A stretch of DNA of 64,000 nucleotides, taken from contig BOKR01000001.1 of assembly GCA_016861085.1 (NCBI GenBank), positions 668,081-732,080 of the forward strand. Direction: 5' to 3'. Positions within the stretch are counted from its first letter, which is position 1; the number at the start of each line of letters is the position of its first letter. The notes under the pieces were generated by a model. It ran no database searches and was not told the DNA's origin. It was given only the letters and a program-made list of their open reading frames with translations. The DNA is from Patescibacteria group bacterium (GTDB lineage: Bacteria > Patescibacteriota > Microgenomatia > UBA1400 > PJMF01). The position numbers were made by a program, and so were the translations under genes. Shown here piece by piece: positions 1 to 64,000 of the stretch.

Positions 1-2691
1 TTGCTGAGCTAACACTTCATTAAAATAAAATTCCAGGACTTCTATCCCATGTTGCAGTCTGTCTGTAAAATCTGATTCAGATAAAAACTCCCGTTTCAGA
101 GCTAATTCAAATTGCTGCTGCACTTCTTGCTTGGAAAGCATAATACCTGCTTGCTGTTTGGTATAAAATTTTTCAAGTGCAAAATGAACAGCAGTTCCAA
201 AAGATAAAATAGGGGTTTTGGCTCTGGGAATTCTTAGTAATGAATTAACTAAAAATTCATGTGGATCTTTGAGATAATTATTGAGTGCAGTAACCGATAG
301 TTTAAATTCTCCAACTAACTGAGCAAAAAATTCTTTTTCTTGCTGTGAGTATTTTCTTTGAGTCAGGGGTTGTGTCACTAACATCTGTTCCAGCAATTTT
401 TCACTCTTTATTGCTAATTGAGAGCTTTTTTCTTCAGCAAACTGCACATGATTTTCAAGTTCAGTAACAAACATCGAGTGCAGCAAGTTCTTTCCATCAG
501 TTCTTGTCTTTGACCATGAAACATACGCTCTTTTACTTGCACGGGTGAGTGCTACATAGAATAACCTGCGATCATCCTCGTTTTTTTCTTTCTTGCTAAT
601 GTCAACATTAGTCAGAATACTGTCCGGCAGTGCCAACAACTCTCTGTTTACGCCATTACCCCATTTTTTATCAGCACACCCAATAATAAAAACATACTGC
701 CATTCTTTCCCTTTCGCACTATGTACTGTAGAAAGTGAGACTCTGTTTTTTGTTACATTGAAATCTTGTATTTTAATATTTAAATTGTGTTCTTGCATCG
801 TGGCTACTCTGTGCAAAAAATCATCGAGATCAAATCCCCGTTGTTCACTCACAAACTGCTTTACCACTCCAAACAAAGAATTGATCGCAAACAAATGATC
901 AGTCTTGACTGGTTGAGCCAATACAAATTCCATAAATCCGAAGCCATTTGGTTTTGATTGCTCACCAGATTTTGTTAACTGTGAATTATCTGCAGAAAGC
1001 AACAAGCTAAACCATTCATGGAAAAGCATGTTTTTGCTTTTGTTGTACCAGTCAATCACCTTGAGTTTAAATTCTACCAACGCAGTAAAATCGGCTTCTT
1101 GTAAACCATAGTTCTCCGAAATATCCCCATATTCTAATTCCAAAACTTCACCAACACTCTTGGATACTTTCCCAGCAATTCTTGCTAATTTGTACACAGA
1201 TACTCGCTCTAACCCTATCCATGAATATTGCATTACCTCGAATAATAATTCTGTGTCAATTCCTAGTGCTAACTCTCGCAAGCAGTGCAAAAAAGTAAGC
1301 AGCTGTTGAATAAGCAAGTCGTCTAACACATTTCCACCAATGGAAAGTTCATATTCAATATCCCATTTTTCCAAAAATTCTTGTAGATTTTTTGCTTCAG
1401 CGTTATTGCGATATAAAACTGCAATTTCTTCCAGTAGCACACCCTGTTTTTGCAAACGCTTGATCTCTTCAACAACAAATAAAAGCTCCATAGTTTCGCT
1501 ATCAGCTTCAAAAGTTGTGATGTGACTATTGTCACCTTTTGCTGATTCTAATTTTTTTGTCAGTGCTTTATTAAGTTGTTCTTGGGCTTTGTCCCCACCA
1601 ATTCCAAAATCTAGAATATTATTGCTGATCAGTGTGTGTGCAGCGTCATATACTTCTTGAAAACAGCGATAGCCAGTTTTGAGTGTAATTACCTCTGCCA
1701 TCGGGTATGTCGACACAAATTGCAACATGTTTTCAGTAGATGCTCCTTGAAATCTATAAATCGACTGATGCGGGTCTCCTACCACAAAAATATTTGGACC
1801 ATTGGGAGCATCAGCCCAATATGAGCCAAGCAGCTCCACAATTTTATTTTGGGCTGCATTGGTATCTTGATACTCATCAACCAAAATATATTGAAATCGT
1901 TCTTGATAATCAAGCAATAATTCTTCGTCAGTTTCAAACGCAGCAACTACAAAAGTAATCATGTCATCAAAGTCATAGCGCTTACGTTTTCTTAGCTCTA
2001 CTTTGTACTTTGTGTACAGCGTCAAGAGTTCTTTTTGTTTTTCAAAATCTTTTTTTTGTTTGAGCAACTCAGTGCTTAGTTTTGTCCTAGCTTTTTTTCC
2101 TTTTGCTTCTTGTTCTGCTTGGATTGCCCAAAATTCAGTTTCTGCGTTTTGAATTTCTGTTGCCTCTGATTGCAAAATGACTTCAAACCGTTCAGGGGTA
2201 ATATATTCACGCTTCAACTCTGAAATTCGCTTGATTACCTCTTTTATATAGTGCAACTGACTATTGAGTGGTTTTAGAACTTTTAGGTCAGAATGTAAAA
2301 TCAGATCCTCAAAAATCTCAAATCGTTCAAAGTCTGAGAGCGGCTCACTTCCTCTTTCTATAGGAAATTTTTCTGGATAGTTATTAATCACTTCGCCCGC
2401 AAAACCATGAAATGTCATGATGTTAACGTAAAATCCGTCTGCCCCAATCAAAGAAACAATACGTTCACGCATGTTTTGTGCAGCAGCGTCAGTGAAAGTG
2501 AGAGCTAAAATATTTTGTGGTTTTTGGTCTTGTTCCTGAAGAATTTTAGCAACCCTGGTTGCAAGCACCTGAGTTTTGCCAGTTCCCGGACCAGCCATTA
2601 CCATCACCGCACCTTCAATAGTATCAACTGCCCTTTTTTGTTCTGGGTTGAGTTTGTTGTAAATAGTAGTAAAGTTTTTGTTTTCCTGCAT
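1..2691 (-). CDS. UvrD/PcrA/Rep-family superfamily-1 DNA helicase. Partial: the C-terminus lies beyond the window start. Not in the ORF track because the frame has no stop inside the window.
   Basis: I translated the minus strand myself. The ATG at 2691 is preceded by an in-frame stop at 2701-2703. Helicase motifs read directly: I AVMVMAGPGTGKTQVL (about 2611-2570), Ia LTFT, II ILVDEYQDTN (about 1890-1860), III VVGDPHQSIYRFQGA (about 1800-1750), V LSTVHSAKGKEWQYVFIIG, VI FYVALTRASKRAYV. The frame was checked codon-by-codon at the N-terminus only; the rest is a by-eye translation. Confidence 0.8.
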   Translation of the reverse strand, partial: MQENKNFTTIYNKLNPEQKRAVDTIEGAVMVMAGPGTGKTQVLATRVAKILQEQDQKPQNILALTFTDAAAQNMRERIVSLIGADGFYVNIMTFHGFAGEVINNYPEKFPIERGSEPLSDFERFEIFEDLILHSDLKVLKPLNSQLHYIKEVIKRISELKREYITPERFEVILQSEATEIQNAETEFWAIQAEQEAKGKKARTKLSTELLKQKKDFEKQKELLTLYTKYKVELRKRKRYDFDDMITFVVAAFETDEELLLDYQERFQYILVDEYQDTNAAQNKIVELLGSYWADAPNGPNIFVVGDPHQSIYRFQGASTENMLQFVSTYPMAEVITLKTGYRCFQEVYDAAHTLISNNILDFGIGGDKAQEQLNKALTKKLESAKGDNSHITTFEADSETMELLFVVEEIKRLQKQGVLLEEIAVLYRNNAEAKNLQEFLEKWDIEYELSIGGNVLDDLLIQQLLTFLHCLRELALGIDTELLFEVMQYSWIGLERVSVYKLARIAGKVSKSVGEVLELEYGDISENYGLQEADFTALVEFKLKVIDWYNKSKNMLFHEWFSLLLSADNSQLTKSGEQSKPNGFGFMEFVLAQPVKTDHLFAINSLFGVVKQFVSEQRGFDLDDFLHRVATMQEHNLNIKIQDFNVTKNRVSLSTVHSAKGKEWQYVFIIGCADKKWGNGVNRELLALPDSILTNVDISKKEKNEDDRRLFYVALTRASKRAYVSWSKTRTDGKNLLHSMFVTELENHVQFAEEKSSQLAIKSEKLLEQMLVTQPLTQRKYSQQEKEFFAQLVGEFKLSVTALNNYLKDPHEFLVNSLLRIPRAKTPILSFGTAVHFALEKFYTKQQAGIMLSKQEVQQQFELALKREFLSESDFTDRLQHGIEVLEFYFNEVLAQQ

Positions 2692-2700
2692 CACTCTGTT

Positions 2701-3261
2701 TTATGATATCTTAAGTTTTCGTGCCACAATCTGGATAACGCTACTTGCGACTGAATCAATATTTTCTCCAGCGTCTATCATTTGTAAAACTTCCGAGATT
2801 GGAACGAAGCGTTTTTCTTCTACAAATTCATCAGTATCTGAAACATCTTCATTTGGTAACTCAACAGAATCAACCCTAGCTAAATAAATGGACTCTTTTT
2901 CTGTTGAGCCACTACTTAATGGATAAACTTCTAATAATTTTTCGAGATAAATAACTGTAACTCCAGTTTCTTCTTCAAGCTCACGAATTGCTGATTCTTC
3001 TGGGTCTGTCCCATCTATTGCTCCCCCCGGGATACTCCACTGCGTTTTGCCAATTGGGTATCGATATTGCTTAATAAGTAAAACTTCATTGCTAGCATTT
3101 ACCACTACGATTCCTGAGCCATCACTTCGTCGCATGTACCCATAGATACCTTTTTGACCATTTGGAAATTCTATCTCATCTTCAAAGACTTCTGTCCATT
3201 TGTTTTTATACACACTTCTAGAACTGAGCTTTTTAAACATATGCTTTATTCTAGCATTCAA
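2701..3261 (-). CDS. Nudix (MutT-family) hydrolase
   Basis: Nudix box GGAIDGTDPEESAIRELEEETGV (GX5EX7REUXEEXGU). The stop is 9 nt upstream of the helicase start, so probably co-transcribed. Confidence 0.8.
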   Translation of the reverse strand: MNARIKHMFKKLSSRSVYKNKWTEVFEDEIEFPNGQKGIYGYMRRSDGSGIVVVNASNEVLLIKQYRYPIGKTQWSIPGGAIDGTDPEESAIRELEEETGVTVIYLEKLLEVYPLSSGSTEKESIYLARVDSVELPNEDVSDTDEFVEEKRFVPISEVLQMIDAGENIDSVASSVIQIVARKLKIS

Positions 3262-3274
3262 AACAAAAATTTAG

Positions 3275-3317
3275 GTTGAAAAAGACAAAAAAAGAGGCCG
3301 GGCTGTAAAGCCCGGCC
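3275..3317 (-). terminator. Rho-independent terminator downstream of the 75-aa ORF/DUF2130 unit. Perfect 9-bp GC stem GGCCGGGCT/AGCCCGGCC with a 4-nt loop, followed on the minus strand by TCTTTTTTTGTCTTTTT.
   Basis: Seen directly at 3296-3317 plus the A-run at 3276-3293 on the plus strand. The GC-rich stem is conspicuous in an AT-rich background. Confidence 0.65.
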
Positions 3318-3340
3318 CATAATAAGACCAATAGAAATTA

Positions 3341-3568
3341 TTATTTTTTATTTTTATCTACAATCTTTGGAAACTCAGATCTATTAAAAAATCGTGCTAA
3401 TGCCCAAGGTAATCCCATTATTGCAACAACGTATTTCCAGGCAGATACATGCTCTTCAGAAGCAAAGTTTGCCTTTCCGTCTGTACTTATGTGAACACCA
3501 TAATCACGCATCAAGCTCGTTGGCACTATTGGAGTACCTGACTCTAAACGCTGTATTCTTTTTTGCAT
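3341..3568 (-). CDS. Hypothetical small protein (75 aa) with a hydrophobic C-terminal segment
   Basis: ORF directly downstream of the DUF2130-like gene on the same strand with a 21-nt gap. No recognisable domain. Confidence 0.4.
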   Translation of the reverse strand: MQKRIQRLESGTPIVPTSLMRDYGVHISTDGKANFASEEHVSAWKYVVAIMGLPWALARFFNRSEFPKIVDKNKK

Positions 3569-3589
3569 AAAAAAACCTCCAAATAATTT

Positions 3590-4801
3590 TTACTTCTCTT
3601 CCTCTGCTAATTTTTCCAAATCTTCCAATCCATCATCAAGTTCTAAATACTCAATTCCCGGTAAACTGCCACCAATGATTCCTTGTAAGTCGCCATACAT
3701 TGTTGAAGTGCTTGCAATTACTTTTTCAATTTCTTTGTCTCTTTTGGCCCAAATCCTTGAGAACGATCGTTTCTCGGTTTCTAAATCTTCTTTCATACTT
3801 ACAAAAGCCATTACAATATTTTCAACCCTATTTCTAAATTGTGGACCAGACAAATATTTGTACAACACATCCATTTTTTCATCTCGACCAACCAAAGATT
3901 GTTTTACCTTTGAAATTTCAACTAATTGGATTCTCAAAGCATTAACCAATGGCAAAACATGGGCGTATGAAACTACCCAAACACCGTTGAGCAACCCAAA
4001 ACTAGTAATACTGGAAGGCAAATTTTGAGTAACCAGAATTGCGATATCAGCTTTGACCAAACCCTGATCACTTTTTAATTTAGATATCCACCCCTCACTG
4101 AACGACTTGGTGTTTTTCGACTCCCAAATAATAGTTCCTGTGTGATTGCCAGTCTTTGCGTTCACTTTTTGGACTAAATCAGCACCCTTAGCACCCGTTG
4201 GGACATCACTAATTTCATCTGTGACAAATGATGAAGCTAGTAACTCTCGCAAATCGTCTTCCTGAACCTCGCCTTGAATCTGCATCGAACCTTGTTCGGC
4301 CTTACGTTTTAAATCATCTACCTGTGAGCGCATCATTTCAATCAGTTTGTCTTTTTCCTGCATTTTCAGACGCTGCGCTTCAGCTTCTTGTTTCTTGGTC
4401 TGCGTAACAATTTTATTTCTCTCCTCATCTAATTTTCGAGCCATTTCTAACTCAATTTTTTGTTCTTTTTCTTCTAATTCTCGAGCTTTTTTACGCAGTT
4501 CTAACTCATGTTTTTCAGACTCTTCTAATTTTTTTGTATTCTCTTGCAATTGCTCTTGTAACTCTTTTAATTCTTTTTGCTGTTTTTCCTGAGCTTTTTG
4601 TTGTGCCACAACCCACAGTTTTTTCTTTTCAACTTCTAATTTTTCACTAATCGATTTAGCCTGTTTTTCAAGCTCTGCTTCATACTCTCTTTTCTGTTTT
4701 TCTAGCTGGTGCTGTAACTTGTGCTCAACTTCTTCAGCCAGAGCTTGGGTAAGTGGAATTTGGTGTCCACATTTGGGACAAGTAATTGTTTGATCTGCCA
4801 T
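3590..4801 (-). CDS. DUF2130-like protein: N-terminal CPxCG zinc ribbon, long E/K/Q-rich coiled coil, conserved C-terminal globular domain
   Basis: N-terminus ITCPKCGHQIPL, about 150 aa of heptad-like EKQ-rich sequence, then a C-terminal domain (GADLVQKV...GTIIWESKNTK...ADIAILVT). This architecture is recalled from DUF2130-family proteins. Confidence 0.55.
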   Translation of the reverse strand: MADQTITCPKCGHQIPLTQALAEEVEHKLQHQLEKQKREYEAELEKQAKSISEKLEVEKKKLWVVAQQKAQEKQQKELKELQEQLQENTKKLEESEKHELELRKKARELEEKEQKIELEMARKLDEERNKIVTQTKKQEAEAQRLKMQEKDKLIEMMRSQVDDLKRKAEQGSMQIQGEVQEDDLRELLASSFVTDEISDVPTGAKGADLVQKVNAKTGNHTGTIIWESKNTKSFSEGWISKLKSDQGLVKADIAILVTQNLPSSITSFGLLNGVWVVSYAHVLPLVNALRIQLVEISKVKQSLVGRDEKMDVLYKYLSGPQFRNRVENIVMAFVSMKEDLETEKRSFSRIWAKRDKEIEKVIASTSTMYGDLQGIIGGSLPGIEYLELDDGLEDLEKLAEEEK

Positions 4802-4930
4802 AGGTGCTTTCTAAAATATGCGAAGTACCATTATAGTACAATAGAAACCTAAAATATGCTGACCCGTGTTAGAAATATGGACACATTAAAGCAAGGCTCC
4901 ATTTTGCAGTTATTGTGCCAATCTCACTTA

Positions 4931-6286
4931 TTACAGCTTAATTTTCTTTGGCCGATCTGAAGATACCTTCCAATTATCACACATGCCATTCCAAGTTTGG
5001 GCATCCATGAGCCAGCCGTCATTCGCTTTGCCAACCTCTTCAAGTAATGCGTGCGTTACTTCCATAGCCCGCCTTGGATTCCTTTGTGCATACTCAAGTA
5101 TCCTTGGCACTAAATTCATTTTTTCTGATTGGAATGTTTCCAGCCTCATCCATGTATTACAACTCCTCATTTTCTCGTTTATCATTTGAACAATTAGCTC
5201 ATCATTCCATGCAAATACCCCATCTAAAACCTTTATTCCTGTGTTTTTAGTTTTCACCCTTGCCGGAGAAAAAACCTTTAGATAGACACCAACTTCTTGC
5301 AAACGAGCAATTAGCTTGTGGTCAGTGAGTGCATCAAGTGTTCTTTTTGCCTCTCTATTGTTTTGTATATCTGCTACTAAATATATATTTTGTGCATAAT
5401 CACCAAGTAAATTATGCACAACTTTCACCATTTCTGGTACAGTTTGTATTGCTTTTGCTCTTTTTACAGTACGGTCTACATTTCTTATAAACTGTTTCCT
5501 GTCCCTAAGAGATGGAATCGCACCTTCCTTTCTTGAGACCAGACTTCGAAGTGTCATAAGAATACCTTGCAAAAAAGTTTCTTTTGCTTGTGATCCTACA
5601 TATCTAGATTGTATTCTTTGCGCAATTGGAAATAGTGCTTCTAAACCCTCAGGGTCATCATCTTTCCGTCTATGGTTTACAACTGCTCGTAGCAAATTTT
5701 GCATAGGTTTACCACCAGTCTTCACAACCCTGGCATAATCAACCACAAATTGTGAATGTGCACCTGACATGCTTTTACGATCATAGATAAGGTGAAACCT
5801 TTCTATAAGTTCAACTAATCTACCCATGCTTTGACAAATCATTTGATCTATAGAACCACTCTTTAATAAACTTAAATCAAGAGGAATTACTAAATTGCCC
5901 CCCGACACCAACCTTTCATACATCTCAAACACCATTCCTGAATGTGTTGCCCCTTCTCCTGACTGATAAGGAATAACAGCATGTTCATGTTTTTTTAAGA
6001 GTGAAAATAAATCAGTTCTGTATTTAGAATTTTCTACTACTTCGGTATGGGCCGGACTACCCCCATGATTTTCTTGAAGATACATAAGCAGTTCTTCTGT
6101 CGTAAAATTTCCCAGCATCTCCCTAATTCTGACTTCATCAGGTTTTTCATAGTACCTAACACGCTTATTCTCAGCTTTTACACCAGCTTCATCAGGGTTT
6201 TTTCTGGAGGTTTCTATCCTCTGTGTAAATCTTTGCATAGCATCTTTCTGCCTATTACAGGCCTTTTTTGCGATTATATTCTGCAT
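4931..6286 (-). CDS. Hypothetical protein (451 aa), no recognisable domain. Local GC looks slightly higher than neighbours.
   Basis: Long ORF transcribed divergently from the 6374 gene. No Walker, HTH or catalytic motif recognised. Confidence 0.5.
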   Translation of the reverse strand: MQNIIAKKACNRQKDAMQRFTQRIETSRKNPDEAGVKAENKRVRYYEKPDEVRIREMLGNFTTEELLMYLQENHGGSPAHTEVVENSKYRTDLFSLLKKHEHAVIPYQSGEGATHSGMVFEMYERLVSGGNLVIPLDLSLLKSGSIDQMICQSMGRLVELIERFHLIYDRKSMSGAHSQFVVDYARVVKTGGKPMQNLLRAVVNHRRKDDDPEGLEALFPIAQRIQSRYVGSQAKETFLQGILMTLRSLVSRKEGAIPSLRDRKQFIRNVDRTVKRAKAIQTVPEMVKVVHNLLGDYAQNIYLVADIQNNREAKRTLDALTDHKLIARLQEVGVYLKVFSPARVKTKNTGIKVLDGVFAWNDELIVQMINEKMRSCNTWMRLETFQSEKMNLVPRILEYAQRNPRRAMEVTHALLEEVGKANDGWLMDAQTWNGMCDNWKVSSDRPKKIKL

Positions 6287-6322
6287 ATTTACTATGTACT
6301 TGACAACCTATTGTTACTTTAG

Positions 6323-6355
6323 TGTCAGAATAATGTCAGATATTTGACATATTGT
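6323..6355. promoter_or_regulatory. Three phased 11-bp direct repeats (TGTCAGAATAA / TGTCAGATATT / TGACATATTGT) in the divergent promoter region. Candidate operator for the adjacent OmpR-type winged-helix protein.
   Basis: Read directly. The 11-bp periodicity matches how OmpR/PhoB-family DNA-binding domains bind direct repeats. The repeats overlap a TTGACA at 6344-6349. A TGtTATATAAT-like -10 at 6353-6363 sits about 10 nt before the ATG at 6374. Confidence 0.45.
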
Positions 6356-6373
6356 TATATAATATGATCCATA

Positions 6374-7579
6374 ATGAAACAAGGACCAAGCATCCACCCT
6401 GAAACAATTGCAAAAATTAGTTCAAGGTGGATCCAAGCAATCAAAGCCCAAGAAAACATACTCTCTGTCTTTCCAAGAGGTGTGGCTGGGTATCGCCGAC
6501 TTGAAAGCCTAATTTCAGATCAAGAACTTCTCAAGAACAACTCAATAAATGTAGAAAAATTTGCTTTCTATTACTACCGAGTTGAACCAACATCTCCAGA
6601 TTTTATTACAACGTTACAAAACCTATTTCAGATTAAAAAGAAAATAGAAAATATTGATCAATGCATCCAAGAAATCAATAAAAAGTACACACAAAATCAA
6701 CAACACATCTTTCTTATTGCTTTTATTGATAGTTGGCTAAACAAGGAAACTACAATTTTACATTTGCTCAGCTTAGTATCAGATAGCTGTCCTCAAATCC
6801 AATTTTTATTGCTCACTGAAGAAAATATACATGACACCGAAAAAATAATTCTGCTTGGAAAATACCATCAGCTCTTTCAAAATATTAGTTACATTCCGCT
6901 CTACTCAAATGAAACGCTCCAATACTTTGTTACTGATTACAGCACCATACTTGAAAAGCCAATCTCAAAAGACCAAGCGCTGAAACTGCTTCAAGTTACA
7001 GGGAAACACATTGCACTGGTAAAAGAGGCTGTGCGATTACACTGTTTGTATGATGTTCCTTTTCAAGAAATTACTCAACAACTGAGCTATAAAATTAAAT
7101 TGAGCCAAATATGGAGTTCTTTTTCAAGAAAGGAACAAACGGTTTTCAACAAAATTTGGAACAACCAAGTACTAGAAACCCAAACTCTAAAAGAAACATA
7201 TATACATTTAAGAGACTTACAATGGTTTGAAGAAACTCCTGAAAAAATACTCTGCTCTGTACCAGGCTTTGAATACTTTATCACTCAAAAAACACCTGTA
7301 AAGCTACTACTACAACTCGGTCATCTCTATATCGGTGATACTATTGCGGATGATAAATTTACACAAAATGAAGCTAAACTTTTAACACTGTTCCTTTCTG
7401 GAACAAAAAATTTATACACAAAAGAGGAACTTTTTGAACAACTGTGGGACAACCCAGAAGAATATTCTGATTGGGCACTTGATAAATCACTCCATCGCCT
7501 GAGAACAAAACTCAATGAATTACAAGTAACTTCCCAAATAGTAACACTCAGGGGTAGGGGGTACTCGTGGCAAGCATAG
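6374..7579 (+). CDS. Uncharacterised protein with a C-terminal OmpR/PhoB-type winged-helix DNA-binding domain and an approx. 300-aa N-terminal domain of unknown type. No P-loop and no canonical receiver aspartates.
   Basis: The C-terminal 70 aa (LTLFLSGTKNLYTKEELFEQLWDNPEEYSDWALDKSLHRLRTKLNELQVTSQIVTLRGRGYSWQA) match the trans_reg_C pattern (…RLRKKL…TVRGVGY…). The N-terminal part is unassigned. Confidence 0.6.
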   Translation: MKQGPSIHPETIAKISSRWIQAIKAQENILSVFPRGVAGYRRLESLISDQELLKNNSINVEKFAFYYYRVEPTSPDFITTLQNLFQIKKKIENIDQCIQEINKKYTQNQQHIFLIAFIDSWLNKETTILHLLSLVSDSCPQIQFLLLTEENIHDTEKIILLGKYHQLFQNISYIPLYSNETLQYFVTDYSTILEKPISKDQALKLLQVTGKHIALVKEAVRLHCLYDVPFQEITQQLSYKIKLSQIWSSFSRKEQTVFNKIWNNQVLETQTLKETYIHLRDLQWFEETPEKILCSVPGFEYFITQKTPVKLLLQLGHLYIGDTIADDKFTQNEAKLLTLFLSGTKNLYTKEELFEQLWDNPEEYSDWALDKSLHRLRTKLNELQVTSQIVTLRGRGYSWQA

Positions 7580-9078
7580 AAAAAAGAACTACACTCTCTG
7601 AATTGTGGAATGCCGCTGATCTCTTACACAGACCAGAGCCACCACAACTTTTGACAAGTCTGTTACTTTCATTCAGAAAAAAAGGACTCATAGACGAAGC
7701 AACGCAATTATTTTTGTTTGATTCGTTGCCCTTGTACTATCTTTTAAAGTCAGATACTGAGTGTCTTAGTTTTTTTGGTGACACTCCAATGATTCCTTTA
7801 TTGGTACAGGCAGGTTTAGCAAGCCATTTTTTTAACACCCCAGAAAATTTGCCAGAAAAACAACAGAAACGTATTGACCAAATAGAATCCTACTTCACCG
7901 TTGGACCAAATGATATTGATCTAAAAATACCTGGTTTAAACAGCTCTAACTGGGAGGCCACGGTAGAATGGTTAACTAATAATTCTCAAAGTATTCAAAA
8001 AACTGAAGCAAAAGAAGAATACCTATGCACTGGCATAGCTATTTGGGATCAAGCACAACAAGTTGAATTTACTGATCGTAAAGTATATGAAAGAAATAAC
8101 TTACTTGAACAATCACCTGAAAAAACAAATGCAGTTCGCGCCACAGTGGTCAAAAATATCGACGGCAATCATGAAACACTTATAGTTATTATTTTAGAAC
8201 TTGGATTTTGTGAACAGAATGCTGTCACTTTAAAAACTTTCAAACCAGTTGCAACAATACATATTTCAAATATTCCGCAACATGACACTCGATTACAAAA
8301 GAATCCAAACTCCACATTGGCTCAAATAACCCCCAAACTGAGTGTACCTGAAACAACTGAAGCAGACTGTACTATAGAATATCCAGAAAACTTTGAAACT
8401 TTACTATTTGAAGAGTTACAATTACTCCTTGATCCGCAAAAACCACTAGAAAGTTTTGTTGCAGCAATTAGTTTTTTTAGAAAAATAAATGTTAAGTTTT
8501 CTTTAGCAAATAAACATATTGAGAGAAGAAGACAAAAATTAGACATCACTGATGCGGAATATGACCTAGTAGTCATAAATCCATTTATTTCTTTTTATTC
8601 ACTTTTTAATACCTTTTTGAATGACCTATCAGAACCAATAAAATTAACCCAAGAATATGATATTGCCCGCTTCTCAAGCGATTTAGCTCTTATTGCAGTT
8701 GCTGTTGGACCAAAAGAATTTAGTAAAGTCCTAATTTCAACAGGATTAGTAAACTATATTGAAAGAAATATTGCAGGCTTTCTAAAACAAGGGATTGAAA
8801 CAAACCCTTTTTGTAAAGGTCTTTTATTTGAAAAGACTCACATAGCCATCAAAAAAAACGAAAATAAAATAAAAGCAAGCTTATTTCCATTCCCAGAGCC
8901 AAATAATTTTGGCAAACAAGAAACACACCCTCTTCCTTGGGATGGTCTGACTGCTCTCATTCAGTTACTCAAGGAGAAAACAGAAATTGAACTTTCACAA
9001 TACCCACTGCTTTGTTTTATCAACCTCTTTTGCGCCCCTTTTTTTGAAGATACTCAAGACCAACAAAACGTTTACTAA
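7567..9078 (+). CDS. Hypothetical protein (503 aa), translationally coupled to the upstream winged-helix gene
   Basis: GTG start at 7567 overlaps the upstream stop (7577-7579) by 13 nt. A G-rich SD-like run (GGGTAGGGGG) lies just upstream. No recognisable domain. Confidence 0.5.
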   Translation: MASIEKRTTLSELWNAADLLHRPEPPQLLTSLLLSFRKKGLIDEATQLFLFDSLPLYYLLKSDTECLSFFGDTPMIPLLVQAGLASHFFNTPENLPEKQQKRIDQIESYFTVGPNDIDLKIPGLNSSNWEATVEWLTNNSQSIQKTEAKEEYLCTGIAIWDQAQQVEFTDRKVYERNNLLEQSPEKTNAVRATVVKNIDGNHETLIVIILELGFCEQNAVTLKTFKPVATIHISNIPQHDTRLQKNPNSTLAQITPKLSVPETTEADCTIEYPENFETLLFEELQLLLDPQKPLESFVAAISFFRKINVKFSLANKHIERRRQKLDITDAEYDLVVINPFISFYSLFNTFLNDLSEPIKLTQEYDIARFSSDLALIAVAVGPKEFSKVLISTGLVNYIERNIAGFLKQGIETNPFCKGLLFEKTHIAIKKNENKIKASLFPFPEPNNFGKQETHPLPWDGLTALIQLLKEKTEIELSQYPLLCFINLFCAPFFEDTQDQQNVY

Positions 9079-9081
9079 CTT

Positions 9082-9324
9082 TTAAGATTCGTCCTTCAGC
9101 TTCCTAATTTTTGCATCGAGCTGATACCCCTTGTGTTGGTATATTTTATCAAGAGGATCTGGGCTGGCAAACTCTTTCTTTAGAAGAGTTTTACGCTCAT
9201 TCATGGCTTTACTCAGCGATTGATTCATTTGTTGAGCTCGTTTTTCCCCGAATGAGGTTGGTTTTGGTGTTACTGACTTTCGTGTAGCTGAACCTAAACT
9301 CAACAATGGTTTTAAAAATTTCAC
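9082..9324 (-). CDS. Hypothetical small basic protein (80 aa)
   Basis: ORF overlapping the stop of the S51 peptidase gene by 4 nt. K/R-rich, no known domain. Confidence 0.35.
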   Translation of the reverse strand: MKFLKPLLSLGSATRKSVTPKPTSFGEKRAQQMNQSLSKAMNERKTLLKKEFASPDPLDKIYQHKGYQLDAKIRKLKDES

Positions 9325-9965
9325 TCTGCTCCTTTCGTATCAGAAATTATTACATCAGCATCAGTAAGCGCCACAAACACGACCTTATTATTTAAATAGT
9401 AGTCAACCACAACATTAATTTTTTGAGACTCAGGATGATCAGATCTAAAATGAGGCGCTACACTATAATGAATTATCCCCAAACCTTCTTCTAACCTCTG
9501 TTTTTTATATCCTTCAGGATCGATCTGTGGATCATCAACGAACTGCAATCCGTCCAAGCTCGGGCTAAGAACACACATTCCAGCACTATACCCCGCATAC
9601 ACAAAATCGTCTTGCTTTGCTAGATCAAAGATAATTTTGTCAAAACCACTCTCTTGGAATGCACGTCGTAACACAAACACATTACCACCACGTACATAGA
9701 CAGCGTTAAACTCTGCGAGTTTTTTTTTGAGGGCATCAGTCTTACCAAAGTATTCGCGCAAATCAACTTGTTCAACCTCTAACCCGAGTCCTTCAATATC
9801 GCGTTTATCCCTTTGTACTGATTTGGTGAGTTCAAAATAATTATTGGTAAAGTCAAGTGCGTTGGTAATGAGAGCAACTTTTTTATTTTTAGTCACCGAT
9901 AACAACAAATCTTTAAACTTTTCTGGATATTCTCCCAAGCGGTATGAAGCTAAATATAGTTGCAC
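9321..9965 (-). CDS. Peptidase S51 family (dipeptidase E / cyanophycinase-like) protein
   Basis: Ser-nucleophile elbow region YAGYSAGMCVL and overall length/pattern typical of PepE-like S51 peptidases. Confidence 0.6.
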   Translation of the reverse strand: MQLYLASYRLGEYPEKFKDLLLSVTKNKKVALITNALDFTNNYFELTKSVQRDKRDIEGLGLEVEQVDLREYFGKTDALKKKLAEFNAVYVRGGNVFVLRRAFQESGFDKIIFDLAKQDDFVYAGYSAGMCVLSPSLDGLQFVDDPQIDPEGYKKQRLEEGLGIIHYSVAPHFRSDHPESQKINVVVDYYLNNKVVFVALTDADVIISDTKGAE

Positions 9966-9970
9966 ACTTT

Positions 9971-10204
9971 TTATCCCTGTAGTACTTCAATCATTACACC
10001 AGCCATACTGACCGGAATATAGAACCTAACTCCTGTAGCATCAGTGACAATAACTTGCTCATCTTCACCATTCAAACCATTTGTTCCTTGAATCGTTCCT
10101 CTCTCTTTATGTGGAGAAATCACTACTGGGTTTTTAAAATTACACGCAGTTCCAACCAAAGCAGACCAGTTCACAGCTTCTTTTCTCAACAAAGTTTTTT
10201 TCAT
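9971..10204 (-). CDS. Hypothetical small protein (77 aa)
   Basis: ORF 5 nt upstream of the S51 peptidase start on the same strand. No confident domain. Confidence 0.35.
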   Translation of the reverse strand: MKKTLLRKEAVNWSALVGTACNFKNPVVISPHKERGTIQGTNGLNGEDEQVIVTDATGVRFYIPVSMAGVMIEVLQG

Positions 10205-10374
10205 AGCAAAAATCCTCTGAGACGCAATCTTTTACTTATCATAAGCATACCACAGTGCTACGGTTTATGTAAGAAAAAACCAGTAGGATATATTCAGTAA
10301 GTACAAAATTGCATATGGTTATTTTTCAGAAAGTTTGCTTTACTTACTGATGCATAAAAACCCAAAGCAAGTTT

Positions 10375-10404
10375 TGTAACAAAGTATTAGTATGTGTAAC
10401 AAAA
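10375..10404 (+). promoter_or_regulatory. Direct repeat TGTAACAAAG(N10)TGTAACAAAA immediately upstream of the recA start; candidate repressor site
   Basis: Read directly at 10375-10384 and 10395-10404, 20 bp centre-to-centre. It lies 13-42 nt upstream of the recA ATG at 10417. Confidence 0.35.
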
Positions 10405-10416
10405 GGTAAGGAAAGT

Positions 10417-11481
10417 ATGACAAAAAAATCTAAAATGCAGGATGCCCCCGAAGAAATCTCAGAAAAATCAGCAAAACAGCAAGCTATCTCTATAGCTATG
10501 CAACAAATTGAAAAAGAATTTGGCAAGGGTTCGGTCATGAAAATGGGTGATTCTTTGCGTAATATGGCAACCATTCCGGTTATTTCAACTGGTTCTTTAG
10601 CATTAAACTTGGCACTTGGTATCGGTGGATTTCCAAAAGGCAGAATCATTGAAATTTATGGACCAGAGGCTTCTGGTAAAACAACGCTTTGTCTACATGC
10701 GATTGCAAATGTACAAAAACAGGGTGGAGTTGCTGCCTTTATTGACGTTGAGCACGCCCTTGACCCACAAAGAGCCGAGAAAATTGGTGTCAATTTAGAT
10801 GAACTGCTTATTTCTCAACCAGATTATGGTGAACAAGCACTTGAAATCGCAGAAAAACTTATTCGTTCTGGTGGTGTTGATGTCTTAATTATCGACTCTG
10901 TGGCAGCGTTAGTTCCAAAATCTGAAATTGAGGGTGAAATGGGTGACCACCAAATGGGCACTCAAGCTCGCTTAATGTCACAAGCTATGAGAAAACTTAC
11001 CGGAGCAATTAGTAAAACTAAAACGCTCGTAATTTTCACCAACCAGATTCGCTTTAAGATTGGTGTCATGTTTGGCTCTCCAGAGACTACTACAGGAGGA
11101 AACGCACTTAAGTTTTATGCTTCACTCAGACTTGATATTAGAAAAGTCGGCAATATTCAAGAAGGTGAACAAATTGTTGGTAGTCGCCATAGAGTTAAGG
11201 TCAAGAAAAACAAACTTGCTCCTCCATTTCAAGAAGCAGAATTTGACATGGATGAAAATGGTATTTCTATGACAGGTGATGTTGTGGACCTAGGGGTCAG
11301 AGAAAATATTATTCAAAAAGCAGGCAGTTTCTATAAGTATGGTGGTGAGGTAATTGCACAAGGAAGAGAAGCTACAAAAACCTATCTCGCTGAAAATCCA
11401 AGTGTCATGAAAAAAATGCAAAAAGAAATTTGGGATACAATTAAAAAAGAAAACAAAATTGAGGAACCAAAAGAAGAATAA
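10417..11481 (+). CDS. recA: Recombinase RecA
   Basis: Walker [11 protein letters not shown], the RecA signature [15 protein letters not shown]2-loop region. 354 aa. Confidence 0.95.
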
Positions 11482-11502
11482 ATTTAACGCTGAAACTACT
11501 TA

Positions 11503-11536
11503 GCACCTCGAGTATACTCGGGGTGCTTTTCTCTTA
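11503..11536 (+). terminator. Rho-independent terminator after recA: GCACCTCGAG-TATA-CTCGGGGTGC then TTTTCTCTT
   Basis: 10-bp stem (one G-U pair) and T-rich tail, seen directly. Confidence 0.6.
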
Positions 11537-11542
11537 CTGGCA

Positions 11543-11571
11543 TTGACTTAGAACCTATCTACGAGTACAAT
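11543..11571 (+). promoter_or_regulatory. Sigma-70-like promoter (TTGACT-17-TACAAT) that would give rny a leader of about 250 nt
   Basis: Hexamers read directly at 11543-11548 and 11566-11571. Confidence 0.45.
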
Positions 11572-11828
11572 GTGTACTGTGCTGAAGTCTTTAAAGAAAG
11601 AATTAAGCAAAATAACTTAGGTATATTGGAAATTATTACAAAAATAAATAATGAGTGATACAAAAAACACAGCGAGCGGCTCTTCACCACAGTAAATACT
11701 ATCTGTGGTAGATAACCGTACCTCACAAAATAGCACTCTCATTCTTCCGCCTACACAAAGTTATTTTCTTAAAGCTTGATTTTAGCCAATTTATTAGTTA
11801 GTAAATTTGGAAAAATAGTAAGGAATAT

Positions 11829-13436
11829 ATGTCATTTTTTGGAAATTTATCAACGTTGTTTGGACCTACACAGCAAGGCAAAAGACAACAAACAGTAGGA
11901 GGACAACCTGCACAGCAAGGAGCTGCAAAACCAAAGTTTCAAAAACATAAACGAAACAAAAAACAGCACCAACAAGATGTCAGACCTCAACAAGTACAAG
12001 TAGTTACCCCAGTAATTCCTGAGAATATTCAGCAGATCAGAAGAGATGCCGAAGCAAAAGCTCGCGAAATCATTGTTGAGGCAAAGTCAGAAGCATTACA
12101 ATTAAGAAGTAAAGCTGAGCAAGAACAGCGAGAGCTTGGCAAACAGCTTGAACAACAACAAAGAATCCTACAAGCAAAACTAGATCGTATTGATGAGCGA
12201 CTAGAAGTCATTAGTACTAAAGAAGAACAGCTTGAAAAAAAACGCTTTGAAATTGTTGAACTCAAACAAGACGTAGAAAAAGAAAAAGAAAAAGTTCTCA
12301 AAGAACTTGAAAAAGTTTCAACGTTCACTCGCGATGAAGCAAAAGAAGAACTCCTGCAACGACTTGAGAAAAAATTGAGCAAGGAAACCGCTCTCTTTAT
12401 TCGACAAAAAGAAGAAGAAGCTCACACTGAAGCAGATGAGAAAGTCAAAGAAATCTTAATTGATGCCATGAAACATGGTGCTACAGAATATGTACCTGAA
12501 TACACTATTTCAGTTGTTACTCTTCCATCAGAAGATGCTAAAGGTAAAATCATCGGTAAATCAGGGAGAAACATTAATGCCTTCGAAAGAAGAACTGGTG
12601 TTGATGTTGACCTTGATATGTCACCAACCGAAGTTCGTCTTTCTTGTTTTGACCCAGTCAGAAGAGAAATCGCTAGAATTTCTTTGGAACGATTAGTTAA
12701 AGATGGCCGTATCCAACCAACCAGAATTGAAGAAGTTGTCGACAAAGTTGAAAAAGAAATGGCGAAAACCACCCTCGAAGCTGGTAAAAAACTCTGTCAC
12801 GACGTTGGTGTTTTTAACTTGCCAATCGACTTAATGAAAATGCTTGGAAAATTTAAATTTAGATTTTCTTATGGTCAAAACTTGATTGCTCACACTTTAG
12901 AAGAGACTAAAATTGGTATCAAGATTGCTCACGAACTTGGTCTTGATGTCAACACAGTTAAACTAGGGTGTTTACTTCATGACATTGGTAAAGTTTCCGA
13001 AGAAACTGAAGGATCTCACGTTGAGCTCGGTATTAAAATTGCCAAACGCTATAACATGCCACAACCAGTCATTGACTGTATTGCCCAACATCACGAGGAT
13101 GAACCATTCTCTGGACCAGAACAGATGGCTGTCTACATTGCCGATGCAATTTCAGGAGCTCGACCAGGTGCTCGATATGAAAACTATGACGAATACGTTA
13201 AAAGATTGCAACAACTTGAAGAAATTGCAATGCAGTACAAAGAAGTTAAACAAGCATATGCTATTCAAGCTGGACGTGAAGTTCGTGTTCTATTAGAACC
13301 TGAACAATCCAAAGACGACGACGTAAAATCATTAAGTCTTAAAATCAGAGACGAAATCAAGGAAAAAGTTACCTATCCAGGAACTGTTACCGTTACTGTT
13401 ATTAGAGAAACACGTGGATCTGAAATAGCAAAATAG
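11829..13436 (+). CDS. rny: Ribonuclease Y (KH + HD domains); N-terminus is Q/K-rich and lacks a transmembrane helix
   Basis: KH region IIGKSGRNINAFERRTGVDVDL and the HD-domain motif GCLLHDIGK…HHED. 535 aa. Confidence 0.9.
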   Translation: MSFFGNLSTLFGPTQQGKRQQTVGGQPAQQGAAKPKFQKHKRNKKQHQQDVRPQQVQVVTPVIPENIQQIRRDAEAKAREIIVEAKSEALQLRSKAEQEQRELGKQLEQQQRILQAKLDRIDERLEVISTKEEQLEKKRFEIVELKQDVEKEKEKVLKELEKVSTFTRDEAKEELLQRLEKKLSKETALFIRQKEEEAHTEADEKVKEILIDAMKHGATEYVPEYTISVVTLPSEDAKGKIIGKSGRNINAFERRTGVDVDLDMSPTEVRLSCFDPVRREIARISLERLVKDGRIQPTRIEEVVDKVEKEMAKTTLEAGKKLCHDVGVFNLPIDLMKMLGKFKFRFSYGQNLIAHTLEETKIGIKIAHELGLDVNTVKLGCLLHDIGKVSEETEGSHVELGIKIAKRYNMPQPVIDCIAQHHEDEPFSGPEQMAVYIADAISGARPGARYENYDEYVKRLQQLEEIAMQYKEVKQAYAIQAGREVRVLLEPEQSKDDDVKSLSLKIRDEIKEKVTYPGTVTVTVIRETRGSEIAK

Positions 13437-13459
13437 TGTACACTTGAAAGAGAATATAT

Positions 13460-13678
13460 ATGAATAACCTATGGTTAATCGTTCAAGCGATTGTATCAGT
13501 ACTTATTATCACTGCAGTTTTGCTGCAAACACAAGGTGGCGGAATTGGCCCAGCTTTTGGCGGTGGCGGTGAGAGTTATCATACTAGAAGAGGTATAGAA
13601 AAAGTGCTGTTCAATGCAACAATAGTACTTGTTGCCTTATTTGCCGTTGCTTCTATTGCTTCGCTTGTAACTAAATAA
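13460..13678 (+). CDS. secG: Preprotein translocase subunit SecG
   Basis: Two TM segments flanking a Gly-rich loop LLQTQGGGIGPAFGGGGES, typical SecG pattern. 72 aa. Confidence 0.7.
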   Translation: MNNLWLIVQAIVSVLIITAVLLQTQGGGIGPAFGGGGESYHTRRGIEKVLFNATIVLVALFAVASIASLVTK

Positions 13679-13695
13679 CGAACACAAAGGTTTAC

Positions 13696-15096
13696 ATGAG
13701 AAAACTGTATTGGTATTTAACAACATATGCCAAAAAACATGGAGCAATCCTAATTACTTCTGTTGTTATAGCCATAGCAGTTTTCTCGTTCATAGTTCCA
13801 TCACTCATTTCGGTCATTGAAAATAAAAAAACACAGTATGTTGGTCTTATCGGTGATTTCAATATCGACACCTTGCCCATAGAAGTTACTGGAAAACTGA
13901 GTGCCGGCTTAACGAAAATCAATCCGGACGGTACTGTTGAGCCATTACTCGCACAACGCTGGAGTACAGAACAAGAAGGAAAAACATATCGATTCATCTT
14001 GAAAGAAGGTATTTTCTTTCGAGACGGGCGCGAACTAACAACACAAGATATTACTTATTACTTCCCAAATGTTGAAACGATTGTTACTCCTAACGATATT
14101 GTTTTTAAATTACCTGACTCGTTTGCTCCATTTCCTGTTGCTGTTTCACAACCAATTCTGCGAAAAGAGAACCAAACACATAAGGTGTTATTAACAAGAC
14201 CAACACTTATTGGGATTGGTCCATATTCACTCACTGATTATGAAAAAATCGGTAACAGAATTTCAGAAGTTCGCCTTGAGGGTAGAGATGACAAATACAT
14301 ATATAGATTCTATCTAACTGAAAAAGATGCAGTTACCGCATTTAAACATGGTGAAGTAGATTTATTACCTGGACTCTCACAGGCATTTGACATTGTTGAT
14401 TGGAAATCAGCTAAAGTTACAAAAGAAACAGATTTTAGCAAATATCTTGCGGTCTTTTTTAACATGCGTGAGCAAAAGTTCACAAAAAACATACGACAAG
14501 CTCTCTCATATGCTATTGATAAACCAACAGATGAATCTAGAGCTTTAGGTCCAATAAGTCCTGAATCATGGGCATATTTACCTGCTTTAAAAACTTATGA
14601 CAAAGATATTGAAAGAGGCATTGAAAGAATTCTAGACGAACCTCCTCAGGAAAAGCTTGAGTTCAACCTAACTACCACTTCAACATATCAACCTATAGCT
14701 GAAGAAATTATTAAGCAATGGGAAGAGTTTGGTCAAAAAGCATTTGAATCATGCCAGGCTTCTAGCACGATTAAAGAAAAATCAGTTTGTGAGAATATGA
14801 AAATCAAAACTAGCTTAAAAATCACAAACTTCCCTGATACAAGTAACTTTGAGCTGTTGCTCATTGGCCAAGAGTCGCCACCAGATCCTGACCAGTATCA
14901 ACTCTGGCACTCAGGAGAAAGCACCAACTTTACCGGATACAAAAATACTCGTATTGATAATTTGCTTGAAAAAGGCCGACAGACTACTAATTTTCAGGAA
15001 CGCAAAGAAATTTATCAAGAATTTCAACAGTTCTTTTTGGAAGATGCACCTGCCATTTTTATTAAACACTTAGATTCGTATACAATTTCACGGTAA
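13696..15096 (+). CDS. ABC transporter substrate-binding protein, family 5 (peptide/nickel type), N-terminally membrane-anchored. No cognate permease or ATPase adjacent.
   Basis: N-terminal TM helix, then the SBP_bac_5-like region LAQRWSTEQEGKTYRFILKEGIFFRDGRELTTQDI. Confidence 0.65.
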   Translation: MRKLYWYLTTYAKKHGAILITSVVIAIAVFSFIVPSLISVIENKKTQYVGLIGDFNIDTLPIEVTGKLSAGLTKINPDGTVEPLLAQRWSTEQEGKTYRFILKEGIFFRDGRELTTQDITYYFPNVETIVTPNDIVFKLPDSFAPFPVAVSQPILRKENQTHKVLLTRPTLIGIGPYSLTDYEKIGNRISEVRLEGRDDKYIYRFYLTEKDAVTAFKHGEVDLLPGLSQAFDIVDWKSAKVTKETDFSKYLAVFFNMREQKFTKNIRQALSYAIDKPTDESRALGPISPESWAYLPALKTYDKDIERGIERILDEPPQEKLEFNLTTTSTYQPIAEEIIKQWEEFGQKAFESCQASSTIKEKSVCENMKIKTSLKITNFPDTSNFELLLIGQESPPDPDQYQLWHSGESTNFTGYKNTRIDNLLEKGRQTTNFQERKEIYQEFQQFFLEDAPAIFIKHLDSYTISR

Positions 15097-15101
15097 AAAA
15101 G

Positions 15102-15302
15102 TTAATTTTCTTCAGGAATTACCAACCAAAGTAAAACGTATGGAATTATTCCTGGTAGACCACCTGGCATGAGAAGCAACACCCAGAGCACCCTAACTAG
15201 GGTGACATCTATATCAAAATAGTTTGCCAGTGCTTGGGCAACTCCACCAATTTTTTTACCTTTTTTTGGTAAGAGTAATCGTTTGTTTTTTAGATTTTTC
15301 AT
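15102..15302 (-). CDS. PspC-domain small membrane protein
   Basis: GGVAQALANYFDIDVTLVRVLWVLLLMPGG…LLWLVIP matches the PspC domain pattern (GVCGGLAxYFGIDPTLVRxxFVLL). Confidence 0.6.
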   Translation of the reverse strand: MKNLKNKRLLLPKKGKKIGGVAQALANYFDIDVTLVRVLWVLLLMPGGLPGIIPYVLLWLVIPEEN

Positions 15303-15311
15303 ATGCTGCTA

Positions 15312-16358
15312 TTATAACCTACGCATCTTCTTACGCAAAAGTTCAAATGCAGCAGTCACTGTATATTTTGCTGAAAGCGGAACATCCTGAGCATGCAAGT
15401 ATTCAACTGGAGTACCACCAAATCCAGTCTTAAACATTGTTACTCCCGCAAAGCGGTGGTTTACTGCACCTTCAGGAGCTATGCCCCAGAAATTATACCG
15501 TAAACAGCCTCTAGCTTTCGCTTCTAAAATCGCTGCCCACTGACATGCATAGCTGCCAGGGAGTTTTGCATTCTCATCAGTTGAAATTCCGTAGTGATAT
15601 ACTGCTTCTTTATTGTAGAAAATAACAAACGCCGAAGCTAATAGCTTTCCTTCATAATATGAGTGAAATAACACTACTTGATCGTCTTGTGCAAATGCTT
15701 TGAATTGCTCATGTAAAAACTCATATGAAAACGGTACAAATCCATGGTGCTTAGCGAGTGCAACTTGGTTATCATAAAAAGCCTTGATTTCTTCAGGATT
15801 ACTGGTCTTTTCAACAATAATTCCCAGACTTTGCGCTTTACGAATTGAAGATCGGTGATTTTTTCTCATTTGAGCAAGTAATGCATCATTAGACAAAGAT
15901 AAATCCAACTGTAACGTTAAATCTGCTGTTAGATGCATTGGTGAAAGGCGCGCCCCTACAACAGAAATAACCTTCTCCTGCAATTCTGGGGTATTCATTT
16001 CCTGGGGGCGAAACCGAATAAAATCTACCTTTTGCTCTTGGGCAGTAATTTTGATTTGCGTAAAAACGTATTCAAATAATTCTTGATTGCTCCAATCCAT
16101 AATTGGACCACCAGCAATCGTAACATAGTTTCCGCGCTTGGCTTTTTCAACAACAAGTTGTGCTAAAGCAACTGGTTTTTCTTGTTCTAAAAACAACAGC
16201 CGTACTACTGTCTTTCCTAAATTATGATGAAATACACCCCAGTTCCATGACTGTAAAAAGTTAGCCTCTGCAAAATGAGCAACAGCATTTTCCCACTGTT
16301 CTTTGGTCGCGTCAGTGATGATAGTTATATTCATACATTCTCCAGTAGTATGGTACAA
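15312..16358 (-). CDS. FemAB-family (FemX-like) aminoacyl-tRNA-dependent peptidyltransferase
   Basis: 348 aa, FemAB-family pattern (FLQSWNWG…, MRKNHRSSIRKA, YNFWGI) without the coiled-coil insert, i.e. FemX-like. Confidence 0.75.
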   Translation of the reverse strand: MYHTTGECMNITIITDATKEQWENAVAHFAEANFLQSWNWGVFHHNLGKTVVRLLFLEQEKPVALAQLVVEKAKRGNYVTIAGGPIMDWSNQELFEYVFTQIKITAQEQKVDFIRFRPQEMNTPELQEKVISVVGARLSPMHLTADLTLQLDLSLSNDALLAQMRKNHRSSIRKAQSLGIIVEKTSNPEEIKAFYDNQVALAKHHGFVPFSYEFLHEQFKAFAQDDQVVLFHSYYEGKLLASAFVIFYNKEAVYHYGISTDENAKLPGSYACQWAAILEAKARGCLRYNFWGIAPEGAVNHRFAGVTMFKTGFGGTPVEYLHAQDVPLSAKYTVTAAFELLRKKMRRL

Positions 16359-17614
16359 ATTTTCTTGGCAATAGCTGGCGTTATTTCTCTGTGAGTTGGG
16401 AGATTTAACACCTGAGTTGCTAAAAGCTCAGCATGAGGGCAACTTTTATTTTGATACATTGTCTTACACTGATAACTACCACAATCAACCGACCAACGAT
16501 ACCAACGATCAGAAACATAGATTCTATTTTTCTTTAAAGCAGCAACTAATTTTTTCACCTGAGTGTCATCTGTACAACGAACACTAAACCGTAAATTACT
16601 TGACCGTTCTAACTCTTCTTTCGTAAACAAAAGTTGAAGTCCACCTTGTTTCAGGCTGCTCTGGCTTAACTGCTCAAAATATATCTGTGCAATCTTTTTT
16701 CGATGCTCTATTTGTTGTTCCAAACCTTTAAACTGCAGTACTGCTAGTTTCGCATACGCTTGATGCATCCAGGTCATTGTGTCTGTTTTACTCTTAATTG
16801 GAGAGCCTAATAACCCGAGTTTTTTTGCCAAAACAAATACCACTTTCCCAAAACCAAAATGGTGTGTTTTACGAATAAAGGAAGTTAGATCTGGGTATAG
16901 TAAATCTTCATATACAATAGAAAATGGCAATTTTCCAACCATTTTCTTCACATCTATCAACCGTTCATTTCGCTCATCATCCATCACTTTGAAAACTACA
17001 GCTCCACCAGAAATTGCATCAATAATCTTGTCTTTACCAAACGAAAAAATTACTGCATCTGCTAGTTCTCCCAGCATCTTACCAGTACTATCAATACCCC
17101 CAATACCCTGGGCTATATCTTCTATCATTAGTAGACCGTGCGTATTACACCACTTTCTGATAGCAACACTATCTGCAGGAATTCCCAGACTATGCTGAAT
17201 TAAAACTGCTTTTGCTTGTGGATACTTTTTGTACGTCTCAGCAATACTCTCAACTGTCAAATTGGTTGAATCTCTTGAGATATCTGCATAGACTGCCTTC
17301 ATTCCAGCTCGCAACATTCCCTCTTCAACTGCATAACAACTAAAAGCTTGTGTAATAATCTCACTACCAGGTTTTAACAAAACTCTACAACAGGCTTCTA
17401 TAGCATCCCTGCCTTTGTACAAGCTGAGAACTTCACCACCATATGTTTGCGCTAAGTGTCTTTCTAGTTTTTTAACGTCAGATTTTCTTGAAAAGAAAAT
17501 ACTCCACAGACTTGTTGAAACGAATTTTAGAGAGTAATTAGAGCCTAAACTATTAAATATTGATTTCATATTATTCAAAGTATTGCTTTGCCCAAGCCGG
17601 CATTCTTCCCTCAA
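16331..17614 (-). CDS. DegT/DnrJ/EryC1/StrS-family PLP-dependent aminotransferase (sugar aminotransferase-like)
   Basis: PLP-lysine region VIFSFGKDKIIDAISGGAVVF (family pattern SFHxxKxxxxGEGG). Overlaps FemAB by 28 nt. An N-terminal extension is present if the first ATG is used. Confidence 0.65.
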   Translation of the reverse strand: MREECRLGQSNTLNNMKSIFNSLGSNYSLKFVSTSLWSIFFSRKSDVKKLERHLAQTYGGEVLSLYKGRDAIEACCRVLLKPGSEIITQAFSCYAVEEGMLRAGMKAVYADISRDSTNLTVESIAETYKKYPQAKAVLIQHSLGIPADSVAIRKWCNTHGLLMIEDIAQGIGGIDSTGKMLGELADAVIFSFGKDKIIDAISGGAVVFKVMDDERNERLIDVKKMVGKLPFSIVYEDLLYPDLTSFIRKTHHFGFGKVVFVLAKKLGLLGSPIKSKTDTMTWMHQAYAKLAVLQFKGLEQQIEHRKKIAQIYFEQLSQSSLKQGGLQLLFTKEELERSSNLRFSVRCTDDTQVKKLVAALKKNRIYVSDRWYRWSVDCGSYQCKTMYQNKSCPHAELLATQVLNLPTHREITPAIAKKICTILLENV

Positions 17615-19067
17615 TAACTATCAAGTCTTCCTTATCTAAAGTTGAAATTATTTCTTGCAATTGTTCCTTTGTAGTCAACAGCTCAGCACCAAAATAGCTT
17701 TGAAACTCTTCTTTTCCAGGCTCACCGACAAAAACGACGACATCAAAAACTTTTTTTGCATCTCTAGCTAATTCTAGATGAATTTCCCTTGAATCTTTAC
17801 CAAGATCAACAATACCTGGGGTCACCAATACCTTTTTATTTGCTTTCAGTGATCTTGCTAGAGTAATCATGGCTGAGAAACCCTTCGGATTACTGGTATC
17901 GCCATCATCAATGATTTTCACACCACTGGCAAGAGCGTAGGTTAAAACAAACTTATCATCAGGAGAGAAAGACTCAAGTGCATCAAGTATTGCAGCAGTA
18001 CCCAGTTTAAAGTGCATCGCTGTTGTAATTACGAGATGAACTAATTCTTTATACTGAACCCCAACAAGTTGTGTTCTAACAGTTTGTCCATTCCAAGAAA
18101 ACTGTAATTTTCCTTCTTGATTGACCCGAGCGTTTTCAATTTGGACAGCATTAAATTCTGGGCCGACAGCAATCAATTTTGCGTCATTTTTAGTATTACC
18201 AGTATCAACTATTTGTCTAGTCTGCTCGTCATAAACATTACAAATAACAGTAGCTTTTTGCGGCAGGCTAGCAACAAGTTCTGCCTTAGCCTTGATAATT
18301 TCCTGAAGACTACCAAACAACCCAACATGCTGTTTTGCCAAACCAGTGATAATTGCCATATCAGGTTTAACCCACTTAGCTAATTCTTTGATTTCACCTT
18401 TTTTGTAAGCTGCATATTCAATAATGGCAATTTCTTCACCGTTATATCCTGATACTACACTCTGAGCTACTGAATATTTAGTATTGTATGATTTTGGTGT
18501 CACAAACACTGAGTATTTTTTGCCAAGCACATGTGCTAACAGTAGCTTTGTAGAGGTCTTTCCGTAGCTACCAGTGATTCCAATAACCGTAGGTTTCTTC
18601 GTATCTAACAGAGCTTTTGCTTGCAATAATTTTTTATATGTTTGCACATATGCCAATACTACAGTAGGCACAGCGCTCAACATAACTAAGAACGGAATAG
18701 TTACTAAATATAATACTAAAAGTAACAAATATGCCGTATATCGATACCACAACGGGTATGGATACCATTGCAATAGGAACTGTGTAATAAATTCCATTCC
18801 ACCCCGAAGAAATAAAAAGGACAACAATGCAAATATAGCCGAAAGCAACAGTGATCTGTGGGTCATTTTTGGTCGTTTTAAACCTGTTTTAGAAAAATCA
18901 GATTTTTTTGGCAAAATTCGCAACAACTCGCGGATGCCCTCACCTGAAAGTAAAAATAATGCAACTCGATCAAATCGATATTCCTTTTGCTGTAAAACAC
19001 CAATCCAACGAAGTGCTCGTACAAAAAAAGAGGCTAATAAAAAAAGTAGTACTAGAGTAGTTTTCAT
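17571..19067 (-). CDS. Mur ligase family protein (MurF-like ATP-binding and C-terminal domains) with an approx. 150-aa N-terminal polytopic membrane region
   Basis: P-loop VIGITGSYGKTSTKLLLAHVL, Mur-ligase central and C-terminal patterns. Residues 1-150 are hydrophobic (3-4 predicted TM). Overlaps the aminotransferase by 44 nt. Confidence 0.75.
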   Translation of the reverse strand: MKTTLVLLFLLASFFVRALRWIGVLQQKEYRFDRVALFLLSGEGIRELLRILPKKSDFSKTGLKRPKMTHRSLLLSAIFALLSFLFLRGGMEFITQFLLQWYPYPLWYRYTAYLLLLVLYLVTIPFLVMLSAVPTVVLAYVQTYKKLLQAKALLDTKKPTVIGITGSYGKTSTKLLLAHVLGKKYSVFVTPKSYNTKYSVAQSVVSGYNGEEIAIIEYAAYKKGEIKELAKWVKPDMAIITGLAKQHVGLFGSLQEIIKAKAELVASLPQKATVICNVYDEQTRQIVDTGNTKNDAKLIAVGPEFNAVQIENARVNQEGKLQFSWNGQTVRTQLVGVQYKELVHLVITTAMHFKLGTAAILDALESFSPDDKFVLTYALASGVKIIDDGDTSNPKGFSAMITLARSLKANKKVLVTPGIVDLGKDSREIHLELARDAKKVFDVVVFVGEPGKEEFQSYFGAELLTTKEQLQEIISTLDKEDLIVIEGRMPAWAKQYFE

Positions 19068-19762
19068 TTCAAAAATGCTCCAATAACTGCAGCTGTTTCT
19101 GCTTGATGTGTAAACTGTGGAGAGTGTCGAGCTCCTTTAACAATATATAGTGTACTGTTTTGTAGTAAAGATTTAAATTGTTTTGCAAATTTTACAGGGG
19201 TAGTCATGTCATGTTCACCCCAAACGATAAGGGTAGGACACAGAATTTGCGGCAAATAATCTAATATTTCAGTGTTGATGACATTTGCCATAGTCTGACG
19301 TTGTGTTTCGTTTGCTTTAAGGTAGTCTTGTTCGCGTGCCAATTTATATAACACGTTCCTAAAAAATTCATGCTTAAAAACTGGTTTTCCAAGCACAGCT
19401 GCTGTTTTAAAAATTGAGCGTTTGAGTACTTTTTTAAATGATCTATCAATCATTCCTGCACTATCTATCAGAATAAGTTTAGTCATTCGTTCTGGATTTT
19501 GAGCCGCGAATTGGCAAGAGATCTGCCCCCCAAAGGAATGACCAAGCAAAATGACAGACTCATTTTTGGGCAACTGACTTTCCAACCAAGAAACATAAGA
19601 ATCAAGTGTCCACACTTCATCTAGTTTTGTAGTTAAACCAGGAATTGGTAAAAATTTGCTTGCTATGCCCTGCTCTTGTAGTAACTCACGAAATGCTTGC
19701 CACTTTTTTTCGTTGGCTTCATCAATCGCCCAGCCATGCAAAATATATACCGTTTGTTTCAT
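19064..19762 (-). CDS. Alpha/beta-fold hydrolase
   Basis: Nucleophile elbow GHSFGG, 232 aa. Stop overlaps the Mur ligase start (4 nt). Confidence 0.7.
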   Translation of the reverse strand: MKQTVYILHGWAIDEANEKKWQAFRELLQEQGIASKFLPIPGLTTKLDEVWTLDSYVSWLESQLPKNESVILLGHSFGGQISCQFAAQNPERMTKLILIDSAGMIDRSFKKVLKRSIFKTAAVLGKPVFKHEFFRNVLYKLAREQDYLKANETQRQTMANVINTEILDYLPQILCPTLIVWGEHDMTTPVKFAKQFKSLLQNSTLYIVKGARHSPQFTHQAETAAVIGAFLK

Positions 19763-19818
19763 ACGCTCGCTCTAGTATCTCAAGAGTACCCGAAAGATTC
19801 AAGGCTTAAGTTCAATAG

Positions 19819-19846
19819 TTGAAACTTTTTTTGATCTGCCTATACT
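19819..19846 (+). promoter_or_regulatory. Promoter TTGAAA-16-TATACT ending 8 nt before the cyclophilin ATG (near-leaderless transcript)
   Basis: Hexamers read directly at 19819-19824 and 19841-19846. ATG at 19855. Confidence 0.5.
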
Positions 19847-19854
19847 AAGCTAGT

Positions 19855-20520
19855 ATGAAATCACTACACAAACGACTACTCTTTTCAGCTGTTATAATAT
19901 CAACATCAGTACTCTTGTCTGGATGTACTGATCCAGCAAAAAAGGGCTCTCAGGACATCAATTTATCAGATATCAGTGTCTCAAACACAACAAATACTAA
20001 TACAGAAAGGCCAACTACCATGCCAGAAGTTACATATAAGAACCTTGCAGATTTTAAAGAAATTCAAGCCACTCAAGCAGTTTTTGAAACAACCAAAGGC
20101 ACACTTGTCATGGACTTATACCGTGATAAAGTACCGCTTACAACTGCAAACTTCCTTAATTTAATTGATGAAGGCTTTTACGATAATATTGTGTTCCACA
20201 GAGTAATTCCTGGATTTATGGCACAAGTCGGTGATCCATTCACCAAAGATCCAAGTAAACCCGAGTCACAATGGGGCATGGGTGGGCCAACCTACAGAAT
20301 TATGGATGAGTTTGATCCAACCTTAAAACATGATGCTGCTGGTATTCTTTCTATGGCAAATGCCGGACCAAATACTGGAGGAAGTCAAATTTTTATTACA
20401 TACGGCCCACAGCCACATCTTGATGGAAAACATGCTGTCTTTGGCAAATTAGTTGAAGGCATGGATGTTCTGGAATCGATAACTGTTGGTGACAAGATCA
20501 TCAAAGCCTCGTACAGATAG
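19855..20520 (+). CDS. Cyclophilin-type peptidyl-prolyl cis-trans isomerase, lipoprotein (lipobox LSGC)
   Basis: Cyclophilin motifs HRVIPGFMAQVGD and SMANAGPNTGGSQIFIT. Signal peptide with Cys lipobox. Confidence 0.85.
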   Translation: MKSLHKRLLFSAVIISTSVLLSGCTDPAKKGSQDINLSDISVSNTTNTNTERPTTMPEVTYKNLADFKEIQATQAVFETTKGTLVMDLYRDKVPLTTANFLNLIDEGFYDNIVFHRVIPGFMAQVGDPFTKDPSKPESQWGMGGPTYRIMDEFDPTLKHDAAGILSMANAGPNTGGSQIFITYGPQPHLDGKHAVFGKLVEGMDVLESITVGDKIIKASYR

Positions 20521-20523
20521 ACA

Positions 20524-22029
20524 ATGAAAAAAACCATTCTCAGTTTAGTCTGCCTGCTTCTTGTTGGCGTGGTTTTGTTGGGGCTGGTACTTGTAAAAAA
20601 TATCTCTGGTATTAAAGCTTTTTCAAACCAGCTTCGATCACTCACCAAGCAACCACAATCTGATCAAGTTATTTTTGATCTTCGCACACTGCTTGAACTT
20701 AATGTTGTCGTCTCAAAACTCTCAGAAAATAAATTACTGTCTGTATTCCTAAAAAAAGACCAAAAGGAATTATTGGCCCGTTTGCAAACCATATCATCAG
20801 ATGTAGGAAGTGTTTTGTCAGAACTAAGCGACCAAGAACAACGCTGGTTATTTATATTTCAAAACAGTAATGAACTGAGAGCAACCGGTGGGTTTATGGG
20901 TTCATATGCTATTGTTGAAATTAATGAAGGAAAAATTATTTCTATCAACACTGAAGATATTTACGACGCTGATGGCCAATTTAACGGATATTTCGAAGCA
21001 CCATCTGGGGTAAAAGAATATTTAAGTAGTGGTAAAGGTTTACGGCTCCCAGACGCTAACTGGCATATTGATACTGCCAAAAGTGCTGAGCAAATTTTAC
21101 CGTTTTTCGCATGGGGAAATAAACAAAATGTGAAAGGCATTGTCTTTGTGAATCTTGAGTTTGCAAAAAAATTGTTAGAGTTTTTGGGACCAATTGAACT
21201 TACTGATTATAATACCATTGTGACTCAAGATAACCTTGATGAGGTTTTGCGTTCAAGAAGAGATGATTTCTTTCCTGGCAGCACACAAAAAAAACATATG
21301 CTCTCTCAACTTTTAACGCAAGTAAGACTAAAAACAACTTCACTGAATCCTGAACAGCTCATTTTACTATTAGATTTTATTCAAAATGAAATCTCTCAAA
21401 ACAACTTGCAATTTTATTCAAATAATCAGACTATTGATGCAGTTTTTGAAAAAAATAAGATGCGACAAATTGTAAATATTCCGGATAATTCTGAGTTTCT
21501 TTATCTTGTAGAATCAAATGTTGGTATCAACAAGGCGAATAAAGCAGTTTCAAGACAGGTATCTATAACAAAAACTCCAAACCAGAGGACCGTTACAATC
21601 GACTTTACCAATAACAATAAAAGGCCAACAATTTCTAAACTTACACAGATAACTGAGCTAGAAACAACTTCACCGGCAACTCAAGAAGCAAAAATAAATA
21701 ATCACCTTGCATATGTGAATTACCAAAGAGTTGTTGTGCCAAAAAATTGGGAACTTACTTCCGTCTTATTCCAAAACACCACTGTTGAGCCTATAGATCA
21801 AGAACTGTTGATTATTGATGGTGTCGAATTTAAACAAATCGGCTTTTTAGTTGTCATCCCTGAAGAAAAAAATGCTACTGCACAAATTTTATTCAATGTT
21901 CCAGAGAGCCTAGAGCAAATCTATATTCAAAAACAACCAGGACTTCCTGCAACAAACTATGTTCTAGAGTATAATCAGAACCAAGAAACCCACACAATAA
22001 CAAACAACCTACTATTGAAATATCCATAA
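20524..22029 (+). CDS. Hypothetical membrane-anchored extracytoplasmic protein (501 aa). I tentatively recall the [11 protein letters not shown] motif as DUF4012-like.
   Basis: N-terminal TM helix and a large extracytoplasmic domain. Starts 4 nt after the cyclophilin stop. Confidence 0.45.
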
Positions 22030-22030
22030 T

Positions 22031-23122
22031 ATGGTACTAGAAAAAGATGAGCAAATAATTTTAGATCAAGCCCAAGAATATCTTGATTCTGTTGCTATCA
22101 GTCAAATTGAAACCGATCTCAAAACAAAAGAGGCAGTCACGTTTGAAGCCAGTTTTTGGCAATCAAATTCAGCGCAAAAAACAATGAAAGAAATTGCGCT
22201 AATTAAAGAAAAGATTGCAGAATATGAGTCGGTGAAGCAACTGGTGAATGATATTGAAGCCTATCAAGAGTTGTTAGAAGAAATTGAGGAAAACCAAAAA
22301 GAAGAATTAACCCAAGAACTACAAAAATCAATCAAAAGACTGGGCAGACTGGTGAACGAACTCAAACTGAAACAGTACTTAAGCGGAAAGTATGACAGTT
22401 ACCCAGCCATACTCTCAATCCATTCTGGACAAGGTGGTACTGAAGCCATGGATTGGGCCGAAATCCTCAAACGCATGTATTCTAGATATTTTGAACGAAA
22501 AGGCTGGAAAGCATCACTCATCAGCGAATCCAGAGGTGAAGAAGCCGGAATAAAATCGTGTGAGTTTGAAGTAGAAGCACACTATGCATATGGATTTTTA
22601 AAACATGAACAAGGCACGCATAGGCTAGTAAGGCAAAGTCCATTTAACGCCGACAATCTACGACAAACATCCTTTGCTCTCGTAGAAGTTTTACCATTAA
22701 TTGATGAAAATGACGATGAAATTCAAATCCCAGATTCAGAACTAGAGTGGAATTTTTCTAGGGCTGGTGGTGCAGGCGGGCAAAATGTTAATAAGGTTAA
22801 TACTGCAGTTGAGCTCACTCATATCCCAACTGGAATTACAGTTCGCTGTCGCGAAGAACGAAGTCAAGTTCAAAATAAAGAAAAAGCGCTAAAAAAGCTT
22901 AAAAGTAAACTTGCTCAAATTGAAGCTCAAGAACTTTCAGCAGAATTACAGCAAGAAAAAGGAGAATTTGTCCAGGCAAGTTGGGGTAATCAAATAAGAA
23001 ATTATGTTCTACACCCATATAAATTGGTTAAAGATACTAGGACTGAAGTAGAAACCACAAACACAGACCAAGTTTTAGATGGTGATATAGAAATATTTGT
23101 TCAAGCAGAAATTAAACTGTAA
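22031..23122 (+). CDS. prfB: Peptide chain release factor 2, encoded in a single frame (no programmed +1 frameshift site)
   Basis: SPF tripeptide (QSPFNAD) and GGQ ([12 protein letters not shown]). 363 aa contiguous ORF. Confidence 0.9.
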
Positions 23123-23168
23123 AAATAATTGGTAATTAGTTACCGAATCGGGTATACTAAAGCAGCAT

Positions 23169-23732
23169 ATGAGAAAAATTTCATTAGAGCCAACTGGCTC
23201 ATCAAATAAACCGACTGTTGACGATGAACTGCTCCTAGAGCATAATCAGGATTCGTCCAATACAAACAGTACAATCACAAGAGATACAGGGAAAGAATCA
23301 CTTATGCGAGCTCCGTCTAAATTATTGATTACCTTAACAATCGTCGCAGTTCTTGCGGGAGTTGGTACGGGTTTTGGTACATTTAGGCTTCGAAACAAAA
23401 ACACTGAGCAGCTAGCAGCTGTCCCAACAACTGAAAGTGGTGTGGCAGCGGGCGATGAATTTGGTAGCAAAGACGAAGTTTTTGATTCACACGCCGTTGG
23501 ATATATTGAGGAAGGTGGACTTGACGGTGAGGGCTCACATAAACTGCTGCGAGCAGGTGGTGATTCTCAGACTGTCTTCTTGACTTCATCAGTAACCGAT
23601 CTTGATGTTTTTGTTGGTATGGAAGTCGAAATTTGGGGTGAAACATTCAAAGGTCAAAAAGCAGGATGGTTCATGGATGTTGGTAGAGTAAAGGTTGTAA
23701 ATCCTGATGGCCAGCCACCAACTGAAGAATAG
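23169..23732 (+). CDS. Hypothetical single-pass membrane protein (187 aa)
   Basis: Central TM LLITLTIVAVLAGVGTGFGTF. No known domain. Confidence 0.45.
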   Translation: MRKISLEPTGSSNKPTVDDELLLEHNQDSSNTNSTITRDTGKESLMRAPSKLLITLTIVAVLAGVGTGFGTFRLRNKNTEQLAAVPTTESGVAAGDEFGSKDEVFDSHAVGYIEEGGLDGEGSHKLLRAGGDSQTVFLTSSVTDLDVFVGMEVEIWGETFKGQKAGWFMDVGRVKVVNPDGQPPTEE

Positions 23733-23795
23733 GCTTTTAGCCCTATTTTCATCTTGCAAAGATATAGTATTTCAGTCTACACTTAAAGATACATT

Positions 23796-24779
23796 ATGAT
23801 TGTATTTTCTTCTGTTAGCAAACAATTTCTTCCAGATTCATATGCTCTAGAGAATGTTTCTTTTGATATAGACCCAGGTGAACTTGTATTGTTAACCGGC
23901 CCCTCTGGGTCTGGCAAAACTACAGTGATGAAACTCTTAACCAAAGAGTATCAACCAACATCAGGTGAAATTCTGTTTCATACAGTTAATTTGAATGATA
24001 TTAAAAATTCACTCGTGCATGAGCACAGAAGAAAAATTGGGGTTGTATTTCAAGACTATAAATTGATTCCAGAGCTTAATGTTTGGGAGAACATTGCGCT
24101 TCCTCTTTCTATCATCGGTAAAAGCGAGGCAGAAACAGAAGAACGCGTGACAGATTTGCTAGAACTTGTAGGACTTGCTGACAAAGCCATGTATTTCCCA
24201 AAGCAACTTTCAGGTGGTGAGGCTCAAAGAATTAGTATTGCTCGCGCCCTTTCTACTGCTCCTTCCGTTATTTTTGCTGATGAACCAACTGGTAATCTAG
24301 ATAAAGATAACTCATTACAAATTGCAAAACTACTTACAAAAATCAATGAACTAGGCACAACCATACTCTTTGCAACTCACGACCATGATGTTTTGGATAT
24401 CCTTGGTGACCATAGGCATATTGTCTTAGAAAACGGTAAATTGGTGAGTGATACAGCCGGTAAATCGAAAAAAGTAAAAAAAGAAGAAACAAAAAAAACT
24501 GATACAAAAACAGAGGAGAAAGCTCCTGAAGTTGTGGAAACCGTTACTATAGTAGCAACAAATGAACCAAAACGAGTTGGTTTCCTCTCCTCGTTGTTCG
24601 GAAAAAAAGAGTCAAATAAAAAAATCAGCCTCAAAAAAGAGGACGAAAAAACAAAAGAGAAAGTGACCGAAACTAAAAGTGAATCAGAACCTGACGACAA
24701 GGACTCAGAGCATAAAAAAACTGAGAAAAAAGAAGAAAAATCTGAAAAAAAACCAGTAAAAGCAAAGAAAAAATCATGA
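23796..24779 (+). CDS. ftsE: Cell-division ABC ATPase FtsE with an approx. 100-aa Lys/Glu-rich C-terminal tail
   Basis: Walker A GPSGSGKTT, ABC signature LSGGEAQRISIARAL, Walker B IFADEPTGNLD. Residues about 225-327 are low-complexity K/E/T. Confidence 0.85.
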   Translation: MIVFSSVSKQFLPDSYALENVSFDIDPGELVLLTGPSGSGKTTVMKLLTKEYQPTSGEILFHTVNLNDIKNSLVHEHRRKIGVVFQDYKLIPELNVWENIALPLSIIGKSEAETEERVTDLLELVGLADKAMYFPKQLSGGEAQRISIARALSTAPSVIFADEPTGNLDKDNSLQIAKLLTKINELGTTILFATHDHDVLDILGDHRHIVLENGKLVSDTAGKSKKVKKEETKKTDTKTEEKAPEVVETVTIVATNEPKRVGFLSSLFGKKESNKKISLKKEDEKTKEKVTETKSESEPDDKDSEHKKTEKKEEKSEKKPVKAKKKS

Positions 24780-25645
24780 ACGCATTTACAACTGCCCTCA
24801 CTACCATTAGAAGATCTCCATATCAAGCGTTAACTTCTATTCTTATGGTTGCAGTAACTTTTTTTGTAGCGTACGCATTTTCAATATTCATGGTAGGTTC
24901 AAAGGTGGTCCTAGAACATTTTGAAACTCAACCACAAGTTTTGGCATTTTTTGAATTAGAAACCAAACCTGAGATTATTGAAACTGTTGCTAAAACTATG
25001 GAAGAGAAACCCTATGTTTCATCGGTTAAAATTATTTCACAGGAAGAAGCATTAAAACTGTATCAAAAAGATAATAGCGACGACCCATTGTTACTTGAAT
25101 TAGTCACTGCAGATATTCTGCCAGCGAGTGTCGAGGTCTCTGGTACAGATATTGACTCGCTTGCGCTCATCAAAAAAGACTTAGAAGTCTTTACTCAAGT
25201 TGAAGACATTGAATACCAAGAAGACGTCATTACCACACTTTCAAATTGGATTACTACTATTGAACTGACTGGATTGATAACAACAATAGTACTTGGCACA
25301 ATCTCATTCCTTATTATCATGGTTATCATAGCAATGAAGGCAAACGCTCAAAAAAAGAAAATCCAAATCATGCGTATGCTTGGAGCCACCAAATGGTACA
25401 TCAAAGCACCATATATGCACGAAGGTATTATTTATGGGTTTGTAGGTGCACTCGTAGGCTGGTTTGTGATGTTTGCTACCCTTCTATATCTCACGCCTTC
25501 CATAAACTACATCCTTGGAGATATCACACTGCTTCCTGCCCCACTTGAATTTTATGTAATTCATGCTTTAGGCGGAATTATTCTTGGGATGTTTTTAGGA
25601 GCATTCGCAAGTATTGTTGCAGTTCAACGATTCATTAAGAATTAA
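24776..25645 (+). CDS. ftsX: Cell-division permease-like protein FtsX
   Basis: Four TM segments with a large first extracellular loop. Overlaps the ftsE stop by 4 nt. Confidence 0.8.
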   Translation: MNAFTTALTTIRRSPYQALTSILMVAVTFFVAYAFSIFMVGSKVVLEHFETQPQVLAFFELETKPEIIETVAKTMEEKPYVSSVKIISQEEALKLYQKDNSDDPLLLELVTADILPASVEVSGTDIDSLALIKKDLEVFTQVEDIEYQEDVITTLSNWITTIELTGLITTIVLGTISFLIIMVIIAMKANAQKKKIQIMRMLGATKWYIKAPYMHEGIIYGFVGALVGWFVMFATLLYLTPSINYILGDITLLPAPLEFYVIHALGGIILGMFLGAFASIVAVQRFIKN

Positions 25646-25651
25646 GTTACA

Positions 25652-26908
25652 ATGAAAACAATCATGCAAACAATTAAATTGGCACTGGTGGCTCTGGTAT
25701 TATCTTCGCTTCTTTTTGCTAGAAATGCATATGCTCAAGAAAATTGTGACCAAGAGTGTAGTGAAGCAGACTCAAATTATGAGCAATGTCTAAAAGACAA
25801 GATTGCTTGCTTGGAAAATAATTTGGAAGAAACTAAAGCAAAAAAGACGACACTTGAGAATGCAATCAGCATTATCAATGGCAATATAAACATTCAACAA
25901 GTAAAAATCTCTCAAACTAAAAATGAAATCTCGGTTCTTGAAAAAGAAATTGCCGATCTAGATAACAGAATATCTGGTCTTAGTATTTCACTTGATAGAC
26001 TTTCTACGTTGCTAGTTGAAAGAATTCGCACCCAATATAAGAGAGAACAAGTTGACCCGATCACTTTTGTTGCATCATCAAAGTCACTCGCCGATTTTAT
26101 GTCACAATTCCGGTATTTGAGATTGGCTGGTCAACAAACAGCCCAGGCCATGCAAAAAGCGGAAAGTCAACGATCTGCGTACGATGAACAAAAAATACTG
26201 AAAGAAGAAAAGCAGGCAGAAGTTGAAAAGAAAAGACAGCAACTACAAGGTGAACAAAACATTCTAGTTGGTCAACGCCAGGAACAACAAAACTTGTTAA
26301 CTGTTACAAAAAATGACGAGCAAAAATTTCAACAGTTGTTAAAAGAAGCACAAGAACAAATCAATGCCATTAGAAGATATACCGCCAGTAAAGGTGGCGC
26401 ATCTATACTCTCTGGCACTACAAAATGTGATGACTGGGGTTGCTACTATAATCAAAGAGATAGTGAATGGGGCAACCAACTGATTGGTAGGAGCAATGAA
26501 ACTGTTGCTGAAGTTGGTTGTTTGATTGCATCGGTGGCAATGATTACCTCACACTATGGCAAAACCCTGACACCTGCCCAAATAGCCGGTAGCTCGAACC
26601 CTTTTTTCTATAATACTGCCGATATGCTTTGGACTTGGTCTGGCCCAGTCAATGGCGTTATGGCCACTAGAACAAGAGTTGGATACAATTCATCTGCTTT
26701 GGATGCTGAACTTAACGCTGGGAGGCCTGCAATTGTGAGAATATCTGTTGCCAATAGCGTTGGGACCCACTTTGTTGTCATAACAAAAAAACAGGATGGA
26801 AAATATATGATGAAAGATCCGTACGAAGCTGACGGTAATGACATCCCATTCACCGACAAACATTCTCTTTCTCAAATTACCGCGGTTGATAGACTTACCG
26901 TTCAATAA
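25652..26908 (+). CDS. Secreted coiled-coil protein with a C-terminal papain-fold (C39-like) cysteine peptidase domain. Positional analogue of PcsB/EnvC/RipC.
   Basis: Signal peptide, about 230 aa heptad coiled coil. C-terminal domain with putative catalytic Cys (AEVGCLIASVAMI), His (GTHFVVIT) and Asp/Asn, i.e. a Peptidase_C39_2-like arrangement. Immediately downstream of ftsEX. Confidence 0.55.
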   Translation: MKTIMQTIKLALVALVLSSLLFARNAYAQENCDQECSEADSNYEQCLKDKIACLENNLEETKAKKTTLENAISIINGNINIQQVKISQTKNEISVLEKEIADLDNRISGLSISLDRLSTLLVERIRTQYKREQVDPITFVASSKSLADFMSQFRYLRLAGQQTAQAMQKAESQRSAYDEQKILKEEKQAEVEKKRQQLQGEQNILVGQRQEQQNLLTVTKNDEQKFQQLLKEAQEQINAIRRYTASKGGASILSGTTKCDDWGCYYNQRDSEWGNQLIGRSNETVAEVGCLIASVAMITSHYGKTLTPAQIAGSSNPFFYNTADMLWTWSGPVNGVMATRTRVGYNSSALDAELNAGRPAIVRISVANSVGTHFVVITKKQDGKYMMKDPYEADGNDIPFTDKHSLSQITAVDRLTVQ

Positions 26909-26957
26909 CTTTTCTACGTCACACTTTATGTAAGGTTCACTACATATACTTGTACTC

Positions 26958-27758
26958 GTGAAAATATTCATTTTCGCAACCCTATTCTTTTTTTGGTTTG
27001 CCACCCCTGCCCGTGCACAAGTGGTGATCTCTGAAGTGTATCCTGCCCCCACTTCAGAAGAAAAAGAATGGATAGAGTTATACAACACCAGTGAGAGTTC
27101 TGTAGACATTTCTGGCTGGAAACTATTTGAACATTTTTCAAGTAAAAGTGAATTGGTTACCTTCATTAATGCTCAAATTGAACCGCATGGCTTTTTTGTG
27201 CTTGAATTAACCTCCAACAAACTTAACAACACCGAAGAAAAGATAAGTTTAGAAAACACACAGTTAGAAGAACAAAATGTGTTACATTTCACTAACAGCG
27301 AAACCCAAATGAGCTTTAGTTTTCTCTTTTCTGATGAGACTACAATAAGCGATACATTGGAAATTACTCAACCAACAAAAGGCATCAAAAACCCTGCCCT
27401 GGCCATACAAACTCCTACTCCTCTGCCAACACCAAGTACTGTACCTCAACCGACAACAACTGTAACCCCTACCCCCAATCCTCCCAAACAATCCTTGCAA
27501 GAAAACAGCAAATCTGAAGCAACCAAAGAGCTAACTGAGATCGATTCAAATGTAGACCCAAAACCTACACAAATAGAATCATATAGAAAAATATCACAGC
27601 TACTAAAACTTCCAAGTTATCTGCGTGTTGAAAAAGTAGGACTAGAGAAAAGAGTACCGCAACTCTCCTATCTAATTCAAAAAAAAGTTTCAAAACAGGG
27701 TGTCATAAATGCTATAATTGGAGGAACACTATTAGTATGTACAGGACTCCTGTTGTGA
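26958..27758 (+). CDS. Lamin-tail-domain (LTD) protein with a Pro/Thr-rich linker and a C-terminal TM anchor; GTG start
   Basis: LTD signature VVISEVYPAPTSEEKEWIELYNTSESSVDISGWKL. The PT-rich stretch is TPTPLPTPSTVPQPTTTVTPTPNPP. Confidence 0.6.
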   Translation: MKIFIFATLFFFWFATPARAQVVISEVYPAPTSEEKEWIELYNTSESSVDISGWKLFEHFSSKSELVTFINAQIEPHGFFVLELTSNKLNNTEEKISLENTQLEEQNVLHFTNSETQMSFSFLFSDETTISDTLEITQPTKGIKNPALAIQTPTPLPTPSTVPQPTTTVTPTPNPPKQSLQENSKSEATKELTEIDSNVDPKPTQIESYRKISQLLKLPSYLRVEKVGLEKRVPQLSYLIQKKVSKQGVINAIIGGTLLVCTGLLL

Positions 27759-28147
27759 ATTTTTTTGTAAAAAAACTGACGATCAAAGATTTTTTGTCTG
27801 CATTCGTGCCTCCTACTTTATGGGCAATTATTATTTTCTTATTCTCCTCACAAACTACACTACCGGGTTTTGAGGAATCAGCTTACGACTTTATTTTCAA
27901 AAAACTTGCGCATATTACTGTGTATTTAGTCTTATACTTATTAGTTTTTCGTGCAGTTAAGCTAACCAGTAATGAAAAAAATAAAAACACTCTTTTGCTA
28001 GTTCCAATCACTATTTGCTTACTGTACGCAATTAGTGATGAGTTCCACCAGTCACTTGTCCCTGGGAGATATGCAACACTGCGAGATATTGGGTATGATA
28101 TGCTTGGTGTCAGCATTGCTTTTCTCAAAAAATATGGGTATATATAG
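27737..28147 (+). CDS. VanZ-like family membrane protein
   Basis: 136 aa, 4 TM, with the conserved SDEFHQSLVPGR-type motif of the VanZ family. Overlaps the LTD gene by 22 nt. Confidence 0.55.
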   Translation: MYRTPVVNFFVKKLTIKDFLSAFVPPTLWAIIIFLFSSQTTLPGFEESAYDFIFKKLAHITVYLVLYLLVFRAVKLTSNEKNKNTLLLVPITICLLYAISDEFHQSLVPGRYATLRDIGYDMLGVSIAFLKKYGYI

Positions 28148-28160
28148 CCAAAAATGAGTG

Positions 28161-28189
28161 TTGACATCATTTTAAAATAGTTGATAATA
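28161..28189 (+). promoter_or_regulatory. Strong sigma-70-like promoter for hup: TTGACA-17-ATAATA
   Basis: Perfect -35 at 28161-28166 and -10 at 28184-28189. Confidence 0.55.
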
Positions 28190-28277
28190 GTTAATCTATG
28201 GCACTTTTAAAAATGCTATAAAGATGTCAATAATTAGTATTAAGTAGCCATTTGTGCACATTTAGAAAGGTTCCTAC

Positions 28278-28553
28278 ATGACCAAGTCACAATTAATTGC
28301 AATCGTTGCAAAGAAGGCACACCTAACCAAGAAAGCTTCAAACGATGCTGTTGAAAGCCTCTTTGAAGAAATCATTAGAGCTGTCAAAAAAGGTGAAAAA
28401 GTCGTGATCTCTGGTTTTGGTACATTCTACATTAGCAAAGTTGGAGACAAACAAGTTGTCCCATTTGGTAATGAAGAGAAACGCCAAACAATCAAAGGCC
28501 ACAAGGTTGTCAACTTTAGAGTTGGTAAACCTCTCAAAAAAGAAGTTTGGTAA
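28278..28553 (+). CDS. hup: DNA-binding protein HU
   Basis: 91 aa. HU/IHF motifs GFGTF and the beta-arm R…G…P…K. Confidence 0.9.
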   Translation: MTKSQLIAIVAKKAHLTKKASNDAVESLFEEIIRAVKKGEKVVISGFGTFYISKVGDKQVVPFGNEEKRQTIKGHKVVNFRVGKPLKKEVW

Positions 28554-28575
28554 CCAATTTTCTTAAAAGAGTAAT

Positions 28576-28614
28576 GAAAGCCTCATCAGCCCAATGCTAG
28601 TGAGGCTTTTTAGT
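28576..28614 (+). terminator. Putative terminator after hup: 9-bp stem AAAGCCTCA/TGAGGCTTT with a 15-nt loop, then TTTTAGTTT
   Basis: Read directly. The loop is long, so confidence is moderate. Confidence 0.4.
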
Positions 28615-28636
28615 TTCCAGATGCTAGAATAGATAC

Positions 28637-29437
28637 GTGTTCAAAAAATACTATTCAATCTTTCGCTATATGTTTATTAGGACACTGCAATTTCGGGCAG
28701 AGGTTGTTATTTATAGTTTTTTGGACGTTTTACCTTACTTCGTTTTATTTTTTGTTTGGAAAGCAATTTTCAAGCAAGTTGATACTCTTAATAGCTTCAC
28801 CTTAAGTGAAATTGTTAACTACTACCTTCTTGTCATTGTAATCGAACGTCTGAGTGCCACGCACTTTGAAAGTTGGCGCACAGAAGAAATTAGAATGGGC
28901 AAAATTGATTATTTCTTAACCCGACCTTTTTCTTATTTAAGCGAAATTTACTCAAAAGAAGTCAGCTCAAAACTTATTAGCATTCTGTTTTCCATACCTG
29001 TTATTTCAATCTTTTTCATCGCAAATGTTATCATTTATAATATTGACCAATCCAACATAACACTACAAAGCTTGTTGATTTTCCTATTGATGATGCTTGC
29101 TGCTCATACCATTCAATTTTTTATTGCACTTTGGATAGTCCTGTTAGGGTTCTGGATGGAAGGGTCAAGTGGTTTAGAGCACTTTAAATGGATTGTTTTG
29201 ACGCTCTTTAGTGGAGCAATGATACCAATAGAGTTTATGCCAAATTGGCTGAAAACTATCACAAATGTACTCCCCTTCAAGTATGTCTTTTCTGTTCCAA
29301 TTACTGTTCTACAAAACAAATATGCCTTAGGTCTCTATGATTATGTGTATGTAGCTTTTATTCTTTTTGGGATGGCATACATCTCAAAGGTGCTCTGGGA
29401 AAAAGCAAAGTTTAAATATTGTTCAGCAGGTGGATAA
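28637..29437 (+). CDS. ABC-2-type transporter permease, paralogue 1 of 4 (GTG start)
   Basis: 266 aa, 6 TM, C-terminal cytoplasmic tail ending KYCSAGG (conserved among the four paralogues). Confidence 0.55.
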   Translation: MFKKYYSIFRYMFIRTLQFRAEVVIYSFLDVLPYFVLFFVWKAIFKQVDTLNSFTLSEIVNYYLLVIVIERLSATHFESWRTEEIRMGKIDYFLTRPFSYLSEIYSKEVSSKLISILFSIPVISIFFIANVIIYNIDQSNITLQSLLIFLLMMLAAHTIQFFIALWIVLLGFWMEGSSGLEHFKWIVLTLFSGAMIPIEFMPNWLKTITNVLPFKYVFSVPITVLQNKYALGLYDYVYVAFILFGMAYISKVLWEKAKFKYCSAGG

Positions 29438-29440
29438 ATA

Positions 29441-30229
29441 ATGAAAAAATATTGGTTGTTGTTTTTAGCATTTCGAAAAATTCAAATCATGAAATTCTTT
29501 GAGTATCGTGGTGACTTCTTTTTTTGGATGTTCGTTTCTCTCATGTGGACCGCATTTAATTATTTCTATTTTGGACTGATATTCTCACAGGGAAAAGGTA
29601 TTGAGGGATGGAACTATGATCAAATCATGCTACTTATTTCTTTCTACACAATGATAGATGCATTCACATGGTCAATCTTTTGGCCAAACATGAGTGAGTA
29701 CACTCGACAAGTTTTTAACGGTGAATTAAGTAAATATTTGCTTATGCCAGTAAACACCGTGTACCTACTCTTGACTCAACATGCCACATATCACAACATT
29801 TCCCGATTTTTTATCGGTTTATATATTCTTATTCATTCAATACAGAGACTCGCCATCAGTGTTTCTTTGTGGCAAATTTTTTTGGCAACCATAGTGTTTT
29901 GTTTTGGGATATTATTAATTTATAGCTGTTGGTTTCTACTGGCAACAGTTTCTTTCTGGGTTGAGAGACTAGAAAATATTAATGAAATAATGCCACAGTT
30001 TCGATCAGTCTACCAAGTGCCGGTCAAAGTTTTTACAGGAGTTCCTGGATTTGTTTTTAGTTTTTTGTTACCACTTGGGTTAGTCACAACACTTCCAAGC
30101 GAAATCATTTTGGGGACAGGTAGTGTAGTTTTTGTTTTGTATCTAATTGTAAGTAGCATATTGTTTTTCGCCCTATCAGTCTTGTTTTTCAAATTATCAA
30201 TAAAAAAATATTCAAGTGTGGGAGGATAG
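29441..30229 (+). CDS. ABC-2-type transporter permease, paralogue 2 of 4
   Basis: 262 aa, 6 TM, tail KYSSVGG. Confidence 0.55.
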   Translation: MKKYWLLFLAFRKIQIMKFFEYRGDFFFWMFVSLMWTAFNYFYFGLIFSQGKGIEGWNYDQIMLLISFYTMIDAFTWSIFWPNMSEYTRQVFNGELSKYLLMPVNTVYLLLTQHATYHNISRFFIGLYILIHSIQRLAISVSLWQIFLATIVFCFGILLIYSCWFLLATVSFWVERLENINEIMPQFRSVYQVPVKVFTGVPGFVFSFLLPLGLVTTLPSEIILGTGSVVFVLYLIVSSILFFALSVLFFKLSIKKYSSVGG

Positions 30230-30243
30230 GATACAATATTTAT

Positions 30244-31230
30244 ATGAAACAAAGCGTAATATCAGTCAAAAATGTATCAAAGCATTTTAAGGTGTACAAA
30301 AAAGAACCAGGACTCATGGGATCTTTTAAGTCATTATTTATCAGAAAATATGAAACTGTCAAAGCCGTGAATGACGTTTCATTCGAAATCAATGAAGGAG
30401 AAATCATCGGATTCATAGGACAAAATGGGGCTGGTAAAACAACCACACTGAAGATTCTATCAGGCCTACTCTATCCAACTTCTGGAGAGGTTAGTGTTTT
30501 GGGTTTTAACCCATGGGATAGAAAACAGGAATTTCAAAAACAATTTGCCCTAATTATGGGGCAAAAAAACCAACTTTGGTGGGATCTCCCAGCAATAGAG
30601 TCGTTCTTGCTTAACAAAGCCATTTACGAAATTCCAGACAAACAGTTTACCGAGACTTTAGAAAAACTAAGCACTCTTTTAGATGTTAAAGATATATTAC
30701 AAATCCAAGTTAGAAAGCTCTCACTTGGTCAAAGAATGAAATGTGAATTGATTGCTGCTTTACTTCATAATCCAAAAGTACTCTTTCTGGACGAACCTAC
30801 TATTGGTTTAGATGTGGTGATGCAGAAGACACTCAGAGACTTCATCAAAGAATACAATAAGGAATTTGGCGCCACAATCATTTTAACCAGTCACTATATG
30901 GATGACGTTAAAGAATTGTGTGAGCGCGTCATAATTATTGATCATGGTACCAAGATATATGATGGTGAGCTTGATAAAATCATCAAGACATATGCTCGAA
31001 ACAAAACACTTACCATTACGTTTGCTGATGAAGTTTCACATAAAGAGCTTGAGCAATTTGGAACAGTAAAATCAATTTCAGAAAATCAGGCAACTTTGTT
31101 GGTAAAAAGAAGTGACGCCACACAGATTGCATCAAAAATCTTAAATAAATTCAAGGTTACTGACTTAAATATTGAAGAGGCACCAATTGAAGCGATTATT
31201 AGAGAAATCTTTTCGACCAAACGCGAATAA
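30244..31230 (+). CDS. ABC transporter ATP-binding protein (single NBD plus an approx. 90-aa C-terminal domain)
   Basis: Walker A GQNGAGKTTT, signature LSLGQRMKCELIAAL, Walker B LFLDEPTIGLD, H-loop SHYMDD. Confidence 0.85.
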   Translation: MKQSVISVKNVSKHFKVYKKEPGLMGSFKSLFIRKYETVKAVNDVSFEINEGEIIGFIGQNGAGKTTTLKILSGLLYPTSGEVSVLGFNPWDRKQEFQKQFALIMGQKNQLWWDLPAIESFLLNKAIYEIPDKQFTETLEKLSTLLDVKDILQIQVRKLSLGQRMKCELIAALLHNPKVLFLDEPTIGLDVVMQKTLRDFIKEYNKEFGATIILTSHYMDDVKELCERVIIIDHGTKIYDGELDKIIKTYARNKTLTITFADEVSHKELEQFGTVKSISENQATLLVKRSDATQIASKILNKFKVTDLNIEEAPIEAIIREIFSTKRE

Positions 31231-32021
31231 TGCAAAAATATGTGACATTATTGAAATTAAGTTGGCAAAATGGCTTGGTATATAGGACCAGTGTCATTAT
31301 GTGGCGTGTGAGGCAATTCTTAGGTACACTCATGGCATTAACTGTATGGCTTGTCATTTTTCAAGGAAACCCAACAGCATTTCAATATACAAAAGATAGC
31401 ATGATTACGTATATTTTCTTGGTCTCTTTCCTGCAAAGCCTAATTATTTCTACCGCTCTGAATGGTTTAGCCGATCGGGTATATTCTGGTGAAATCAGTA
31501 ATCATTTACTCAAACCCCTCAATTTGTTTGGATACTTTGCAATTGAAGAAATCGCTGATAAAGCAAAAAATATTTTTTTTCTCATACTTGAAACCATCAT
31601 CCTTTTTTTAATTTTTAAACCAATGATTGTTTTTCCAACCACTGGTGTTTTTTTATTATTTTTTGTATGGTCGTGTTTTGGAGTAATCATCAACTTTTTC
31701 ATTACTTTGTTGTTTGGAGCTTTTGGTTTTTGGAGCCCAGATACTTGGGGGCCAAGGTTTTTATTTTTTATGATTCTCAACTTTACAGCCGGAAAATTGT
31801 TCCCTCTTGATATTCTACCTACAGCACTACAAAAAGTTCTCTATGCTACTCCATTTCCATATCTTTCTTTTGTACAAATCCAGTTATTCTTAGGGAGATT
31901 GAACTTGGAAGAGATAGTAAGTCATTTCTTGCTCATGTTATTTTGGATTGGTTTACTAGGAAGTTTCGTCACTTGGTTATGGAAAAAGGGGTTAAAAAAT
32001 TACGAATCGACAGGAAGATAA
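31230..32021 (+). CDS. ABC-2-type transporter permease, paralogue 3 of 4
   Basis: 263 aa, 6 TM, tail NYESTGR. Start overlaps the ATPase stop. Confidence 0.55.
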   Translation: MQKYVTLLKLSWQNGLVYRTSVIMWRVRQFLGTLMALTVWLVIFQGNPTAFQYTKDSMITYIFLVSFLQSLIISTALNGLADRVYSGEISNHLLKPLNLFGYFAIEEIADKAKNIFFLILETIILFLIFKPMIVFPTTGVFLLFFVWSCFGVIINFFITLLFGAFGFWSPDTWGPRFLFFMILNFTAGKLFPLDILPTALQKVLYATPFPYLSFVQIQLFLGRLNLEEIVSHFLLMLFWIGLLGSFVTWLWKKGLKNYESTGR

Positions 32022-32819
32022 ATGGTACAAAGATTAAAAACATACTTCACAATTTGGAGCATTTTTGGCAAAAATGCTCTACAAGAAACCTTTGTTAATC
32101 GGGGATCAAACGCATTATTTATGCTTGGAAAAATCATTCGTCTGGCCATGTCTTTATTGTTCTTGTTTTTAATTCGGCAAAATGTACAAACATTCGCCGA
32201 TTATACAAGTGATCAGCTAGTTGTATTTTTTCTAACCTATCAAATTATTGATTTAGTTGCCCAAGTTGTGTACCGAGGAGTTTATGTTTTCGGCAATATG
32301 GTAAGAAGTGGAGAATTTGACTTTTTACTGGTTAAGCCAATTAATCCATTATTCCGTGCCCTCACAGGAAAACCAGACATTAATGATTTTTTGTTTTTGT
32401 TCCCAAATCTAGCAATAGCTGGATATCTCTTGAGTTTGCTTGATTTGCATATCACTGTTTGGTCATCAGTTTGGTTTATTATTTTACTTGTAAATGCATT
32501 TTTAGTTGTAACAGCGCTTCATATCCTTGTTTTGGTCACAGGAATTTTAACAACTGAAGTTGATGGAGTAATATGGATATACCGGGATTTAAGCTATATG
32601 GGTCGCTTTCCGATTAGTATTTATATGGAACCACTGCGATTTGCGTTGTTTTTTCTAGTTCCAATCGGGATAATGATAACAATACCAACAGAAGTGTTTT
32701 TGGGATTACAGCCAAGTTATAGCCTATTCTGGGTGTTCTTTGTTGGAATTGGCAGTTTATTTTTCAGCTTGAAAGCCTGGAACTGGGCACTGAAAAAGTA
32801 TACAAGTACGGGGAGTTAA
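32022..32819 (+). CDS. ABC-2-type transporter permease, paralogue 4 of 4
   Basis: 265 aa, 6 TM, tail KYTSTGS. Confidence 0.55.
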   Translation: MVQRLKTYFTIWSIFGKNALQETFVNRGSNALFMLGKIIRLAMSLLFLFLIRQNVQTFADYTSDQLVVFFLTYQIIDLVAQVVYRGVYVFGNMVRSGEFDFLLVKPINPLFRALTGKPDINDFLFLFPNLAIAGYLLSLLDLHITVWSSVWFIILLVNAFLVVTALHILVLVTGILTTEVDGVIWIYRDLSYMGRFPISIYMEPLRFALFFLVPIGIMITIPTEVFLGLQPSYSLFWVFFVGIGSLFFSLKAWNWALKKYTSTGS

Positions 32820-32830
32820 CAATCATACCC

Positions 32831-32857
32831 AACAAAAACCCCCGATTTCTCGAGGGC
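32831..32857 (-). terminator. Putative terminator at the convergent junction (end of the ribosomal superoperon after rpsI). Interrupted stem GCCCTCGAG…TCGGGGG, followed on the minus strand by TTTTTGTTGGG.
   Basis: Read directly. The stem has one bulge. Confidence 0.4.
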
Positions 32858-32906
32858 TTTTCCAATTTCGAATGTATTTGCAATCTGCAAAACAATCCAA
32901 CAAACT

Positions 32907-33419
32907 TTAACGTTTTGGAGATTGTCTGCTTCTTCTTGCTTTACCACCCATACCAATTTTTCTGGTTTCTTTCATTCTGTCATCTCGGGTTAATAAACCA
33001 GCTGGTTTAAGTAATGCTAATAAACTTGCATCATACTTAACCAATGCTCTTGCAATACCATGAATCATTGCTTCAAGTTGTGCAACTTGACCAGATCCAC
33101 CAACTTTGACGCTAACGGTAAATTTACCTTTTGTACCAGTTAATTCAAATGGAACGTTGTATCGAGCAGAAACGTTTGGAATTGTGTTGAAATATTGACC
33201 AACAACTTTACCATTAACAACAAAATCACCATCAGACTCGTATAATCTTACTCGAGCGGTTGCTACTTTTCTTCTGCCCACAGCTTCAACATATTTTCCG
33301 GTTGGCATTGTAACAACACCAGCAGGAGCCTGAACTCTAGGTGCAACTTTCTTGACTTTTACTGTTTTTTTAACAACTTTTTGAGCGGTTGTCTTCTTTT
33401 TTGATAATTTTAATGCCAT
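32907..33419 (-). CDS. rpsI: 30S ribosomal protein S9 with an approx. 40-aa Lys-rich N-terminal extension
   Basis: C-terminal S9 signature GGKARRSRQSPKR and the core GRRKVATARVRL. Confidence 0.9.
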   Translation of the reverse strand: MALKLSKKKTTAQKVVKKTVKVKKVAPRVQAPAGVVTMPTGKYVEAVGRRKVATARVRLYESDGDFVVNGKVVGQYFNTIPNVSARYNVPFELTGTKGKFTVSVKVGGSGQVAQLEAMIHGIARALVKYDASLLALLKPAGLLTRDDRMKETRKIGMGGKARRSRQSPKR

Positions 33420-33420
33420 A

Positions 33421-33846
33421 TTATTTACTTGCTCCTAATTGACTCTCGTGTTTGTGTTCACTACCTGCATATACTTTTAATCGGGTCATTCTTTGATCTT
33501 GCAGTTTGTTTTTTGGAAGCATGTTTCGCACAGCGTTCTCAATAATGACTTCTGGGTTTAAAAGTCTTGCTTTTGCCAAGTTTTGACTCTTTAATCCACC
33601 TGGGAAGTTTGAGTGTCTGTAGTACATTTTGTCTTGCTCTTTTGTACCAGTAACTGCAACTTCTTTAGCATTGATAACAACAACAAAGTCACCACTATCA
33701 ATATGAGGAGTATATTCCTTTTTGTTTTTACCAATTAATTTGGTTGCAATGTCTGTAGCGACTCTTCCAAGAACTTTGTCTTTAGCATCAACTAAATGCC
33801 ATGTTCTTTTCACTTCGCTTGCTTTTTGTGTGTATGTTTTTTGCAT
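33421..33846 (-). CDS. rplM: 50S ribosomal protein L13
   Basis: WHLVDAKDKVLGRVAT…, 141 aa. Confidence 0.9.
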   Translation of the reverse strand: MQKTYTQKASEVKRTWHLVDAKDKVLGRVATDIATKLIGKNKKEYTPHIDSGDFVVVINAKEVAVTGTKEQDKMYYRHSNFPGGLKSQNLAKARLLNPEVIIENAVRNMLPKNKLQDQRMTRLKVYAGSEHKHESQLGASK

Positions 33847-33848
33847 GA

Positions 33849-34340
33849 TTATTTAGTCTCCTTTTTGACAGCTTTTTTAGCTGGAGCCTTCTTTGCAGGT
33901 GCCTTTTTAACTGTTTCAGTCTTCACTGCCTCAGCTTTTTTAGCTTGAGCTTTTGCCACATTTTTGAGTGTGCCTACAGTTTCTGGAGCATTTACTAATG
34001 AAAGTTCTGCCATAGGAACATTATCGCCACGTCTGACTCCGACTTTGGTGATTCTGATAAAACCAGAGTTTCTATCCGAAAATTGTGGTGCTATTCTATC
34101 AACCATTGTGTTGACAACGTCTCTCACACCAAAAAATCTGTGTAAAACTCTTCTGGTTGCTGTTGAATCATTTTTTGCTTTACCAATGAGCTTATCAGCA
34201 ATTCTTTTTGCTTCTTTGGCTTTTGCTTCTGTTGTAACAATTTTTCCTTGCTCAACCAATGCACGAACCAAACTCTTGAAAAGTGCTTTTCTGCTTTTAG
34301 TATCTCTACTGAATTTTGTAATACTACTTCTATGTCTCAT
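33849..34340 (-). CDS. rplQ: 50S ribosomal protein L17 with an AKKAPAKKA-type C-terminal tail
   Basis: MRHRSSITKFSR…, C-terminus KKAPAKKAPAKKAVKKETK. Confidence 0.9.
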   Translation of the reverse strand: MRHRSSITKFSRDTKSRKALFKSLVRALVEQGKIVTTEAKAKEAKRIADKLIGKAKNDSTATRRVLHRFFGVRDVVNTMVDRIAPQFSDRNSGFIRITKVGVRRGDNVPMAELSLVNAPETVGTLKNVAKAQAKKAEAVKTETVKKAPAKKAPAKKAVKKETK

Positions 34341-34364
34341 GACCGGTTATCAGACTTTGGGAAA

Positions 34365-35309
34365 TTACTCACCCAAAGATACGCCTTTCTTTTGAAGAGC
34401 CGCATCGATTAATACGACACTCTTACCGCCCAAGTTTTTAACTTTTGCGATAACATCTCTTGGTGCACCACTTAAGTCTCCAACTGTCTTGAATCCACCT
34501 TTTCTCAAAGCGTTTGCAATTCTGGTTGGGAGATCAAGTTCTTCAACAGTGAGTCTTAAAACTTCTGCCTCTTCTGGTGATAATGTCTCTTCTACTTCTT
34601 CTACTTCTTCAACGACTGGATCAAATACCTGTGTGAATTGTTTAGCTAAGATACGTGCAGCTTGCTTCACAGCTTCAAGAGGTGAAACTGAACCGTCGGT
34701 TTCAATTTCCATTACTAATTTATCAAAGTCAGTTCTTCTTCCCACACGAGTTTGTTCAACTGTGTATGAGACTTTAACAACTGGTGAATATAGCGCGTCT
34801 AAGACGATTTCACCAACTGAGGTGACATTTCTTTCATCAGCTAAAATATAGCCAACTCCAGATTCAACTGTCATTTCAGCGACCAATTTTTTACCTTTAG
34901 CAACTGATGCAATTGGTTGGTTGGTGTTGATAATTTCAAAGCCAGCTTCACATTCAATGTCAGCAGCAGTAACTTCTGCAGGACCAGTAACTGAAATTCT
35001 CAGTGTACCTTTGTCTTGTGTAGAAGCTTTTACTCTCACTTGTTTAACATTTAAAGCAATTTCCAAGACATCTTCAGTTAAGCCTTCAACTGTTGAAAAT
35101 TGGTGATCTGCACCATCAATTCTTAAACTGGTGATTGCTGTACCTGGTAGTGAACTGAGCAACACTCTTCTCAAAGCGTTACCAAGGGTGTGGCCATAAC
35201 CATTTTCTAATGGTTCGATGACGATTGTTGCTTTTGTAGCACTAGCGTTAACTTCCTCTGTTTGGAAGGTTGGGTTCATACTGGTGATTGAGTTTACATT
35301 AAGACTCAT
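34365..35309 (-). CDS. rpoA: DNA-directed RNA polymerase subunit alpha
   Basis: N-terminal domain pattern IEPLENGYGHTLGNALRRVLLSSLPG and the C-terminal domain. 314 aa. Confidence 0.9.
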   Translation of the reverse strand: MSLNVNSITSMNPTFQTEEVNASATKATIVIEPLENGYGHTLGNALRRVLLSSLPGTAITSLRIDGADHQFSTVEGLTEDVLEIALNVKQVRVKASTQDKGTLRISVTGPAEVTAADIECEAGFEIINTNQPIASVAKGKKLVAEMTVESGVGYILADERNVTSVGEIVLDALYSPVVKVSYTVEQTRVGRRTDFDKLVMEIETDGSVSPLEAVKQAARILAKQFTQVFDPVVEEVEEVEETLSPEEAEVLRLTVEELDLPTRIANALRKGGFKTVGDLSGAPRDVIAKVKNLGGKSVVLIDAALQKKGVSLGE

Positions 35310-35396
35310 ATGTTTTTTCCTTTGTTTCTCCTCCTCTGCTTGAGCAGAGAATCCGTATCTGGTGTATACTTTTTACTTTAATACCTTTTTACTTCC

Positions 35397-36011
35397 TTAT
35401 CTTGAGTAGTACTCGACGACTAACTGTTCTTCGACAACTTCTGTAATATCAGATCTCTCTGGAAATCTGGTAACTTTGGCAGCACCACCTTTTTGCTCTA
35501 ACCAAGAAACATTAGAAGCACCTTCTTTTACTGCTTGTGATGCATAAGGCACTTTAGTGCCACTGGTTGAAAGTGTGATCACATCATTTACTTTTACTGT
35601 ATATGAAGGAACATTCATCTTCTTGCCATTAACCATAATATGGTCATGAGCAACCAGTTGTCTTGCCTGTGCACGAGTTCCAGCCCAACCGAGTCTATAT
35701 ACAGCGTTATCTAATCTTCGTTCGAGCAAACTTAAAAGAGCTGCACCTGTTGCAGTTGGATTTTTAGATGCTTCAGTGTACAGTTTTCTTAGTTGTTTTT
35801 CCAAAATACCATAAATATATTTAATTTTTTGTTTTTCTTTGAGCTGAGTACCGAAATCTGAGAGTTTTCTCTTAGATTTAGCACCATGCATACCTGGTTT
35901 AATTGTTAGGCGACGAGCAACCTTCAAAGCGTTGGTTTTGAGTCCCAAGTCTTCTCCGATTTTTCTGCTAAGCTTATTTTTTGGTCCTGTGTATCTTGCC
36001 ATATTTATCAA
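35397..36011 (-). CDS. rpsD: 30S ribosomal protein S4
   Basis: MARYTGPKNKLSRKIG…, S4 domain. Confidence 0.9.
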   Translation of the reverse strand: MINMARYTGPKNKLSRKIGEDLGLKTNALKVARRLTIKPGMHGAKSKRKLSDFGTQLKEKQKIKYIYGILEKQLRKLYTEASKNPTATGAALLSLLERRLDNAVYRLGWAGTRAQARQLVAHDHIMVNGKKMNVPSYTVKVNDVITLSTSGTKVPYASQAVKEGASNVSWLEQKGGAAKVTRFPERSDITEVVEEQLVVEYYSR

Positions 36012-36014
36012 TCC

Positions 36015-36416
36015 TTATTTATTGTGCTTTGCTTTTCTTGGTCTTGTACCATTATGTGGATCAGGGGTCATATCAGCAATTAAACCGATTCTGATACCTT
36101 GAGCCTTAAGAACTCTCAAAGCCACGTCTCTTCCCGGGCCTGGGCCTTTAATGAATAAATCCATGGCTCCCATTCCGAATGCCTTTGCTTTGTTTACTGC
36201 ATTTTCGACAGTAATTGTAGCTGCGTACGGGGTTGATTTTCTTGAACCAGTGAATCCTGCTTCACCTGCTGTTGACCAACAGACAACATTTCCTTGTTCA
36301 TCGGTAATACTAGCTAAGGTACTGTTAAATGTTGCAGTAACATAGAGTCTCCCTTTTGGAACAACGCGAGCGTTAGCTTTTTTTACAGTTTTGGTTGATT
36401 TAGTTGCTTGTGCCAT
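36015..36416 (-). CDS. rpsK: 30S ribosomal protein S11
   Basis: Conserved S11 core …GSRKSTPYAA…. Confidence 0.9.
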   Translation of the reverse strand: MAQATKSTKTVKKANARVVPKGRLYVTATFNSTLASITDEQGNVVCWSTAGEAGFTGSRKSTPYAATITVENAVNKAKAFGMGAMDLFIKGPGPGRDVALRVLKAQGIRIGLIADMTPDPHNGTRPRKAKHNK

Positions 36417-36430
36417 AATTCAAATCTTTA

Positions 36431-36841
36431 TTATTTTGTAGACTTTGCTGCTTCTAATTTTGCTGCCATTTCTTTAGTCATAGCACCAACTGTTCTTCTC
36501 TTAGCACCACCACGGGCGTTACGAGAATTAGTTTTGGTTCTTTGGCCTCTTACTGGCAACTTCATAATATGTCTAATACCTCTATAAGCTTTGATTCTTT
36601 TAAGTCGATCAATATTATCATTAACGTGACGTCTTAAATCACCTTCAAGTTCATATTTATCTAATACTCTTTGAATTCTTCCTAATTCATCGTTGTTCAA
36701 GTCTTTCGCTCTCTTGTCTGGATCAACTTGAGCTTCTCTGAGAACTACTTCTGCAATCTTGGGACCAACCCCATATAAAGCTTGCAGTGCATAAAATATT
36801 TTCTTGTTTTCTGGTACATCGACACCTAAAATACGAGGCAT
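36431..36841 (-). CDS. rpsM: 30S ribosomal protein S13
   Basis: MPRILGVDVP…, 136 aa. Confidence 0.9.
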   Translation of the reverse strand: MPRILGVDVPENKKIFYALQALYGVGPKIAEVVLREAQVDPDKRAKDLNNDELGRIQRVLDKYELEGDLRRHVNDNIDRLKRIKAYRGIRHIMKLPVRGQRTKTNSRNARGGAKRRTVGAMTKEMAAKLEAAKSTK

Positions 36842-36857
36842 ATTGTTTTATTCCTTT

Positions 36858-36971
36858 TTATCCTTGTTTTCCTCTATGTTTTGGCTCTTTGCAGATTCTT
36901 CTTAAAACGCCCTTGCGTTTAATAAGCTTGCAATGAAGACAAATTGTTTTTAAAGATGATTTAACTTTCAT
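36858..36971 (-). CDS. rpmJ: 50S ribosomal protein L36 (37 aa). Too short for the ORF track, so called by my own translation.
   Basis: The minus-strand translation [37 protein letters not shown] matches the L36 consensus (MKV…CxxCK…C…H). It sits in the canonical infA-rpmJ-rpsM position. Confidence 0.75.
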
Positions 36972-37039
36972 ACTATTATCTCTATTATTATTTTTTGACA
37001 GGCTTGAATTTTACATCATATCTGGCAAACTGAATAGGA

Positions 37040-37447
37040 TCAAATTTGCTGCGAAGCATTTTGTGTTGATCTATACGTTATTTTACACTTTTTGAGGTCA
37101 TATTTACTGACATAACCTTTGATTATATCACCAGGCATAACTCGAATTCTGTAGAGTCTCATTTTACCTACCAAAGTACCAAGCAATTCTTGACCAATCA
37201 TTGGAGTGACTGCCGAATTAGTGACTTTCACTCGAAACATTGTGTTTGGTAAACACGCCTCAACCACTCCTTCTATTTCAAAGCGGTCTGTATCCTGAGA
37301 TTTTTGTGTAGTTGTATCGACCTGGCGTCTAGCTTTAGCCGCGCGTTTATGATCTTGAACTTTACCCATAGTTTTATCTACCTTTTCTTTTCTTGAGGTA
37401 ATTTTCGCTGACAAACCTAGTATAGGCTTCGTAGTTTCTACATGCAA
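37040..37447 (-). CDS. infA: Translation initiation factor IF-1 with an approx. 60-aa basic N-terminal extension (or the true start is the internal Met27)
   Basis: C-terminal S1-like core FEIEGVVEACLPNTMFRVKV…GDIIKGYVSKYDLKKCKITYR. The first ATG has a GAGG SD about 10 nt upstream. Confidence 0.8.
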   Translation of the reverse strand: MHVETTKPILGLSAKITSRKEKVDKTMGKVQDHKRAAKARRQVDTTTQKSQDTDRFEIEGVVEACLPNTMFRVKVTNSAVTPMIGQELLGTLVGKMRLYRIRVMPGDIIKGYVSKYDLKKCKITYRSTQNASQQI

Positions 37448-37466
37448 AAAGACCTCAGAACAGATT

Positions 37467-37475
37467 ATTATACCA
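37467..37475 (-). promoter_or_regulatory. Extended -10 element TGGTATAAT (minus strand) between map and infA; possible internal promoter for infA-rpmJ-rpsM
   Basis: Read directly (plus strand ATTATACCA). About 20 nt upstream of the infA ATG. Confidence 0.4.
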
Positions 37476-37477
37476 GA

Positions 37478-38224
37478 TTATGGTGATTTTGTCAGTACCT
37501 GTGGACCATCTTTAGTTACAAGCACTGTCTCTTCAAACATTCCAGACAAAGAACCGTCAACAGCAACATAGGTCCAGCCATCTTCGGACTCTTCTAACAC
37601 AGGACTACCCATGGTATACATATTCTCAATCGCAAGCGTTTGCCCTTCATACAGTTTAATCTTCTTATCAGATTTACTTGGAGAACAAGGAATTGCAGGC
37701 TCCATATGCAGGGCTTCACCTACACCATGACCAGTGAGTTGAAATACAACACCATACCCTTTTCTTTTAAGAGGTTTCTCCATCGCAAAGCTAATATCAT
37801 AAACTGAGTTGCCTACTTTTGCCTGTGCAATAGCGTTTTCGAGAGATTTTTTTCCTATTTCTAAAAATTCTCTGGTTTCTTCCAAGACAGTTCCAACCGG
37901 AAATGTAATTGTTGTATCAAGATGATAGCCTTTGTTAATTAATCCGATATCAATTGTAATAATATCACCGTCTTGTACTCGTTTGCCTTTAGGAATCCCG
38001 TGACACACTTCATCGTTCTTCATGACACAGGTAGCCCAATGATATCCTGGAACTGTAGAAAAAGAAGGCTCCATACCGGCTTTTTTAATCAAACTTTGTG
38101 CTTTATCTTCTATTGCTTCAAAAGTTGTGCCAATTTTTACGAAGTCCTGAAGATCAGCCTTAATTTTGCCCAAGGCTGCACCACCTTCACGCATTGCTAG
38201 AATTTTTTTATCTGATCTTGTCAA
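37478..38224 (-). CDS. map: Methionine aminopeptidase type I
   Basis: Metal-ligand pattern …DIGLINKGYHLD…GHGVG…, 248 aa. Confidence 0.85.
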   Translation of the reverse strand: MTRSDKKILAMREGGAALGKIKADLQDFVKIGTTFEAIEDKAQSLIKKAGMEPSFSTVPGYHWATCVMKNDEVCHGIPKGKRVQDGDIITIDIGLINKGYHLDTTITFPVGTVLEETREFLEIGKKSLENAIAQAKVGNSVYDISFAMEKPLKRKGYGVVFQLTGHGVGEALHMEPAIPCSPSKSDKKIKLYEGQTLAIENMYTMGSPVLEESEDGWTYVAVDGSLSGMFEETVLVTKDGPQVLTKSP

Positions 38225-38750
38225 GCTCTTTTTTTATGTCTTTGAACACATCATCAATATTTTGTTCACCATCAACAGCAACTAATTTGTCTTGCTGACG
38301 GTAATATTCAACCACTGGTTTGGTGTATTCGTGAAATGAATCAATTCTTTTTCTAATTGCATGCACAGTCTCGTCAGCTCTGTCTGAAACTCTTCCTGCA
38401 ATTCTCCAGAGTGCTTCTTTGTCTGAAACATCTAAGAAAACAACTTTATCAACACCGCCATTGAAAGCCTCAGCCTGAACGACCGTTCTTGGAAAACCAT
38501 CAAGAATATAGCCATTGGCATACTCTGGTTTCTCTAAATAAGTAAGAATGATTTCAAGTGTTTTGTCATCTGGGACTAATGCTCCAGAGTTGATTGTTTC
38601 TTTGAGCCACCTGCCCATTTGAGTCTTTTCTTTTGCCATTTCTCTAAAAATATGGCCAGATGATAAGTATGGAATGTTATATTCTTCAGAAAGAAAATTT
38701 CCCTGGGTTGATTTCCCTGCTCCCTGAATTCCAATTAAAACGAGTTTCAT
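38208..38750 (-). CDS. adk: Adenylate kinase (short form without a zinc lid)
   Basis: P-loop GIQGAGKSTQG. 180 aa. Confidence 0.85.
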   Translation of the reverse strand: MKLVLIGIQGAGKSTQGNFLSEEYNIPYLSSGHIFREMAKEKTQMGRWLKETINSGALVPDDKTLEIILTYLEKPEYANGYILDGFPRTVVQAEAFNGGVDKVVFLDVSDKEALWRIAGRVSDRADETVHAIRKRIDSFHEYTKPVVEYYRQQDKLVAVDGEQNIDDVFKDIKKELDKIR

Positions 38751-38781
38751 GATCGCTTTCTTCCACTTAGAGTGGATACCT

Positions 38782-40062
38782 TTATAAGAATCGGTCGTAA
38801 TTTTGTTCGACCAGCATACTTTCTACTTGTTTATAGGTCTCAAGAATAACCGAGACCACAATTAAAATACTTGTACCACTAATAGCCAGCTGTCCTATTC
38901 CCACAAAGATTTGTGCAAATGAAGGCAAGAGTGCAATAATTCCTAAAAATAATGCACCAGCTAAAGTTATACGTGATACAACAAATTCAAGATATTTTTT
39001 GGTGGCTGCTCCCGGTCTAACACCAGGAACAAATGCCCCACTTTTCTTTAACTCATCAGAGATGTCCCCTGCATTAAAAAAGATGAGAGCACTAAAGAAT
39101 GTAAAAAAGAAAACAATGAGAAAGTACAGTGTCATATATACTGGGGAAGTATCTGTAAACAGTACAGTTATAGTATTTCCCAGATCGATAAAGTTTGGTT
39201 TGCCAGAAGCAACCAATAATCTTGCAACAAACGATGGAGCAAGCATAATTGAAACAGCAAAAATGATTGGCATGACTCCAGCCACATTAACCTTTACTGG
39301 TAAGTGAGAAGTCTGACCTCCAACAATTTTGCTTCCTCTGGTTCTTTTGGCATATTGGATTGTAATTTTTCTTACAGCTTCATTCATGAATACAACTAAC
39401 CCAACAATAGCAAGAAAAACTGCAAAAAATGAAATGAGCACGAATGATTGGTCAGAACTGGAATTAATAATATCAAGAAATGACTTTGGTAATTGACTCA
39501 TGATACCTGCAAATAAAATCATTGAGATACCATTTCCGATACCTTTTTCAGTTACAAGTTCACCCAACCAAGTTACAATCATGGCTCCAGCAACAAGACT
39601 TAGGATCATAGCTATCAATGTGATTGGTGTAGTTACACCAATTAATCCTGAAGACTTCAGTAAAGCAAGAACAGAAATACTCTGTCCAACTGCTAAAGGC
39701 AATGACAAGTATCTAGTATATTGATTCAACTTCTCCCTGCCAGCTTCACCCTCTTTTTGCATTTCTTTTATTTTTGGAAACACCATGCCAGACAATTGCA
39801 TCACAATTGAGGCTGTAATATATGGGTTAATACCAACAGCCAGGACTGAGAAATTTGATAAGGTACCGCCAGAAAAAACGTTAAGCAAACTTAAAAACTG
39901 ATTTGATGCAAATAAAGTCCTTAATTGAGTAACATCAACTGTTGGAACAGGAATGTGGGCAAAGAATCTAAATATGAGAAGTATAGCTGCGGTAAAAAGG
40001 AGCTTGTTTCTTAACTCTGTATTTGAATTAATTCTTTTCAAAAAGGCAGTTATTTTTTGCAC
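38782..40062 (-). CDS. secY: Preprotein translocase subunit SecY
   Basis: 426 aa, 10 TM, conserved SecY segments ([14 protein letters not shown]…). Confidence 0.9.
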
Positions 40063-40130
40063 AGCCTATTTTTCTCCCCGTATTACCTTAAACAGCAAAG
40101 CACCCGTCAACGATACCAGATTTTATGCAA

Positions 40131-40568
40131 TTACGCAACCGTACCACCAGCAGCAACAATAGCTTCTGCTGCGGTCTTGGTAACCTTGACACCTTGAACA
40201 GTAACTTTTCTACTTAACTTGCCAGAAGCAACAATTTTTGCTTTAGCAAATTTTGAACCGATTACTTTTTCTAATTTGAGTGTATCTAGTGTGATTGTAT
40301 CAGCTTTCATTGCTTCTACTTCAGAGAGTGTAACCTCTGCAGTTGGTCGAACAACATTGAGTCTGTGCTTACCACGAAGCATAGGAAGACGTTTAATCAA
40401 CGGCAGTTGACCACCTTCAAACCACAATGGAATTTTGGCACCTTGTCTAGCTTTTTGACCTTTTTGACCTCTAGTAGAAGTGTGACCACCTTTACCTGAG
40501 CCAATACCTCTGCCAAGTCTCTTTGCTGATTTAGTAGTAGTGCTAGTAAGTTTGTTAAGTAATGACAT
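40131..40568 (-). CDS. rplO: 50S ribosomal protein L15
   Basis: Gly/Arg-rich N-terminus RLGRGIGSGKGGHTSTRGQKG…. Confidence 0.9.
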   Translation of the reverse strand: MSLLNKLTSTTTKSAKRLGRGIGSGKGGHTSTRGQKGQKARQGAKIPLWFEGGQLPLIKRLPMLRGKHRLNVVRPTAEVTLSEVEAMKADTITLDTLKLEKVIGSKFAKAKIVASGKLSRKVTVQGVKVTKTAAEAIVAAGGTVA

Positions 40569-40570
40569 GA

Positions 40571-41191
40571 TTATTTTTTCTCTTCAGTTTTCTTTTTTGC
40601 TGGAGCTTTCTTAACTGGTGCCTTTTTAACTGGAGCACCTGTTACTGCTTTTGCTTTTTCTTGCAATTCTTTGAGTTTTGCAGCTTCTTCTGCTTCTACT
40701 TCAGCAATAGACTTTAATTTAATACCCTTGAGTTCTACAATTTTTTGAATTTGTGTCAGTGCCTCAAATGTAGCATATACACTTGATGCTTGGTTTTCCG
40801 AACCTAAAATCTTACTAGAAACGTCTCTGATACCTGCTGCTTCAACAACAGCTCTAACTGGTCCTCCGGCTATAACACCAGAACCTTTTGGAGCTGGCTT
40901 AAGCAAAACTCTTCCTGCACCCTTTTTAACTTCAATTGAAAAAGGAACAGTTGTACCATCGAGTGGCACGGTGATCATACGTTTTTTGGCTTTTTTAATA
41001 CCTTTTTTGATCGCACCCAGAACATCTGTTGCCTTACCAAGTCCAACACCAACCTTACCTTTTTTGTCACCAACAACCATTAAAACTGAGAAACCAACTT
41101 TGTTTCCACCTTTAGTTTTCTTTGAAACACGAGAGATTTGAATAACTTTCTCTTCGAATTCTTTTGGCTCATTTGTATGATTCATGTTCAT
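40571..41191 (-). CDS. rpsE: 30S ribosomal protein S5 with a Lys/Ala-rich C-terminal tail. No rpmD (L30) gene follows it.
   Basis: S5 dsRBD-like and C-terminal domains. Tail APVKKAPVKKAPAKKKTEEKK. The stop abuts the rplO start. Confidence 0.9.
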   Translation of the reverse strand: MNMNHTNEPKEFEEKVIQISRVSKKTKGGNKVGFSVLMVVGDKKGKVGVGLGKATDVLGAIKKGIKKAKKRMITVPLDGTTVPFSIEVKKGAGRVLLKPAPKGSGVIAGGPVRAVVEAAGIRDVSSKILGSENQASSVYATFEALTQIQKIVELKGIKLKSIAEVEAEEAAKLKELQEKAKAVTGAPVKKAPVKKAPAKKKTEEKK

Positions 41192-41196
41192 GTGTG

Positions 41197-41568
41197 TTAT
41201 ACCTCTATTCCACCATCGCGCAATACTTGTGCGACAGCTCTTACTCTACCGTGATATTTATATTGTCCTCTATCAAATACTACAGCTGTAACTTTTGCCT
41301 TTTTGAGTGACTCAAGTAGTAATTCTGTAGCTTTAATAGCTGCTGCAGTTTTTGTTACAGCATCACCTTTTTTTACAGCTTTTCTAACTTTGACGTCATT
41401 AGCGCTTGCAACTGTGATCCCTGTATCATCATTAATTGCCTGTAGGTACACATATTTGTTTGATTTGTGTACGGTTAAACGAGGACGAGCAGCAGTTCCA
41501 TGTAATTTTGCACGAACTCTGCGTTTGCGCTTTTCTGCGACTGATAAGTTGTGATTAATGTTTGTCAT
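41197..41568 (-). CDS. rplR: 50S ribosomal protein L18
   Basis: …RPRLTVHKSNKYVYLQ…, 123 aa. Confidence 0.9.
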   Translation of the reverse strand: MTNINHNLSVAEKRKRRVRAKLHGTAARPRLTVHKSNKYVYLQAINDDTGITVASANDVKVRKAVKKGDAVTKTAAAIKATELLLESLKKAKVTAVVFDRGQYKYHGRVRAVAQVLRDGGIEV

Positions 41569-42104
41569 TACGCAGCAGCCTTTCCTTGTTTTCTTCTAAC
41601 CTCTTCATCTTCATAGCGAATCCCTTTACCCTTGTAAGGCTCTGGTGGTCTGATTTTCCTGATATTAGCAGCAACTTGACCAACTGCTTGTCTATCAATA
41701 CCTTCAATATGAATTGTGTCAGTACCTTCAACTTTCAAAGTAACTCCAGGGAGTGGAGCAAAATCAACGGGGTGTGAATATCCAACTGCGAGTTGAATTC
41801 CAGCTCCTTGTGCTTTTGCTCTATATCCAGTTCCAATCAACTTCAAAGTTTTTTTGAAACCAGTTGAAACACCAGCAACAGCATTATTGATTAAACTTCT
41901 CACCAATCCATGATATGCCTTGGTCTGTTTTTCATCATTAGATCTAGTAACAGAAACTAAACCTTCAGCAACTGTAACAGTGATTCCTGGTAATGTTTCT
42001 ACAGTTAATTGGCCTTTTGGACCGTTAACTGCAACAGTAGAACCACTCACTGTGATCGTAACGCCTTGTGGAACACTAATTGCTTTTAATCCGATTCTTG
42101 ACAT
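41568..42104 (-). CDS. rplF: 50S ribosomal protein L6
   Basis: MSRIGLKAISVPQGVTITV…, two L6 repeats. Confidence 0.9.
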   Translation of the reverse strand: MSRIGLKAISVPQGVTITVSGSTVAVNGPKGQLTVETLPGITVTVAEGLVSVTRSNDEKQTKAYHGLVRSLINNAVAGVSTGFKKTLKLIGTGYRAKAQGAGIQLAVGYSHPVDFAPLPGVTLKVEGTDTIHIEGIDRQAVGQVAANIRKIRPPEPYKGKGIRYEDEEVRRKQGKAAA

Positions 42105-42117
42105 ACTCTATATACCT

Positions 42118-42510
42118 TTACCAAATTTGGCAGAGAAGTTCTCCCCCAATGTTTTCTTTTCTAGCTTTTTTATCAGTCATAACTCCCTTACTGGTTGAAA
42201 TGATAGTAATACCATATCCACCTAACGCTCTTGGAAGTTGTTTTGCAGGTGCGTATAATCTTCTACCTGGCTTTGACAAACGTTTTACTTCATTAATAGC
42301 TGGCAGTCTACCAATATATTTTAAGGTTAAGACCAAAGTATTGAATGGAGTACCTTCTTTAACAACAGCAGCAGAAATGTATCCCTCCTCTACTAAAATG
42401 TCTGCGAGAGATTTCTTAATTTTTGAAAAAGGAACTTCTACAGTGGCATGTCTTGCCATGTGTGCGTTCTTTATTCTGATGATGATGTCTGCGATTGGAT
42501 CTGTAGTCAT
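42118..42510 (-). CDS. rpsH: 30S ribosomal protein S8
   Basis: MTTDPIADIIIRIKNA…, 130 aa. Confidence 0.9.
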   Translation of the reverse strand: MTTDPIADIIIRIKNAHMARHATVEVPFSKIKKSLADILVEEGYISAAVVKEGTPFNTLVLTLKYIGRLPAINEVKRLSKPGRRLYAPAKQLPRALGGYGITIISTSKGVMTDKKARKENIGGELLCQIW

Positions 42511-42529
42511 ATCTATTTTTTTAACCTTA

Positions 42530-42760
42530 TTATTTGCTGGATTTCACTACGCCTGGTAGTTCACCCTTTAACGCTAATTCTCTAAATGTCAGTCTGCTTA
42601 AACCAAAAAATCTCATATAACTTCTTGGACGACCAGTTATTTTACAACGATTTACTCCTCTAGTCGAGAACTTATTCACTTTCTTTTCTCCAGAAAGTTC
42701 ATATGCTGATCTCTTTGCGAGTAACCTTAAGTCTTTAGCGATTTTTGATTTTTTAGCCAT
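42530..42760 (-). CDS. rpsN: 30S ribosomal protein S14 (76 aa, short form with a single Cys)
   Basis: …[34 protein letters not shown]…. Confidence 0.85.
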
Positions 42761-42763
42761 GGA

Positions 42764-43318
42764 TTATTTTTCCTCTTTTTCAAACGGCATACCAAGTAAT
42801 TCTAACAATTTATAAGCATGCTCGTCTTTTTTTGCTGTAGTTACAAATACTGCTTGTAAACTTCTAATACTCTCGATTTTATCGTAGTTAATTTCAGGGA
42901 AGATAATCTGCTCTTCAATTCCCATTGAGTAGTTACCTCTTCCGTCAAATGCAACTCTAGAAACACCTCTGAAATCCTTCACACGAGGGAGCGCGACTGC
43001 AATTAGTTTCTCTAAAAATCCCCACATGCGTTTACCTCTTAAAGTTACCTTCACGCCAAGTGGATCACCAGCTCTTAGTTTAAACCCTGCAATTGACTTT
43101 CTTGCCGTTGTAACCATTGGTTTTTGACCAGAGATCGCCTCAAACTGTTCAACGATGTTCATAATAACTTGTTTTCTCTGTCTTGGATCTTGAGGATCGG
43201 CAACACCAATGTTTAGAATAATTTTTTGTAGTTTTGGAACTTCAAAAACATTATCAAGTTTTAATTCATCTTTGAGTTGCTGAGCAACTGTCTTGTTGTA
43301 GTAGTCTCTTAATTGCAT
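42764..43318 (-). CDS. rplE: 50S ribosomal protein L5
   Basis: 184 aa, L5 core pattern. Confidence 0.9.
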   Translation of the reverse strand: MQLRDYYNKTVAQQLKDELKLDNVFEVPKLQKIILNIGVADPQDPRQRKQVIMNIVEQFEAISGQKPMVTTARKSIAGFKLRAGDPLGVKVTLRGKRMWGFLEKLIAVALPRVKDFRGVSRVAFDGRGNYSMGIEEQIIFPEINYDKIESIRSLQAVFVTTAKKDEHAYKLLELLGMPFEKEEK

Positions 43319-43323
43319 GTCTT

Positions 43324-43650
43324 TTATTTCTTACTCTCTTTTTTCTCTGTAATAACAGTTCCAGTTTTCTTAAAAACTCTAACTTTTGAACCATCTTTGG
43401 CGACTTGGTACCCAATTCTATCTGGTTGATTTTTCTCGTTTAAAATTGCAACTTTAGCAGTTGCCAAATATCTTTCAACGAGGACTTTATCTCCAGCTCT
43501 TCCTGCAACTGGTTTAATGTGTTTTACATACTTGTTAACACCTTCAACCACTACACGCTCTAATTTAGGATCAACTTTAACGACTGTACCGGTCTTACCT
43601 TTATCTTTGCCTGTTGTTACGAGTACTTTGTCTCCTACTTTTAATTTCAT
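43324..43650 (-). CDS. rplX: 50S ribosomal protein L24
   Basis: KOW motif MKLKVGDKVLVTTGKDKGKTGTV. Confidence 0.9.
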   Translation of the reverse strand: MKLKVGDKVLVTTGKDKGKTGTVVKVDPKLERVVVEGVNKYVKHIKPVAGRAGDKVLVERYLATAKVAILNEKNQPDRIGYQVAKDGSKVRVFKKTGTVITEKKESKK

Positions 43651-43657
43651 ATCTTCC

Positions 43658-44032
43658 TTATAAAACCTCTGGTGCTAAACTTGCAATTTTGTTAAACAAT
43701 TTATTTTTAACTTCTCTTGCAACTGGACCAAACACACGTGTTCCCACAGGGTTTGCGTCTTTTCTTGATGTAATAATAACTGCTGCGTTATCATCAAATC
43801 TGATGTATTCACCAGAAGCTCTTCTGACTTCTTTTTTGGTTCTAACAATAACTGCTTTAACTTTTTCACCTTTTTTAACTGTACCAGCGGTGTCTGCTTG
43901 AATCACAGAAGCTGCAACAATATCACCAACGGTACCAAATTTCTTAAATGAACCACCATGGACTTGAATGACTCTGAGTTTCTTTGCTCCTGAGTTGTCA
44001 GCAACGTTCAGGACTGTACGTAATTGGATCAT
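43658..44032 (-). CDS. rplN: 50S ribosomal protein L14
   Basis: [24 protein letters not shown]…. Confidence 0.9.
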
Positions 44033-44271
44033 TATTTGGTTTCCTCTACTTTGCTCACTACTCTAAATTTCTTGGTTTTACTGATTGGAGTTGTTTCTAC
44101 AATCATGACTTCATCACCAACCTGCAATTCAATACCCTCTACATGACATGCATAGTTTTTTGTTCTTTTTACAGATTTTTTATAAACTGGGTGTTGCCAC
44201 AAACGAGCAACACTTACTTTTGCTGTCTTATCAGTTTTAAGTGAGATAACTGTTCCTTGAATTGCTTTCAT
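44032..44271 (-). CDS. rpsQ: 30S ribosomal protein S17
   Basis: 79 aa OB-fold, …[21 protein letters not shown]…. Confidence 0.9.
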
Positions 44272-44283
44272 AGTTTCGTTCTT

Positions 44284-44493
44284 TTATTCAGCTTTTTCAG
44301 CTTTTTTCTTCATGCTTAGTACTGTCTTAACTCGAGCAACGTCATCTGATAGTAAAGCAGTGTGGGTATTTTTTAGTTTACCAGCAGCTTTTTTCATTCT
44401 TGCTTGAGCCAACTCAACTAACAAATCTTTGAGTTGCTTTTCCAACTCTACGATTGTTTTGTTGTGTAATGCTGTAATATCGTTCTTTTTCAT
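44284..44493 (-). CDS. rpmC: 50S ribosomal protein L29
   Basis: 69 aa helical protein in the canonical position. Confidence 0.85.
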   Translation of the reverse strand: MKKNDITALHNKTIVELEKQLKDLLVELAQARMKKAAGKLKNTHTALLSDDVARVKTVLSMKKKAEKAE

Positions 44494-44495
44494 AC

Positions 44496-44900
44496 TTATT
44501 TCTTAATCAATGTCGTCTTAACTGATAATTTGTGACCTGCTTTTACAAAAGCTGTTTTTGCCACATCTTCGGTAACACCACCAAGCTCGAATAATACTTG
44601 TCCTGGTCTCACCACTGCCACATATTCTTCTATAGCACCTTTACCAGAACCCATTTTGACACCAACTGGCTTTTTAGTAACTGGTTTGTGTGGAAACACT
44701 TTGATCCAGTACTTACCAGCTCTTTTAGTCATAAAGGTAATTTTTTTACGAGCAGCTTCAATTTGTCGAGCAGAGACAAATCCTCTAGTAACTGCCTGCA
44801 AACCATACTCACCAAAAGTAACTGTGTTACCTCTTTGTGCGGTTCCACGCATCTTTCCTCTAAATGCTTTGCGGTATTTTGACTTCTTAGGTTGCAACAT
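44496..44900 (-). CDS. rplP: 50S ribosomal protein L16
   Basis: MLQPKKSKYRKAFRGKMRG…. Confidence 0.9.
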   Translation of the reverse strand: MLQPKKSKYRKAFRGKMRGTAQRGNTVTFGEYGLQAVTRGFVSARQIEAARKKITFMTKRAGKYWIKVFPHKPVTKKPVGVKMGSGKGAIEEYVAVVRPGQVLFELGGVTEDVAKTAFVKAGHKLSVKTTLIKK

Positions 44901-44901
44901 A

Positions 44902-45552
44902 TTAGATTATTTCGCCTTTATAAATCCATACTTTAATGCCAACATATCCTGATCTGGTGTTTGCTGGAACTTGATGGTAGTCAATGTTTGCTCTCAAAGT
45001 TTGTGTTGGGACACTTCCTTCAAAATATTTCTCACTTCTACCAATTTCAGCACCACCAATTCTTCCGGTAAGTTGAATTTTAATCCCTTTTGCACCAGCC
45101 TGCATTGTTTTCTCAAGAGCTTGAGTAACTGCACGTCTGTGTGGAAATCTTTTGATCAGTTGACCAACGATTTTTTCTGCGACTAATTTTGCACTCAAAT
45201 CTGGTTTTTTTACTTCTTCAACTCTTAAATCAATCTTTACTTTATCTTTCTTTGCTTTTGAAATATTGAGAATTCTCTCTATTTCACCTTTGACAACTTC
45301 TAAGTTAGTTCCGCCTTTGCCGATAACAACACCTGGTCTAGAAACATAGAGAATCACTTTGATTGCGGTTAAAGATCTCTCAATGTCAACTTTAACCAAC
45401 CCAGCACTAGCAAGCTTATCTGATAAGAATTTTCTGACTTTATAGTCCTCAAGAACTAAATCGGAATAATTGCTTGGATCAGAATACCATCGGGAACCCC
45501 ACGTAAAGGTGGTGCCGATTCTGTAGCCAGTTGGATTAACTTTTTGTCCCAT
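44902..45552 (-). CDS. rpsC: 30S ribosomal protein S3
   Basis: MGQKVNPTGYRIG…, KH domain. Confidence 0.9.
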   Translation of the reverse strand: MGQKVNPTGYRIGTTFTWGSRWYSDPSNYSDLVLEDYKVRKFLSDKLASAGLVKVDIERSLTAIKVILYVSRPGVVIGKGGTNLEVVKGEIERILNISKAKKDKVKIDLRVEEVKKPDLSAKLVAEKIVGQLIKRFPHRRAVTQALEKTMQAGAKGIKIQLTGRIGGAEIGRSEKYFEGSVPTQTLRANIDYHQVPANTRSGYVGIKVWIYKGEII

Positions 45553-45623
45553 ATTTCTTTTCTGTATTTTTTAACACAAGATGTGTATTATACTACTTTC
45601 TTTACTTATTTTCTTGACCAAAT

Positions 45624-46133
45624 TTATTTTTCACCTGTTCTTCTGACCCCTCTTGTGACTGATTTTTGAGCCACTGCTTTTGTAGGAGCAACTTTTTTCA
45701 CTTTTGGAGCAACAACTTTTGGTTTTTCTGTAACTGTTGTTGGTTCAACTTCTTTTACTTCAGTAGCTACTTTCGTTTCTTTCTTCACAGCCTTTGGAGC
45801 GCTGCCAGCTTCAAGTTCTACCATAATGTGGCAGGTTCTCTTAAAAATTGTGTGTGCTCTTCCTCTACTCACAGCTCTAAACCTCTTATATGTAGGGCCT
45901 GGAGTAACTGTAATATTTTTAAGTGTGAGCTCATTCATGCTGTAGCCATGATTGTGCATAGCATTTGCAATAGCTTGTCTAACAACTTTCAAAACGGTCA
46001 AACTAGCTCTTTTTTGCATCACCCCAAGCTGCTTGATTGCATCAACCAGAGGAAGTTTCCTAACTTGGTTAGCAACGAGTCTCACTTTAAGTGCTGTTTG
46101 TCTAGTATTTTTTTGTGTTGCAGTAATTATCAT
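45624..46133 (-). CDS. rplV: 50S ribosomal protein L22 with an approx. 55-aa Lys/Val/Thr-rich C-terminal tail
   Basis: L22 core followed by …KVVAPKVKKVAPTKAVAQK…. Confidence 0.9.
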   Translation of the reverse strand: MIITATQKNTRQTALKVRLVANQVRKLPLVDAIKQLGVMQKRASLTVLKVVRQAIANAMHNHGYSMNELTLKNITVTPGPTYKRFRAVSRGRAHTIFKRTCHIMVELEAGSAPKAVKKETKVATEVKEVEPTTVTEKPKVVAPKVKKVAPTKAVAQKSVTRGVRRTGEK

Positions 46134-46155
46134 TTTAATTTTCTTTCAATTGCCT

Positions 46156-46440
46156 TTAGGTCTTAGCCAAGACACGTTTCACAACTTTACCGTGGCCTCT
46201 AAAGGTTCGGGTTGGAGCAAATTCACCAAGTTTGTGACCTACCATAGCCTCATTTACAAAAACTTCAACAAAGTTCTTGCCCTGATGCACTAAGAAGGTA
46301 TGACCAACAAAGTCTGGAGAGACAACGCACTCTCTGCTCCATGTTTTAATTCCAGCTTTATCTCCACTATTCTTCTGAGCCAATACTTTTTTGAGAAGTT
46401 TTGGATCAATGAATGGTCCTTTTTTACTTGATCTTGACAT
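46156..46440 (-). CDS. rpsS: 30S ribosomal protein S19
   Basis: [12 protein letters not shown]…[16 protein letters not shown]. Confidence 0.9.
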
Positions 46441-46452
46441 ACTGTATTCCTC

Positions 46453-47286
46453 TTATTTAACTCTTCTATCTCTAACAATCCATTTATTAGTTCTGTGGCG
46501 TTTAACTCTAGTCTTTGTACCAAGAGCATGTTTACCCCATGGTGTTTTTGGATATTTCATACCAACACCAGATCTGCCTTCACCACCACCATGTGGATGT
46601 GAATCTGGATGCTGAGCAGTACCACGGTTTGTTGGTCGTACACCCATTAATCGTTTTGTACCAGCTTTACCAATTTTTCTATTTTTCCATTCTGAATTAC
46701 CGACTTGACCAATTGTTGCAAAACAATCAGCATTAATGAGTCTTAATTCTTTTGAAGGCAGTTGAATTGTAACGTACTTACCCTCTTTTGCTTGAATCAT
46801 AGCTCCAACACCAGCACTTTTAACTAATTGGGCACCTTTGCCAGCTCTTAGTTCAATATTATGAATAAATAATCCGACTGGAATATTCTTGAGTGGCAGA
46901 GCGTTACCTGGTTTAGCTTCAATTGATTCTCCAGCTAAAACTTTTTCTCCAACTTCCAAACCTTGTGGAGCAAGAATGTATGCTTTTTCACCATCAGCGT
47001 ATTGTAAGAGCGCAAGATTAGCACTTCTCATTGGATCATACTCAAATCGAACTACTGTTGCTGGAATATCACGTTTGGTTCTCTTCCAATCAATAACACG
47101 CATTCTCTTCTTTACACCACCACCTCTGTGTCTTACAGTGACACGACCCATGAAACCACGGCCTTGTCTCTTTTTGTGACCAGAAACTAAAAGTGACTTT
47201 TCAGGCTCACCCTTGTGTAGATCAGAACGATCAATTGTAACTAAGTGTCTTCTTCCGTTGGTAGTTGGTTTATGTGTTCTTAACAT
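46453..47286 (-). CDS. rplB: 50S ribosomal protein L2
   Basis: 277 aa, …GRNxxG…HRGGG…, C-terminus KTRVKRHRTNK. Confidence 0.9.
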   Translation of the reverse strand: MLRTHKPTTNGRRHLVTIDRSDLHKGEPEKSLLVSGHKKRQGRGFMGRVTVRHRGGGVKKRMRVIDWKRTKRDIPATVVRFEYDPMRSANLALLQYADGEKAYILAPQGLEVGEKVLAGESIEAKPGNALPLKNIPVGLFIHNIELRAGKGAQLVKSAGVGAMIQAKEGKYVTIQLPSKELRLINADCFATIGQVGNSEWKNRKIGKAGTKRLMGVRPTNRGTAQHPDSHPHGGGEGRSGVGMKYPKTPWGKHALGTKTRVKRHRTNKWIVRDRRVK

Positions 47287-47306
47287 GGTCTTCTCTAACT
47301 CTTTCG

Positions 47307-47606
47307 TTATTGTTGTTCTGAGATATCAAACAAATCAATTGCGTGACCCTCTTTTAAGGTGACAAAAGCTTTTTTTGTCTTACCTGTTGTAACTGCTAAT
47401 CTTCTTTTACCAGTTTTTTTGTTTCCTTTTTGATTGACAACTGTCCTGATAGATGCGACTTCAACAGAAAAAAGATTTTCAATAGCTTCTTTTACTTGTC
47501 TCTTGTTTGCAGTCATTTGAACGGCAAAAGTATAGGTGTTGTCACCATTGGCAAGTCTTAAAGACTTTTCTGTAATAACTGGTTTTATAACAATGTAAGG
47601 ATTCAT
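47307..47606 (-). CDS. rplW: 50S ribosomal protein L23
   Basis: 99 aa, canonical position, …ITEKSLRLA…. Confidence 0.85.
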   Translation of the reverse strand: MNPYIVIKPVITEKSLRLANGDNTYTFAVQMTANKRQVKEAIENLFSVEVASIRTVVNQKGNKKTGKRRLAVTTGKTKKAFVTLKEGHAIDLFDISEQQ

Positions 47607-47613
47607 AACTATT

Positions 47614-48285
47614 TTATTCTGCTTCTTTTGCTACTTCTGCCTTCGCAACAACGTCTTTTTGATTTTTCACAGCTAGTCTTGCTTCAATATTCTTTAATGC
47701 TGCTTTAGTCATAATGATTGATTCTACACTTGCAACATCTAATGCATTTACTAATGAATCTTGCATAACTATGACCTCTGGAATGTTATTAAATGCTCTC
47801 AAAATATCTTTTGAGCCTTCATCTAAAACGAGCAATACTTTCTTTCCTGTAACATTAATTGTATTTAATAACTTAGCTGCATTTTTGGTCTTACCTTCAA
47901 TCTCAGAGAGGTTGTCAGTAACAACAATGTTCTCTGCTTGTGCACTCAAGGCTGAGATAAGGGCTTTTCTTTTCATCACTTTTGAAAGTGAAAGGTCCCA
48001 ATTTTCGATACCTTTTGGACCATGTGCAACACCACCTCCAACAAAAATTGGAGCAGATTTTGCACCGTGACGTGCATTACCAGTTCCCTTCTGTTTCCAG
48101 ATTTTTCTTCTTGAGCCAGTGACTTCACTACGAGTTTTCACTCTGCTTGTACCTTGTCTCAAATTTGAGAGGTACACTCTGATTGCTTGACTTAACAATT
48201 CTTTGTTAATAGCTGCACCAAAGACTTCATCACTGACTGTGACTGTAGAAAATTTGTTGCTTGCGGTAATACTTGTAACTTTCAT
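47614..48285 (-). CDS. rplD: 50S ribosomal protein L4
   Basis: 223 aa, …KQKGTGNARHGAKSAPIFVGGGVAHGPK…. Confidence 0.9.
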   Translation of the reverse strand: MKVTSITASNKFSTVTVSDEVFGAAINKELLSQAIRVYLSNLRQGTSRVKTRSEVTGSRRKIWKQKGTGNARHGAKSAPIFVGGGVAHGPKGIENWDLSLSKVMKRKALISALSAQAENIVVTDNLSEIEGKTKNAAKLLNTINVTGKKVLLVLDEGSKDILRAFNNIPEVIVMQDSLVNALDVASVESIIMTKAALKNIEARLAVKNQKDVVAKAEVAKEAE

Positions 48286-48288
48286 GTC

Positions 48289-49062
48289 TTATTCTGCACT
48301 TTCTTGTGTAGCTTCTTCTGCTTTCTCTTGAACGGCAGGAAGGTTTGAAGCAGTAAGGTCTAATTCAATATTCTTTTTTTTACCTGTCTTTGAAATCTTG
48401 ACTTCACTCATTATTGATCCTGGAATTGGTCCTGAGAGCCAAATTTCCTTTTTTGTTGTATCAATATGTAAAACAACTAGGCCTGAAACTGATTTGGTCA
48501 CATCTCCAAAATGTCCTGGCATTTTTTTGCCGAGCCATACTCTACCTGGGGTTGTACGTTGACCAATAGAACCAACAGCTCTAGATCTGTCTGATTGACC
48601 GTGGGTAGCTGGACCACCGTGAAAACCATGGCGTTTCATTGCACCTGCAAATCCATGACCTTTGGTTACACCCTGTACCTGAACAACATCTCCAACACTC
48701 AAAATTGAATCTGATGCAATAACATCACCAACTTTATAGTCAGTTTCTGTTGCTGGATTTGCTTTGTCGTCAACTACTCTCACACCTTCAATTATTTGAT
48801 ATCCAAAAGAAAAACCACCTTTTTCTAATTTAGATCGAAGTGGTTTTTTCATGTTTTTCAACTTTTTTGTTCCATGTCCGACTTCTAAAATGGTGCATGG
48901 AAGGGTTTGTTTGAGTTGAGAATTCTTATCAAGAACTGAAACTTCTTGCTTACCAACAACTGCCATCTCATCTAATGAGACACGAGTTACAGCCAAGCGT
49001 TGACCTTTTTTTGTCCAAGCTTGTGTCATTCCTAATTTGGTCGCAAATGTATCTAATATCAT
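48289..49062 (-). CDS. rplC: 50S ribosomal protein L3
   Basis: …GVTKGHGFAGAMKRHGFHGGPATHGQSDRSRAVGSIG…. Confidence 0.9.
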   Translation of the reverse strand: MILDTFATKLGMTQAWTKKGQRLAVTRVSLDEMAVVGKQEVSVLDKNSQLKQTLPCTILEVGHGTKKLKNMKKPLRSKLEKGGFSFGYQIIEGVRVVDDKANPATETDYKVGDVIASDSILSVGDVVQVQGVTKGHGFAGAMKRHGFHGGPATHGQSDRSRAVGSIGQRTTPGRVWLGKKMPGHFGDVTKSVSGLVVLHIDTTKKEIWLSGPIPGSIMSEVKISKTGKKKNIELDLTASNLPAVQEKAEEATQESAE

Positions 49063-49171
49063 ACCAATAATATCTATAATTCAATTTTTTTACTATTTCT
49101 TTAGTCAGGTTGCCCGTATAAGTTGTGTGCAACAGTAACCTCTTTTGTATCTATCTACTACTAACAAACCA

Positions 49172-49504
49172 TTACATCTTTATCTGGATTGAAACACCTG
49201 CTGGTAATTCCAAATGCATCAAAGAATCGATGGTTTTACTGGTTGGATTGACAATGTCAATCAAACGCTTGTGAGTCTTAATATGATAATGTTCTTGTGC
49301 GTTCTTATCCACGTGTGGTGAAACCAACACAGTGAATTCTCTTTTGTGGGTAGGCAGTGGAACTGGTCCAACAACCTTTGCACCGGTAGAGAGCGCAGTC
49401 TCCAAAATCTTTTGGCTAGCAGCATCTATGACTCTGTGATCATAAGATTTTAATCTTACACGAATCTTATTTGCCGCATTGTTTTTTAGATTTTGTTTTG
49501 CCAT
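49172..49504 (-). CDS. rpsJ: 30S ribosomal protein S10. Start placed at the internal Met (MAKQN…); the ORF-track start at 49525 adds 7 aa.
   Basis: …[18 protein letters not shown]…, SD GGAAAG before the internal ATG. Confidence 0.85.
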
Positions 49505-49542
49505 TTTTTTTACTTCTTTCCACATTTAAAACGTAGGACGCA

Positions 49543-49571
49543 ATTATACACAATATTCCTCAAGTTGTAAA
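49543..49571 (-). promoter_or_regulatory. Candidate S10-operon promoter (minus strand): TTTACA-17-TATAAT
   Basis: Plus-strand ATTATA at 49543-49548 and TGTAAA at 49566-49571, read directly. Confidence 0.45.
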
Positions 49572-49639
49572 GCATATGATGCTTTCCTGTGTTTTTTGGT
49601 AAAAAACTAGATTGAATATTGTTAGTGCAATCTACTTGT

Positions 49640-49694
49640 TTGCCAAAAAAGTTTGGTGTTTCAAACTTTGCGCCCCGCGTAAAGCGGGGCGCAA
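49640..49694 (-). terminator. Terminator downstream of tuf (minus strand). Perfect 11-bp GC-rich stem TTGCGCCCCGC/GCGGGGCGCAA with loop GTAAA, then a second small hairpin and TTTTTTGG.
   Basis: Read directly at 49668-49694. A-run at 49645-49650 on the plus strand. Confidence 0.6.
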
Positions 49695-49712
49695 GTTGAA
49701 TTCTAATTCAAA

Positions 49713-50906
49713 TTATTTGACGATCTTGGTAATAGCACCAGCACCAATTGTGTGTCCGCCTTCACGAATAGCGAAGCGAAGACCTTCATGAGCTGCGACT
49801 GGAACGATCAACTTCACAGTCATTTTAGCGTTATCACCTGGCATGACCATTTCAACACCACTTGGAAGTTGAATTTCACCGGTAACGTCTGTAGTTCTGA
49901 TGTAGAACTGTGGTCTGTATCCTGTAAAGAATGGTTTGTGTCTTCCACCTTCTTCTTTAGTTAAGATGTAAACCTCAGCTTCAAATTCAGTATGAACAGA
50001 AGTTGAACCTGGTTTAGCCAAGACTTGACCTCTTTCAACAGCTTCCTTATCAATACCTCTCAATAAGATACCGACGTTGTCACCTGCTTCACCTTGGTCA
50101 AGCATTTTACGGAACATTTCAACACCAGTAACTGTTGATTTTTGGGTTGGTCTGATACCAGTAATTTCAATTTCGTCACCAACTTTGACAATACCAGTTT
50201 CAATACGACCAGTAACAACAGTTCCTCTTCCTTTGATAGAGAAAACGTCTTCAACTGGCATCAAGAATGGCTTGTCTAATTGTCTGACTGGATCTGGAAT
50301 ATAGGTATCCACTGAGTTCATTAATTCCATGATTGCATCTTGTGCTGCCTTATCACCTTCAAGAGCTTTCAAAGCTGAAACTCTGTGAACTGGAACATTG
50401 TCACCGTCAAAACCATATTTGGTTAAGAGCTCTCTGACTTCCATTTCGACCAAGTCGAGTAGTTCAGAGTCATCAACCATATCTGATTTGTTCAAAGCAA
50501 CGACCAATCTTGGAACGTTAACTTGGTTAGCCAAGAGAATATGCTCACGGGTTTGTGGCATAGGACCATCAGTAGCTGCAACAACTAAAATTGCACCGTC
50601 CATTTGAGCTGCACCAGTAATCATGTTCTTGATGTAGTCAGCGTGACCTGGAGCGTCAATATGAGCGTAGTGTCTTTTCTCTGTTTCGTACTCGATGTGA
50701 GAAATGTTGATTGTAACACCACGAGCTGCTTCTTCTGGAGCATTGTCAATATCTAAATATGCTTTAGCTGCATTCACGCCGCCTGGAATTCTTGCTGCCA
50801 AAGTGGTAGCAATAGCTGCTGTAAGGGTGGTTTTACCGTGGTCAACGTGACCAATGGTACCGATGTTAACGTGCTTCTTATCACGTTTAAATTTATTATC
50901 TGCCAT
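49713..50906 (-). CDS. tuf: Elongation factor Tu
   Basis: [25 protein letters not shown]. 397 aa. Confidence 0.95.
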
Positions 50907-51013
50907 ATAAGGGCCTCCTTAATACATTTACTTACTTTTTACTTACGCACTCGAGTCTAATATTGTACTTGTTTCTGACCTTGCTGTCGAGAAGCAGTTA
51001 CTGTATCAAACAT

Positions 51014-53143
51014 TTATGAATTTTGATGTGATTTATGTTCTGCAACAATTTTTTCTGTTATATTGTTTGGAACAAAATCATAGTGACTTGGAAGCATCAC
51101 ACTTGAAGCTCTACCCTTGGTCATACTTCGTAGTTGTGTCACATATCCTTGCATTTCAGCTAAAGGTGCAAGCGCTGTGATAATCACAACACTACCTCTA
51201 GTTGTAGTACCTTGGATCTGGGCTCTTCTTGAACCTAAATCACCAATGACATCACCCATGTATTCTTCTGGGGTTGAGACTTCTACTTTCATGATTGGTT
51301 CTAGCAACATCATACCTGCTTTTGCAGTAGCGCTTCTCATTGCTAATGAGCCAGCCATCTTAAATGCAATTTCACTTGAGTCAACATCGTGGTATGAACC
51401 ATCATAGAGAGTTACTTTAACGTCACTCATTGGGTACCCAGCTAAGAAACCTCTCTCTAGAGATTCTTGCACACCTTTATCTGTTGGTTTAATAAATTCT
51501 TTTGGAACTACACCACCAGTTATAGCATTCACAAATTCATATCCGGTACCGCGATCTTTTGGCTCGATTCGCAGCCAAACATGACCATACTGACCACGAC
51601 CACCAGATTGTTTGATATATTTACCTTCAGCTTCTGCTACTTGAGTAATAGTTTCGCGATAGGCAACTTGTGGAGTACCAACATTAGCGTCAACCTTGAA
51701 TTCTCTCTTCATACGGTCAACGAGAATTTCAAGATGTAACTCACCCATACCACCAATGATTGTTTGTCCAGTTTCTGGATTAGATTTAATAGCAAAGGTT
51801 GGATCTTCTTCACTTAATTTAGCCAGTGCCATACCCATTTTTTCTTGGTCTGATTTGGTTCTTGGCTCAATTGCTAAAGAAATAACAGGATCTGCAAAAG
51901 TTATACCTTCCAGAACAATTGGGTTGGTATCATCGCATAAAGTGTCACCAGTTTTAGTGTTTTTCAAACCAACAATAGCAACGATTTCACCAGCTTGTGC
52001 TTTTGCAATTTCTTCTCTTTCATTTGCATGCATGAGTAACAAACGCCCAACTCTTTCTTTGGTGTCAGTGCTTGAATTATAAATGTATGTACCAGATTCT
52101 AATGTTCCAGAATATACGCGTGTGTATGTAATTCTTCCAACGTGTGGATCTGTTTGAATTTTAAACGCAAGCGCACAAAACTTTTCTTCTGGGATTAATT
52201 TTCTTGTTTCTTCTTCTTTTGTTTTTGGATTGGTACCGGTAATGTGATCAATATCAACCGGAGATGGGAGGTACTCAACAACTGCGTCCAGTACTGGCTG
52301 AACACCAGTGTTCTTCAATGAAGAACCAGCATAAACTGGAACTAATTGGTAGTTAATAACAGCTTTTCTTAGAGCAGCCTTCAATTCATTTAGTTCTAGT
52401 TCTTCACCAGCAAAATACTTCTCAAGTAATGCATCATCAGTCTCTGCTATCTGTTCAACTAACTGGGCGCGAAGTTCTTCAACTCTTGCTTTGTATTCTT
52501 CTGGTATCTCTTTGACATCCGGCTCTGTAGCCTCTGATTTATCTTCCCAAAATAATGCTTTTCTCTCTAAAAGTTGAATCACACCATCAAAGTTATTTTC
52601 AGCACCCATTGGGAGTACCATAATGGCTGGGGTCACCCCAAATTTTTCTCTAATATCTTGAACAGTCGCAAAAAAATCTGCACCCAATTTATCCATTTTA
52701 TTTATGAAACAAATTCTTGGCACATTATATTTATCAGCTTGTCTCCAAACAGTTTCTGATTGTGATTGCACACCCTCTGAAGCATCAAGCACGGTGATAC
52801 CACCGTCTAAGACACGCAGTGAGCGCTCAACCTCTGCAGTGAAGTCAACGTGCCCTGGAGTATCAATGATGTTGAATCTATATGGAGCTTTTTCCAAATG
52901 GACCTCAAAATGAGGTTCCCAAAAACAGGTTGTAGCTGCAGAAACGATAGTTATACCACGTTCTTGCTCTTGTTCCATCCAGTCCATGGTTGCAGCGCCC
53001 TCATGAACTTCACCGATTTTGTAGGTTCTACCAGTAAAGAATAAAATTCTCTCTGTCGTTGTAGTTTTACCTGCATCAATGTGAGCGATAATTCCGATGT
53101 TTCTAATTCTTTGTAATGGAACGTTTTTAGGTTTGCCTGCCAT
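51014..53143 (-). CDS. fusA: Elongation factor G
   Basis: [27 protein letters not shown]. 709 aa. Confidence 0.95.
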
Positions 53144-53167
53144 ATATATTTTGCCTTATAAATTAGT

Positions 53168-53644
53168 TTACCATCTGAAATGAGCGAATGCTTTGTTAGC
53201 ATCAGCCATTCTGTGAGAAGTGTTTCTCTTGTTAATTGCACCACCTTGTCCCTGCAAAGAGTCGAGCATTTCTGCCACAAGCTTTTCAGCAAAAGTATGA
53301 TGTAATTTACTTGGGCGTTTTGCAGCTTCACTGATGAGCCATCTAAGTGCTAAAGCAAATGCTCTTTTTGCACGAACAGGCATAGGAACTTGATAAGAAG
53401 CACCACCAACGCGACGAGAACGAACTTCCATCTGTGGAGAAATCGCCTTAACAACTTCTTCAAATGCTTCAACTGGTTTTTTGCCAGTTTTTTTTGCTAA
53501 CTCTTCAAGAGCCGCATACACTTGTTTTTGAGCCACGGTTTTTTTGCCGTCTTTCATCACAGCATTGATAAATTTAGTGACTCTGGTAGAGCCATATCTG
53601 CCATCAGGCAAAACTGTTCTTATTGGAGCTTTTTTAGTTCTCAT
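53168..53644 (-). CDS. rpsG: 30S ribosomal protein S7
   Basis: 158 aa, …KFINAVMKDGKKTVA…. Confidence 0.9.
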   Translation of the reverse strand: MRTKKAPIRTVLPDGRYGSTRVTKFINAVMKDGKKTVAQKQVYAALEELAKKTGKKPVEAFEEVVKAISPQMEVRSRRVGGASYQVPMPVRAKRAFALALRWLISEAAKRPSKLHHTFAEKLVAEMLDSLQGQGGAINKRNTSHRMADANKAFAHFRW

Positions 53645-53718
53645 GATATTTTCTTCTCCGCCACTTTGTGACGAATACTTTCATTGACTATATATTACTT
53701 TTTTACTTACTATTTTGA

Positions 53719-54129
53719 TTAGCTTTTCTTCACACCGTATTTACTACGAGAAGTTTTTCTGCCACTTACACCTGCAGCATCATATTTGCCTCTAATGATG
53801 TGATATTTCACACCAGGCAAGTCTTTCACTCTGCCACCTCTGACCAACACGATACTGTGTTCTGCCAATGAGTGACCTTCACCCATAATGTATGCTGTAA
53901 CTTCCATTTTATTAGAAAGACGAACACGAGCAACCTTACGAAGTGCTGAGTTTGGTTTCTTAGGAGTCATAGTTTTGACTACAGTACAGACACCACGTTT
54001 CTGTGGGTTGTTAGTCATAACTTGTTTACCAGTATTAGAATTAAAACTTCGGCGTAGTGCTTGAGCTTTAATTTTTTTAGGTTTACTTTTACGTCCACCT
54101 TTTCTAATTAACTGATTAATTGTTGGCAT
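53719..54129 (-). CDS. rpsL: 30S ribosomal protein S12
   Basis: [13 protein letters not shown]…[16 protein letters not shown]…. Confidence 0.95.
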
Positions 54130-54221
54130 AATTGCTGCTTTCTTACTTTTTCGTTATATATATCTATTTAATGTTTGCTATTTTTGAAGTCACACTTACC
54201 ACAAAAATAACGCGAGAACTG

Positions 54222-54230
54222 ATTATATCA
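54222..54230 (-). promoter_or_regulatory. Extended -10 TGATATAAT (minus strand) about 90 nt upstream of rpsL
   Basis: Plus-strand ATTATATCA read directly. No strong -35. Confidence 0.4.
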
Positions 54231-54266
54231 TGAAGCGCTTATTTGTGCAGAACTAAAATGAGGTTT

Positions 54267-56243
54267 TTACTTACCAGCACTAATTGTTTTTATTCTAGTA
54301 AGATCAACAGGTTTTTCTGAGAGGAACGACCATAAAAAACGCTCAACAAGTAATCCATTAACCCATAGGGAGATTGTGTTTTCAGAAATTCGCAGTTTTT
54401 CAATAATAGCCCTTACTTGTTGTGGATAATCTTGCAATCTCAATCCAGAAGCAGAACCGCCAACATAGAAGCCATTTTGGGAATCACCTTTAATTGCGGT
54501 TTGTCCTTCTCTATCTTGAACTATGCCAATATTTAACCCAGATAATCTTGATAACATATTTTCGATATTGAACCGTTCAAGTCCTGTTGCAGGAATCACA
54601 TAGTCATACTGTTGCGTTCTTACCGATCTTTTCTTTCCAGCTGGGGCGTCACTGACAACTATAGCTGTTGTTTTTCTATCTGCATCTTTCACTTCAGCCC
54701 ATCGTGTAACTCTATTTGCAATTGTAGTAATTACACCTTTATTTTTCTCTGAAAACACTCTCTTATATCTAGGTCTTACAGCCTCTGCAAACTCTTGTGG
54801 AGTCTGTTCGGGAATGTTGTAGTGGGTCACTTTTGGAATTACCTTTCTACTTAATTCGAATGGATATGAAAGCAACGGTCCATCAAAATTGAATAACTCA
54901 GACAAAGTATATGCCGTATCAGCACCACCAATAATAGCGACACTTTTTGGCTGACCGGTTTGAGGATCAATTTGAAAAACTTCATTCAAAGGGAAATATT
55001 TCGGATCTGGATTTGCTTGTAACTCCTCGTACCAAAATCCATACAGCTTTTCTATAGAAGTTAAGGTAAGTATTTTTGGTAAATCCCAAACAACTTTATT
55101 TAATCTTCCAGATCTTACATATGCGCGGTTAGTTTCTATTTGTTTATCAATCGATTTTGCCGCTCGCTCATATGATGCTCTTGTAGTTCTGTCCTCAATT
55201 TTACAAACTTCTCTTCCAGGACCAGTTAAACAAATAACTGCAGCCGCATCTATTTTTCTTCTTTTACCTCTTGAATCAACCAAAGTTAATTCTTTGGTCC
55301 CATCTGCATTAACTTTTGTCTGGCTTAAGTCAACCTCTTGCCCAACAATATAGTCTGTCGCCCCTAAAGCAATATTTGTAGCTATCGCAGCTCCAAGTTT
55401 TTGTCCGGCAATATATTCTCGAGTTACACCATCGTCACAAACTACGCGTAAATCACCAGCATCTATAAGGTTTGAAAGACGAACAGCACCAAGCTGACCA
55501 CTCACTGTAATTGGAGTTGTGCCACTATTTTGTAGTGGTAAACGTTTTCCATTAGCTGATTCATTTACTGTACTGTTAATATAGAGAGGACGATTCCTCC
55601 ATGGTTTACCGATGGTTGTTTCCTTTGTAATAACGGTAACGTTGTAAAATGGACCTAGTAACTGGACTGCCAGAGAGGTTAATGGACCCCCTCCAATAAT
55701 TACTATATCCTTTTTTATTTTTTTTCTTCTAGAGCGATCAATCTCAGTTATATTTCTTCTAGAAGAATCTTGAACTGCAGTATCTATCTCTCTTAGCCAT
55801 ACTGCTCTCAATTTTGGTTCATTTAAAATAACTTCAAGTTGAAAATCCAAAACATCCTCTGGAACACTGAAAAAAGTATCAATCCCTTGTGGAGCCTTTT
55901 CTCGGAAAGTTGAGAAAAACAGACCTCTTTTTTCTGCATATGCCAGTTGAAAATTAAATTGGTTAACGAGGTCATATTGAGATCTTTTTGTTGCAAAAGT
56001 CCTATCAATGAAAGCCTTCAAGGGCCCTAGATTCTTTCTTCTACTCTTGAGGATATAGTATGATAACTCTGGAGCAGTGAGCTTAATTCCAACTATTGCT
56101 AACTCTCTTTGTAACTTATTTAAAAAGCTTTTTTTTAAGCTTGAAAGGTCAGCTACATCTGAGTTTGCTCTCACAAAATCGACTGCTTCAGTTATTGGTG
56201 GTAAATTTTCTCTTTTTTCTTGCCTTAAAGTTTTTCTTAGCAT
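54267..56243 (-). CDS. Two-dinucleotide-binding-domain flavoprotein-like protein (658 aa) with an approx. 180-aa N-terminal extension; putative FAD/NAD(P) oxidoreductase of unknown function
   Basis: Two Rossmann beta-alpha-beta fingerprints: IVIIGGGPLTSLAVQLLGPFYNVTVITKE and VAIIGGADTAYTLSELF. C-terminal GD-like motif NGFYVGGSASG. No closer family recognised. Confidence 0.55.
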   Translation of the reverse strand: MLRKTLRQEKRENLPPITEAVDFVRANSDVADLSSLKKSFLNKLQRELAIVGIKLTAPELSYYILKSRRKNLGPLKAFIDRTFATKRSQYDLVNQFNFQLAYAEKRGLFFSTFREKAPQGIDTFFSVPEDVLDFQLEVILNEPKLRAVWLREIDTAVQDSSRRNITEIDRSRRKKIKKDIVIIGGGPLTSLAVQLLGPFYNVTVITKETTIGKPWRNRPLYINSTVNESANGKRLPLQNSGTTPITVSGQLGAVRLSNLIDAGDLRVVCDDGVTREYIAGQKLGAAIATNIALGATDYIVGQEVDLSQTKVNADGTKELTLVDSRGKRRKIDAAAVICLTGPGREVCKIEDRTTRASYERAAKSIDKQIETNRAYVRSGRLNKVVWDLPKILTLTSIEKLYGFWYEELQANPDPKYFPLNEVFQIDPQTGQPKSVAIIGGADTAYTLSELFNFDGPLLSYPFELSRKVIPKVTHYNIPEQTPQEFAEAVRPRYKRVFSEKNKGVITTIANRVTRWAEVKDADRKTTAIVVSDAPAGKKRSVRTQQYDYVIPATGLERFNIENMLSRLSGLNIGIVQDREGQTAIKGDSQNGFYVGGSASGLRLQDYPQQVRAIIEKLRISENTISLWVNGLLVERFLWSFLSEKPVDLTRIKTISAGK

Positions 56244-56277
56244 TTTGTTTAATTGACTTTACTTTGTAAAAAAAGGC

Positions 56278-56306
56278 ATTATAACGTGTAATAGTGGATA
56301 CGTCAA
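56278..56306 (-). promoter_or_regulatory. Consensus-like sigma-70 promoter (minus strand) TTGACG-17-TATAAT driving the 658-aa gene
   Basis: Plus-strand ATTATA at 56278-56283 and CGTCAA at 56301-56306. The spacer is exactly 17 nt. Confidence 0.5.
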
Positions 56307-56315
56307 GCAATTACA

Positions 56316-56344
56316 AAGCAGCCTCACAAAAAGTGAGGCTGCTT
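56316..56344 (-). terminator. Hairpin downstream of rpoC: 12-bp perfect stem AAGCAGCCTCAC/GTGAGGCTGCTT with loop AAAAA, followed on the minus strand by TGTAATTG (modest U-tract)
   Basis: Read directly. It separates rpoC from the inserted 658-aa gene. Confidence 0.5.
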
Positions 56345-56367
56345 ACAAAATCATTCTTATTTCAAGA

Positions 56368-59300
56368 TTATACTGTGATCTCGGCTCTCTCTTTGCTTGT
56401 TGGGATCAAACGTCCGATAATAACGTTTTCTTTCAACCCTTCGAGGTAATCAATATCACCTGCTGAAGCTGCATCTGTTAACACATTTTTGGTGTGTTGG
56501 AATGAAGCAGCAGACAACCATGAAGCTGTAAAAAGCGATGATCTGGTAATACCCAAGAATAACACTTTAGCAGTGGCTGGTTCACCACCAGCTGCCATTG
56601 CTTCATCATTGGCTTCAATGAATTTAGCTCTTTCAATTACTTCACCAGTCAAGAAATCAGTATCTCCAGTAGATTCAATCATGACTTTATCAGACATTTT
56701 TCTGATAATCACTTCAAAGTGCTTATCATGAATAGGAATACCTTGTGATTCGTATACTGCTTGTACCTGACCAATTGTGTATTGTTGTGCTTGAGTCAAA
56801 CCAGTCACGATCATTAACTCTTTTACATTGATCGCACCAGAAGTTAATTGTTGCCCAGCATACACTAGGTCTCCATCTGATACAACTATATCTGTAGAAA
56901 GAGGTACTGTGTATTGTACTTCTTCTGATGGAGCTGCTGTGGTTTTAATAGTAATGATCATCTCTTTTTCAGTCTCTTCAAGAGAAACTTTACCGGTGAC
57001 TTCACTAATTAAAGATTGATTCTTTGGTGAACGTGCTTCAAGCAATTCTTCCACACGAGGCAAGCCTTGAGTCACGTCAGCACCAACGATACCACCTTTG
57101 TGCTTAGTTCTCATGGTTAACTGAGTACCTGGCTCACCAATTGATTGTGCGGCCAAAATACCAACTGGAACACCGATCTCAATCATCTTTGAAGTTGAGA
57201 AGTCGATGCCATAGCATTGGGCACACAAACCCTTTGGAGAATCACAAGTGAGTGGTGATCTCACCTCTGCTGAAGGTAACCCTGCTGCTACTAATTCTTC
57301 TGCAAGTTCGATTGTGAGTAGTGTACCTTTTTGTGCTACCACTTTACCCTTAATTAAAGCGTCTTTTGCCAAGATTCTGCCTGAGATTCTGGTTGCAAAG
57401 ACATCAGTTCTATCTTCATTGGTAATTGTGATGTAATTTTGAGTACCACAGTCCTCAAGTCTAATAATTGCGTCATGAGCAACGTCACACAAACGTCTGG
57501 TAAGGTATCCTGCATCTGCTGTTTTGATAGCAGAGTCAGTTAAACCTTTACGAGAACCTCTTGCAGATGTCACGTACTCGAAAATTGTCAAACCTTCTCT
57601 AAAGTTAGATTTTGTAGGCATTTCGACAATGTTTCCAAGTGGGTCAACAACAAGTCCACGCATAGCAGCGAGTTGTTTCACCTGATCTTTTGAAGCACGA
57701 GTACCACCTGATTCAATAATAACTTTGACTGCATTATCAGCTGAGTAAGTTTCCCATGTCTTTTCTGCAATTTCTTCTGTTGTATCAATCCAAACATCAA
57801 ATGAAAGTCTCTTTCTCTCTTCGAGAGCGATCATACCTTCATTATACTGTTCTTGAATCTCTTCAACTTTCTTGTTTGCACTGGCAATGATCTCATTTTT
57901 CTCTGGGATCATCTCACAGTCAGACACAGAAACTGAAATTCCAGAAACTGTTGCTGCAGCAAAACCCAGATCTTTGATACTGTCAATTAATCTTGTGACA
58001 ACATCTCTATCCAAGGTTTTGATTGCTGTAGTAACCAACTGTTTGATTTTCTTTGCTGGAATTGCTTCGTTAATGAACCCAAATTCTTCTGGCAACACAT
58101 CATTAAATTGGAGTCTACCAACCGTTGTTTCAACAACTTTGTTCAGACCATTTACTTGTATTCTTACCTTTGCAAGTTGTCTCAAACCTAATTTGCCAAC
58201 CTGATATGCATGGTATGCTTCATCTTTTGAAGCAAAAATACTTGCAAATCTTGGCAATTTTGTATCAACTGCTGTGTGATAGTACACACCCATAGCCATT
58301 TCTTTGTTAGGAATGGTTATTGGTTCACCGTTAGCAGGTTTGAGCAAGTTGTGAGTTGCCATCATTAACTCTTGAGCTTCTTCTTGAGCTTTTTTGGTTA
58401 GTGGAACATGCACAGCCATTTGGTCACCGTCAAAGTCAGCGTTATACCCTGAACAAACACAAGGGTGCAATCGAATAGCGTTTCCTTCAATCAAAATTGG
58501 GAAGAAGGCTTGCATACCAAGTTTATGCAAAGTTGGAGCACGGTTTAAAATCACTGGGTGATTTTTGGTAACCTGTTCAAGAATGTCATAGACTTCTGGC
58601 TCGTGTCTTTCAATTAAGTGTTTTGCACTCTTCACGTTTGGAGCTATACCATTAACAATCAGTTCACGTAAAACGTATGGTTTGAACATTTCAAGTGCCA
58701 TATCTTTTGGTAATCCACACTCATTGAGTTTGAGTTCTGGACCCACAACGATAACTGAACGACCTGAGTAGTCAACACGTTTACCAAGCAAGTTCTGTCT
58801 GAAACGACCTTGTTTACCTTTCAACATCTCTGAGAGAGATTTGAGTGGCCTTCTGGTTTGTCTTCTTCTGGTTTGTCGTGCACTTGAACCATCAATTAAT
58901 GAATCAACTGCTTCTTGAAGCATACGTTTTTCATTTCTTAAAATGATCTCTGGAGCACCAAGCTCGATCAAATGTTTCAAACGGTTGTTACGATTGATAA
59001 CTCTTCTGTACAAATCGTTCAAATCTGAAGTTGCAAATCTTCCGCCTGAAAGTTGTACCATAGGACGTAAGTCTGGTGGTATAACTGGTAAGATTGTCAT
59101 GAACATCCAAGATGGCTTGATTCTTGCTTTTCGCAAACCCTCAACGACTCTCAAGCGTTTGGTAGCTTTGAGACGTTTTGCACCTTTTGATTCGACAACT
59201 TCGTCTCTTAGTTTGATCACAAGATCGTCTAAATCTACTTGTGAAACTAACTCAAGAATACTCTCTGCACCCATACCAACTCGCAAGTGGCTTGAAGCAT

Positions 59301-60084
59301 TGTAATCATCAAGCTTGAGGTATTCGTCTTCTGAAAGGATAGTTCCTTTAGAAATTTTCTTGACCATTTGCTTGACGGTTTTGTATATCTCTTCAGTCTG
59401 TTCAAGTTGCACTTCTAGTTGCTTTTTGAGCGCTGCCAATTTGTTTTTAGCTTTGAGTTCAATTTCGGTCAACTTAAGTTGTAAAGTTTCCTTATTGGTG
59501 ACTTTTTCTTTTAAGTGTTTTTGATCCTCAACCAAAGTGTTAGTAACAACTTCCATTTCTTTCTTAACGTTTTCTTTGAGCTCGTCTTGTGCCGCAACCA
59601 AATCAACGTCTAAGTTTTCAACAACTGCTGTTCTTTCTTCTACATCTACATCTAATACAACGTATTTTGAGAAATACACAATTGAACTCAAGTTTCTTGG
59701 ACTAATGTCTAGGAGTAAAGAAAGTTTTGATGGAGCACCCTTGAAAAACCAGATATGAGCAACTGGAGCGGCCAATGAAATATGACCCATTCTCTCACGT
59801 CTCACTTTTGATTGTGTTACCTCAACACCACATTTATCACAGACAATACCTTTGTAACGAATTCTTTTGTATTTACCACAATAACACTCATAGTCTTTGA
59901 TAGGTCCAAAGATTTTTTCATCAAATAAACCATCTTTTTCTGCTTTCAAAGATCTGTAGTTAATTGTTTCTGGTTTTTTAACCTCACCGTATGACCAAGA
60001 TTTAATTGTATCTGGGTCTGCGATTCTGATTTCTAAGGCTGAAAAGTTAATTATATTCTTCATATGTGTTTCCTTATTCTTCAT
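56368..60084 (-). CDS. rpoC: DNA-directed RNA polymerase subunit beta-prime
   Basis: Zn-finger [22 protein letters not shown], catalytic NADFDGDQM. 1238 aa. Confidence 0.95.
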
Positions 60085-63000
60085 CCTCCGCTACTTCATC
60101 ACTGAGTTCTGACTCATCTGGTTCTGTAAAATCCATGTCTTCTACATCTTCAAGTTCAGCATCATCATCTACTGCAACTTCTTCCTCTGAGCTATTATCG
60201 AATTCATCTGCTGCCATTTCTTCTGGGGCGAGTTCGATTTTTTCTTCTGTTACAACTTCTTCTTCTTCTTCAATTTCATGAGGAACAACGTCGATACCAA
60301 GTGAATTCAACTCTCTCATTAAGACTCTAAATGATTCTGGAACTGTTGGTTCTGGAATATCAAGACCTTTAACAATAGATTCAAAAGCCTTTGCTCTACC
60401 CATCACATCGTCAGATTTAATGGTAAGCATTTCTTGCAAGGTATGAGCTGCCTTATGTGCCTCAAGTGCCCAGACTTCCATTTCTCCAAGTCTTTGACCA
60501 CCCATTTGTGCTTTACCACCAAGAGGTTGTTGTGTGACTAAAGAATATGGACCAGTTGAACGAGCATGCATTTTGTCTTCCACCATGTGTGAAAGTTTCA
60601 AAATATACCCAATACCAACTGTGGTTGTTTCAGCAAATTTTTCACCAGTTCTACCGTCAATTAATTGAGCTTTACCAGTGACTGGTAATCCTGCTCTTTC
60701 AAGTTCTTGCCAGATTTTAGCTTCTTCAAATTGCTCAAATGCTGGGATAGCAATCTTGTAACCAAGTTTTTGTGCTGCCCATCCTGCATGTGCTTCCAAA
60801 AGCTGTCCAAGGTTCATACGAGCCAAGACAGAAAGTGGTGAAATAATAATGTCAACAGGAGTACCATCTTCTAAGTGTGGCATGTCAGCGGTTGGAATTA
60901 TCTTTGAAATAACACCTTTATTACCATGACGTCCTGCTAACTTATCACCAACAGTGATTTTTCTAACTTGTGCAACTTTCACAGTTACTTCTTTAAGAGT
61001 ACCTGGATCAAGTTCATCTCCTAGGTCAGTGTCTAAAACTTGCACTTCTATAACAGTACCAGCTTGACCATGAGGTAGTCTCAAGGATGTATCACGAACC
61101 TCTCTGGATTTTTCACCAAAGATAGCACGCAACAATCTTTCTTCTGGAGAAAGTTCTGTTTCACCTTTTGGAGCAATCTTACCAACTAAAATATCACCTG
61201 AAGTAACAACACTTCCAACTCTAATAATACCGTCTGGAGTCAAGTTTGAAAGATACACTTCTGAAACGTTAGGAATATCGTTGGTGAGTTCTTCTGCACC
61301 CAATTTGGTGTCCATCACTTTTGCTTTGTATTCGTTAATCTGAACAGAAGTCAATGTATCATCTCGCACCAGTCTCTCTGAGATAACGATAGCGTCTTCA
61401 TACCCAAGACCTTCAAAAGATGCGTACGCAATTGTTAAGTTTGCACCAAGTGCTAACTCACCCTGATCAGCTGCAGGACCATCAATGATGACATCACCTG
61501 CAACAACTTTATCACCAGCTTTTACAATTGGTCGCTGTGAGTATGAGGTTGATTGTGAAGTTCTTACAAATTTTGTGATTGTGTATGTGTCAACACCATC
61601 TGCATAGTGATATACCTCATCATTAAGCTCTTCTGCTTCAGCTTCAGCTTTTTTGATTGCTGGTTTTGCAAGTTCGACAACTACTTTGGTAGCGTCAACA
61701 TAGCTTACTGTACCATCATGAAGCGCTGTAACTGTTCTATCCATTGCTGTTGCGATCGCTGCTTCCATACCAGTTCCAACGATTGGAGCCTGTGGTCGAA
61801 CTAAAGGCACTGCTTGACATTGCATGTGAGTACCCATCAAAGCACGGTTCGCTTCGTCATTAGCAATAAATGGAATCAATGATGCTGAAGTACCAATCAC
61901 TTGGTGAGGAACAACATCTATATATTGAACCTCTTGGACTGGACCTTCAGTAAAGTTATTCATATAACGAATAGCAACCCACTCGTCTTGAATAACACCT
62001 GAATCATCTATCTTAACACTTGCATGAGTGATTCTGTAATCTTCTTCTTCGTCAGCTGAAAGGTAAGAAATTTCGTCAGAAACCACCATTTTGCCGTTTT
62101 TGTTCTCGACTTTTCTGTATGGAGCTTCTAAAAATCCGAATGCATTAACTCGAGCGTATAGAGTTAAGTAGGTAACCAAACCAATATTTGGACCTTCTGG
62201 AGATCTCACCGGGTCAATTCTTGAGTATTGTGATGCATTAATGTCACGCATAGAAAATGATGCGCGCTCTCTGGTAACACCACCAGTACCCATGACTGAC
62301 AAACGTCGTAAATTGTCAATTTCTGAAAGCGGGTTGGTTTGATCTAAGATTGTTGAAAGTCTGTTTCTTCTGAAGAATTCAGAAATTGTAGCGATTAATG
62401 GTCTTGCATTAACCAAAGCTGCTGGAGTTAATACATCCTCAGTTTTAGTAAGGGACATTTTTTCACGAATTGATTTTTCAAGTCTAATTAATCCAATCCT
62501 GAATGCCGATTCTCGAACCAATTCACCAATTTGTCTGACTCTTCGGTTACTTAAGTGGTCAATATCATCAACCTTTCCTTGACCATTTTGTAGTTTGAGC
62601 AAGTATTTTACGGTTGCAACGATATCTTCTTTAGTAAGGATAGTTGTTTCTTGATCGACAGAGAGACTAAGTCTTCTGTTTAGTTTATATCTTCCGACTC
62701 TACCCAGATCATATCTTCTTGGATCAAAGAATAATTGCTTAAAATACTCTCTTGAAGTTTCCAAAACTGCTGGTTCTCCTGGTCTCATCTTTTCATAGAT
62801 TTCGATCAGAGCCTCTTCTTGTGTTTTGGTTGCATCTTTTTCAATTGTGTTTGCTACCAAATTATATTCGTCTAAGGCAATTTCTTCCTTGAGCAAGTCC
62901 AAAATTTCTTCATCACTTGCATACCCCAATGCTCTTAACAAAACACTTACTGGAATTTTTCTTCTTCTGTCAATTTTAACTGTGATGACATCACGTTTTC

Positions 63001-63514
63001 CAACAGTAACTTCAATCCATGAACCTCTTTTTGGTCTAAGTTCTGCAGTATATAAACTGCGTCCAAGAGTATTTTCCATAGCACCGCTAAAGAAAACTCC
63101 TGGTGATCGCACTAATTGGGTAACAACAGCACGTTCAATACCGTTAATAATAAATGTACCAATTTTAGTCATTTTAGGAATATCACCTAAAAAGACTTCC
63201 TGAGTTTTTTCTTCGCCGGTTCGTTTGTTGATCAAGGTAGCCTCGACATACAAAGGCATATCATAAGTAACACCTTTATTTTTGGCTTGAGTAACAGTGT
63301 ATTTTGATTTTCCAAATCGAAAGTCACCAAAAGAGAGTGACCAGTTTTTACCAGTGTAATCTTCGATACCTTTTTCACCATTGACTTCTTGCAAAGCTCT
63401 TTTGATCCCGTTGTCCAAAAAATCTCTGTAAGAATCCAATTGTAATTTAATTAAGTCTAGTTCTGGAAGGATTGTATGTGACTGTCCCCAATTGAGACGA
63501 AGTTTGTTCTGCAT
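60074..63514 (-). CDS. rpoB: DNA-directed RNA polymerase subunit beta with an approx. 65-aa poly-acidic C-terminal tail
   Basis: Conserved Rpb2-type regions (…[17 protein letters not shown]…, …PFLEHDDANRALMG-like…). C-terminus [11 protein letters not shown]…DEVAEDEE. 1146 aa. Confidence 0.95.
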
Positions 63515-63565
63515 GGTAATGCTTTCGTTTCTACTTAGTATCTCGAGGTGATTATTTCTTGACCA

Positions 63566-63607
63566 CTAAAAAATGGAGAGACCAATTCCAAGGATTTAGT
63601 TCTCTCC
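63566..63607 (-). terminator. Hairpin GGAGAGA-N19-TCTCTCC followed on the minus strand by ATTTTTTAG, in the rpoB leader / downstream of mltG. Could be a terminator or attenuator.
   Basis: Read directly at 63575-63607 with the A-run at 63568-63573. Confidence 0.4.
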
Positions 63608-63713
63608 TTTATCTTATTTAGCTAGACTAAAAGTCATAGACTTTACTGTACTCAAGAAATTACCCCACTATTTTTTTGTACACTGAACTGCCGATTATAA
63701 CAAAAGTTGCCCG

Positions 63714-64000
63714 TTAGCGCAAGTATTTATTTATATTTGCGTTATGCTGTTCAAGTGTTGCCGCCGTATAGATGTTCCCATCATCTGCATGAATGTAATA
63801 GAAGTCGCTACTTTTTAAAGGTAACAGCGTAGCTTTTATCGCATCATAACTTGGATTTGCAATCGGTTTTGGCGGAAGCCCAGGATGCAAATACGTGTTA
63901 AACAGTGAATTAAGCTGTTTTTGGTCAGCGGTTGGAGGTGCCCACCACGTTTTTTGTAAATTGTTATAGCCAGCAGCATACTGTAGCGTAGCATCAACTT
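63714..64000 (-). CDS. mltG: Endolytic murein transglycosylase MltG/YceG. C-terminal 95 aa only; the N-terminus is beyond the window end.
   Basis: My own minus-strand translation: …VDATLQYAAGYNNLQKTWWAPPTADQKQ…YLHPGLPPKPIANPSYDAIKATLLP…DFYYIHADDGNIYTAATLEQHNANINKYLR*. This matches the YceG C-terminal consensus (GLPPGPIxNPG…YFVA…G.H.F..T..EHN). Confidence 0.7.
   Translation of the reverse strand, partial: VDATLQYAAGYNNLQKTWWAPPTADQKQLNSLFNTYLHPGLPPKPIANPSYDAIKATLLPLKSSDFYYIHADDGNIYTAATLEQHNANINKYLR

Follow-up and report, generated by a model that had tools for sequence, protein, structure and literature searches.

We have identified a 658-aa flavoprotein-like gene, here called X, between rpoC and rpsL in a 64,000-nt stretch of a Patescibacteria contig (the window). 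X corresponds to BroJett025_07080, which is annotated as a hypothetical protein. Taking identity, mechanism and insertion history together, we consider it fairly probable that X is a lineage-specific accessory gene encoding a soluble flavoprotein of ~74 kDa, from a very rare, uncharacterized thioredoxin reductase (TrxR)-like clade of the two-dinucleotide-binding flavoprotein (tDBDF) superfamily. The superfamily is well known and the finding is not fundamental. What it defines is a wholly uncharacterized clade with its own signature and an extra domain, lying outside the characterized catalytic families that were tested. The clade is a candidate for biochemical characterization, and a particularly worthwhile one because Patescibacteria are generally regarded as poor in redox enzyme genes.

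The X open reading frame (54267..56243) is intact and lies, like every feature described here, on the minus strand. It is preceded by rpoC (56368..60084; 1238 aa), whose identical gene in L103/L104 carries the RNA_pol_Rpb1 Pfam domains, and followed by rpsL, gene 1 of the str operon (53719..54129; 136 aa), with a Ribosom_S12_S23 Pfam domain on an identical gene. The segment rpoC-X-rpsL-rpsG-fusA was nucleotide-identical in four Logan assemblies of different sequencing runs, which excludes an assembly artefact and bears out the preliminary description of a 658-aa frame at exactly this junction.

X is accompanied by its own transcription signals. A perfect 12-nt inverted repeat (56316-56327/56333-56344; 100% complementary, 5-nt loop) lies 3' of the rpoC stop codon, and the 124-nt rpoC-X spacer folds at -30.4 kcal/mol compared with -18.4 +/- 2.9 for shuffled sequences (z = -4.1). 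This hairpin (56316..56344) is the probable rpoC terminator. It was not listed by a simple terminator scan because its U-tract is weak (TTTGTAATT); canonical terminators stand at the equivalent position in L007 and L008. Next to the hairpin is TTGACG-17-TATAAT (56278..56306), which matches the consensus at 11/12 positions and is, from -35 to -10 (56306..56278), the best promoter-like site of the region. The hairpin and both hexamers are all kept in L006, the sole close homologue locus, and the promoter previously proposed beside the end of rpoC is well founded. The companion claim, that no terminator lies ahead of the rpsL promoter, also stands: the 137-nt X-rpsL spacer contains no significant structure when folded against shuffles (z = -0.4) and no predicted terminator. 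It holds a second promoter, TGCACA-16-TGaTATAAT (54249..54222), which is the ancestral rpsL promoter and together with the conserved leader start CAGTTCTCGCGTTAT spans 54207..54249. A search of Rfam gave a chance OxyS match only (E 0.52). Judging from the absent predicted terminator, transcripts from the X promoter probably run on into rpsL-rpsG-fusA-tuf. The locus offers a clean natural case of a promoter-bearing cassette that separates a terminator from the promoter of the following operon, a placement that probably adds to str operon transcription.

Comparison of the junction in 80 relatives, with rpoC C-termini 51-91% identical, revealed X at this position in none of them. In the closest relatives, L007-L009, the rpoC terminator is followed directly, within 168-213 nt, by the same rpsL promoter. 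The promoter motif was found in the seven closest relatives; L007-L009 have an identical copy directly behind the rpoC terminator, and L006 has one behind X. The cassette of promoter plus gene is flanked precisely by the rpoC terminator and the ancestral rpsL promoter, and a genus-level group of Microgenomates-type Patescibacteria either acquired it or exchanged it among its members. X may have been gained once and later lost in places, or it may have moved between relatives. L006, a contig of only 2.2 kb, shares the arrangement of hairpin, promoter, X and rpsL promoter, and carries a 63%-identical X homologue that is frameshifted. The dN/dS ratio between the window and L006 copies is ~0.15, and X is kept under purifying selection.

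These observations match the lineage-specific insertion that the preliminary description had offered as its alternative. They do not agree with the premise of an inviolable rpoC-rpsL junction, since unrelated inserts of 0.5-4.4 kb occupy the junction in 9 of the 70 relatives with rpsL nearby and the linkage has been lost in some others. Unrelated accessory genes have landed repeatedly in this spacer among Microgenomates-type Patescibacteria, and the position of X is a permissive insertion spot that implies no role in translation. A functional link to translation had been suggested from this position, for example through a flavoenzyme that modifies tRNA or rRNA. In a wider form of this reading, X would modify tRNA, rRNA or ribosomal protein S12 or serve the str operon in some other way, and co-regulation would account for its placement. 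X does adjoin rpsL, with which it is probably co-transcribed given the lack of a terminator, and two lineages, those of the window and of L006, retain this gene order. Nevertheless, the absence of X from the junction of every relative compared, and the unrelated contexts of its family elsewhere, make this link highly improbable. The locus cautions against inferring function from position within 'conserved' operons.

The family to which X belongs is small and scattered. Among 1.84 billion (1.84e9) proteins there are 158 representatives at E<1e-3, of which 54 reach E<1e-30. Members occur patchily, from low-GC Candidate Phyla Radiation (CPR) genomes to contigs of 50-66% GC, and their genomic context differs in every lineage. 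No ferredoxin or flavodoxin partner gene was present beside any member. A WD40 protein was considered as a conserved neighbor (19 loci) and rejected; it recurs in four lineages, but in genomes that encode WD40 proteins in abundance. Several non-CPR loci adjoin mobile-type genes, namely an integrase, type III CRISPR genes and a transposase at L005, and Prim-Pol or a phage-type DNA ligase, sliding clamp and phrog families at others. Such neighbors, along with the patchy distribution, are what would be expected if X were mobile-element cargo with a conflict or defense-type role, spread horizontally and landed through recombination between conserved flanks. However, X had no PADLOC or PHROG match at E <= 1e-3 (best E >= 0.0066, over short stretches in the coiled-coil insert), and no relative in a scan of IMG/VR. 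Furthermore, the window locus shows no mobile-element scars in the form of direct or inverted repeats around X and no integrase, and codon usage of X is native-like, with no foreign signal in a composition test. We regard cargo of this kind as quite unlikely, noting that it overlaps with the lineage-specific accessory gene that we favor and is not exclusive of it.

No name for the accessory gene product emerged from databases. NCBIfam contained no match for X or its close relatives, a cluster look-up gave no names, and a further word-indexed search for homologues, run with the profile, brought neither new members nor names. A family-pattern scan of GTDB species representatives gave no confirmed match; it also missed Reticulibacter mediterranei, and its coverage is uncertain. 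Searching the literature for BroJett025 and for flavoproteins of Patescibacteria likewise gave no relevant results.

Membership of X in the tDBDF superfamily, which it had first been said to resemble, was supported by fold and by profile. The AF2 model (pLDDT 80.7, pTM 0.85) shows the overall two-Rossmann-domain fold, and Foldseek matched it to ferredoxin-NADP+ reductase (FNR), DLD and NMO structures at E about 1e-10; a sequence search of the PDB with X as a single protein gave noise only. The Pyr_redox_2 profile aligned to X over residues 433-584 (profile positions 143-267) with 19.5 bits, below the gathering threshold of 26.1, and matched 21 of 39 family members at E<=0.1 (best E 1.5e-6). 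These 39 members are the basis of all motif and residue counts. The first Rossmann beta-alpha-beta unit (aa 178-208, VIIGGGPLT...VTVITKE; 55620..55712) is the presumed FAD site. In profile alignments it matches the FAD motifs of both TrxR 2q7v and NADH oxidase 1xhc, with GGGPLT falling on GGGPAG of TrxR. G184 is invariant (39/39 members) and G186 nearly so (37/39), while position 189 is T28/A6/S3/G2, so that 37/39 members have Thr, Ala or Ser in place of the third Gly of GxGxxG. The second Rossmann motif (aa 433-449, SVAIIGGADTAYTLSE; 54897..54947), presumed to be the NAD(P)H site, has G439 in 39/39, Gly at position 441 in 27/39 and D442 in 36/39. Both fingerprints are real on profile comparison, and the concern that they might be spurious can be set aside.

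The C-terminal GD-like motif was upheld in part. The segment 54444..54590 runs from the ATG motif (aa 552-554) to the end of a degenerate GD motif (aa 592-600, FYVGGSASG). Within it, the ATG...GSA of X lines up with 'ATGR...FVAGDA' of lipoamide dehydrogenase 3ic9 (E 4e-6), and G554 and G596 occur in 39/39 members. The Asp that binds the FAD ribitol, however, occurs at residue 597 in 0/39, being replaced by Ser, Ala, Thr or Pro (S24/A8/T5/P2). The model also displays helical extras, comprising a 176-aa N-domain, an insert at aa ~350-410 and C-terminal helices. The N-terminal domain (aa 1-176; 55716..56243) is all-helical and clade-specific, and no known relative was found for its ~176 residues, in keeping with its earlier description as unassigned. 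A nucleic-acid-binding function was tried for it with a pI test and rejected, as the domain is not consistently basic. Near the C-terminus, a conserved ENTISLWVNGLLVER helix (aa 621-635; 54339..54383) provides a clade signature, with N622 and W627 each present in 38/39 members.

X could not be placed within the TrxR, GR/DLD, FMO/BVMO or NMO families. The CxxC of low-Mr thioredoxin reductase, the CxxxxC of glutathione reductase/lipoamide dehydrogenase, and the FMO motif FxGxxxHxxx[YF] and BVMO fingerprint were each found in 0/39, as were matches to the FMO-like/Pyr_redox_3 profiles. The N-hydroxylating monooxygenase profile Lys_Orn_oxgnase matched one member (E 0.059), which we counted as negative, and MnmG/TrmFO (GIDA) gave neither a profile nor a fold match to X. 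Of the families put forward for checking, none of TrxR, NMO and MnmG/TrmFO thus includes X by these tests. The same tests make it unlikely that X is a class B flavin monooxygenase (FMO/NMO-like), in which NADPH-reduced FAD would react with O2 and the C4a-hydroperoxyflavin would oxygenate an N or S nucleophile. In addition, the GxGDT second motif and the GGQ of a sister family, A4, are closer to TrxR/FNR. Our FMO motif definition was taken from the description of JsFMO, which carries FxGxxxHxxx[YF][KR] and has an extension formed by a SnoaL-like alpha+beta domain (PMC10028610). X differs from JsFMO in its all-helical N-domain as well as in the motif.

Compared with the bacillithiol disulfide reductase Bdr/YpdA (PDB 7a76) and low-Mr TrxR (PDB 3cty), X is only 15-17% identical, has no CxxC, no Cys in the GGGPLT loop and no GD Asp, and adds the helical N-domain, insert and C-terminal helices. 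A Cys inside the equivalent glycine-rich loop is a feature of Bdr. The only cysteines of X are C269, C338 and C347. The TrxR-type FNRs (PDB 3lzw, 5ygq, 6gar, 3ab1; Foldseek E about 1e-10) are TrxR-like without a redox disulfide, as is X. These enzymes are about 330 aa, widespread and possess the GD Asp, whereas X is twice as long, very rare and lacks it.

Fold and motifs make an oxidoreductase using NAD(P)H and FAD the most likely identity of X. FAD would occupy the first Rossmann unit (G184-x-G186-x-x-T189 ... T206) and NAD(P)H would bind at the second (G439-x-[G/A]-D442-T443). The flavin would accept hydride from NAD(P)H and, once reduced, pass it directly to the acceptor. Because there is no redox-active disulfide, this chemistry would be unlike that of thioredoxin or glutathione reductase. 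The acceptor pocket may be lined by clade-specific invariant residues (W215/R216, N223/S224, P236, T242/T243, C269, R490/R492/Y493 and N622/W627), and the helical N-terminal domain of the clade is predicted to pack on the core.

The sister family A4 (P0061-P0105; 620-700 aa, metagenomic) is homologous to X over 472 columns (hhalign probability 100%, E 2e-50) and is as unannotated as the X family. The two have in common part of the N-domain, RP-x-[YF]-x-INS, GxGDT, R-x-RY and ENT-x-x-x-W-x-N, and the C-terminal segment ENTxAIWAN of A4 is the counterpart of the ENTISLWVNGLLVER helix of X. A4 differs in having a canonical GxGxxG (GAGxxG), GGQ and GGGDTG and no 350-410 helical insert; the GD Asp is missing here too. 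By profile, GGQ...YPEKPIYDI and GGGDSA of 5ygq align to LGGQFRSYGeRPvFrI and GGGDTG of A4, which correspond to G-x-PWRNRPLYINS and GGADTA of X. More speculatively, X and A4 might constitute a new functional class of two-Rossmann flavoenzymes, with a helical N-domain, an active site made of W215/R216, N223/S224, C269, R490/R492/Y493 and N622/W627, no GD Asp and a chemistry undescribed in the superfamily, that spread horizontally between soil Chloroflexota-like bacteria and ultra-small Patescibacteria. We view this as possible, with the balance of probability well against it.

Two classic FAD contacts are altered throughout the X family, so cofactor binding could be atypical or lost. The missing GD Asp and the replaced third Gly of the FAD motif, as well as the lack of a catalytic Cys pair and of the FMO motif, would suit a catalytically dead flavoprotein-fold pseudoenzyme acting as a scaffold or binding protein. 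Such a role appears improbable, as family sequences that are only 20-35% identical still keep the two glycine-rich loops, the ATG motif and about 25 other positions unchanged or almost unchanged; the low dN/dS also argues against it. Moreover, A4 retains the canonical GxGxxG and GGQ without the Asp, which suggests that this residue is dispensable in the X/A4 clade.

The window carries an intact 658-aa ORF (54267..56243, minus strand; BroJett025_07080, annotated as a hypothetical protein), here called X, with rpoC (56368..60084) upstream and rpsL (53719..54129), followed by rpsG, fusA, tuf and rpsJ, downstream. The rpoC-X-rpsL-rpsG-fusA segment was nucleotide-identical in four Logan assemblies from different sequencing runs; thus the arrangement is not a misassembly, and the gene order given in the preliminary description is confirmed. 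The rpoC stop codon is followed by an inverted repeat with perfect 12-nt arms and a 5-nt loop (56316-56344), and the rpoC-X spacer folds far more strongly than shuffled controls (z = -4.1). Immediately after this hairpin, as had been proposed, X has its own near-consensus promoter, TTGACG-17-TATAAT (56306..56278), which has 11 of 12 matches and is the top promoter-like site of the region. The 137-nt spacer from the X stop codon to rpsL is without significant structure relative to shuffles (z = -0.4) and contains a second promoter, TGCACA-16-TGaTATAAT (54249..54222); transcription of X probably continues into the str operon. X is native-like in GC content, GC3 and codon use, and a search for repeats flanking the insert found none. 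The rpoB ORF (60074..63514) overlaps the rpoC ORF by 11 nt (60074-60084) in the mechanical ORF list, and translation of rpoC may actually begin at an internal ATG, the second Met being residue 8 of the ORF.

The rpoC-rpsL junction was surveyed without presupposing X by searching GTDB species representatives with the last 399 RpoC residues. This returned 80 loci at 51-91% identity, mostly Pacebacteria/Woesebacteria-type Microgenomates, and tblastn detected X in 0 of the 80. Many of these MAGs are titled 'uncultured Pseudomonadales', 'Gammaproteobacteria', 'Limisphaerales', 'Methylococcaceae' or 'Vitreimonas', which look like wrong taxonomic labels given that RpoC identity to the window genome. 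Where rpsL was within reach (70 loci), the spacer was at most 400 nt in 61 (median 122 nt) and 0.5-4.4 kb, with unrelated inserts, in nine (L010:6191-6893, L012:6191-9140, L020, L026, L038, L042:5083-9511, L046, L061 and L064). ORFs in the long spacers encode hypothetical proteins, a weak receiver-domain protein and, in L042, pilin-like, pre-ATP-grasp and membrane proteins. In related Microgenomates this spacer is a hotspot for insertions and has repeatedly accepted accessory genes. With such inserts in 9/70 relatives, the idea that this junction tolerates no change finds no support, and the location of X in the rpoBC-str locus, which had seemed special, reflects chance at a permissive insertion spot. 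L010 and L012 each have a small protein (…LDYNNTVIKIVDK.GLLN…) at the junction, and the two are homologous.

In those of the remaining ten loci that were examined, rpoC was followed by other genes or the contig ended. At about 61-65% RpoC identity, rpoC lacks rpsL after it in L055:6193-7891, L060:6280-7482, L044, L057, L058 and L065; the rpoBC-str linkage is thus not shared by the whole phylum. A ~400-aa ORF follows rpoC in L055 and L060, with a second one of 174 aa in L055; to judge by the sequence at their N-termini, they seem to be cysteine desulfurase and IscU-type proteins.

The insertion point was located using the three closest relatives (L007-L009; 86-91% RpoC and 96-99% S12 identity). 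In these, a canonical terminator is followed immediately by CTGCACA...TGxTATAATCAGTTCTCGCGTTATTTT, the promoter and leader that in the window lie downstream of X. A promoter-plus-X cassette has therefore gone in precisely where the rpoC terminator meets the ancestral rpsL promoter, which, with the absence of X from all 80 relatives, bears out the earlier suggestion of a lineage-specific insertion. The rpsL promoter, with an extended -10 TGnTATAAT, lies at 54207-54249 in the window, at L007:6309, L008:6283 and L009:6261, and in L010-L013. Its invariant initial transcribed sequence is CAGTTCTCGCGTTAT (CAGTGTTCGTGTTAT in the next clade), and this promoter/leader motif, conserved in the seven closest relatives only, may be a regulatory leader element.

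The same arrangement occurs on L006, a single 2.2-kb metagenomic contig with a 63% identical X, in the order rpoC tail, homologous hairpin, TTGAC/TATAAT promoter, X and rpsL promoter. A single origin thus accounts for the cassette in a genus-level group, where its presence varies. The two X genes give a dN/dS of about 0.15 at a dS of about 1.9, which is close to saturation; dS between window core genes and those of L007-L009 is 0.5-1.2. X is a lineage-specific, selectively maintained accessory gene. In the L006 copy, the only close homologue, a frameshift separates the N-domain from the Rossmann core (L006:162-2112; ORFs 162-656 and 616-2112); the cause may be misassembly of a low-coverage Logan contig, or the gene may be a real pseudogene.

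With the X sequence alone, Pfam gave only a sub-threshold Pyr_redox_2 match (19.5 bits; cutoff 26.1), and neither NCBIfam profiles nor a PDB sequence search gave any match. A confident AlphaFold2 model built on ten homologues (pLDDT 80.7, pTM 0.85) begins with an entirely helical N-terminal region (aa 1-170). Two Rossmann-type domains follow (aa 177-~600), interrupted at about 350-410 by a helical insert, and then come C-terminal helices. A 39-member family profile aligned GGGPLT onto GGGPAG of thioredoxin reductase (TrxR) and "ATG...yiaGSA" onto "ATGR...FVAGDA" of lipoamide dehydrogenase (E 4e-6), and 21 of the 39 members match Pyr_redox_2; both Rossmann fingerprints described earlier are therefore real. 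In fold, X is a TrxR-like two-Rossmann flavoprotein. Across the family, two classic FAD contacts are altered. The third Gly of GxGxxG is replaced by Thr, Ala or Ser in 37/39 members, and in the reported C-terminal GD-like motif the Gly (G596) is invariant while the Asp is absent throughout, its place being taken by Ser, Ala, Thr or Pro. That X is a pseudoenzyme is a minority possibility; our preferred reading is that it would bind FAD and NAD(P)H.

Its assignment to the two-dinucleotide-binding flavoproteins is upheld by fold and profiles, but the enzyme classes suggested with it are not. Thioredoxin reductase and glutathione reductase/lipoamide dehydrogenase are ruled out, there being no CxxC and no CxxxxC, respectively, across the 39 aligned members. 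A Lys/Orn-hydroxylase profile matched one member (E 0.059), and no MnmG- or TrmFO-like resemblance was found. A class B monooxygenase is likewise a minority possibility, against which the FxGxxxHxxx[YF] FMO motif (as defined in PMC10028610) and the BVMO fingerprint are both absent from the 39 members. The clade thus lacks the catalytic signatures of all these families (TrxR, glutathione reductase/lipoamide dehydrogenase, FMO/BVMO, NMO and MnmG/TrmFO). Further invariant or near-invariant positions (W215, R216, N223, S224, P236, T242, T243, C269, R490, R492, Y493, N622 and W627) define a private signature. The flavin would hand reducing equivalents straight on to an acceptor, in a pocket that the clade-specific residues and the N-domain together form.

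The clade is very rare: among 1.84 billion representative proteins, an exhaustive HMM search found 158 proteins with E<1e-3, 54 of them with E<1e-30. The weaker half is a sister family, A4 (P0061-P0105; 620-700 aa), with canonical GAGxxG, GGQ and GGGDTG motifs. A4 shares the RP-x-F-x-INS / ENT-x-x-x-W-x-N signature, and its homology to the X family spans 472 columns and takes in part of the N-domain (hhalign probability 100%, E 2e-50); it is equally unannotated. The only named member outside the window genome is a hypothetical protein of Reticulibacter mediterranei (Ktedonobacteria). When GTDB representatives were scanned with patterns from the family alignment, no relative was confirmed; the scan or the collection misses at least one known carrier, since the R. 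mediterranei protein fits the pattern and was likewise not returned. PADLOC and PHROG families gave no match to X, and a scan of IMG/VR found no relative. The wider superfamily is familiar. No description of this clade, with its signature, its N-domain and its rarity, exists in Pfam, NCBIfam, PDB, PADLOC or PHROGs.

Neighborhoods of X homologues differ in every lineage, with no conserved neighbor. One lies between argS and rseP in another Candidate Phyla Radiation (CPR) genome, and one on a 40%-GC contig adjoins TPR, VIT1 and AHSA1 genes. On 50-66%-GC contigs, neighbors include sigma factor, response regulator, CsrA, integrase, type III CRISPR, Prim-Pol, WD40, phage-type ligase and sliding-clamp genes. 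None of these homologues outside the window's own lineage, to which L006 belongs, adjoins rpsL and, with X at none of the 80 junctions, the proposed functional link to translation finds no support. Cargo of a mobile element is a further minority possibility for X. On high-GC (non-CPR) contigs, homologues lie within one-directional gene arrays (L090:2502-8688, L091:1216-8640, L088:2135-4213 and L005:121-17947) encoding a phage-type ATP-dependent DNA ligase, a sliding-clamp-like protein, Prim-Pol, integrase, CsrA, sigma factor and type III-B CRISPR proteins; these may be plasmid, phage or island contexts.
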